Shown in pieces: positions 1 to 34,836 of a DNA stretch of 34,836 nt. The stretch spans positions 1 to 34,836 of the forward strand of contig CAYNTZ010000002.1 of NCBI GenBank assembly GCA_964400365.1. The letters run 5' to 3'. The notes under the pieces are model-generated. The model was not told the DNA's origin. It saw only the letters and a program-made list of their open reading frames with translations, and ran no database searches. Both the position numbers and the translations under genes were made by a program. The stretch is from an uncultured Planctomycetales bacterium. GTDB lineage: Bacteria > Omnitrophota > Gorgyraeia > Zapsychrales > Fredricksoniimonadaceae. Each line of letters opens with the position of its first letter. The stretch's first letter is position 1.

Positions 1-650
1 TTAAGGTTGAAGCAGATAAGATTCAGGAAGAGGTTCAACACGCTGTTGACCAAGAACAGGCAAAAGCAGAAGATAAAACTGAGAACAATGCTGAAGGCAA
101 TCCTGAAGATAAGTCCGAAGGCCAAGCGGCTGAGCCTCAAGATGATATTGCCCAAGGTGAAGATGCGCCAATGCTAGAAGGCGAAGATCCTGTGGCAGGG
201 GAAGAGCAGGTTGGGCCAGAAAATGACATGCAAGACATACAAGCTGATGATTTAAGCAAAGATATGCGGGGTGATTTGGATGAAGGCGTTCAAGAAGCCG
301 TTCAGGAAGACTTAAAAGAAGATGTTCAAGACGGCATCCAAGAAGAAATCCAAGAAAATGTCCATGAGAATATCGCCGAAGGGGTAGAGGAAGGGATTGA
401 AGAAGGCATCCAGGATAGTATTAAAGATAGCGTGCAAGAATCAATCCAAGAAGACATTCAAGAGGGTATTCAGGAAGGGATTCAAGAGGGCATTGAAGAA
501 GATATCAAGGAAGGGGTAAGAGAAGATGTGAAAGATTCGTTGCACGACACCATTCGAGAAGAAATAAGAACAGACATCAAGGATAATACAAAGATTATTT
601 CTGGTTCGGGTTCTTCAGGCAGTGGTGGTGCGGCTGGTGGGGGCATGTAA
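1..650 (+). CDS. Polyanionic tetrapeptide-repeat protein, 5'-truncated by the window edge
   Basis: Frame 3 is open from nt 3 to the TAA at 648-650, so the ATG at 171 in the ORF track is probably internal. The translation is D/E/Q-rich with a strict 4-residue period (I/V every 4th residue, e.g. EGIQEGIQEGIEEDIKEGVREDVKDSLHDTIREEIRTDIK) and a Gly/Ser tail. The stop overlaps the next start (TAATG). Confidence 0.6.
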   Translation, partial: KVEADKIQEEVQHAVDQEQAKAEDKTENNAEGNPEDKSEGQAAEPQDDIAQGEDAPMLEGEDPVAGEEQVGPENDMQDIQADDLSKDMRGDLDEGVQEAVQEDLKEDVQDGIQEEIQENVHENIAEGVEEGIEEGIQDSIKDSVQESIQEDIQEGIQEGIQEGIEEDIKEGVREDVKDSLHDTIREEIRTDIKDNTKIISGSGSSGSGGAAGGGM

Positions 651-1651
651 TGCATGTGATTGTTTTATCATTCTTGTTTAGTTTTGTGAGCTTGCCTGTT
701 TGGGCGCAATTAGCCCCGCAAGAGCAAACAGAGGAAGCTGGTATTGCCCAGTTAGAGAGGGAAGTTGTCCAGGTCAAAAAGAATAAATCCATTAATTCCA
801 GCATTGAGGTCAGCACGGCTTTTGATACTAATGCGCAATTTGGGGGTTTGCGCAAAGGGGATATTTACCAGCAGATTCTATATTCGGCTTCTTTCTTGAC
901 GGATGCCGGTGATAATAATTTCATATCAGTGAATTATGACGTCAATGCCTTGCAATATAATGAGTTAACGGATATCTCTAACCTGCTTAATCACCTGCGG
1001 CTTGGTTTTTATCGTGCAGTGACCCAATCATTAGTTGTTGGGGTTGGTTTAGATGAATCATTTGTTTATTTTCCCAACAATAGCAATGGGGCTTTTTATT
1101 TTCATAAAGGCTTTGCCTACCTTAAGCACCAATTAACGCCTGCCTTATCCCATCAGATTCAATTTGAGCGGGGATTAAAGGATTATGCTAGGGCCAAGCC
1201 CTATGCGGATACAAGCAGCGACTATCAGGATAAGGAACGTCAAGATATGCGTCAAAGCGTGGAGTATTCAATGACCAATAGGTTTAATAATAAAGTGAAG
1301 GGGCGGTTGCGTGGCAAATACACCAGCAATGATGGGAATGCCCAATTCCAAGATTACTATGATTATTATAGCGTTGATTTGGGCCCCAAGCTTTATTATC
1401 AAGTAGCACCTAGGTGGTTGTTATCCTCTGCTTTTAATTATAATTTTAAGAAATATAAAAATCGTTTAAGCACGACCCAGGATAGTGAACAAAAAGATCA
1501 TGCGTATGAAGTCGATTTAGATGTGGATTATCAAATAAGTACGGCTAATAGCGTTGGCCTTTCCTACTCTTATGCAAATACAATATCTAACGATGGTGGA
1601 TCAGAATATTCAAACAATACGGTGAAATTGTCACTCCGGCATGATTTCTAA
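650..1651 (+). CDS. Outer-membrane beta-barrel protein (family not recognised)
   Basis: It has a signal peptide (MHVIVLSFLFSFVSLPVWAQ), Tyr/Asn/Ser-rich alternating strands and a C-terminal aromatic residue (..LSLRHDF), as in BAM-inserted barrels. It is translationally coupled on both sides. Confidence 0.6.
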   Translation: MHVIVLSFLFSFVSLPVWAQLAPQEQTEEAGIAQLEREVVQVKKNKSINSSIEVSTAFDTNAQFGGLRKGDIYQQILYSASFLTDAGDNNFISVNYDVNALQYNELTDISNLLNHLRLGFYRAVTQSLVVGVGLDESFVYFPNNSNGAFYFHKGFAYLKHQLTPALSHQIQFERGLKDYARAKPYADTSSDYQDKERQDMRQSVEYSMTNRFNNKVKGRLRGKYTSNDGNAQFQDYYDYYSVDLGPKLYYQVAPRWLLSSAFNYNFKKYKNRLSTTQDSEQKDHAYEVDLDVDYQISTANSVGLSYSYANTISNDGGSEYSNNTVKLSLRHDF

Positions 1652-3449
1652 AAGAAATATCCTTATCGTTGTAGCTGTAGGATTGGTTGCCTTACTAAGC
1701 AGCCTTCCTTTTGTGCGTCAGTTGGAGCATTTGTCGTATGATGCTCTTTTGCGGTGGCGTCCTGCCCAAATAGTAGATGATCGTATTGTTATTATTGCTA
1801 TTGATGATACGAGTCTGGAGGCTTTAGGTGTATGGCCTTTGCCACGTGATTATCATGCCAGCCTTGTTGATGTGCTGACTTCTTTTAAAGTAAAGAATAT
1901 CGTTTTCGACCTGCTTTTTAGTGAACCCTCAGGTAGTGATGAGATATTAGCAGAGAGCTTGCGTAAGGCAGGAAATGTCTTCTTGCCGCAAGCATACGCT
2001 ATTGAGGAAAATAGTTCAGTCGAAATCACGCCTGTTCTTAAAGGAGCCATCAAGAGTGCCGGGCATATCAATGTTTTACCTGAAGCAGATGGTAAGGCCC
2101 GTCGCATACCATTGAAGATCAGGGATCAGTGGCCGGTTTCTTTATTAATTGCAGCAGACGCCCTAGGGACATCGCCGGAGATTTTATCGCAACATCAACC
2201 CCCTGAAATCTTGGTTAATTACCCAGGCACATGGGAGAAGTCTTTTAAGGTGATCTCTTACGCTGGTTTATTGAGGGATTTTGCGTTGTATCAAGAAAGC
2301 GGCAAGGCTTCAGATACGTTACGGCAATTAGAGGGAAAGACCTGCCTGATTGGTTTAACAGCAACAGGCACAAGTGATTTTGGGCCAATGCCCTTAGAGC
2401 CTCATTATCCTAAGGTTGGTTTACAAGCGAGCGTAGTTAATAGTTTCTTGACGGGGCATTTTATTCAGGGACTGCCAGCATGGGTTAATGCCGCCTTATC
2501 AGGATTAGCAGTATTATTAGGTTTATGGATTGGCGGAACGCTTACGTCGTTCCTAGGTTTTGGCGTGGTCTTGTTGGTTGCTGTGCTTTATATGGTTACC
2601 GCATGGGTTAGCATATCCTTAGGCCTTTGGGTTTATATGATATGGCCGTTGTTTTCTTTAGGGGCAGGGTATTTAGTAGTGATGAGCTATCGGTTAATCA
2701 GTGAGGAGCGTGAACGCTTACTTTTAGAAAAAGAATTAGATGTGGCACGGCGCATCCAGCAAAGTTTCTTGCCTAAGAATAAGTTGGACATAGAAGGGGT
2801 ATCGGTAGTGTCATTTTTCCGTCCGGCAAAGTTTGTGGCGGGGGATTTATACGATATTTGGAAAATAGATGAACATCGGGTGGGTGTCTTTGTAGGTGAT
2901 GTGTCGGGCAAGGGGGTGTCTGCTGCCTTGGTGATGGCGGAGGCCATTTCAGTATTGCGCACCTTGGCCGCAGAGAAATTAGAATGCCACCAATTGCTTA
3001 GCCGTCTCAACAAACAATTGCATGGCCGCATGGGAGGCCGTTTTGTAACCGCATTGTTTTTTATTATAGATACATTGGCAAAAAAAGTATATGCTGTTTC
3101 CGCTGGGCATGGGCCACTATTGATTCTGCGTGCCGCAGGGCAAGAGACAATTGACCTACCCCTTAAGGGCCAAGTTCCCTTAGGGTTAATGGCAGATGTT
3201 CCTTATGAAACAGTAAGCGCAGAGCTTAAAGCGGGGGATCGGATTATCGTATTTAGCGACGGTTTGCCTGAGGCGCGTAATAAAAATGGTGAAGAGTTTG
3301 GCAGTGATCAGGTCTTGGCTCTAATTAATGGCCAAGGGGGGCGTGCTGCTGAAGTATTGGCAAGGCTAGAAGGGGCTGTGGAAGCTTTTTCAACAACACA
3401 AGCCCACGATGATATTACAATAGTAGTGGCGGGTTTACAGGGAGATTAA
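1641..3449 (+). CDS. CHASE2 sensor domain / PP2C (SpoIIE, RsbU-like) serine phosphatase
   Basis: An N-terminal TM helix is followed by a CHASE2-like periplasmic region (IVIIAIDDTSLEALGVWPLPRDYH) and a block of TM helices. PP2C/SpoIIE motifs follow: ARRIQQSFLP, GDLYD, VGDVSGKGVSAAL, FSDGLPEA, HDDITIVV. Confidence 0.85.
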   Translation: MISKRNILIVVAVGLVALLSSLPFVRQLEHLSYDALLRWRPAQIVDDRIVIIAIDDTSLEALGVWPLPRDYHASLVDVLTSFKVKNIVFDLLFSEPSGSDEILAESLRKAGNVFLPQAYAIEENSSVEITPVLKGAIKSAGHINVLPEADGKARRIPLKIRDQWPVSLLIAADALGTSPEILSQHQPPEILVNYPGTWEKSFKVISYAGLLRDFALYQESGKASDTLRQLEGKTCLIGLTATGTSDFGPMPLEPHYPKVGLQASVVNSFLTGHFIQGLPAWVNAALSGLAVLLGLWIGGTLTSFLGFGVVLLVAVLYMVTAWVSISLGLWVYMIWPLFSLGAGYLVVMSYRLISEERERLLLEKELDVARRIQQSFLPKNKLDIEGVSVVSFFRPAKFVAGDLYDIWKIDEHRVGVFVGDVSGKGVSAALVMAEAISVLRTLAAEKLECHQLLSRLNKQLHGRMGGRFVTALFFIIDTLAKKVYAVSAGHGPLLILRAAGQETIDLPLKGQVPLGLMADVPYETVSAELKAGDRIIVFSDGLPEARNKNGEEFGSDQVLALINGQGGRAAEVLARLEGAVEAFSTTQAHDDITIVVAGLQGD

Positions 3450-3450
3450 T

Positions 3451-3795
3451 ATGGATTCGGATATGTTAAAGATTGAACAGCGGGAAAAAGCAACGGTGGT
3501 GCGCCTTAAGATTAATAATGTTATTCATGATGATAATGAGCAAATGGTAAAAGCTTTTGACGATTTACTTAATGCGGGGCACGTGCGTGTGGTGCTTGAT
3601 TTAACAGAGACTAATTATGTCTCGTCATTAATATTAGCGTCCTTAGTTTATGTGCAACAACAGGCCAAGGTTAAAGGTGGCAATTTCATCCTTTGTGGTG
3701 TTAAGGCCCGTGTTAAAGAAATCTTGGTCATGACTAATTTAGACAAGATCTTCCAAATTAAAGAAACCGTGGATGAGGGTGTAAAAAGCTTATGA
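3451..3795 (+). CDS. STAS-domain anti-sigma-factor antagonist (SpoIIAA/RsbV-like), copy 1
   Basis: This 114-aa protein carries VVLDLTETNYVSSLILASL with the conserved phosphorylatable-Ser position. A GGGAG RBS precedes the start, which lies 1 nt after the phosphatase stop. Confidence 0.8.
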   Translation: MDSDMLKIEQREKATVVRLKINNVIHDDNEQMVKAFDDLLNAGHVRVVLDLTETNYVSSLILASLVYVQQQAKVKGGNFILCGVKARVKEILVMTNLDKIFQIKETVDEGVKSL

Positions 3796-4160
3796 TGTTT
3801 CAAGTAAAGATTGCCCAGCGTGATCCGGGGGTTTATACCGTTGCTGTTTATGGTGCGCTTGATGCTGAAACCCATGAGAAATTCATTAGGGACTTAAACC
3901 CTCTTTTTATGAAAACTTTTAAAGTCGTTATTCTGGATTTAGGCGGGGTTAATTATGTGAGCAGTTTGGGGATAGGGGCTGTTTTTAAGGTAACGCAGAT
4001 GGCTAAGGCAAGGGGAGCTACTGCTGTGTTGACAAATTTACAGCCTAAGATACAGAAGGTCTTTGATATTGTCAAAGCCCTTCCTGGGGCTATTTTTAAG
4101 AATATTGCAGAGGCTGATGAATATATTGATAGCTTACAGAAGACCCCTCCAGCGCGTTAA
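3792..4160 (+). CDS. STAS-domain anti-sigma-factor antagonist, copy 2
   Basis: This 122-aa protein carries VILDLGGVNYVSSLGIGAVF. Its start overlaps the previous stop (ATGA). Confidence 0.8.
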   Translation: MMFQVKIAQRDPGVYTVAVYGALDAETHEKFIRDLNPLFMKTFKVVILDLGGVNYVSSLGIGAVFKVTQMAKARGATAVLTNLQPKIQKVFDIVKALPGAIFKNIAEADEYIDSLQKTPPAR

Positions 4161-4163
4161 TTA

Positions 4164-4727
4164 ATGGATATGAAAACACGTTGCGGCTGGTGTACCAGCG
4201 ATTTGATTTATATTGAATACCACGACAAGGAGTGGGGGCGTCCGGTGCATGATGACCGCCTGCTTTTTGAATTCTTAATCCTCGAAGGGGCCCAGGCTGG
4301 TTTAAGCTGGCTGACTGTCTTAAAGAAGCGGAATAATTATCGTAAGGCCTTTGATAATTTTGACCCGCTTAAGGTCGCACAGTATGATGCCAAGAAGGTG
4401 AAGGAGCTGCTTAATAATGAAGGCATTATCCGCAACCGTTTGAAGATTGCTTCGGCCATTGGTAATGCCAAGGCGTTTCTAAAAGTGCAGGAAGAATTTG
4501 GCAGCTTTGATAAATACATTTGGCAGTTTGTTGGCAACAAAACGGTTAAGAATAAGTATAAACATTATAAAGAATTGCCTCCCCGCACCGAGCAAAGTGA
4601 TGCCATGAGTAAGGATTTAAAGCGCCGCGGTTTTAATTTTGTTGGCTCCACCATCTGTTATGCTTTTATGCAAGCCACCGGCATGGTCAACGACCACACC
4701 CTAGACTGCTTTTGTCGCAAGCCCTGA
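4164..4727 (+). CDS. tag: DNA-3-methyladenine glycosylase I
   Basis: The motif set CGWC..YHDKEWGRPV..LILEGAQAGLSWLTVLKKR is diagnostic of Tag, and the size fits (187 aa). Confidence 0.9.
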   Translation: MDMKTRCGWCTSDLIYIEYHDKEWGRPVHDDRLLFEFLILEGAQAGLSWLTVLKKRNNYRKAFDNFDPLKVAQYDAKKVKELLNNEGIIRNRLKIASAIGNAKAFLKVQEEFGSFDKYIWQFVGNKTVKNKYKHYKELPPRTEQSDAMSKDLKRRGFNFVGSTICYAFMQATGMVNDHTLDCFCRKP

Positions 4728-4742
4728 CCCCTCATCAAAAAT

Positions 4743-4771
4743 TTGCTTTAAATTTCCTTTAGGCGTATACT
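4743..4771 (+). promoter_or_regulatory. Candidate sigma70-type promoter for the two-component operon
   Basis: TTGCTT, a 17-nt spacer and TATACT lie in the only sizeable gap of this gene string. An AAGGAGG RBS sits at 4799-4805. Confidence 0.3.
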
Positions 4772-4812
4772 GACTTTGAGCGTTAAAGTTTCGGCTCAAA
4801 GGAGGTTGCCTG

Positions 4813-5547
4813 ATGGCATACCAGATTTTGATTGTCGATGACGACCCGCAATTCCGTGATGAGCTTTCCTGCTGCCTGGACGATTATAAGGTGACAGAAG
4901 CTTCCAACGGTGAAATAGCCCTGCAATTAATTCAGCGTCCCAATGCTTTTGATTTGGTTATTCTTGATGTCATCATGCCAGGCCTACACGGCACCGACGT
5001 CTTAAAAGAAATCAAACGCATCAAACCTAAATTACCCGTTATCATCCTAACTGGCCGTTCCTGCAAAGATTTTGCCATCGAAGCCTTAAAGGCGCACGCG
5101 GACGATTACATTGAGAAACCATTCCACGTGGAAAAGTTCTTAAGTATCGTCCGTAAGGTGTTGGCGGATAAAGCGGCTGTTTCCCAATTGCATGGGCAGG
5201 GTATTGCCGGCAAGGTGGCTCAAGCCAAGGAATTTATTGAACGCAATGCTGACAAAAAGATTACCCTCGAACATGTGGCAGACCAACTCTGTTTAAGCCC
5301 GAAATATTTTAGCCGTATTTTTAAGCAGACGGCCCGGATTGGTTTTAATGAATTTCGCCTAAAGGTGAAAACTAAACATGCTGCCCAATTGCTTACCACA
5401 ACCGCGTATACGGTTAATGAAATAGCAGATCAGTTAGGTTATAAAAATACAGAATCTTTTATCCGCACCTTTAAACAGTTCCTAGGGTATACCCCATCGG
5501 CGTATCGGCTTAAAGCATTAGGCAAAAGGAGCAAGCGCCATGGCTGA
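4813..5547 (+). CDS. Response regulator, REC + AraC-type HTH
   Basis: The receiver domain shows ILIVDDD and the phospho-acceptor context LVILDVIMPG. The C-terminal AraC-family HTH shows LSPKYFSRIFK...GYKNTESFIRTFKQFLGYTPSAYR. Confidence 0.85.
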   Translation: MAYQILIVDDDPQFRDELSCCLDDYKVTEASNGEIALQLIQRPNAFDLVILDVIMPGLHGTDVLKEIKRIKPKLPVIILTGRSCKDFAIEALKAHADDYIEKPFHVEKFLSIVRKVLADKAAVSQLHGQGIAGKVAQAKEFIERNADKKITLEHVADQLCLSPKYFSRIFKQTARIGFNEFRLKVKTKHAAQLLTTTAYTVNEIADQLGYKNTESFIRTFKQFLGYTPSAYRLKALGKRSKRHG

Positions 5548-7603
5548 GCATAAGCGCATGACAGTGCTTTATCAAGCGGGGCTCCTATTGGCGGTGGCTG
5601 CTACCTACTATTTACTAGCGAAGATTAGTTTTATTTTTGATTTTAACCACAGTGGTTTCTCACCGATATGGCTTCCTTTAGGTTTTGGATTAGCGGTTGT
5701 TTTTATGCGCGGGGCATTTTTAAGTATCGGGATTGGGCTGGGGGCCATGCTGGCGCATGCCACGGTTTTTTCTCAAGGTGATTTACATGAACAAATGTGG
5801 TGGTCATTAGCTGCAAGCTTGGGCTTTGTCAATGCCTTGCAGGCGGTGGTTGGGGCAGTTATTTTGACACGATTTCTTAAGAACCCCTACCCCTTATTTA
5901 AGGTCTCGGATGTTTTTGTATTTGTTCTAGCGGCTGGTGTGTCAGCTTCTATCGGGGCGGTGATGGGGACTTCTTTGTCCTGCGCGTATCAAGCAGCCCC
6001 AGTCGAATTTTTTAATTCAATCGTATTTAATTGGTGGTGGGCAGAATTTTCCGGCATTTTGACGGTAGCTCCCTTAGTGTGGATTATGTGCAAGACCACC
6101 TTTAGGATTGGATCTCAGCGGAAGATGATTGAAGGGGCTGGCTGGTTGATTGCCTTGCTTGGCATTGCCTGGCTGATTTTTGGCGGGCAGATAGCTATTA
6201 GCCGTATGAATTTATCCAGCACCTTTCTTTTATTCCCTATTGTCGTATGGTTTACCTACCGATTAGGCCATTGGGCGGCGATGGCCTCAGTGGCGATCGT
6301 GGCGGTTGCGTCAGTGTGGGGTACGGCTAATGGCTATGGGCCTTTTGTCAGCGACGATCCGGATGTGAGCATGTTGTTGTTACGTTTCTTTAACGCGGTG
6401 GTGGCGCTAACGGCCTTGACCTTGGCTGCAGCCTTATATGAACGCCAGCATGCCCAGCAGGAGTTGGAGCGTTCCCACCAGCGTTTTAAGGCGCTTATTG
6501 AAAACAGTTTGGATGCGGTGAAATTATTAAGTGCTGAGGGTTTAATCCTTTATGCGAGTAATTCAGTTGAGCGCCTTATTGGTTATGGCGCTCATGAAAA
6601 TATCGGCCGCAGTATTTTTGAGCTGGTTTATCCGGATGATCGCTTGGCTATGCAGCGGGAATTTGGGCAGGTGTTAAGCCGTCCGGGGGAAATTGTCCGT
6701 GCGCAATGCCGGATGTTATTAAAGGATGGGTCGGTGCGTTGGTTTGAAGGGTCAGGACAGAATTTATTAAATGACCCTGTCATGAAAGCCATTGTCGTTA
6801 ATTTTCGCGATATCACGGAACGCAAGATGGTGGAAGATTTGTTAAAAATGGATAAGGATGCCTTGCAGCATTTACTTGAAGAGCGCAATGAGACCTTGGC
6901 GCAGACCCAAGATGCGTTACGGCAGGCCAACCGGCTGGCGGATATCGGTACCTTAGCCGCGACGGTGGCGCATGAGTTGCGCAATCCATTGGGGGTGATC
7001 CAGATTGCCGCGCATAATTTAAGGCGCAAGAATAAGCAATTGGTTGAGGATCATCACCTGCATCATATTGAGAAGAAAGTCTGGGAAGGAAACCAGATTA
7101 TTGACAATTTGTTGAGTTATTCGCGCATTAAGATGCCTGCTTTTGAGCTTGTTAATGCGGCAGCTATTTTGGATGAATGTGTGCTTAATGCACAGAACCG
7201 GTTTGCGGACCAGGTGATTAATGTCGTGCGTGCCTATGACGCAGCGGATTTGCCGCAGATAGAAGCAGACCAAAACCAGCTAAGGGAGATTTTTACCAAT
7301 GTCTTAAATAATGCCTTCCAAGCGGTGGCAGGCCTATTGGTGGGGCAGGTCGAAGTCACGGCGCAACGATCCAATGGGGCTTGCCAATTTATTATTAGGG
7401 ATAACGGCTGCGGCATTGACCCAGCGGATATCTCTAAGGTGTTTAACCCGTTTTTTACGCGTAAGGCCAAGGGTACGGGGCTGGGGTTATCCATTTGCAG
7501 TGAAATTATTGATTTGCATCATGGGCATATTGACATATCAAGCCAACACGCCAGCGGCACCGCGGTTATCATCACCCTGCCAATCACACAATCACACAGT
7601 TAA
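5540..7603 (+). CDS. Sensor histidine kinase (MASE1-like membrane domain, PAS, HisKA, HATPase)
   Basis: About 8 N-terminal TM helices are followed by a PAS domain. Kinase boxes are present: H-box ATVAHELRNPLG, N-box NVLNNAFQA, G1 IRDNGCGI, G2 GTGLGLSI. It overlaps the regulator gene by 8 nt. Confidence 0.85.
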   Translation: MAEHKRMTVLYQAGLLLAVAATYYLLAKISFIFDFNHSGFSPIWLPLGFGLAVVFMRGAFLSIGIGLGAMLAHATVFSQGDLHEQMWWSLAASLGFVNALQAVVGAVILTRFLKNPYPLFKVSDVFVFVLAAGVSASIGAVMGTSLSCAYQAAPVEFFNSIVFNWWWAEFSGILTVAPLVWIMCKTTFRIGSQRKMIEGAGWLIALLGIAWLIFGGQIAISRMNLSSTFLLFPIVVWFTYRLGHWAAMASVAIVAVASVWGTANGYGPFVSDDPDVSMLLLRFFNAVVALTALTLAAALYERQHAQQELERSHQRFKALIENSLDAVKLLSAEGLILYASNSVERLIGYGAHENIGRSIFELVYPDDRLAMQREFGQVLSRPGEIVRAQCRMLLKDGSVRWFEGSGQNLLNDPVMKAIVVNFRDITERKMVEDLLKMDKDALQHLLEERNETLAQTQDALRQANRLADIGTLAATVAHELRNPLGVIQIAAHNLRRKNKQLVEDHHLHHIEKKVWEGNQIIDNLLSYSRIKMPAFELVNAAAILDECVLNAQNRFADQVINVVRAYDAADLPQIEADQNQLREIFTNVLNNAFQAVAGLLVGQVEVTAQRSNGACQFIIRDNGCGIDPADISKVFNPFFTRKAKGTGLGLSICSEIIDLHHGHIDISSQHASGTAVIITLPITQSHS

Positions 7604-7719
7604 AAAGTAGCGGAAGAAAGTCAATAGAAAGTGGAATCAGCCAATGGTGGTTGAATTTCATTAGGATTAAAATACCTGCAATCATTAATAGTTAGGCGGT
7701 TCTTATCGTGGAGGCCTTT

Positions 7720-9105
7720 ATGCAAGATACCGGAATCTTAAGCCAACAACTAGAGTCTACGCTTAATAAGTTAACGGTAGCTGTCAGGGAAATTGCGGAT
7801 AATGTCATGATTACAGATGTTGATGGGATCATTGAGTATGTTAATCCGGCTTTTGAGAAAACCACCGGATATGGCCAGATGGAAGCGGTAGGGCAAACCC
7901 CGCGGATATTGAATTCCGGCCGGCATCCGGTTGAGTTTTACCGGAAATTATGGAATGTCATCTTATCCGGAGAGCCTTTCCATGCAACCATCATCAATAA
8001 GAGGAAGGATGGCAGCCTTTATTACGCGGATCAAATGATTTCGCCAATTAAGGAAGGGATGGGTGGGCGCATCTCACATTTTGTTTCTGTTTGGCACGAT
8101 ATTACGCCCCACGTCATGTTAGAGCATAAGCTGATTGAATTAAACAGGGAGTTAAGCACGGAGAAGAAGAAATTAGAAGAAGTGTTGCAAGTTGAGTCTG
8201 GCATGGGAAAGTCTTTAAACCTTCATAAAATGATTGATTTTGCTGTCGAGAAAGCGGTTGCCATTATTGAGGCAAAGAAATGCAGTTTCCTGCAGGCGGA
8301 TACGCATTCGGGTGAATTTTGCATTAAAGGGCATTGGGGGATTGATGAAGACAGGATAGGCAATTTGGATTTACGTTTAGGGGATCCAATTGCACGGTTG
8401 ATTGCCGTACATGGTGATGATCCCAAGGGGCTCGAGCAAGGCGAGGGGCGGGTGGGGCAGGCCTACCGTTCTAAGGGTTTTCTAAGCGTCCCTGTCTTTG
8501 CGGGGGAACGCCTTTTTGGGGTGCTTAGCTTATCGAATAAGAATAACCTGCTTCGTGAATTTAGTGATTTGGATTTGCAGGTGCTGCATATGATTGTGCG
8601 GCAATTGGCTGTGGCGGTGGAGAATGCGCGGTTGGCTCGGGAATTGCATTATTGGGAAGCTAAGGATAACAGGCTTAATATTTATAATTACCGCCATTGC
8701 TGCCGGGTGCTTGATTATGAGATTAGCCGGGCTAAGCGTTATGGTGGGCAGTTGTCGATATTAATGGTTAATATTGACGCGTTTCGATTTTATAACGAAG
8801 CCTTAGGTCTTAAGGAAGGAGATAAATTCTTGCAGGACTTTGCGCGGATGTTGGATATTCATTTAAGGGATATTGATACGGTGTGCCGCTATGTGGGGGA
8901 TGAATTTGTGATTATTCTTCCCGGAACGGATGAGCAGCAGGCTAAGATTGTCGCCGGTAAGATTAGCCGTAAGACAAGGGAGATGTCTGTTTCCTACCCA
9001 ATGTCGGTGAGCATTGGTGTGGCGCAATTGGCTTCAGGCATGAGCCGGTATGATTTAGTGCGCAAGGCAGATGGCGCCCTGCGGATGGTTAAAGCACCAC
9101 ATTAA
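7720..9105 (+). CDS. PAS-GAF-GGDEF protein with a VGDEF variant signature
   Basis: The PAS domain shows VNPAFEKTTGY..GQTPRILNSG, followed by a GAF region. The GGDEF domain has I-site RDID and active-site motif RYVGDEF. I chose the ATG at 7720, preceded by GGAGG, over the GTG at 7708 given in the ORF track. Confidence 0.8.
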   Translation: MQDTGILSQQLESTLNKLTVAVREIADNVMITDVDGIIEYVNPAFEKTTGYGQMEAVGQTPRILNSGRHPVEFYRKLWNVILSGEPFHATIINKRKDGSLYYADQMISPIKEGMGGRISHFVSVWHDITPHVMLEHKLIELNRELSTEKKKLEEVLQVESGMGKSLNLHKMIDFAVEKAVAIIEAKKCSFLQADTHSGEFCIKGHWGIDEDRIGNLDLRLGDPIARLIAVHGDDPKGLEQGEGRVGQAYRSKGFLSVPVFAGERLFGVLSLSNKNNLLREFSDLDLQVLHMIVRQLAVAVENARLARELHYWEAKDNRLNIYNYRHCCRVLDYEISRAKRYGGQLSILMVNIDAFRFYNEALGLKEGDKFLQDFARMLDIHLRDIDTVCRYVGDEFVIILPGTDEQQAKIVAGKISRKTREMSVSYPMSVSIGVAQLASGMSRYDLVRKADGALRMVKAPH

Positions 9106-9117
9106 CAAAGGAGGCCT

Positions 9118-9309
9118 ATGGATAATACATTTTTAGCAGGGGGTATAGATGTTGCAGGTTATGGGATTGAGGCGGCGTCATGCAAGGCATTTGACCTTGA
9201 AGATTACAGTTGGAAGATCCTCCAGAAAGCGTATGAACGTTATGAGCAGACCGGCAGCATTGGCGATGAACTTTGCCATTGGTTAAAAATCCAGGAGGTA
9301 GGCGTATGA
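9118..9309 (+). CDS. Small hypothetical protein (63 aa)
   Basis: A strong RBS (AAAGGAGG) lies 5 nt upstream. The stop overlaps the next start (ATGA). I recognise no family. Confidence 0.5.
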   Translation: MDNTFLAGGIDVAGYGIEAASCKAFDLEDYSWKILQKAYERYEQTGSIGDELCHWLKIQEVGV

Positions 9310-9812
9310 TAAGCCGTTGTGGAATATTAAAGAAAATGGATCTTTTGCACCTGCTTTATGGGGCAAAAAACCATGTGCAGCCGGGGGCGCCGTTATTTGA
9401 TAAGGAAAAGCTTGAGACATCAGCATGCCTTGAGTATGTGTTGTCGTCGTGTTATAAGTCATTGGTTTTCTTAATACATAACCGTCATGCTCGTAAAGAA
9501 TTTCAGCATTTAGCAGAACGTTCCACCCTGCACCAGGAACAGCTCATGAAATTGCTCGAGCACGACATGGATAGTGAGCACAATGTTGAGTTAAAAAGAG
9601 AAGGGTATATATCTAACCTGAATATTGAACAATTGCCCCTTGTGGGGATATTGCGTTTAAGCATTGGCATGGCTGAGCACACCTTGGATATTTATAAATA
9701 CCTAAGCCGCACCTGCCCGCAATATGGCAGCTTGCTTGATCGTTTGGTGCAGGACAATATGGAAGAGATTGATTTTTTGCGTAGTGAGTTAGAGTTTCAT
9801 CAGCAGGATTAA
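9306..9812 (+). CDS. Hypothetical helical protein (168 aa)
   Basis: I chose the ATG at 9306 because it follows AGGAGG and overlaps the upstream stop. The composition looks helical. Any ferritin-like resemblance is weak and I do not assert it. Confidence 0.5.
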   Translation: MISRCGILKKMDLLHLLYGAKNHVQPGAPLFDKEKLETSACLEYVLSSCYKSLVFLIHNRHARKEFQHLAERSTLHQEQLMKLLEHDMDSEHNVELKREGYISNLNIEQLPLVGILRLSIGMAEHTLDIYKYLSRTCPQYGSLLDRLVQDNMEEIDFLRSELEFHQQD

Positions 9813-9846
9813 ACGCCTCCAGTAGGGGATCCCACCAGTATAGAGA

Positions 9847-12375
9847 TTAAGGACAGATAATTCCAGTATTACAGGTAACGGTATTAACCGGTGCTGCACC
9901 ACTACACTGACCAGGGGCAGGTTGGCCTAAGGTTGTATTAACGCAGGTCATAGTTTCAGTTTGTGTGCCTTGGAGTTGGCCACTTTGGCAGACACCAGTT
10001 GATGTGCAGGTGCTAAAACTGCCGCTTCCCTGCCAAGCAAAGGCACATCCGCTATAATCACTGCAACCTTGTGATTCAATGGGTCTATTAGGTTGAGCAG
10101 GGCATTTACTAGTATCAGGGTCGAACACGTTGTTGGTTGCTTCATAACAACGGTAGGTGCGGGTTTGTGTGCTTGTTCCGCAATTAGTGTTACACGCTCC
10201 ATAATTAGGTGCAGGGCTTTCCCAGCGATAAGAACATGCATTTGTACAGACCTGAGATGTTGCTGGTGGAGGTTGAGGGCAAAAACTTGGATCCACAGGA
10301 GGACATTCACATACTTCTTCTTGGGTAATGGGATCAATAAAGCAAATTCTGGAATTTGAATCACAAACCCCAGGGATACATTCTACCGTACGGGTAAGGG
10401 TTAGGTTGCACGCTGTTGGCGGGCAAATAAAATTATTTGCTTTCCACGTGTAGGTGCCGCGGCAGGTTGCGGAACAATCACTGACTGTAATGGTTCCTGT
10501 ATTATTGTTACAGCCACAGCTATCAATTCCTGTATTTTTAGGGTCAACGCAGGTATTGCCATCCAAACCTTGTAAATAGGTACAACGTTTGTTTAGATTA
10601 AAGTTGCCACGGTCGCACTCTTCTCCAGTTTCTTGAATGCCGTTTCCGCAGGCATTTTTGACTTTGCAAGCATTATCGCATGTTTGATCAGGGGCGCCAT
10701 TTTTGTTTATACCTAAATCACATTCTTCTATAATTCGCCCTGCATTGGTTGCTGGATCAGTAAGGACACAGCCAATGGTGTTGCCAGCGGTATAGGTACA
10801 TAATGGTGAATTAATTATTCCATCCCCACAAGTTGCTGGAGCAGCAGTACATGATGCGCTGCAAGAGGCAGTGCGTTTACTTTCATCAATGCGGCCGTTG
10901 GGTTGACACCCTTCGATATTACCCGGTACATAGGTGCATGATTCCCCTTGCCCACGTGTCCAACCTTGATCACAATCTTCTTCGGATTCTCGAATACCGT
11001 TACCACATCGGTCGCAACCCTCACATTGCACTGACGTGATGTAAGTTCTATTTTTATTTCCATCCCCTTGCCAGTATCCGCAACGAGCGGAATCTGTGCT
11101 ACAACCAGGGACATTTAAATAAGAACAGCAAAATGGAGCGCTGAAGCCAGAAGAATCAGTAGAGCCATTATTCCATTTATAATTAGGGTGTCTATGCCTC
11201 CATCTCTGTGTTCCATGGCTTATAGCTTTCTCAAAGCCGCTTTCGTAGCACATGCGATTAGCGCTTGTCATGTTAGGCGTGGCGGAACATCCACCACTAC
11301 AAGGGCGTATTGAAGTAGGAGGACCAGTTATTTTTAAACAATCTTGGGGGCATGCTGTGGCATTAACGGTAATCGTCCTAGAAGGACTTCCTGGAATTGT
11401 AAGGGTAATTGGTTTAGCTTCACACGATTCATAATAACCATCATTACGATCGTTTGGATTATTAGGATCATCAAATTCACAAATACCATTGCCGCAACGG
11501 GTGCAGGTCGTGCTATTTTGATTTGCCACATAGGGCAAATTACATTGGATTTCACATTTAAGCGTATCAGTACAGGCAGAAGCACCATTAACAAATTGAA
11601 TGCCTTGGTCTTGAGGGAGATTATAATCATCTCGTATCCCATTACTGCTAAGACATATTTCAGCAATAGGGTGACCTGGATTTGGTTCTGGAGGGATATT
11701 GCCTTGAGGTATGGTCCCTAAGCAAATAGCCGAACAGCTGGGGTCATCATCGTCGCTGGATTCATTGGCATTTGGGTTTGTTGCTGCGCCAGCACGGTCA
11801 AATTCACGCCCAAAGGTATCAACAATACAGCCGATGACAGCGGGGGCTCCGTTGCCGCAGCTTTCAACAATTTCACGTTCCCCGTAATAACAGCCGTTGA
11901 GGGACGAATCAAGGGCAACAGGGGTATAGACAGTAGCCCCTTTGAATTTTTTCCCTGTAGAAGTACGGTTGTTGGCATCATCATCACGGATTTTTCTCCC
12001 GCAATTGCCCCGCACCGCAGGCAGGCAGCAGCTGTTATCAACGATGCATTGTTCTGAAATATAACAGCCGGGGGGATTAAAGTTAAAGTAATGGTAGCGT
12101 TCATTTTCTCGGCAGGTAACGGTTTTGCCTTTTACAGGGCCGCAGGAACCTGCGATATCGGTGACAACGGCGCAGTTGGGGGGCAATTCAACCTGTTCGG
12201 CCGGCACTTGTTTCAGTCGGTCGTTGAAAGAATCCTGCACCTGGTCATCCCACATCTTAAAATGCCCGTTGACCGAACGCAGGACATAGGGCCCCATCAC
12301 CACCACCCCTAACACAACCAGGATGGCAATAATGGAATATTCGATAATGGACTGGCCTTGTTTATTGCGTAGCAT
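9847..12375 (-). CDS. Giant cysteine-rich surface protein with a Flp/Tad-type prepilin-like N-terminus
   Basis: The N-terminus MLRNKQG/QSIIEYSIIAILVVLGVVVMG is a short basic leader, a Gly, xxxIEY and a hydrophobic helix. The remaining ~800 aa hold about 74 Cys by my hand count. They include four CG(N/D)G..E(E/D)CD repeats (RCGNGICEF, RCGNGIRESEEDCDQG, TCGDGII..IEECDLG, ACGNGIQETGEECDRG). C-terminal TSP1-like modules are also present (YRWESPAPNYGACNTNCGTSTQTRTYRC, FAWQGSGSFSTCTSTGVC..). Confidence 0.8.
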   Translation of the reverse strand: MLRNKQGQSIIEYSIIAILVVLGVVVMGPYVLRSVNGHFKMWDDQVQDSFNDRLKQVPAEQVELPPNCAVVTDIAGSCGPVKGKTVTCRENERYHYFNFNPPGCYISEQCIVDNSCCLPAVRGNCGRKIRDDDANNRTSTGKKFKGATVYTPVALDSSLNGCYYGEREIVESCGNGAPAVIGCIVDTFGREFDRAGAATNPNANESSDDDDPSCSAICLGTIPQGNIPPEPNPGHPIAEICLSSNGIRDDYNLPQDQGIQFVNGASACTDTLKCEIQCNLPYVANQNSTTCTRCGNGICEFDDPNNPNDRNDGYYESCEAKPITLTIPGSPSRTITVNATACPQDCLKITGPPTSIRPCSGGCSATPNMTSANRMCYESGFEKAISHGTQRWRHRHPNYKWNNGSTDSSGFSAPFCCSYLNVPGCSTDSARCGYWQGDGNKNRTYITSVQCEGCDRCGNGIRESEEDCDQGWTRGQGESCTYVPGNIEGCQPNGRIDESKRTASCSASCTAAPATCGDGIINSPLCTYTAGNTIGCVLTDPATNAGRIIEECDLGINKNGAPDQTCDNACKVKNACGNGIQETGEECDRGNFNLNKRCTYLQGLDGNTCVDPKNTGIDSCGCNNNTGTITVSDCSATCRGTYTWKANNFICPPTACNLTLTRTVECIPGVCDSNSRICFIDPITQEEVCECPPVDPSFCPQPPPATSQVCTNACSYRWESPAPNYGACNTNCGTSTQTRTYRCYEATNNVFDPDTSKCPAQPNRPIESQGCSDYSGCAFAWQGSGSFSTCTSTGVCQSGQLQGTQTETMTCVNTTLGQPAPGQCSGAAPVNTVTCNTGIICP

Positions 12376-12382
12376 TACTGAA

Positions 12383-12411
12383 AGTATATAACATTAGTCA
12401 GCACAAGGCAA
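12383..12411 (-). promoter_or_regulatory. Candidate promoter giving a leaderless or near-leaderless transcript of the Cys-rich gene
   Basis: On the - strand, TTGCCT, a 17-nt spacer and TATACT are followed by only 7 nt before the ATG. No Shine-Dalgarno sequence is present. Confidence 0.3.
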
Positions 12412-12430
12412 GTATGCTAATATTTCACCC

Positions 12431-13384
12431 ATGATGAGCCAGAAGGGTATTCCTTCGTTATTTCTTGAACGTTTAGCCCAAATTGTGCCGCTGCCCCAAC
12501 AGGCAATAGGTGATTTTTCATTTAGGGCTAAACAAAAAACAGCTTTTAGGGTTAACACCCTTAAGGTTTCTATCGACGAAGTACATGGGCTATTGAGGGA
12601 AGAGGGCATTACCTTTGATGCCGTGCCCTGGTATGCGCCGGCATTTTTAGTTGAAACGGGTGCGGCAAAACTGTTATTGCAACATGCCTTGGCGGCTGAA
12701 GGCAAGATTTATGCCCAGGCGCTTTCTAGTATGGTCCCGGCGGTGGTTTTAGATCCACAACCAGGCGAGCGGGTGCTAGACCTGTGCGCGGCCCCCGGGA
12801 GCAAGACAACCCAGATAGCCGCGCATATGCATAATGAAGGGCAGCTCATCGCCAATGAGGCGATTAAGGCGCGGTTTTTCCGGTTAAAGGCGGTTACGGC
12901 GCTTTTAGGGGCCAAGGCCCGTTTAACCATGGTGGATGGCAGGCGTTATGCCTTACGGGAAGACGAGCCGCCTTTTGACCGCATCTTAGTTGACGCACCT
13001 TGTTCATCCGAGGGGCGGTTTAATGCAGAAGACCCTGACTCCGTCGGTTATTGGAGCAAGCGTAAGATTGAAGAGATGTCCCATAAGCAAAAAGGGCTAT
13101 TGCTGAATGCCGCACGCCTTTTAAAACCGGGGGGCATTTTAGTTTATGCCACCTGCACCTTTGCGCCGGAAGAGAATGAAGAAGTGGTGGATTGGTTTTT
13201 ACGCAAGTCGGATGGCCGTTTTTTCATAGAGCCGGTTGAGGTAAAGGGAATTGCGCGCTACCCTGCTTTAAATGCCTGGGGTAAACGTTGTTTTGCTCAA
13301 GGCATGGAGGCTTGCCTGCGTATTTTACCGGATAAGCAGATGGAAGGTTTTTTTGTGGCTTGTTTACGCTGCCGTGGCGCATGA
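12431..13384 (+). CDS. RNA cytosine-C5 methyltransferase, NOL1/NOP2/Sun (RsmB/RsmF-like) family
   Basis: The SAM-binding motif LDLCAAPGSKT and the catalytic Cys motifs DRILVDAPCSSEG and GGILVYATCT are present. Confidence 0.85.
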   Translation: MMSQKGIPSLFLERLAQIVPLPQQAIGDFSFRAKQKTAFRVNTLKVSIDEVHGLLREEGITFDAVPWYAPAFLVETGAAKLLLQHALAAEGKIYAQALSSMVPAVVLDPQPGERVLDLCAAPGSKTTQIAAHMHNEGQLIANEAIKARFFRLKAVTALLGAKARLTMVDGRRYALREDEPPFDRILVDAPCSSEGRFNAEDPDSVGYWSKRKIEEMSHKQKGLLLNAARLLKPGGILVYATCTFAPEENEEVVDWFLRKSDGRFFIEPVEVKGIARYPALNAWGKRCFAQGMEACLRILPDKQMEGFFVACLRCRGA

Positions 13385-13462
13385 AGTTATCCCCAAATAG
13401 ATGCTTGACCTTAAAGGTTTTTTATACGAGAATTACATAATTATTAATCCGGTATTTTTATA

Positions 13463-14194
13463 ATGACGACGAGTGCGGTAAAGAGAGTGATTTGTGCTAT
13501 CCTGCTTTTTCTTTGGGCGGCCATGGCGCCCGTTTGTGCCCAAAATGCAGAGATTCCAGTTGTTTCCGACGATGAGGTAAGCGTGCAGGAATCTTTAGGT
13601 GCTGAATTGACCGTCAATGTGGTGAGCCTTGTGCTTAACGCGGAACACCGTGATGGGGTTGATTGGAGTGCTATTGTTTCGGATTTCCATAGTGTTGCGC
13701 TTAAGAAACAAGATAATCCGGTTTGGGCGGACAAGAAATATAAGTTAAGTGTCGGTACGGTATCTATCGAGGATTACGCGGTCTTGTTGGAGGCCTTGGA
13801 TACCGTCGGGCAGATGAACCAAACGCCCTACCCGTCATTTAAGATTGGTTTAAATGAAGACAGGACCGAGGTATTAAGCGACGTCATTAGTTTAGGGGTG
13901 CAGATGACGCGCCAGCGCGGCGAAGATGCCCTGTTAACCGTCCAGCCTAATTTAAATTTAGCTAAGATGATGTTAAAGGCAAGGACACAGCTGCCTATTA
14001 AGGATAAGGTGACGATTGTTATCGGCGGGATATTCAGCGAGGAGGAAATAACCAAGATGCATAAGTTTCCCCTGCTGGGTGACCTGCCCCTGGTGGGCTT
14101 GGTTTTTAGGAGCCGTGGGCATTTAATTAAGAAAACAGAAACAGTCATTTTTTTAACAATCAATACAAATGAAATTCCCAATGAAGATTATTAA
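13463..14194 (+). CDS. Secretin-domain-only mini-protein with its own signal peptide
   Basis: The signal peptide is ..LLFLWAAMAPVCAQ. The body aligns to the secretin C-domain (GVDWS.. and the signature KFPLLGDLPLVGLVFRS...TETVIFLT). At only 243 aa, it has no N0-N3 periplasmic domains. Confidence 0.7.
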   Translation: MTTSAVKRVICAILLFLWAAMAPVCAQNAEIPVVSDDEVSVQESLGAELTVNVVSLVLNAEHRDGVDWSAIVSDFHSVALKKQDNPVWADKKYKLSVGTVSIEDYAVLLEALDTVGQMNQTPYPSFKIGLNEDRTEVLSDVISLGVQMTRQRGEDALLTVQPNLNLAKMMLKARTQLPIKDKVTIVIGGIFSEEEITKMHKFPLLGDLPLVGLVFRSRGHLIKKTETVIFLTINTNEIPNEDY

Positions 14195-15215
14195 CCATCT
14201 TGTTATGGCCATTGGTTTGGTTGTGCTGCTTCAAGGCTGCGGCGGCCGGCCCGTGCAGGTGCCACCGCCTGCGCCTGGTATTGCGTTAAAAGATATTTGC
14301 GCTAAGTATAATATGCAGTGGCAATGGGATGGGGTGACCCAGGTTGTCTTGTTGGAATATAAAAGCAATAAGGCAAAGGCCTTGGTGGGCAGCAATGTGG
14401 TGTTGCTGGGCAAGGAAAAGATATTTTTAAACGCGCCGTTGCGCAGGGTTAATAGCACGATTTATGTGCCGGAAGATTTTGAAGCCAAGGTGATTGGGCC
14501 TTTTGGGATAACCATTGGCAAGGCCGGGCTGGGGGATCCAGCGCAATCTAAGGTGAGGTCTGTTGTGATTGATGCTGGGCATGGGGGGAAGGATCCTGGG
14601 GCCCAGGGTGTCAGCGGGGTCTTGGAAAAAGATGTTGTCCTTGATATTTCTAAACGCTTAAAGCTATTGTTGGAGGAAGCGGGTCTGAAGGTAATCATGA
14701 CCCGGGAGAGCGATGTTTTTATCACCTTGCAGCAGCGCACTGAAATTGCCACTAAATCTAATGCTGATTTATTTGTCAGTGTGCATGCTAATTCCAACCC
14801 GTCCCGCAAGATGCAGGGGATTGAAGTTTATTATGTCAAGACAACGCATAAGAAGGATTTAGATGAAGAACAGCGCCAGAAAAATGAGAAATCTTTTGTG
14901 GCGCGTTTAAATGCGGACAATAATGCCAAGATGGTCAGTATTATCGCGGATATGCTTTACGCGTTTAAGGTGGGGGAGTCCAGCAAGATAGCGCAATCAA
15001 TGGTGCAGCGCATGTCGGGCCATGTGGATGCGCCTAATCGGGGGCATCGTTCCTGTCGTTTCTTTGTCGTGCGCAATACCTTGGTGCCCGCCGTCTTGGT
15101 TGAGACGGGTTTCTTGACCAACCGCCAGGAAGAAAAAAAATTGGGCACTGGTTCTTATCGCCAGAAACTAGCTGAATCCCTTGCGCGCAGTATCTTAGAT
15201 TATGCCTCCAATTAA
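14169..15215 (+). CDS. N-acetylmuramoyl-L-alanine amidase (Amidase_3, AmiA/B/C-like) lipoprotein
   Basis: The lipobox LLQGC is followed by an N-terminal beta-rich targeting domain. The catalytic motifs are VVIDAGHGGKDPGA, ADLFVSVHANS and VLVETGFLTN. It overlaps the mini-secretin gene by 26 nt. Confidence 0.85.
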   Translation: MKFPMKIINHLVMAIGLVVLLQGCGGRPVQVPPPAPGIALKDICAKYNMQWQWDGVTQVVLLEYKSNKAKALVGSNVVLLGKEKIFLNAPLRRVNSTIYVPEDFEAKVIGPFGITIGKAGLGDPAQSKVRSVVIDAGHGGKDPGAQGVSGVLEKDVVLDISKRLKLLLEEAGLKVIMTRESDVFITLQQRTEIATKSNADLFVSVHANSNPSRKMQGIEVYYVKTTHKKDLDEEQRQKNEKSFVARLNADNNAKMVSIIADMLYAFKVGESSKIAQSMVQRMSGHVDAPNRGHRSCRFFVVRNTLVPAVLVETGFLTNRQEEKKLGTGSYRQKLAESLARSILDYASN

Positions 15216-16020
15216 TGTGCCCAACAACGATTCGATTGGTGTCTTTGATTCCGGCTTAGGCGGATTGACCGTGGTTAAGGAATTAATCCATCATTTGCCT
15301 AATGAGCGCATTGTTTATTTTGGTGACACTGCCCGGGTGCCTTATGGGACAAAATCCAAGGAAACCATATTAAGGTATTCCAGGGAAATTGTTCAGGTCT
15401 TATTGAAGCGCCGGGTGAAATTAATTGTGGTGGCTTGTAATACTGCTTCGAGCTTGGCATTGGATGAATTAGTGGCGGAATTCAAGGTGCCGATTATCGG
15501 TGTTATTGAGCCAGGGGCGAAGAAAGCTGCGGCATCAACGCGTAATAATCGGGTTGGTATTATCGCCACATCGTCGACAATTAAAAGCGAGCGTTACGCC
15601 CAGGAGTTGCTTAAGGCCCGGAAAGACGTGCAGGTGTTTTCTAAAGCGTGCCCTTTATTTGTGCCCTTGGTTGAAGAAGGGTGGTTTGACCATGCTGTCA
15701 CCTACCAGGTGGCGCAAGAATATTTAGTTCAAATGAAAAAGAATAAGATAGACACGTTAATCTTAGGATGCACCCATTACCCCTTGCTTAAGGGGGTGTT
15801 GCATAATGTCATGGGTGCGCAGGTTAATTTGGTTGATTCAGCCCAGGAGGTGGCCTTGCAAGCCAAGGCCGTATTAATGGGCAAGGGCATGCTGCGCACG
15901 CAATTGGGGCCGGCAAAGCATACCTTTATGGTAAGTGATGAGCCCCAAGGTTTCCAACGGTTAGCCGTACGCTTTTTAGGCGGTGGCGTCAGGGAAGTAG
16001 AAAGGTATACCAATGTTTGA
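15202..16020 (+). CDS. murI: Glutamate racemase
   Basis: The motifs IGVFDSGLGGLTV, VVACNTAS and GCTHYPLL are present. Confidence 0.9.
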   Translation: MPPINVPNNDSIGVFDSGLGGLTVVKELIHHLPNERIVYFGDTARVPYGTKSKETILRYSREIVQVLLKRRVKLIVVACNTASSLALDELVAEFKVPIIGVIEPGAKKAAASTRNNRVGIIATSSTIKSERYAQELLKARKDVQVFSKACPLFVPLVEEGWFDHAVTYQVAQEYLVQMKKNKIDTLILGCTHYPLLKGVLHNVMGAQVNLVDSAQEVALQAKAVLMGKGMLRTQLGPAKHTFMVSDEPQGFQRLAVRFLGGGVREVERYTNV

Positions 16021-16375
16021 AATTACAGTGCGTGACCATATTGCCTCAGCGCATCAATTGCTCGGTTACAATGGCCCTTGTGCCATGATGCATGGGCATA
16101 CCTGGCACATTGAAGTGACGGTTAAGGGTGAAGGTTTAGACAAGATTGGCTTATTAACGGATTTTAAAGAGTTGAAGATGAAATTAAAGGAAGTGTTGGG
16201 TCCCATTGACCATGTGGTATTAAATGATTTGCCCGCGTTTAAAGGTGTAAATCCATCAACGGAGAATTTGGCGCGTTATGTGTATGCTGCCTTTAAACTT
16301 AAGGTTGCGCCCCTGGTGTTAAAGCAGGTGCAGGTTTGGGAGTCTGATACGGCTTCCGTTGTTTATTATGAATAA
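16013..16375 (+). CDS. queD: 6-carboxy-5,6,7,8-tetrahydropterin synthase
   Basis: At 120 aa, it carries SAHQL..HGHTWHIEV, the His triad and Cys context typical of QueD. Confidence 0.9.
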   Translation: MFEITVRDHIASAHQLLGYNGPCAMMHGHTWHIEVTVKGEGLDKIGLLTDFKELKMKLKEVLGPIDHVVLNDLPAFKGVNPSTENLARYVYAAFKLKVAPLVLKQVQVWESDTASVVYYE

Positions 16376-17024
16376 AGCTATCGTATTACTTTCCGGCGGG
16401 CTCGATTCTGCGACAACGCTATATGACGCTAAGTCAAAAGGCTATGATTGCCACTGCCTGATTTTTGATTATAATCAGCGTCACCGCAAGGAAATTAAGC
16501 AGGCTAAGGCTGTGGCAAAGGCGGCTGCTTGCAGCTATGCTTGCGTGAAGATTGCCTTGCCGTGGAAGGGATCGGCGCTGTTGGATAAGAATATTCGTGT
16601 TCCTCAAGGTGGCAAGCTTGATGCTAAGAAGATACCAGCCACCTATGTCCCGGCACGTAATATTATTTTCTTAAGTTTTGCCGCTTCTTTTGCCGAAGCC
16701 ATTGGCGCACGGCATATCTTTATCGGGGCTAATGCGGTTGATTATTCTGGCTATCCTGATTGCCGCCCGGAATTCATTAAAGCCTACCAGGCGATGTTGG
16801 CTAAAGGATTAAAATCAAGCGTCGAGGGAAAATCGATTAAGGTGCAGACGCCGTTGATTCGCATGAGCAAGGCGCAGATTGTACGGTTAGCCGTGAAGCT
16901 AAAGGTGCCGACTAAATTAACTTGGTCGTGTTATAACGGGGGAGCAAGGCCCTGCGGGGTTTGTGATTCCTGCCGCCTGCGTGCCAAAGGTTTTGCAGAA
17001 GCTAAACAAGAAGACCTGTCATGA
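16368..17024 (+). CDS. queC: 7-cyano-7-deazaguanine synthase
   Basis: It has the PP-loop AIVLLSGGLDSAT and the C-terminal Zn cluster CYNG..CGVCDSC. I prefer the ATG at 16368 to the TTG at 16359. Confidence 0.9.
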   Translation: MNKAIVLLSGGLDSATTLYDAKSKGYDCHCLIFDYNQRHRKEIKQAKAVAKAAACSYACVKIALPWKGSALLDKNIRVPQGGKLDAKKIPATYVPARNIIFLSFAASFAEAIGARHIFIGANAVDYSGYPDCRPEFIKAYQAMLAKGLKSSVEGKSIKVQTPLIRMSKAQIVRLAVKLKVPTKLTWSCYNGGARPCGVCDSCRLRAKGFAEAKQEDLS

Positions 17025-17713
17025 TAAAAGCTAAAATCGTTGAAATATTCCGTTCCATTCAAGGCGAGGGCCCTTACGCCGGGCAGATGCAGGTTTTTGT
17101 GCGTTTCTTTGAATGCAATATGCATTGTGTCTGGTGTGATACCCCGCAGTCTATCGGTGATGGTAAGCGGGAATTTACCCAATATACCCCGCAAGAATTG
17201 ATTGAGGCGATTAAGCCTTTAACGAAGAATGCCCATGCGCTGAGCATTACCGGTGGGGAGCCTCTTATTCAAGCGGATTTCTTAAAAGAATTCCTGCCGT
17301 TAGCGAAGAAATTAAAATTAAAGATTTACTTAGATACCAATGGCACGCTTCCTGAGCAACTAAAGAAGGTGCTGTCACTTCTTGATATTATCGCGATGGA
17401 TTTTAAACTGCCTTCTTCGACTAAGGAGAAGTCATATTGGAAGGAGCATGAGGCTTTTGCCCGTTTGTCGAGGCGCAAGGAATTGTTTGTTAAGATTGTA
17501 ACGACCAAGCAAACGCAGTGGTCGGATTTTAAGCGTTCGCTGGATATTTTGAAAAAATCAGCGCCGCGGACATGGGTGTATATCCAGCCAAGCTATGGGG
17601 AATTAAAGACCGGGATTATTGATCATTGCCTGGAATTCTATGATAAGGCCGTGCCAGTGTATCCACATATCAAATTATTCCCCCAAGTGCATAAAATTAT
17701 GGGCATACAATAA
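17021..17713 (+). CDS. queE: 7-carboxy-7-deazaguanine synthase (radical SAM)
   Basis: It has EIFRSIQGEGPYAGQ and the radical-SAM cluster motif CNMHCVWCDT. Confidence 0.9.
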   Translation: MIKAKIVEIFRSIQGEGPYAGQMQVFVRFFECNMHCVWCDTPQSIGDGKREFTQYTPQELIEAIKPLTKNAHALSITGGEPLIQADFLKEFLPLAKKLKLKIYLDTNGTLPEQLKKVLSLLDIIAMDFKLPSSTKEKSYWKEHEAFARLSRRKELFVKIVTTKQTQWSDFKRSLDILKKSAPRTWVYIQPSYGELKTGIIDHCLEFYDKAVPVYPHIKLFPQVHKIMGIQ

Positions 17714-17751
17714 ATGGTGCTAAGTATTATTTAATTATTCTTCCTATTATT

Positions 17752-17785
17752 CCCCTCCCCTGGAGGGAGGGGTAAGGGGAGGGGG
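17752..17785 (+). promoter_or_regulatory. C-tract/G-tract element: two mutually exclusive hairpins and a G-quadruplex motif upstream of queF
   Basis: CCCCTCCC (17752-59) can pair with GGGAGGGG (17765-72). Alternatively CCCCTCCCC (17752-60) can pair with GGGGAGGGG (17776-84). The G side reads GGGAGGGGTAAGGGGAGGGGG, which is four G3+ tracts with loops of 1, 3 and 1 nt. It lies 24 nt before the queF ATG. Confidence 0.4.
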
Positions 17786-17808
17786 CAGAAATTAACAGGG
17801 AGAGCGTT

Positions 17809-18207
17809 ATGGCAAGTTCATACGAAGGTAAGCAAGATAAGATCCGCGCATTAAAGATGCCTGCTATCGAAGTTTGGGAAAATCAATATAGCGACCGGGA
17901 TTATGTGGTGGATTTGACTATTCCAGAATTCACCTGCATTTGCCCGAAGACCGGATTGCCGGATTTTGCCACCATCAAGGTGAGCTACCGTCCAGCCAAG
18001 CTGTGTTTGGAGTTAAAGTCATTAAAGATGCATTTGGTTGAATACCGTGATGTCGGTATTTTTCATGAGCATTTGGTGAATAAGCTGTTGGATGATTTTG
18101 TTAAAGCGTGTAAACCGCGCTGGATGAAGATTGAAGTGGTGATGAATCCCCGCGGAGGGATTGCTACTAATGTGACAGCAGAGTATCCTTTGAAAGGGAA
18201 AAAATAA
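17809..18207 (+). CDS. queF: NADPH-dependent 7-cyano-7-deazaguanine reductase (type I)
   Basis: It has the catalytic Cys context EFTCICPKTGLPDFATI and the QueF motif region, and the size fits (132 aa). Confidence 0.9.
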   Translation: MASSYEGKQDKIRALKMPAIEVWENQYSDRDYVVDLTIPEFTCICPKTGLPDFATIKVSYRPAKLCLELKSLKMHLVEYRDVGIFHEHLVNKLLDDFVKACKPRWMKIEVVMNPRGGIATNVTAEYPLKGKK

Positions 18208-18924
18208 ATGAAACGCCACGACGGACGCAAACCAAATGAATTACGTAAGATTAAAGTGACTAAGAATTATTTAAAGGATCCAGAAGGTTCCTGCCTGATT
18301 GAATTTGGCGCAACCCGGGTGATTTGCACCGCTTCGGTCGAAGAGGGCGTACCCCCATTCTTAAAAGGCCAAGGCAAGGGTTGGGTCACGGCGGAATACG
18401 GCATGTTGCCCCGTTCAGTGACTAGCCGCATGCGCCGGGAAAAAGCGTCAGGCGGCCGCACTGAAGAAATCCAGCGTTTAGTTGGACGTTCCCTGCGGGC
18501 GATTGTTGATATGAGCCAATTAGGTGAGCGCACCATCAAGATTGATTGTGATGTGATCCAAGGCGATGGCGGCACACGCACCGCGTCCATTACCGGCGGG
18601 TTTATTGCACTAGCGGATGCCTTAAAATGGATGATGGATAAGGGGATGATTGCCCGCATACCGTTAAAAGACTCTATTGCGGCGATTTCTGTCGGTATTT
18701 CAAAGGGTGAACCGGTTTTGGATTTGGATTATATTGAAGATTCAAAAGCGGATGTTGATATGAATGTGGTGATGACGGGCAAGGGGCAATTTGTCGAGGT
18801 GCAAGGCACCGGCGAAGGCGGCACCTTTAGCAAGGAACAGATGGACAAGCTATTGGCCTTAGCGCAAAAGGGCATCAAGGAATTATTAGCCATCCAAAAA
18901 AAGAATTTACCGTATTTAAAATGA
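18208..18924 (+). CDS. rph: Ribonuclease PH
   Basis: It shows [16 protein letters not shown].., [15 protein letters not shown] and [18 protein letters not shown]. Confidence 0.95.
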
Positions 18925-19523
18925 TGATGAAAGAATTAATTGTCGCATCCCGCAATAGGGGCAAGGTTGGCGAGATTAAAGAGTTATTGGTGGGATTGCC
19001 CTATAAGGTAAGCTCGCTGTTGGACTATCCTGATTTACCTGATGTTGTCGAAGATGGTAAGACCTATAAGGAAAATGCCTTAAAGAAGGCCCGTGAGATT
19101 GCGTTATTAACCGGCAAGATGACTATGTCGGATGATTCCGGGCTTGAAGTAAAGGCGCTTAATAATGCGCCTGGCATCTATTCTGCCCGTTTTGCCGGCG
19201 AGGGCAAGAGCGAGAAGGATAAGAATAAGAAATTATTTGCGATGCTAAAAGATGTCCCTGCGGCACGCCGCCAAGCCCGTTACCGCTGCGTGATTGCCTT
19301 GGTTGACGGCCGGGGCCGGGAACTTGGGTGTGTGGAGGGTACCTGCAGCGGTTTTATCACCACCGAGGAGCGGGGTAGCAACGGTTTTGGATTTGACCCG
19401 CTGTTTTTACTTAAACGCTACAATAAAACCTTTGGCGAATTGCCCTCAAGCGTTAAACAACGCATTTCCCACCGGGCCCGCGCGCTTCAGAAATTCCGTA
19501 TTAAAATAATGTCTTTAAAATAG
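18921..19523 (+). CDS. rdgB: Non-canonical purine NTP pyrophosphatase (HAM1/RdgB)
   Basis: It shows [33 protein letters not shown] and SHRARAL. Confidence 0.9.
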
Positions 19524-22500
19524 AGTTGATGACCTGCGGGACTGAGATTTTCTTGTCGAATTTAGGGTCGCTGACCTTCCCATAAATATGGATACTTAAG
19601 GTGCGCAAGACTTCTTCGGCGATTGGCGGCACCAGCCCTGAGCTCATGTCAACGCCCATGGTTAAATCGCAATCCTGGTTAAAATTAACCCAGCCTTGGC
19701 CTAAGAGGACAATGGTGGGGCTCTTTAAGCGCAGGTTATCTGTTGATATTTTCTGATTTACCAGGACAAAATTAGCTTCTACGTCGGTGATCATGACCTG
19801 GCCTAGGCGCAGGGCTTCGTTAAGTGCGCCTAATAATCCTTTGAATATTTTAAATTCAGTTAAAAATCCCTCGCGGATGGCCAAGGTGCCTTTGGCTTGT
19901 AGGGTTTTCATATCAGCGATGCGCCCGTTGGCGATGGTGGTTAAATAAAATTTACCGTTAATTTCTTCAGCCTTAAGCGGGGAATCCATTTTTAATTTCT
20001 TCATATCAACTTCATCAATGTTAAGGGCAAGCTCAAAAGGCATGGAATCAACGCTTAAATCAGTTGAGGCAACCGCATGCACCTTGCCGCCGTATAAGGA
20101 GGCGTTGAGCGTCAGGTTCTTTATTTTTTGTTCAGATTCAATCGCGCTAACTGACAGGTCGGTTAGCGTATAGCCCATCATTGAGACCGATGGGCTGGTG
20201 GCGGTGGCATTTAATGTCCAGTTTTTCCAATCAGCGGCGGGACCTTTCATGTCGGCATTGATGTTTATATTGCCTGTTGGTTTAAGCGGCAAGATAGCCT
20301 TCTGCTGCTCTTGGGGAAGCAGGTTGAGGATGTCTTCGATTTGGAAGGTTATGTTATTTTTTAGGTCAAGTATTTGTTGGCTGCCGGCTAGGGTGACGCT
20401 GCCCTTGGTGTCAAAGGCAATATTAAGGTATTTGCCTTTTAAGGTGTTGATGCTGATTAAGTCACCCTCCTTGGCGATATCTGCTTTTAATTGTACTTGG
20501 GCACCGTCTAGACTGGTGGTGACCTTGGGGTTATTGAAATCGTTTAATCCGCCGGTTAAGGTGTAGGCTTGCCCTAAATAGGTGGCGGTAAAATCACGCC
20601 ATTTGAGCGTGTCAGGAGTGGCTTCGATGACACCGGTAATATCTTTTATTTTTTGGTTAAAGGTGCTGCTGGCGATATTAACATCCTTTAGGCTGGCTAC
20701 GGCTAAGATCTTGCCATCCAGGGGCGATAAGGCCATTCCATCGAACTTTACTTTTACCGAAGCGATTCCATCCATGTCCAGCCCATATTGTTTGATTAGG
20801 TCAGGGATGATTTCTTTGACGCGGGCAAGGTTTAAGTCATTGGCTTCAGCCGTCATGCTGATAAGCGGGTTTTTAAAATTACTAATGCTCCCGTTAGCGC
20901 GTAAATCCGTGTCCAGGATATTAATGGTAATAGCATTAATGGTAGCGGCATCGGTTTTAAAATCAGCGTCTAATTCAATACCCTTGATTAAGTCCGTCAT
21001 GGGGAAACCTTTGACATGGGCATCGCTGACTGTAATCGACCCGCTATAGGTCAAGGCGGCAGGATCCTTTAGGGGTAAGGTTATGTTTATGTCGATACGG
21101 GGACTGGCATCTACAACCTTATTACCACCCAAATCAAGGCGGCCGTTGGTGATGCTTGTTTCTGTGGATAGTTTAAGGATGCCGTCGATAACTTTAAGTA
21201 ACACTGTTTTTGCTTTAATATTAGCGGAAGCATTAATATTCTGATCTAAGTCGATAGTCATGTCATCGATGCTTAGTTTAGTTGAGAGGGTAATATCTTG
21301 CTTATTGGTTAAGCTAAGCTGGGTATCTTGGGCGGTGATATGGCCGCTGAAGGATTTAGTGGCATCAAGGGCAGCTTTAACATGATCAGCGTTTAAGTCA
21401 CCTTGCACCTCAATATGGTTTTCATCGCTCATGCGCACGGTCAGTGGTTTTAAGGTGATGTCGCCTTTCAGGGTTTGATTAAGCCAGGTGATATCTAGTG
21501 ACTTGCCGATGATGGATCCAACTAGTTGAGAGCCGTCCTTATCTTTACGTATTTTGATATTATCTAGGGATAATTGCCCCTTAATGATTTGGTTGTCAGA
21601 TAATTTAATGTAAATAGATTCGGCAATGGTCGAACCTTCATAGTTAATTAAATCTTTGGTGGTTGTCAGGTCGCTGATTTTGCCTTTTAAGTGGCCGGAG
21701 GCTGTAAGGGTGGGGGTGGTGATGTCTAGGTTTGTTAAATTAAAATCACCTTTGGCCTTAATCGGCCCGTTTGACCATTCGGCATCGAGGCCGGCAATGT
21801 CAATGTTACCTTTAAGGTAGTGTTCATTGGCATTAAGGTTAATTTGGTTGATGGTGATATTACCTTGGGCAGCGATACCTGTTTTGCCATAATCGATGGT
21901 TAGGTCTACTTTTTTGATAAGCCCGCTGTAAATTTTTAGGTTAGGGACAGCAACGAGTGACAAGTAGGCGCTGGTATCGATGTTTTTTAGTTCCAGGGTT
22001 GTGTGCAGGCTTTGATTTAAGGGTTGGTAGCTGCCCTTGGCCGCAAGATAGCCTTGGCGCTGCGGGATGCTACTGGTGAAATCGTAGTTGATGCCTTTAT
22101 GGGAGAGCGACATTTTTAAGTTAATAGCGTCAAAGAGTTCAGTCCAGGCCTTGTCCAATGAGACATCATCAACGCGCAACTGGCCATCGATGATATTGAC
22201 TGCTCCCAAGATAATGTTGAACGGGGATGGTTTTTCTTCAACAGCGGCGGGCGCTGGCTGAGCAGGGAGTAGGTCTGAGAAATTCCAAACATCTGGTCCA
22301 GTGCGGATTAAATGGGCTGAAGGGTGTTGTACGTTGACAAAGGGAATAGTGATTTGGTGCTGCTTGATGCCTGGGATAACGATGATGCCGAAGGTGACTC
22401 CTTCTGCTTGGGCAAAGACGTCGGTGGTTGAATCTTTTTGGTAGACCTTGATTTTGTCAATTATGAAACCTTTGACCCAACTAAAACGGATATTGCCAAT

Positions 22501-22650
22501 TTCCACCTTGCGTTTTAGGAAATGTTGGGCCTGTTCGATGGCTATTTTTCGGACTAATTTAGGAAAAATAACGCGATTAACATACAATGTCACGGCGGTG
22601 ATAAAGAAAATAATGGCAAGGGTAATAATAATGAGTTTTTGGTGTTTCAT
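19501..22650 (-). CDS. AsmA/TamB-like large envelope protein
   Basis: A single N-terminal TM anchor (LIIITLAIIFFITAVTLYV) is followed by about 1000 aa of repetitive beta-rich sequence lacking Cys. The N-terminal region is typical of the AsmA family. The 3' end overlaps rdgB convergently by 23 nt. Confidence 0.7.
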   Translation of the reverse strand: MKHQKLIIITLAIIFFITAVTLYVNRVIFPKLVRKIAIEQAQHFLKRKVEIGNIRFSWVKGFIIDKIKVYQKDSTTDVFAQAEGVTFGIIVIPGIKQHQITIPFVNVQHPSAHLIRTGPDVWNFSDLLPAQPAPAAVEEKPSPFNIILGAVNIIDGQLRVDDVSLDKAWTELFDAINLKMSLSHKGINYDFTSSIPQRQGYLAAKGSYQPLNQSLHTTLELKNIDTSAYLSLVAVPNLKIYSGLIKKVDLTIDYGKTGIAAQGNITINQINLNANEHYLKGNIDIAGLDAEWSNGPIKAKGDFNLTNLDITTPTLTASGHLKGKISDLTTTKDLINYEGSTIAESIYIKLSDNQIIKGQLSLDNIKIRKDKDGSQLVGSIIGKSLDITWLNQTLKGDITLKPLTVRMSDENHIEVQGDLNADHVKAALDATKSFSGHITAQDTQLSLTNKQDITLSTKLSIDDMTIDLDQNINASANIKAKTVLLKVIDGILKLSTETSITNGRLDLGGNKVVDASPRIDINITLPLKDPAALTYSGSITVSDAHVKGFPMTDLIKGIELDADFKTDAATINAITINILDTDLRANGSISNFKNPLISMTAEANDLNLARVKEIIPDLIKQYGLDMDGIASVKVKFDGMALSPLDGKILAVASLKDVNIASSTFNQKIKDITGVIEATPDTLKWRDFTATYLGQAYTLTGGLNDFNNPKVTTSLDGAQVQLKADIAKEGDLISINTLKGKYLNIAFDTKGSVTLAGSQQILDLKNNITFQIEDILNLLPQEQQKAILPLKPTGNININADMKGPAADWKNWTLNATATSPSVSMMGYTLTDLSVSAIESEQKIKNLTLNASLYGGKVHAVASTDLSVDSMPFELALNIDEVDMKKLKMDSPLKAEEINGKFYLTTIANGRIADMKTLQAKGTLAIREGFLTEFKIFKGLLGALNEALRLGQVMITDVEANFVLVNQKISTDNLRLKSPTIVLLGQGWVNFNQDCDLTMGVDMSSGLVPPIAEEVLRTLSIHIYGKVSDPKFDKKISVPQVINSILKTLF

Positions 22651-22679
22651 AGGATTTTTATATTATACATGACATATTT

Positions 22680-22708
22680 TTGATTTCAATGCTTTGACGT
22701 GATATACT
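22680..22708 (+). promoter_or_regulatory. Candidate sigma70 promoter of tRNA-Pro
   Basis: TTGATT, a 17-nt spacer and TATACT end 13 nt before the mature tRNA 5' end. Confidence 0.35.
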
Positions 22709-22721
22709 TGTGCAAATTTTA

Positions 22722-22795
22722 CGGGGAGTAGCGCAGTTGGCTAGCGCGCTTGCTTTGGGAGCAAGAGGTCCCGGGTTCGAGCCCCGGCTTCCCGA
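22722..22795 (+). tRNA. tRNA-Pro (anticodon TGG)
   Basis: I folded the cloverleaf by hand. Acceptor CGGGGAG/CTTCCCG has one G-U pair. The D stem is GCGC/GCGC and the anticodon stem CTTGC/GCAAG with loop TTTGGGA. The T arm is CCGGG-TTCGAGC-CCCGG. CCA is not encoded. Confidence 0.9.
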
Positions 22796-22818
22796 TTTTT
22801 TAAATCCATCCATTTGTT

Positions 22819-25077
22819 ATGCCACTATTCAAACGTGACCACACCAGACTGATTTGTGATGTAGGGGAAATCGCCGGCCTTTTTCATGATGCCCCCAGCA
22901 TGGAAGATTTCCTGCAGAAAATCACCAGCATGGTCACCCGTCACATGGCCTGCGAAGTCTGCTCCATCTATCTTTATTATGATGACAAAGAAGAGCTGGT
23001 CCTTAAAGCCACGCAGGGTTTAAGCGCGTCATCCGTTAATAACGTGCGCATGAAATTAGGCGAGGGTTTAACCGGTTTATCGCTTAAAGAAAAGCGCCCT
23101 ATCTGTGAAGGCCAGGCGAAGAATAACCCTAATTTCCGTTTTTTTCCTGGCATTGGGGAAGAACGTTTTGAATCATTTTTGGCCGTGCCGATCCTGCGCG
23201 GGTCAACCGAGATTGGCGTCATGGTTGTTCAAAGCGAAAAGCAGAATTATTTTTCGCCTGAAGATATCCAGGTTTTCCGTGCCATCACCGCGCAATTAGC
23301 CACCACTGTTGAGACCGCCAAGTTGTTAATCACGCTGAATGAAAAAAAAGAGAAGCCTAAGCCGCAGGCGACAGGTGACTTGAAATTCATTAAAGGCCGC
23401 AGCGGGGCTGAAGGTGTGGCCTTAGCGCATACCGTAGTGATTGATGAATCATTGACGGATTTGCATATTTTCTTAGCTGGTGAGAAAAGCAATGACAGTG
23501 AGGCGGATTTCTATCGGGCAGTTGAGCAAACCATTAGGCAGTTAGAAGAATTACAAAATGACATTGAAGCCGCCTTGTTTGATGTGGCGGCGTTAATATT
23601 CACCGCCCAAATCTTGATGCTTAAGGATAAGGGATTCGTTGATGCTATTGCCCGTACCATTAAGTCAGGAGCCGGAGCTACCGAGGCTATAGTGACGGTG
23701 GTTAATAGTTATGTGGGCAAGTTTAGTTTAATCCAGGATGCTTACCTTCGTGATAAGATTTATGATGTGAAGGATGTGGGGCGGCGGTTATTGGAGAATT
23801 TGACGGGCAAGGCCTATCAGCATAGCGAGTATGAAGATAAGATTGTGATTGCCCGGGAGCTGTTGCCATCGGATGCGCTAAAGCTTTTTTCACAGCGGGT
23901 TAAGGGGATTATCCTCTTAAGTGGCGGGGCTACCAGCCATGTGGCTATTTTGTCGCGTTCCTTGAATATGCCCTTGGTGATTGCTGAGGAGCCCAGGCTT
24001 TTGGCTTTGCCGGCAGATGCCGAGGTCTTAATGGATGCCTTAATGGGTTATATCCATATTAACCCTACGGATGAAATCAAGGCCAAGGTTTTAGCGCGTG
24101 AGGAGTTAAGCCATAATATTGAAGGTTTAAAGAAGCTGGTTAATGATAAACCTTGCACCAAGGATGGCACGGCCGTTAAGTTGATGGCCAATATTAATTT
24201 GTTAGGGGACTTAAAGGCGGCTAATGAATTTAAGGCGCAAGGCATCGGCCTTTACCGCACTGAATTTCCCTTTATGATACGCAATAATTTCCCGTCCGAA
24301 GAAGAGCAGTATTTGATTTACCGGCGTTTGGTGGAGGGGATGAAGGATAAGGAAATCACCATCCGTACGCTTGATATCGGCGGGGATAAGGTGCTGTCTT
24401 ATTTTGATTATGACAAGGAACAAAACCCGTTCTTAGGGTTACGTTCAATCAGGTTTTCCCTGCGTCACCCGGATGTTTTTGTTACACAATTGCGGGCCAT
24501 CTTGCGTGCGGCCGTTGGTGCGCGGGTGCGGATCCTTTTTCCTATGATTTCATCGATGGACGAGTTTCTTCAAGCGAAGGCCATTGTTAAAGAATGCATT
24601 GCGGATTTGCACCGGCAAGAGCAGGAGGCTATTGAAGATCCAGCCATCGGCGTCATGGTGGAATTGCCTGCGGCAGTTGAGATTATTGATGATTTAGCTC
24701 AAGCAGCAGACTTTTTGTCGGTGGGTACCAATGACTTAGTGCAATATATGCTGGCAGTTGACCGCACCAACCAAAAGGTGGCAGACATGTATTTATCGCA
24801 TCACCCGGCGGTGCTGCGGGCGTTAAAGAAAATTGCCGAGGCTGGCCGTCGGCATGGTAAGGACGTGTCGATTTGCGGGGATATGGCCCATGAGGTCAAA
24901 TACCTGCCTCTCTTGCTGGGTTTAGGGATCCGTGTTTTAAGTGTTGACTCCCGTTATTTGCCGCGCCTGCATGAGCAATTGTCCCAGCTTACGTTAGTTG
25001 ATTGTGAAGCCTTGACGGCAAAGATATTAAAGGAAAGCCAAATTAGCTGCATCACTCAATTATTGGAGCAAGGTTGA
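22819..25077 (+). CDS. ptsP: Phosphoenolpyruvate-protein phosphotransferase with N-terminal GAF domain (EI-Ntr)
   Basis: A GAF domain is followed by PEP-utilising enzyme motifs: GGATSHVAILSRSLNMPLV (catalytic His), GLYRTEF, FLSVGTNDLVQY and CGDMA. Confidence 0.9.
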   Translation: MPLFKRDHTRLICDVGEIAGLFHDAPSMEDFLQKITSMVTRHMACEVCSIYLYYDDKEELVLKATQGLSASSVNNVRMKLGEGLTGLSLKEKRPICEGQAKNNPNFRFFPGIGEERFESFLAVPILRGSTEIGVMVVQSEKQNYFSPEDIQVFRAITAQLATTVETAKLLITLNEKKEKPKPQATGDLKFIKGRSGAEGVALAHTVVIDESLTDLHIFLAGEKSNDSEADFYRAVEQTIRQLEELQNDIEAALFDVAALIFTAQILMLKDKGFVDAIARTIKSGAGATEAIVTVVNSYVGKFSLIQDAYLRDKIYDVKDVGRRLLENLTGKAYQHSEYEDKIVIARELLPSDALKLFSQRVKGIILLSGGATSHVAILSRSLNMPLVIAEEPRLLALPADAEVLMDALMGYIHINPTDEIKAKVLAREELSHNIEGLKKLVNDKPCTKDGTAVKLMANINLLGDLKAANEFKAQGIGLYRTEFPFMIRNNFPSEEEQYLIYRRLVEGMKDKEITIRTLDIGGDKVLSYFDYDKEQNPFLGLRSIRFSLRHPDVFVTQLRAILRAAVGARVRILFPMISSMDEFLQAKAIVKECIADLHRQEQEAIEDPAIGVMVELPAAVEIIDDLAQAADFLSVGTNDLVQYMLAVDRTNQKVADMYLSHHPAVLRALKKIAEAGRRHGKDVSICGDMAHEVKYLPLLLGLGIRVLSVDSRYLPRLHEQLSQLTLVDCEALTAKILKESQISCITQLLEQG

Positions 25078-26588
25078 TTGAACTGCGTGACCGTTTCTTA
25101 AAGCTGGTCTTGCTGGTAAGCCTATTGGGAGTGTTATGTCTCCTGTTGGCCCAGCCGATTAATTTAACGGCTGTTGACATCGGACGGCACATTAAAAATG
25201 GCCAACTGCTCCTGCAGGGGCAAACTGATCTGCTGTACAAGAATTACTATTCCTTTACCCATCCGGATTACCCGTTTATCAACCACCATTGGTTTTTTGG
25301 CGTTGTGGCCTATTTGTGTTGGCAGGTGATTGGGTATACGGGCCTTTCCATTGCCTATGCGGGAATGTTGTTGGGTGCGTTTATTTTATTTTGGCTTTCA
25401 GCCCGCCGGCATGCCTCTTTTGCCGTTGTTTTTTTCTTAAGCGCGTTAACTGTATCTGTGGTCACAGACCGTCGGGAGATTCGCCCTGAGGGGTTTAGTT
25501 CCTTGGCGTTAGGGATTTATTTCTATCTACTTTACAGTTTTAAGTGCAAGCGCCTATCCATTAAACAATTGGCTTGGGTGTTATTGCCCATCCAGTTGAT
25601 TTGGGTTAACACCCATATTTTCTTTTTTATGGGGCCATTATTGGTGGCGTTATTTTGGTGGGATGCGCGTGTATGCGGTGACGATAAGCCGCGGATGAAG
25701 GCCCTGCAAGCGTTGGGGGTGGGGGCGCTGATGATTAATGTGGCTAACCCATCCGGCTTATGGGGAATGTTAACGCCGTTGAATATTTTTAAAGAATTTG
25801 GCTATCGCTTGGCGGAGAATCAGAATATCTTTTTCATGATGCAGCGTTTTTCCGGCGAGCTTAGTTATAAATGGTATTTAGTGTTGGTAGCCGTTGTTTT
25901 AGTCGGTGGGGTTCTGGCCGTAAGGCGTGATGGCCTAAAGGCGCAGCTGCCATTTTTAGTGTTAGCTTTTTTTGTTGCGGCAGCAGGTCTTAAAGCGGTG
26001 CGGCTGATGCCATTTTTTGCTTTCTTTTTTATCCCGTTGGCGGCACGTTTTTATGCGCCCTATGTCCAGGGGCGTTTGGTTAAAGGGGCATTAATTGCGG
26101 CTGCTATTATTATCGTAGGGGTGCAATATAAAGGGATTGTAAGGCAGGGCGGGATTGGGCTGATGCCTGGTATTAATAAGTCAGCAGAGTTTTTCCAGGC
26201 AGTTGGTTTAAGGGGGTCGATATTTAGCAATTACGATATAGGCGGGTATTTGATTTATCATCTAGCCCCACAGGTAAAGGTCTTTGTGGATAATCGCCAG
26301 GAAGCTTTTCCGCCAGACTTTTTTAAGCGGGTGTATATGCCCATGCAGGAAAATGCGGCGGTGTGGCAAGAGCAATTGGCGCAGAATAACTTTCAAGTGG
26401 TATACTTCTACCGGCATGATTTAACCCCCTGGGGCCAGCAGTTTATGGTGGAGCGTGTCAGCGATCCGGCGTGGGCGCCGGTGTTTGTGGACAATTACAC
26501 GATTATCTTTGCCCGCAGGGGAGGGGTCAATCAAGCGGTGATTGACAAGTATGAATTACCTAAGAGTATGTTTTCCGTCGCCAAGTAG
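25074..26588 (+). CDS. Polytopic integral membrane protein, function unknown
   Basis: Many hydrophobic helices span the first ~350 aa and a soluble C-terminal domain follows. The TTG start overlaps the ptsP stop. I recognise no family, and a GT-C-like fold is only a guess. Confidence 0.55.
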   Translation: MIELRDRFLKLVLLVSLLGVLCLLLAQPINLTAVDIGRHIKNGQLLLQGQTDLLYKNYYSFTHPDYPFINHHWFFGVVAYLCWQVIGYTGLSIAYAGMLLGAFILFWLSARRHASFAVVFFLSALTVSVVTDRREIRPEGFSSLALGIYFYLLYSFKCKRLSIKQLAWVLLPIQLIWVNTHIFFFMGPLLVALFWWDARVCGDDKPRMKALQALGVGALMINVANPSGLWGMLTPLNIFKEFGYRLAENQNIFFMMQRFSGELSYKWYLVLVAVVLVGGVLAVRRDGLKAQLPFLVLAFFVAAAGLKAVRLMPFFAFFFIPLAARFYAPYVQGRLVKGALIAAAIIIVGVQYKGIVRQGGIGLMPGINKSAEFFQAVGLRGSIFSNYDIGGYLIYHLAPQVKVFVDNRQEAFPPDFFKRVYMPMQENAAVWQEQLAQNNFQVVYFYRHDLTPWGQQFMVERVSDPAWAPVFVDNYTIIFARRGGVNQAVIDKYELPKSMFSVAK

Positions 26589-26610
26589 AGCTTTACAGTG
26601 CAAATAAATT

Positions 26611-26640
26611 TTGTTAGGATTGAACGCCTTTAATAAAGAA
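26611..26640 (+). repeat. Degenerate partial copy of the tRNA-Arg D-arm/anticodon-stem/intron-start junction
   Basis: TTAGGATTGAACGCCTTTAATAAAGAA aligns by eye to TTGGATAGAGCAACAGCCTTCAATAAGGAG (26971-27000), with about 22 of 27 positions matching. Confidence 0.4.
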
Positions 26641-26643
26641 AAT

Positions 26644-26718
26644 GTCCCTGTAGCTCAGTTGCCTGTCTACCGACAGGTAGAGATACCTGCCTGCCGGCAG
26701 GCAGGGAGCAACAGCCTT
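26644..26718 (+). pseudogene. Disrupted duplicate of the tRNA-Arg 5' exon carrying a 44-nt palindromic insertion in the D-loop
   Basis: AATGTCCCTGTAGCTCAGTTG (26641-61) is identical to 26953-73. GAGCAACAGCCTT (26706-18) is identical to 26978-90. Between them, 44 nt (26662-26705) replace GATA. No matching 3' half follows. Confidence 0.65.
26662..26705. repeat. Two GC-rich palindromic hairpins (REP/MITE-like insert)
   Basis: The first is CCTGTC-TACC-GACAGG (26662-77). The second is the perfect 20-nt palindrome CCTGCCTGCCGGCAGGCAGG (26686-705). Confidence 0.6.
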
Positions 26719-27009
26719 ATGTATACAGTGTATGCGTTAAAGTCAGACAAAGATCAGCGAATATATGTGGGCATGTCACAGGATGTTTTAAAAAGGTTAA
26801 AAGAGCATAATAGGGGGCAAACCACATCAACGAAGCCATATAGACCTTGGAGAATTCTCCATGTTGAATATTTTAATACAAGACTTGAAGCTAGATTAAT
26901 TGAAAAGAAATGGAAGTCAGGGAGTGGTAAAGAATATCTAAAGAATTTGAATAATGTCCCTGTAGCTCAGTTGGATAGAGCAACAGCCTTCAATAAGGAG
27001 CCTTTATAG
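26719..27009 (+). CDS. Small GIY-YIG nuclease-domain protein (UPF0213/COG2827-like)
   Basis: MYTVYALKSDKDQRIYVGMSQDVLKRLKEHNRGQ..RPWRILHVEYFNTRLEARLIEKKWKSGSGKEYL matches the GIY..YVG..R..H..E GIY-YIG core. The ATG follows the duplicated exon end CCTT directly. The reading frame runs through the real tRNA-Arg 5' exon and stops 19 nt into the intron. Confidence 0.75.
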   Translation: MYTVYALKSDKDQRIYVGMSQDVLKRLKEHNRGQTTSTKPYRPWRILHVEYFNTRLEARLIEKKWKSGSGKEYLKNLNNVPVAQLDRATAFNKEPL

Positions 27010-34203: not shown

Positions 34204-34229
34204 TATCATGTATATATTAATACATGATA
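34204..34229. promoter_or_regulatory. Perfect 10-bp inverted repeat (candidate operator)
   Basis: TATCATGTAT-ATATTA-ATACATGATA lies between the LuxR-type regulator gene and the next gene. Confidence 0.4.
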
Positions 34230-34305
34230 TATCAGTGTTAAGCTGGCGTTGACCTATCATCATTTGCTGGTATCCTTGGAGTAGGAATTAAACAAGGAGG
34301 CAACA

Positions 34306-34836
34306 ATGATTAAGGTTATCAAGAGTCAAATAATACAAATTAAACGAGCAGCGTTTCTTTTATTTTTCTTAAGCATATCTTTTAATGCCTATGCTGCTGA
34401 AATTGCTGGGGTCAAGTTTAATCCCATTTACCGTGATCAAGGGATTAACATGACCCTTCAGGGGACAGGTTTAAAAACAATGCTTTTCTTTAAGGCCTTT
34501 GCGGCTGGTTTTTATAAAGGCAAAGGCGATGATCGCGATTTATTAGGGAATTATCCAAAAAGAATTGAGGTGGAATATTTTGTTAACATTCCGGGAGAGA
34601 AGCTCAATAATTTTACGTTGGAAACAATGAAGAACAATATTAGTAAAGCTGAGTTAGAACAATTAGCTGCTGAGATTAAACAAATGGGGGAATACTTTGT
34701 AAATTTAAAAGCAGGCGATAGGTTCTCGTTGACCTATATACCTGCTTTAGGAACCCAATTTGAGCATAATGGAAAAATAGTCGGTACGGTTATGGGAATT
34801 GAATTTGCCAAGGCTCTTTTTGCTGTATGGATTGGA
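34306..34836 (+). CDS. Secreted chalcone-isomerase-like (CHI-fold) protein, 3'-truncated by the window edge
   Basis: This ORF is absent from the ORF track because it has no stop in the window. AAGGAGG lies 6 nt before the ATG, and the frame is open for 177 codons to the end. The signal peptide is FLLFFLSISFNAYA. The pattern GVKF....L.GTGLKTMLFFKAFAAGFY...FAKALFAVWIG is typical of bacterial CHI-like proteins. Confidence 0.6.
   Translation, partial: MIKVIKSQIIQIKRAAFLLFFLSISFNAYAAEIAGVKFNPIYRDQGINMTLQGTGLKTMLFFKAFAAGFYKGKGDDRDLLGNYPKRIEVEYFVNIPGEKLNNFTLETMKNNISKAELEQLAAEIKQMGEYFVNLKAGDRFSLTYIPALGTQFEHNGKIVGTVMGIEFAKALFAVWIG

Follow-up and report, generated by a model that had tools for sequence, protein, structure and literature searches.

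On the Tad/Kil pili of predatory bacteria, functional tips are made of large, modular minor pilins (PMC12075869), and T4P have tips of this kind too (PMC8179133). TadG and KilN (Myxococcus Kil system) are examples of such tip-forming Tad minor pilins (PMC12075869), as is CpaL of Caulobacter (PMC12607857). Modular type IV pilins, which include PilB (vWA) and PilC (lectin) of Streptococcus sanguinis, number roughly 1,200 in InterPro and were defined by the IPR012902/N_methyl motif (G followed by F/M..xE; PMC8179133). The Omnitrophota are abundant, uncultured nanobacteria thought to live by predation or parasitism. Tad and T4a pilus systems occur widely among them and have been proposed to serve in host attachment, which makes these pili the main candidate attachment organelles (PMC10066038). 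We know of no pilin or adhesin that has been singled out for the phylum.

The window analysed here is a whole contig of 34.8 kb. Its minus strand carries an intact ORF, and the product is an unusually large member of an Omnitrophota-restricted family. The gene and its parts are laid out as follows.

9847..12375, minus strand: complete coding sequence (842 aa) for a modular pilin-like protein, with the stop codon at 9847..9849
12383..12411, minus strand: sigma-70-like promoter with TTGCCT (12411..12406), a 17-nt spacer and TATACT (12388..12383), from a promoter scan and the sequence
12355..12375, minus strand: leader peptide MLRNKQG (aa 1-7), short, basic and Gly-ending, with a predicted prepilin-peptidase site between G7 and Q8
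12211..12354, minus strand: putative pilin module (alpha-1, aa 8-55) with QSIIEY, a hydrophobic helix and the conserved motif MGPYVLRSVN.HFK.WD..VQDS
11497..12210, minus strand: head domain (aa 56-293), family-conserved, disulfide-rich and beta-rich, with 18 conserved Cys
11008..11496, minus strand: middle region (aa 294-456) with 14 Cys, opening with a CGNGIC-type motif, where the lineage-specific extension starts
10450..11007, minus strand: three DUF4215-like Cys-rich repeats, R1-R3 (aa 457-515, 516-575 and 576-642), of the pattern CG(N/D)GI...E(E/D)CD...C..C, from internal alignment
9850..10449, minus strand: three W-containing TSP1-like modules (aa 643-715, 716-777 and 778-842), from Cys spacings

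A profile of aa 1-285 retrieved 509 representative clusters at 50% identity, 63-1162 aa long and typically 330-450 aa, all unannotated and found in Omnitrophota only. The parts common to the family are a class III signal, the alpha-1 helix and a head of ~230 aa with 18 conserved Cys.

Given that there is an in-frame TAA seven codons 5' of the start ATG at 12375, M1 is the earliest possible start. The -10 element TATACT ends 7 nt before this ATG and we found no Shine-Dalgarno sequence upstream of it; because of this arrangement, which the earlier note had also described, the mRNA probably has no 5' leader, or hardly any. About 20 of 24 loci keep a motif of the form cTTGC-N16-18-aTATACTTT ahead of the family gene. 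In the database, the ORF (P0001) is called from M27 instead, yielding 816 aa without the pilin signal, and gene callers truncate the N-terminal signal in 25 of 150 family representatives (about one in six), this entry included. The lesson for annotation is that leaderless starts lead to systematic N-terminal truncation by gene callers, which erases the signal.

The protein begins with MLRNKQG followed by QSIIEYSIIAILVVLGVVVMG, placing I, E and Y at positions +4, +5 and +6 after the cleavage site between G7 and Q8 that is predicted from the sequence. Leaders in the family are mostly 4-8 residues long, residue -1 is G or A, and alignments of 32 to 65 members conserve G/A(-1), Q+1, E+5, G+21 and P+22; Q+1 (Q8) and E+5 (E12) are invariant and P+22 is nearly so. 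This motif is present in 113 of the 150 representatives, and its conservation is far beyond chance. A Glu fixed five residues past a small residue within a transmembrane helix is the signature of a prepilin, not of a plain anchor.

How closely does this N-terminus resemble known pilins? Flp_Fap (PF04964), the model against which the earlier note had proposed a comparison, gives 11.3 bits with the full protein and 17.0 bits with aa 1-62 alone, under its gathering threshold of 32.2; with scores of 11-17 bits, membership in Flp_Fap was rejected. Flp_Fap is nonetheless the only pilin model that recurs across 32 family N-termini, matching 14 of them, all below threshold (best E 2e-4), and TadE matches two, both below threshold. 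N_methyl (PF07963/IPR012902) and Class_IIIsignal (PF04021) have no match in the window protein or the 32 family N-termini, the TadE/TadG pseudopilin models (PF07811, PF13400) have none in the window protein, and NCBIfam returned nothing for it. That no pilin HMM meets its curated threshold on the window protein counts against the pilin reading. When the family N-terminal profile is aligned with the 51-aa pilin of an Omnitrophota Tad operon (L028), however, hhalign reports 96.8% with an E-value of 2.5e-10, and a 63-aa fragment of a family member was named 'Flp pilus assembly pilin Flp' by JGI. The Flp/Tad prepilin leader proposed in the earlier note stands as to its motif, its conservation and its homology to a Tad pilin, but not as to the Flp_Fap score; judged by sequence, the Flp assignment is one of resemblance, not membership. 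These data support a putative class III prepilin-type signal of Flp/Tad flavour joined to a very large disulfide-rich ectodomain.

An AlphaFold2 model built from a 65-sequence alignment (mean pLDDT 83.8) predicts a 44-residue alpha-1 helix at residues 8-51 (pLDDT about 88) and then a beta-rich domain, the 'lollipop' layout of a pilin. Pfam has no match on the head domain, and Foldseek of the head model against the PDB gave no fold match (best E 0.9, TM at most 0.11), with pseudopilins among the matches only at noise level (E of about 3 to 4). As modelled, the head matches no solved pilin in structure, which counts against the pilin reading.

Cysteines make up 8.8% of the residues, and there are exactly 74 in the ORF, in agreement with an earlier hand count: none in aa 1-60, 18 in aa 61-293, 14 in aa 294-456, 20 in aa 457-642 and 22 in aa 643-842. 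Their number is even in each proposed repeat and module. The nearest relatives (P0007 and P0026) stop at about 350 aa, and Pfam finds no known domain in the middle region, aa 294-456. CG[ND]G occurs five times in the protein (aa 173, 294, 457, 516 and 576); where four CG(N/D)G...E(E/D)CD repeats had been claimed, three sites (457, 516 and 576) are true CGNG...E(E/D)CD repeats of 59-67 aa each, but the site at aa 294 is a different, CGNGIC-type motif. R1-R3 share this core with the DUF4215/Myxococcus repeats (PF13948, TIGR02232) and differ from the canonical repeat in that each has an insertion of about 25 aa in the alignment. The resemblance to these models that the earlier note named is weaker than it claimed: PF13948 applied directly to the repeats gives E=1.4 (9.7 bits against 27), and TIGR02232 (NCBIfam) has no match in the window protein at E up to 10. 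Indirect support comes from a search of 5.8e9 sequences, in which the repeats recovered four proteins that bear PF13948 (E 9e-6 to 2e-3); pairwise alignments with them have CGNG..EECD in common, plus insertions.

The middle TSP1-like module, T2 (aa 716-777), carries W-x9-C-x3-CG-x5-R-x3-C and a six-Cys spacing of 3-10-14-12-5, as in ADAMTS-type thrombospondin repeats, and has a Pfam match at aa 724-773 (nt 10057..10206). TSP1_ADAMTS (PF19030) scores 22.4 bits on the full protein and 25.3 bits, in two stretches, on a fragment, against a gathering score of 23.8. Unlike ADAMTS-type repeats, T1 and T3 are degenerate and there is no WxxW layer motif; PF00090 has no match in the window protein, and a PDB sequence search with the TSP1-like modules found none. 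A single-sequence AlphaFold2 model of this region was unusable (pLDDT 38). The two or three TSP1 modules proposed from the sequence are present as three W-containing modules, but HMM support extends to only one of them, and only at threshold. We regard both the TSP1 and the DUF4215 assignments as borderline sequence matches. A DUF4215-like and TSP1-like tail is confined to the window member within the top 150 representatives; the C-terminal part is hypervariable between family members and carries adhesin-type modules, the grafts in other members being Gly-rich, Hint-domain or EGF-like.

Pfam was used to identify the neighbouring genes. It found no tad/cpa genes in the window, as had been stated before, and no prepilin peptidase, ATPase or platform gene in these 34.8 kb; there is only a truncated-looking secretin. 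Upstream of the window gene lie two genes on the opposite strand.

12431..13384, plus strand: RsmB/F-like methyltransferase gene, divergently transcribed, a conserved synteny partner in context A
13463..14194, plus strand: short secretin-family gene (243 aa), with a signal peptide but no more of the secretin domain than its C-terminal third (Pfam Secretin E 3.5e-14)

The methyltransferase is probably unrelated in function to the window gene. The secretin-family gene, which the earlier note missed, lies 1.1 kb from the window gene. It is kept beside the family gene in seven species/loci, the window included, and shares a BLAST cluster with full-length PilQ/CpaC secretins beside other family members.

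We surveyed 25 species genomes, looking 10 kb to each side of the family gene. In L022 and L028, it is followed by genes for a SurA-like PPIase, RcpC/CpaB, a CpaC-type secretin and a TadZ-CpaF fusion; these distant members hold the flp position in Tad operons. Each of the two loci has, in addition, its own gene for a Flp-sized pilin (47-51 aa). The short pilins in Tad-type loci match Flp_Fap (E 4.5e-6) and Class_IIIsignal (28.1 bits, above its gathering score), and a 73-aa neighbour pilin in L028 that has the same KKGQSxLEY start passes PF04021. In eight loci, pilM-N-O-(P)-Q runs divergently from the family gene, on whose other side lie pilC and several genes for pilB-type ATPases. In L026 the family gene lies downstream of a pseudopilin, GspK and a PilM/N fusion in a T2SS-like cluster, and in L011 an A24 peptidase-like gene is found 8 kb away (26.4 bits against a gathering score of 26.5). 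With pilMNOPQ and pilB/pilC as its neighbours in the eight related genomes, the family is not linked exclusively to Tad. That the machinery nearby differs from member to member (Tad-like, PilMNOPQ-like and T2SS-like) counts against the pilin reading.

On balance, we think it fairly probable that the window gene encodes a modular type IV-filament pilin (adhesin) of this Omnitrophota-specific family; the protein is most likely displayed on a pilus, where it would grip other cells. Transcription would start from the strong, conserved promoter and give a leaderless or near-leaderless mRNA. The class III signal would direct insertion into the inner membrane, with the N-terminus cytoplasmic and the C-terminus periplasmic, and an A24-family aspartic prepilin peptidase (TadV/PilD type) would cut off MLRNKQG, leaving Gln as the new N-terminus. 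The Cys-rich domains would be oxidised in the periplasm. As the gene context suggests, the hydrophobic 44-residue alpha-1 helix, with E+5 and P+22, may then dock into a filament of Tad-like or T4P-like type, which the machinery encoded beside family members would build and extrude through a secretin. The conserved head (aa 56-293) would be the pilin globular domain of the family and the lineage-specific tail of 550 aa its effector, which would attach to a ligand on the surface of a host or prey cell or of a substrate. A protein this large would most probably sit at the filament tip or be a low-abundance subunit.

Size also bears on whether the family could instead be the major structural pilin, with a disulfide-rich head on every subunit and variable C-termini decorating the whole fibre. 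We know of no polymerising major pilin near 842 aa; all are far smaller, which counts against the pilin reading as well. Known major pilins are mostly under 210 aa, and family members, at typically 330-450 aa, exceed this even before the window protein is considered. The family gene is, however, the only pilin-like gene within 10 kb in the eight pilMNOPQ/pilBC loci, at the place expected of pilA; it is usually single-copy per locus, its strong, near-consensus promoter is conserved across the family, and its product shares the conserved E+5 and P+22 with major T4a pilins. Against this, the Flp-sized pilins of L022 and L028 are more natural major subunits, and as the survey spans 10 kb to either side, these genomes may have canonical pilin genes at other places. 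We consider it unlikely that the family is the major pilin.

Somewhat less probable, in our estimation, is that the protein is never incorporated into a pilus: as an uncleaved signal-anchor or a cleaved pseudopilin-like stub, it would stay tethered to the inner membrane or join a short T2SS-like periplasmic endopilus, and its Cys-rich domains would face the periplasm or the cell surface. The lack of a peptidase, ATPase or platform gene in the window, the sub-threshold scores of all pilin models and the family member in a T2SS-like cluster with GspK would all fit this, and the protein is very bulky for passage through a secretin. A plain anchor, however, leaves the invariance of the small -1 residue, Q+1, E+5 and P+22 unexplained, as well as the homology of the N-terminus to a Flp-sized pilin of a Tad operon; secretin or pilus-assembly genes consistently adjoin the family gene (at least 20 of 26 loci), and variable adhesin-type modules such as the TSP1-like and DUF4215-like ones make sense outside the cell. 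It is very improbable that the ORF is a decaying or chimeric one, in which an assembly artefact or pseudogene formation fused a pilin gene to unrelated Cys-rich sequence. Although its tail is unique among the top 150 representatives and the database call differs from the full ORF, the frame is unbroken for 2.5 kb at the GC content of its flanks, Cys counts are even within every module, many other members have different long C-terminal extensions (up to 1162 aa), and synteny on both sides of the gene is shared with L005, L009, L010 and L011.

If the window gene does encode a modular pilin, the family is a phylum-wide candidate for the pilus part that touches the host: a conserved carrier, made up of the pilin module and a head that matches no solved fold, with swappable effector modules. 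In a bolder version, to which we give little credence, the host- or prey-attachment pili of ultra-small Omnitrophota have this family as their principal filament subunit or as their universal tip, a Flp-derived pilin with a new disulfide-rich head fold and hypervariable grafts that set the host range. This class would have been invisible to pilin surveys through the loss of the signal from gene calls with leaderless starts.

Compared with Flp/Fap pilins, the family has the same short, basic, Gly-ending leader, xxxIEY (Glu +5, Tyr +6) and hydrophobic helix; it gives recurrent weak Flp_Fap matches, is homologous to a Flp-sized Omnitrophota Tad pilin and, in distant members, occupies the flp slot upstream of rcpC, the secretin gene and tadZ/cpaF. 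In contrast to Flp/Fap pilins, which are about 40-60 aa long when mature and have no globular domain, the window protein would have a mature length of 835 aa, and the family has a Cys-rich head and extra modules, an invariant Q+1, a conserved P+22 and a sub-threshold Pfam score; most members adjoin pilMNOPQ-type genes or a lone secretin gene, not tad genes.

The prepilin-type N-terminus with a large, modular C-terminal domain is shared with TadG, KilN and CpaL, as are the proposed tip location that gives prey or surface specificity and the predatory or parasitic lifestyles. The window family nevertheless has no sequence relationship to these proteins (TadE-like in 2 of 32 N-termini, sub-threshold), has its own conserved Cys-rich head in place of a vWA or TadG-type domain, and has no tadE/tadF partners beside it. 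The earlier note raised the possibility that a large adhesin is here exposed on a pilin stalk in a novel manner, but the principle is known from the TadG/KilN tips (PMC12075869) and from modular pilins (PMC8179133). Like the latter, the window protein joins a pilin module to grafted modules that differ widely among relatives, with adhesion at the filament tip as the proposed function. Its pilin module and head (aa 1-293) recur in 509 clusters, and the tail (aa 294-842) is peculiar to this member. It differs in that its grafts are disulfide-rich repeats (DUF4215-like and TSP1-like), and since N_methyl never matches the family, the survey of modular pilins (PMC8179133) would have missed it. The family would extend the concept of the modular pilin from N_methyl-type to Flp-like pilins.

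The open reading frame at 9847..12375 (-) is single and intact, encodes 842 residues, and begins at the first possible start codon downstream of an in-frame TAA. Its translation bears out the N-terminus quoted in the earlier note, MLRNKQG|QSIIEYSIIAILVVLGVVVMGPYVLRS, and its GC content equals that of the flanks. An assembly chimera was rejected, given the intact frame and the synteny kept on both sides. The public gene call (P0001, 816 aa) starts at Met27, so that the pilin signal is missing. The protein contains 74 cysteines (8.8%), with none in residues 1-60. The even number had been offered as a sign of full disulfide bonding; this holds within the protein's own modules, since the count is even in every segment and proposed module, but not family-wide, where 56 members have even and 57 have odd counts and parity is uninformative.

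Four relatives retrieved by a word-indexed protein search share aa 1-280 and diverge beyond. Searching 1.84 billion representative proteins with a profile of the shared part yielded 509 clusters at E<=1e-3, 355 of them reaching E<=1e-10, with lengths from 63 to 1162 aa (330-450 is typical); a 62-aa N-terminal profile in the word-indexed search returned 10 short proteins and is of no use as a census. Members are labelled 'hypothetical protein' at NCBI, and our literature search found no paper describing them. In GTDB contigs, one genome per species, 25 loci matched (L005-L029), mostly titled Candidatus Omnitrophota, the others 'uncultured Planctomycetales', 'uncultured bacterium' and one Vampirovibrionales. 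Ten-gene synteny ties the window to loci with Omnitrophota titles, which makes it an Omnitrophota contig. Going by the titles of most of the 25 loci, the family is restricted to Omnitrophota.

Members share a pilin-like N-terminal module. Among the family representatives the leader is basic, 4-8 residues long, and ends in G, or in A in divergent members. In family alignments Q+1 and E+5 (numbered from the proposed cleavage site) are invariant, and conservation extends to S+2, Y at 30, R at 33, G+21 and P+22; further on, the module carries the motif MGPYVLRSVNAHFKLWD..VQDS. AlphaFold2, run with a 65-sequence alignment (mean pLDDT 83.8), predicts one helix at 8-51 followed by a beta-rich domain, and this predicted arrangement is the lollipop layout of pilins. 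The sole PDB match to the N-terminal profile is the Bak transmembrane helix, by chance; NCBIfam gave nothing on the whole window protein and noise alone on family N-termini.

Is this N-terminus of the Flp type, as the earlier note proposed? Not by the curated threshold, with Flp_Fap at 11-17 bits against 32.2, but probably so by resemblance and descent. Flp_Fap matched 14 of 32 family N-termini; no other pilin model recurs. Two Tad-type loci encode Flp-sized pilins starting GQSLIEY (51 aa in L028; 47 aa in L022, cut by the locus end), the L022 pilin matching Flp_Fap at E 4.5e-6, and the family N-terminal profile aligned end to end with one of these short pilins (hhalign 96.8%, E 2.5e-10). A 63-aa fragment of one member is named 'Flp pilus assembly pilin Flp' by JGI. 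The N_methyl, Class_IIIsignal and TadE models have no match on the window protein. We rejected a TadE/TadG pseudopilin, as the model is unmatched, and likewise an archaeal-type class III pilin gained by transfer, as PF04021 is unmatched and the family is limited to Omnitrophota.

The start of the gene is as noted earlier from the window:

12383..12411 (-): promoter TTGCCT-17-TATACT, ending 7 nt before the ATG, with the Shine-Dalgarno absent.

This arrangement is kept: a motif, cTTGC-N16-18-aTATACTTT, precedes the start codon of about 20 homologues (L005-L029 upstream regions) by 6 to 25 nt, usually without a Shine-Dalgarno in the first two of the gene contexts listed below. With the promoter so close and the Shine-Dalgarno mostly lacking, a leaderless or near-leaderless transcript is plausible. 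Such starts account for the internal-Met gene calls: among the best 150 of 509 representatives in the public collection, 25, P0001 included, start internally at M27 'MGPYV' or 'MIEY' and lose the pilin signal.

Behind the helix lies the head (aa 56-293), with 18 cysteines conserved in the family alignment. It has no match in Pfam, and a Foldseek search of the PDB with its confident model found no fold match (best E 0.9), so the head is not assignable to any known fold; phmmer against PDB sequences, with the whole protein and two C-terminal fragments, found nothing meaningful.

The tail (aa 294-842) is peculiar to the window member. P0007 and P0026, which come nearest to it with 53-58% identity across aa 1-293, end at ~350 aa, and none of the other best 150 of 509 representatives carries the same tail modules. 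The first 160 aa of the tail belong to no known type; after them come:

aa 457-642: three DUF4215-like repeats, 59-67 aa each, CG(N/D)GI..E(E/D)CD..CTY..C..C.
aa 643-842, the C-terminal end: three W-containing modules.

The repeats had been likened to the Myxococcus-type cysteine-rich repeat. Directly, PF13948 gives E=1.4 and TIGR02232 is unmatched, but a search with the three repeats brings up proteins bearing PF13948 (DUF4215), with E-values from 9e-6 to 2e-3. Of the suggested thrombospondin type-1 modules, the middle one stands at the HMM threshold (TSP1_ADAMTS 22.4 to 25.3 bits against a gathering score of 23.8) and has a fitting six-Cys spacing of 3-10-14-12-5; the outer two are degenerate. 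AlphaFold2 on aa 639-842 without an alignment reached a pLDDT of only 38. Both assignments, TSP1-like and DUF4215-like, are borderline.

Tails elsewhere in the family are quite unlike this one, with Gly-rich tracts, a Hint domain or CGDGxC repeats. Long poly-Gly or Gly-rich modules occur in P0062, P0076, P0112 and P0117. A C-terminal Hint (Hedgehog/intein-like) domain is found in P0005 (aa ~370-520; PF05203 precomputed) and P0031, both with the motif C[FL]..GT.V.L.NG; such a domain suggests that the C-terminal part is released or ligated autoproteolytically.

Pfam matches across the window agree with the earlier statement that it holds no tad genes; a secretin-family gene is present at 13463..14194 (+). 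Type IV-filament machinery stands beside the family gene at no fewer than 20 of 26 loci. Three arrangements, contexts A to C, recur; L026 and L011 are listed after them:

Context A (window and six species): family gene divergent from an RsmB-like methyltransferase gene, then short secretin (240-270 aa), AmiC-type amidase, Glu racemase, queDCEF.
Context B (eight species): family gene divergent from pilM-pilN-pilO-(114 aa)-pilQ; on the other side, pilC and up to three MshEN/PilB-type ATPases.
Context C (L022, L028): family gene, SurA-like PPIase, RcpC/CpaB, CpaC-type secretin, TadZ-CpaF fusion, DUF192, further genes, short Flp pilins.
L026: pseudopilin, GspK, PilM/N fusion, then the family gene.
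L011 18786..19646 (-): A24-like peptidase gene, 8 kb from the family gene; 286 aa, eight transmembrane segments, DLRHQKIRN and PGDAKLF, Peptidase_A24 26.4 bits against a gathering score of 26.5; a candidate TadV-type prepilin peptidase.

The short secretin adjoins the family gene in seven species (window, 13463..15215 (+) with the amidase; L005, L007, L009, L010, L011, L015) and in every case the AmiC-type N-acetylmuramoyl-L-alanine amidase comes next. The secretin carries a signal peptide, covers only about the last third of its domain (positions 100-164 of the 169-position profile), and forms one BLAST cluster with full-length PilQ/CpaC secretins. In the Tad-like operons (L022 10001..17700; L028 6086..13200), a single 722-aa fusion protein combines TadZ, a ParA-like ATPase, with CpaF/TadA, the SurA-like PPIase lies between the family gene and rcpC, and the GQSLIEY pilins lie at the distal end, that of L028 adjoined by a 73-aa pilin that passes Class_IIIsignal. 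The L022 CpaC-type secretin has two C-terminal TonB_C domains.

Downstream of the family gene in L006, L011, L014, L015, L016, L017 and L019 is a recurrent set, absent from the window: an APH-like kinase-fold protein immediately 3' on the same strand, two to four paralogous radical-SAM/SPASM enzymes, a DUF2334 (polysaccharide-deacetylase-like) protein and a GT28-type glycosyltransferase. It could serve modification or glycosylation of the Cys-rich pilin, or be an unrelated surface-glycan cluster. At L005 12456..15981 (-), the locus of the closest long relative (P0002), four genes 0.5-4 kb from the family gene encode proteins of 159 aa, 217 aa (N_methyl-type signal, G|FSFVE), ~580 aa (containing DUF4900) and 215 aa; by sequence the set looks like a T4a/T2SS-type minor-pilin set. 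The matching position in the window holds signalling genes instead (CHASE2-SpoIIE, two STAS, response regulator, MASE1 kinase, PAS-GAF-GGDEF). Further along, 26611..31304 has low GC (0.38 at 28-31 kb against ~0.46 elsewhere) and encodes a GIY-YIG nuclease, a PD-(D/E)XK endonuclease, a Fic/DOC protein, a 351-aa ORF that matches no family, and two small ORFs (97 and 76 aa) resembling a toxin-antitoxin pair; the stretch has the look of a small mobile or defence islet, unrelated to the family gene.

We infer that the protein would insert into the membrane with its N-terminus inside and be cut after G7 by an A24 prepilin peptidase, leaving a Gln N-terminus. About 37 disulfides would form in the periplasm; the N-terminal helix would dock in a Tad/T4P-type filament via E+5 and the P+22 kink, the filament would exit through a secretin, and the tail would be presented for binding. 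Going by general pilus biology and the precedents of TadG/KilN (PMC12075869) and PilB/PilC (PMC8179133), a subunit so bulky would most likely sit at the filament tip or be of low abundance. That it is instead the major filament subunit seems to us unlikely, even with a strong promoter and with the family gene as the sole pilin gene near the pilMNOPQ clusters (no second pilin-like ORF within 10 kb around it at the context B loci, eight species). The invariance of the cleavage-site residues makes a role as an uncleaved anchor or in an endopilus less likely.

As a tip or low-abundance pilin, the protein would not embody a new principle of display, as had been suggested: pilins that carry a grafted adhesin module are already known, as are Tad tips on which prey specificity depends. 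The novelty lies in the family itself, its restriction to Omnitrophota, its conserved Cys-rich head unmatched among solved structures and, in the window member, the TSP1-like and DUF4215-like repeats on a tail of exceptional length. For an uncultured and probably parasitic phylum (PMC10066038), the family supplies a candidate host-contact molecule that can be tested. New, too, is the carrier: known modular pilins have one of the N_methyl type, whereas that of this family is Flp-like.

Follow-up and report, generated by a model that had tools for sequence, protein, structure and literature searches.

The window, the whole 34,836-nt stretch of DNA that was analysed, includes a tRNA-Arg(UCU) gene split into a functional 5' exon (positions 26956-26990, plus strand, last base U34) and a 3' exon (27190-27229, plus strand). 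ARAGORN called no tRNA at this split locus in the raw window, and in silico removal of the intervening 26991-27189 gave a 75-nt tRNA-Arg(TCT) that was called. The tRNA-Arg(UCU) 5' exon is present twice, once on either side of a GIY-YIG ORF of 96 aa (26719-27009, plus strand), and the ORF runs into the functional copy. The other copy, a displaced pseudo 5' exon (26644-26718, plus strand), consists of tRNA positions 1-18 (26644-26661), 19-22 (GATA, 26682-26685) and 23-35 (26706-26718), separated by two 20-nt inserts, termed PAL2 (26662-26681) and PAL (26686-26705), neither of them assigned to a strand. Without the two inserts, the displaced copy matches AAT plus the real 5' exon at 38 of 38 positions. 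Alignment confirmed the near-perfect exon copy reported in the preliminary description, with its identical blocks of 21 nt (26641-26661 and 26953-26973) and 13 nt (26706-26718 and 26978-26990). What had been described as one 44-nt palindromic insert in the D-loop is in fact PAL2, the native GATA and PAL, and an independently assembled, 94% identical locus (L001), which otherwise has the same arrangement as the window, cleanly lacks PAL2.

The ORF comprises a 79-codon nuclease domain (26719-26955; PF01541, 54.1 bits against a cut-off of 22.6, E = 1.9e-14) and a tail (26956-27009) that begins, at codon 80, exactly at tRNA position +1. No stop codon of its own is present: the last 54 nt of the ORF are the 35-nt exon and 19 nt of the intron, and the stop falls inside the tRNA/intron sequence, as had been noted earlier for the last 18 codons (17 sense codons and the stop). 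The ORF does start at the nucleotide where the intron starts in the real gene, as also claimed there, the two junctions being CCTT/ATG and CCTT/CAAT. A CCTT/ATG junction is also seen in contig P0029.

In an alignment of 29 sequences, among them the window protein, the GIY-YIG catalytic residues Y5, Y16, R26, H30 and E62 do not vary. Profile comparison with PDB entries matched UPF0213 proteins (1YWL, 1.8e-10; 1ZG2, 2.1e-9), Slx1 (8e-7) and I-TevI (1.7e-3). An AF2 model of the protein (pLDDT 95.7) had UPF0213 and Slx1 as its best folds, and a Foldseek search with this model gave TM scores of 0.66-0.70 for Slx1 versus 0.43-0.54 for I-TevI. As judged by these profiles and the predicted structure, the protein is a minimal nuclease of the Slx1/UPF0213 type, not of the I-TevI or UvrC type, and its fold and catalytic residues are intact. 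A dN/dS of 0.17 between the window and L001 indicates that the ORF is under purifying selection.

The sequence 5' of the displaced exon (26589-26643, plus strand) is found, with one mismatch, 5' of an intact tRNA-Arg gene at the locus L138, and represents the native flank of the tRNA gene. It probably holds the tRNA-Arg promoter; a promoter-like TTTACA-17-TAGGAT (consensus match only) lies at 26592-26620, and no promoter-like match was found between PAL and the ORF.

The intron (26991-27189, plus strand) is 199 nt long, has no ORF, ends in G and interrupts the anticodon loop between U34 and C35. It was assigned to group I from a full-length but sub-threshold match to RF00028 (22.6 bits and E = 7e-4 with a 291-nt input, under the gathering score of 50); Rfam gave no match at the gathering threshold with the whole window, nor at E<=10 with 1.1 kb. 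Compensatory changes were found in 21 of 80 consensus pairs among 10 members of the intron family, and in all 20 members the exon ends in CCTT, the intron ends in G and CTAAGC follows. Downstream of the tRNA, a 7-nt direct repeat, TTTTTTA (27230-27236 and 27692-27698), bounds an insertion block (27237-27698, plus strand) with a free-standing gene for a PD-(D/E)XK endonuclease (27254-27664, plus strand, 136 aa, TTG start). The product is I-Ssp6803I-like (PF11645, 102 bits against a cut-off of 26.1, E = 3.1e-29; PDB 2OST, 7.7e-5, residues 2-103), and its gene (dN/dS 0.06) also adjoins this intron in L001 and L129. An ORF-less intron paired with a free-standing endonuclease gene is the arrangement known as collaborative homing. 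The tRNA group I introns of the I-Ssp6803I type likewise combine an anticodon-loop intron with a PF11645 endonuclease, but the intron in the window does not contain the endonuclease gene, which closely follows the tRNA on its 3' side. As judged by the loci L129 and L063, the intron and the PD-(D/E)XK gene were acquired separately from the GIY-YIG cassette.

The locus L138 shares the synteny of the window, with PtsP, a 505-aa protein (81% identity), tRNA-Arg and tRNA-His. Its tRNA-Arg gene is an intact 75 nt without PAL, GIY-YIG ORF, intron or PD-(D/E)XK gene; the sequence corresponding to the 3' exon of the window is identical (L138 positions 5643-5687) and the tRNA continues directly into ...TTTTTAGTTGT..., followed by tRNA-His. 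A cassette-less allele of the kind envisaged in the preliminary description thus exists in a related genome. L140 is likewise empty in the same synteny, and the synteny group comprises two filled alleles (the window and L001) and two or three empty ones. Relative to the empty allele the cassette is an insertion, and given that L138 lacks the cassette, the intron and the nuclease gene, three independent insertions are indicated in the window: the GIY-YIG cassette, the group I intron and the I-Ssp6803I-like PD-(D/E)XK gene. Between the window and L001, DNA identity is 74-79% in the flanking genes versus 92-98% in the cassette and tRNA, and dS is 0.25 in the GIY-YIG ORF (46 synonymous sites) versus 1.22 in the neighbouring host gene; a dS value for PtsP, calculated out of frame, was left aside. 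This approximately five-fold difference and the dN/dS of 0.17 suggest that the cassette is functional and has spread laterally. Together with the empty allele, the low dS supports the earlier proposal of a nuclease cassette in a tRNA gene that brings a replacement 5' segment.

A profile search of genome contigs with an 8-sequence alignment yielded 80 loci with homologues of the ORF, from Bacteroidota, Patescibacteria, Omnitrophota, Ignavibacteriota, Gammaproteobacteria and others, with at least five named phyla. The preliminary idea that small GIY-YIG genes might be flanked by tRNA duplications was borne out, as the ORF abuts a same-strand tRNA or tRNA-derived copy in all 80. A same-strand tRNA was called in 74, the other six being intron-bearing, contig-truncated or PAL-bearing copies, and no adjacent tRNA on the opposite strand was found among the 80 loci. 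Nearly all have, beyond the ORF, a partial copy of the adjoining tRNA carrying CCTGCCTGCCGGCAGGCAGG as a clean insertion. Genes for tRNA-Arg, -Asn, -Leu and -Lys are hit across phyla, and in 79 of 90 comparisons, some of them between phyla, an ORF and its nearest neighbour sit at the same tRNA isotype. The homologous proteins end in ..PVAQLDRATAF or start with ..PVAQLDTCLPAGREQ.., and for 17 of 41 ORFs the stop is the TAG at tRNA positions 8-10 (GTAG), 10 nt into the tRNA. Tandem arrays occur in L093 (four units, period 316), L057, L060, L061, L083 and L116, and a mirror-image form, in which an intact tRNA and the ORF are followed by a PAL-bearing 3' copy, in L043, L089, L091 and L116. To see whether the tRNA segment that separates PAL from the ORF is 'foreign', its mismatches to the local tRNA were compared with those of the distal segment; it is the more divergent of the two in 32 versus 4 loci, a comparison confounded by the homology ending within a 12-nt window. 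A protein search of viral contigs found eight loci; two were inspected, and in one of them, L141, a type-A cassette bears a hairpin resembling PAL2. An assembly artefact is ruled out by the independently assembled L001 and by the 80 loci from unrelated projects, cultured isolates among them.

PAL is a perfect 20-bp palindrome, CCTGCCTGCCGGCAGGCAGG, cleanly inserted between the D-loop GATA and the D-stem GAGC, and is present once in the window versus 0.01 copies expected. Of about 70 cassette-associated copies, 49 are exact, across phyla, and PAL is always a clean insertion, the left flank stopping at tRNA position n and the right flank resuming at n+1. The target consensus is GG(A)TA/GA, and in most cases the insertion lies where the D-loop meets the 3' strand of the D-stem. 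The insert is a conserved part of the design and not a random disruption. Most copies lie 15-44 nt 5' of the ATG, and PAL is translated in frame in 23 of 149 representative proteins. PAL2, CCTGTCTACCGACAGGTAGA, a clean 20-nt indel relative to L001, is predicted to form a 6-bp hairpin (z = -3.2) and is found at the identical D-loop spot in L079 and L100 and at other spots in L037, L039 and L044. Three further roles or origins of PAL were considered. It is not an anti-deletion spacer, as mirror-image loci keep about 95 nt of unbroken repeat; it is unlikely to be an operator or a ribosome-binding-site element because it comes after the ORF in those loci; and a sequencing adaptor or assembly artefact is ruled out by its presence in many isolates and technologies.

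The locus is probably best explained as a tRNA-Arg(UCU) gene of an Omnitrophota bacterium, colonised by a selfish cassette of the homing type, which restores the tRNA gene it targets. Named homologues of the adjacent 504-aa protein served to infer the taxonomy. The cassette is roughly 330 bp and consists of PAL, a few tRNA-derived bases, the 79-codon nuclease gene and a fresh 5' part of the tRNA. The old 5' exon is left upstream as a dead copy broken by PAL, and the 5' exon copy of the cassette, joined to the resident 3' part (here via the group I intron), is predicted to give an intact tRNA. The putative nuclease would break or nick a tRNA gene, probably where PAL sits (..GG(A)TA/GA..), and repair by recombination with a cassette-bearing copy would move the PAL-ORF-tRNA segment. 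The host would tolerate the insertion because the tRNA is regenerated. As the regenerated target is left intact, re-cutting or unequal recombination would then produce tandem arrays, as in the experiments with phage SegB. Transcription that starts at the tRNA promoter may read through into the ORF and so express it, and the tRNA would be freed from such a transcript by RNase P.

Several findings count against homing. The predicted 79-aa nuclease has no DNA-binding domain, which characterised homing GIY-YIG enzymes have. PAL disrupts the displaced copy, but the regenerated tRNA keeps the putative target sequence whole, and homing as proposed does not explain self-immunity. PAL lies 5' of the ORF in one form and 3' of it in the mirror-image form. 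The tRNA-derived arms match the local tRNA, and colonisation of a new tRNA species would therefore need a step beyond homing.

An unlikely alternative to the homing-type cassette places PAL and PAL2 at the centre, as mobile 20-bp hairpin 'nano-elements' served by the Slx1-like protein as their structure-specific nuclease ('transposase'), with the ORF and the tRNA duplication as by-products of PAL inserting into structured DNA of tRNA genes instead of homing driven by homology. On this reading, which is doubtful, no mobile DNA smaller than PAL and PAL2 would be known; a minimal Slx1-type nuclease would cut them out and paste them, with no duplication of the target, into the folded DNA of tRNA genes, and the nuclease gene would travel along and survive by duplicating the tRNA segment that it disrupts. 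The near invariance of PAL across phyla, where the ORF protein is only about 55% identical, is consistent with such transposition, as are the clean insertions lacking target duplication, the presence or absence of PAL2 between 94% identical loci and its recurrence in L100, at an identical D-loop position but in another phylum and another tRNA. So are the nesting of PAL in PAL (L094) and of PAL2 in PAL (L039), the many insertion sites at helix boundaries of the cloverleaf, the branched-DNA nucleases of the Slx1 type as best structural relatives of the modelled protein, and solo PALs in viral contigs, one of which sits in a tRNA variable loop. However, pasting of a 20-nt hairpin is not known from any mechanism that lacks an enzyme forming a covalent intermediate or a ligase, the gene is absent from 34 of the 35 viral contigs with PAL, and the site preference is confounded by the shared ancestry of the loci. 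The constant regenerating tRNA duplicate around the ORF would also be left unaccounted for. In REP/RAYT, in the hairpin-dependent transposition of IS200/IS605 and in the GC clusters of yeast mitochondria, short hairpins are likewise inserted with little or no duplication of the target, and in some cases a nuclease of their own is encoded close by. PAL differs from these in being 20 bp and nearly invariant across phyla, in targeting tRNA-gene copies, and in its association with a GIY-YIG rather than an HUH/Y1 enzyme.

A local segmental duplication alone, in which the gene is an ordinary neighbour of the tRNA, the ORF and tRNA were duplicated in the manner of SegB after a spontaneous or nuclease-induced break and one tRNA decayed without any insertion or homing between genomes, is improbable. 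The tandem arrays, the occurrence of intact and disrupted copies in both orientations, the SegB precedent and the match of the tRNA-derived arms to the local tRNA fit this account, but in the empty allele of the same synteny the tRNA has no ORF whatever beside it, and the cassette dS is far below that of the host gene. Nor does it explain the same compact junctions and PAL at different tRNAs in different phyla, or close ORF relatives at the same tRNA isotype across phyla. A benefit to the host, whereby a tRNA-like leader with a hairpin controls the expression or processing of a co-transcribed repair nuclease, is most improbable, although purifying selection acts on the ORF, Slx1-like proteins have been viewed as a lineage of repair enzymes passed on vertically (PMC1564403), and the 3' end of PAL with GAG forms a Shine-Dalgarno-like AGGGAG 10 nt before the ATG. 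Presence and absence of the cassette among close relatives, variable copy number with arrays, the different tRNAs used by different taxa, the placement of PAL after the ORF in the mirror-image form and PAL-bearing remnants without an ORF (L046 and L049) all speak against it. Hardly any likelihood attaches either to the version in the preliminary description, with three successive invasions, three nested tRNA copies and a cassette that targets the intron insertion site. The exact coincidence of the ORF start with the intron start favours that version, as does a weak similarity of 18 nt between 26623-26640 and the exon/intron junction. Yet this similarity, the basis of the supposed first copy (26611-26640), is a gapped local match with a score reached by about 0.3-0.5% of shuffled or genomic controls, and the segment lies in the native flank, upstream of an intron-less and cassette-less tRNA in L138. 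Repeated invasion is thus not supported for the window; tandem arrays do occur in other genomes. A causal tie between the ORF start and the intron site is likewise not supported, as homology also stops around positions 30-35 or 47-52 in intron-less tRNAs, the cassette is missing from about 18 of the 20 loci of the intron family, and in L033 an intron is found in the functional copy, whereas the anticodon loop of the pseudo-copy is uninterrupted.

The homing-type cassette favoured here has partial precedents. SegB, a phage GIY-YIG homing endonuclease, was shown experimentally to cut inside tRNA genes and to cause recombination-dependent amplification of tRNA+segB units (PMC13096335). The free-standing GIY-YIG enzymes of T4-like phages, SegB in particular, likewise lie on the same strand beside tRNA genes (PMC13096335; PMC2988022), and SegB and the cassette share tandem tRNA+nuclease units and selfish inheritance without an intron. 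However, SegB is placed in the HEase/UvrC+ lineage, and about 200 aa at its C-terminus form a DNA-binding part, whereas the cassette protein is a bare 79-aa Slx1/UPF0213-type domain. Unlike SegB, the cassettes are chromosomal, occur in many phyla, are fused to the tRNA to the nucleotide and leave a partial tRNA copy bearing PAL.

Integrase islands regenerate tRNA genes through partial duplication (PMC9897764, and Williams 2002 cited there). [quoted passage not shown] However, no tyrosine or serine recombinase was found in the cassette or in the ORFs scanned from 19.5 to 32.6 kb, where ORFs 29178-30230 and 30948-31301 had no Pfam match. The cassette, without integrase or att recombination, is about 0.3 kb versus the 10-100 kb of the islands, regenerates either a 5' or a 3' part, leaves a PAL-bearing displaced copy and forms tandem arrays. 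Mobile ORFs and homing endonuclease genes of mitochondria, as in Allomyces atp6, supply a new end for the gene they enter, and its former end persists as a pseudogene. In these elements too, a nuclease gene lies in an essential gene, the displaced segment is duplicated and function is kept; unlike the cassette, they have protein-coding hosts, in-frame fusions, LAGLIDADG or classical GIY-YIG enzymes and no palindrome.

The Slx1/UPF0213 lineage has been described as one of vertically inherited repair enzymes, the selfish GIY-YIG enzymes coming from the other, UvrC+ lineage (PMC1564403). Slx1/UPF0213 proteins (COG2827, YhbQ-like; PDB 1ZG2, 1YWL and 7CQ3) and the cassette protein share a minimal GIY-YIG core without a C-terminal Asn, but the cassette clade, unlike those described, behaves as a mobile element nested in tRNA genes. 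The earlier statement that the strategy had not been described needs qualification, given the resemblance to integrase islands (PMC9897764) and SegB (PMC13096335), but holds in that no description of a minimal Slx1-like cassette with a palindrome in tRNA genes was found in the open-access literature.

Cultured hosts of the cassette include Zunongwangia (four units in Z. atlantica and one in Z. pacifica), Pedobacter, Sphingobacterium, Algoriphagus and Mangrovibacterium, and the question is therefore directly testable. No mechanism is known for a precise, scar-less insertion of the near-invariant 20-bp palindrome, which, if the reading is correct, would represent a potential new DNA-insertion chemistry, and if PAL and PAL2 themselves were the mobile entities, a new class of structure-guided transposition or homing and a selfish function for UPF0213/COG2827 proteins would follow. 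The homing-type cassette, if confirmed, would make sense of numerous incomplete tRNA 'genes' in genome annotations and of unusual extensions (LPAGRQ, PVAQL...) at protein N- or C-termini, and would be a compact natural case of an element mending an essential gene that it has itself broken. A large clade of 'uncharacterised' minimal bacterial GIY-YIG proteins (UPF0213/COG2827), which comprises 355 clusters at 50% identity when E<=1e-10 is required and thousands when thresholds are relaxed, would then consist of selfish tRNA-nested elements and not of repair enzymes, which would overturn the view that selfish GIY-YIG proteins arose only from the UvrC/I-TevI lineage.

The tRNA-Arg(UCU) gene has its exons at 26956-26990 and 27190-27229, separated by an intervening sequence of 199 nt (26991-27189) that follows U34 and ends in G. 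ARAGORN called no tRNA at this locus in the raw window, and a 75-nt tRNA-Arg(tct) after deletion of 26991-27189. A GIY-YIG ORF (26719-27009; PF01541, 1.9e-14) lies directly 5' of the tRNA gene and has no stop codon of its own. As position 1 of the tRNA is the exact start of ORF codon 80, the last 54 nt of the ORF consist of the 35-nt exon and 19 nt of the intron. Exact repeats upstream of the ORF (26641-26661 = 26953-26973 and 26706-26718 = 26978-26990) mark a displaced copy of the 5' exon. The 44 nt that split this copy, first described as a palindromic insert, are not a single palindrome: they comprise a 20-nt element, PAL2 (26662-26681), the native D-loop GATA (26682-26685), and PAL, a perfect 20-bp palindrome, CCTGCCTGCCGGCAGGCAGG (26686-26705). 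With both 20-mers removed, the displaced copy is 38/38 identical to the real exon and three flanking bases. No promoter-like match was found between PAL and the ORF. A Shine-Dalgarno-like AGGGAG (26703-26708), formed by the PAL 3' end and the D-stem GAG, lies 10 nt 5' of the ATG, and part of it would be sequestered in a PAL RNA hairpin.

The preliminary description counted three nested copies of the tRNA segment, the outermost at 26611-26640. Against the exon/intron junction, that segment aligned locally over no more than 18 nt, with gaps, at a score reached by ~0.3-0.5% of controls. The same sequence flanks an intact tRNA-Arg on its 5' side in a related genome (locus L138), which has neither intron nor cassette (PAL, a few tRNA bases, the GIY-YIG ORF and a fresh tRNA 5' part), and is thus native flank. 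The gene order in L138 is that of the window, namely PtsP, a 505-aa membrane protein (81% identical to that of the window), tRNA-Arg and tRNA-His, and its tRNA-Arg is without intron, upstream cassette or downstream nuclease gene. Since L138 matches the flank and synteny of the window around an uninterrupted tRNA, it can be used as an empty-site reference; with L140, a second empty allele, it provides the cassette-less relatives that had been sought. Measured against L138, the window has acquired the GIY-YIG cassette, the intron and a PD-(D/E)XK block, each as a separate insertion. The intron and PD-(D/E)XK gene occur without the GIY-YIG gene in L129, the cassette and intron occur without the PD-(D/E)XK gene in L063, and the cassette is absent from ~18/20 intron loci.

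Homologous proteins from many sources carry a read-through signature, some having C-termini ..(A/V)PVAQLDRATAF, the translated tRNA 5' half, and others N-termini ..PVAQLDTCLPAGREQ.., the translated tRNA 5' part and PAL. Eighty genome loci of relatives, cultured isolates among them, were fetched from Bacteroidota, Patescibacteria, Omnitrophota, Ignavibacteriota, Gammaproteobacteria, Bdellovibrionales and Brevinematales. ARAGORN identified a same-strand tRNA adjoining the ORF in 74 of the 80 (Arg-CCT, Asn-GTT, several Leu, Arg-ACG/TCG/CCG/TCT and Lys), the tRNA copies at the remaining six were intron-containing, contig-truncated or PAL-bearing, and no adjacent tRNA was on the opposite strand at any of the 80 loci. 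The proposed survey of other GIY-YIG genes therefore found a tRNA or tRNA-derived copy adjoining the ORF in 80/80 loci. The finding is genuine and no artefact, and the nuclease cassette with a replacement tRNA 5' half, proposed from this window, is supported and is a widespread design present in several phyla. A library-wide search returned 355 clusters (50% identity) at E<=1e-10 and 5,484 at E<=1e-3, and 23 of the top 149 representatives included an in-frame translation of PAL within a spurious N-terminal extension.

In the common form of the cassette, type A, a tRNA 5' fragment with PAL inside is followed by a few tRNA bases, the ATG and ORF, and the intact tRNA. The distance from the PAL end to the ATG is 15-44 nt in most copies, and 17/41 ORFs stop at the TAG of the tRNA (positions 8-10, GTAG), having read 10 nt of it. 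The mirror-image form, type B (L043, L089, L091, L116 and L058), has the order intact tRNA (and terminator), ORF and 3' tRNA copy with PAL. Tandem arrays of 2-4 units were found in L093 (316-nt period), L057, L060, L061, L083 and L116. At L046 2831, L049 2794 and L058 ~2815, the stretch from a PAL-bearing 5' tRNA fragment to the intact tRNA 3' of it lacks an ORF, which is found instead beyond the tRNA; these look like decayed or rearranged cassettes.

The ORF start had been tied to the intron site, with which it coincides in the window. However, the homology between displaced copy and tRNA also stops near positions 30-35, or at 47-52, in intron-less tRNAs, and in viral contig L033 the displaced copy has a contiguous intron-less anticodon loop and the downstream functional tRNA-Asn has an intron. 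The ORF start and intron site are therefore probably unrelated; that they coincide in the window is most likely because junctions in general tend to lie within or close to the anticodon loop.

The exact PAL was present in 49 of ~70 cassette-associated copies, virtually always as a clean insertion, with the left flank running to tRNA position n and the right flank resuming at n+1. The usual site is the boundary of the D-loop and D-stem 3'-strand (consensus ..GG(A)TA|GA..), and further sites are 26|27, 32|33, 23|24, 9|10, 55|56 and 15|16. PAL2 (CCTGTCTACCGACAGGTAGA) is at the same D-loop position in Bacteroidales loci L100 and L079, at 7|8 in L039 and L044, and reversed in L037. Nestings of PAL in PAL (L094) and PAL2 in PAL (L039) were also found. 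The predicted folds are an 8-bp hairpin for PAL and a 6-bp hairpin for PAL2, and by inspection the two differ by five transitions that are mutually compensating in two alternative 6-bp registers. The exact 20-bp PAL is in addition present in 35 viral contigs from IMG/VR (L002-L036; for example L010 8396, L004 1660 and L020 3391), some with 3-6 copies, and only L033 has the GIY-YIG gene nearby. In contrast to the clean insertions in tRNA copies, PAL in viral contigs often lies between 7-14-nt imperfect direct repeats. In a phage tRNA-Met(CAT) at L026 2239-2330, PAL occupies the variable loop and is read as a long extra arm; this tRNA may be functional as ARAGORN still calls it (92 nt). A related copy at L003 ~8616 was not called.

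Residues Tyr5, Tyr16, Arg26, His30 and Glu62 of the GIY-YIG protein are invariant. The family profile best matches the UPF0213 NMR structures 1YWL and 1ZG2 (1e-10 to 1e-9) and next Slx1, with I-TevI far behind, and the AlphaFold model (pLDDT 95.7) has its closest structural matches in the nuclease domains of UPF0213 and Slx1 (TM 0.66-0.70), with I-TevI and UvrC lower. As judged by profile and predicted fold, the protein is a minimal, single-domain form of the Slx1-like GIY-YIG lineage. Dunin-Horkawicz et al. described that lineage as vertically inherited repair enzymes, the selfish GIY-YIG enzymes coming from the other lineage (PMC1564403).

The intron gave a full-length match to the Rfam group I model (22.6 bits, E = 7e-4) below the gathering score of 50, obtained with short input only; other Rfam searches, with longer input, gave no group I match. 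Its family has at least 20 members, all in tRNA-Arg(UCU) and with identical exon boundaries, and a 10-sequence alignment includes compensatory changes in 21/80 consensus pairs. In about half of the family the intron is lengthened near its 5' end by an insertion of 80-115 nt (P1/P2 extension), to 261-317 nt (L118, L124, L126, L127, L130, L136 and L063) versus 191-211 nt for compact members. In L123 (~1170-1320), 12 nt from the start of tRNA-Arg (GCGCCTGTAGCT) recur ~150 nt 5' of an intron-containing tRNA with no GIY-YIG ORF between, and may be a leftover of another insertion. Apparent intervening sequences after ..GGCTGT or ..CCCTGT were also seen in tRNA-Asn(GTT) genes of Brevinematales, Microgenomates and viral contigs (L039 ~735-960, L054 ~295-560, L033 ~815-900 and L142 ~1795), all missed by ARAGORN; those in L039 and L054 include a group-I-like core, GTAGAGACT.

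The PD-(D/E)XK block (27237-27698, given as 455 nt) lies between copies of the 7-nt repeat TTTTTTA (27230-27698 with the repeats); L001 and L129 carry it and L138 lacks it. Its PD-(D/E)XK_5 gene (27254-27664) matches PF11645 at 3e-29 and, at 7.7e-5, PDB 2OST, which we take to be I-Ssp6803I. The free-standing gene follows directly on a tRNA with an ORF-less group I intron, an arrangement that resembles 'collaborative homing' by an intron with an external endonuclease gene. Further downstream, 3' of tRNA-His, 27829-31306 encodes a Fic/DOC protein, a 351-aa ORF without a Pfam match, a BrnT-family toxin and a 118-aa ORF, and L001 has an MFS transporter gene in its place. The region is a candidate variable islet at tRNA-His, and the ORFs scanned included no integrase.

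The cassette is an insertion relative to the empty allele, and its duplicated segment regenerates the tRNA. The nuclease would break the tRNA gene, probably at the PAL site, and recombinational repair from a cassette-bearing copy would install the PAL-ORF-tRNA segment. The ORF would be driven by the tRNA promoter and the tRNA freed by RNase P. The functional tRNA retains the putative target site, and each tRNA-derived arm corresponds to the tRNA at its own locus, so that homing by itself would not account for the colonisation of a new tRNA species. Because the regenerated target would be intact, re-cutting or unequal exchange could give rise to the arrays. Given the relation of the protein to Slx1, a structure-specific reaction on a hairpin, cruciform or extruded tDNA is a reasonable lead. 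Among experimentally studied precedents, phage SegB comes closest: this GIY-YIG homing endonuclease, enriched beside tRNA genes, cuts within them and leads to recombination-dependent tandem amplification of tRNA+segB units (PMC13096335). The cassette parallels the partial and complete tRNA signature of integrase islands (PMC9897764) but differs from them in having no recombinase. It is related both to free-standing homing endonuclease genes and to tRNA-regenerating integrative elements, and the palindrome may point to something categorically new. No description of the GIY-YIG/tRNA/palindrome arrangement was found in the full text of open-access papers and bioRxiv, though an earlier account may exist.

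Named homologues of the neighbouring 504-aa protein are all from Candidatus Omnitrophica, and the same filled locus is present in a second assembly (L001, GCA_013565675.1), from which PAL2 is missing as a clean 20-nt indel. DNA identity between the window and L001 is 74-79% for flanking host genes, 92-98% for the pseudo-exon, ORF and tRNA/intron, and 89% for the PD-(D/E)XK gene. The dS is 1.22 for the host 504-aa gene, 0.58 for the PD-(D/E)XK gene (dN/dS 0.06) and 0.25 for the GIY-YIG ORF (dN/dS 0.17), the last from a small number of synonymous sites (46). These ratios indicate that both nuclease genes are under purifying selection. The divergences, small numbers notwithstanding, place the common ancestor of the window and L001 copies of each nuclease gene later than that of the chromosome around them, a pattern to be expected of elements that spread laterally. 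Nearest-neighbour ORFs adjoin the same tRNA isotype in 79/90 cases versus 46% expected by chance, a comparison confounded by host phylogeny, and these pairs include cross-phylum ones for Leu and Asn. With that confounding in mind, isotype sharing suggests target-specific cassette lineages that move horizontally.
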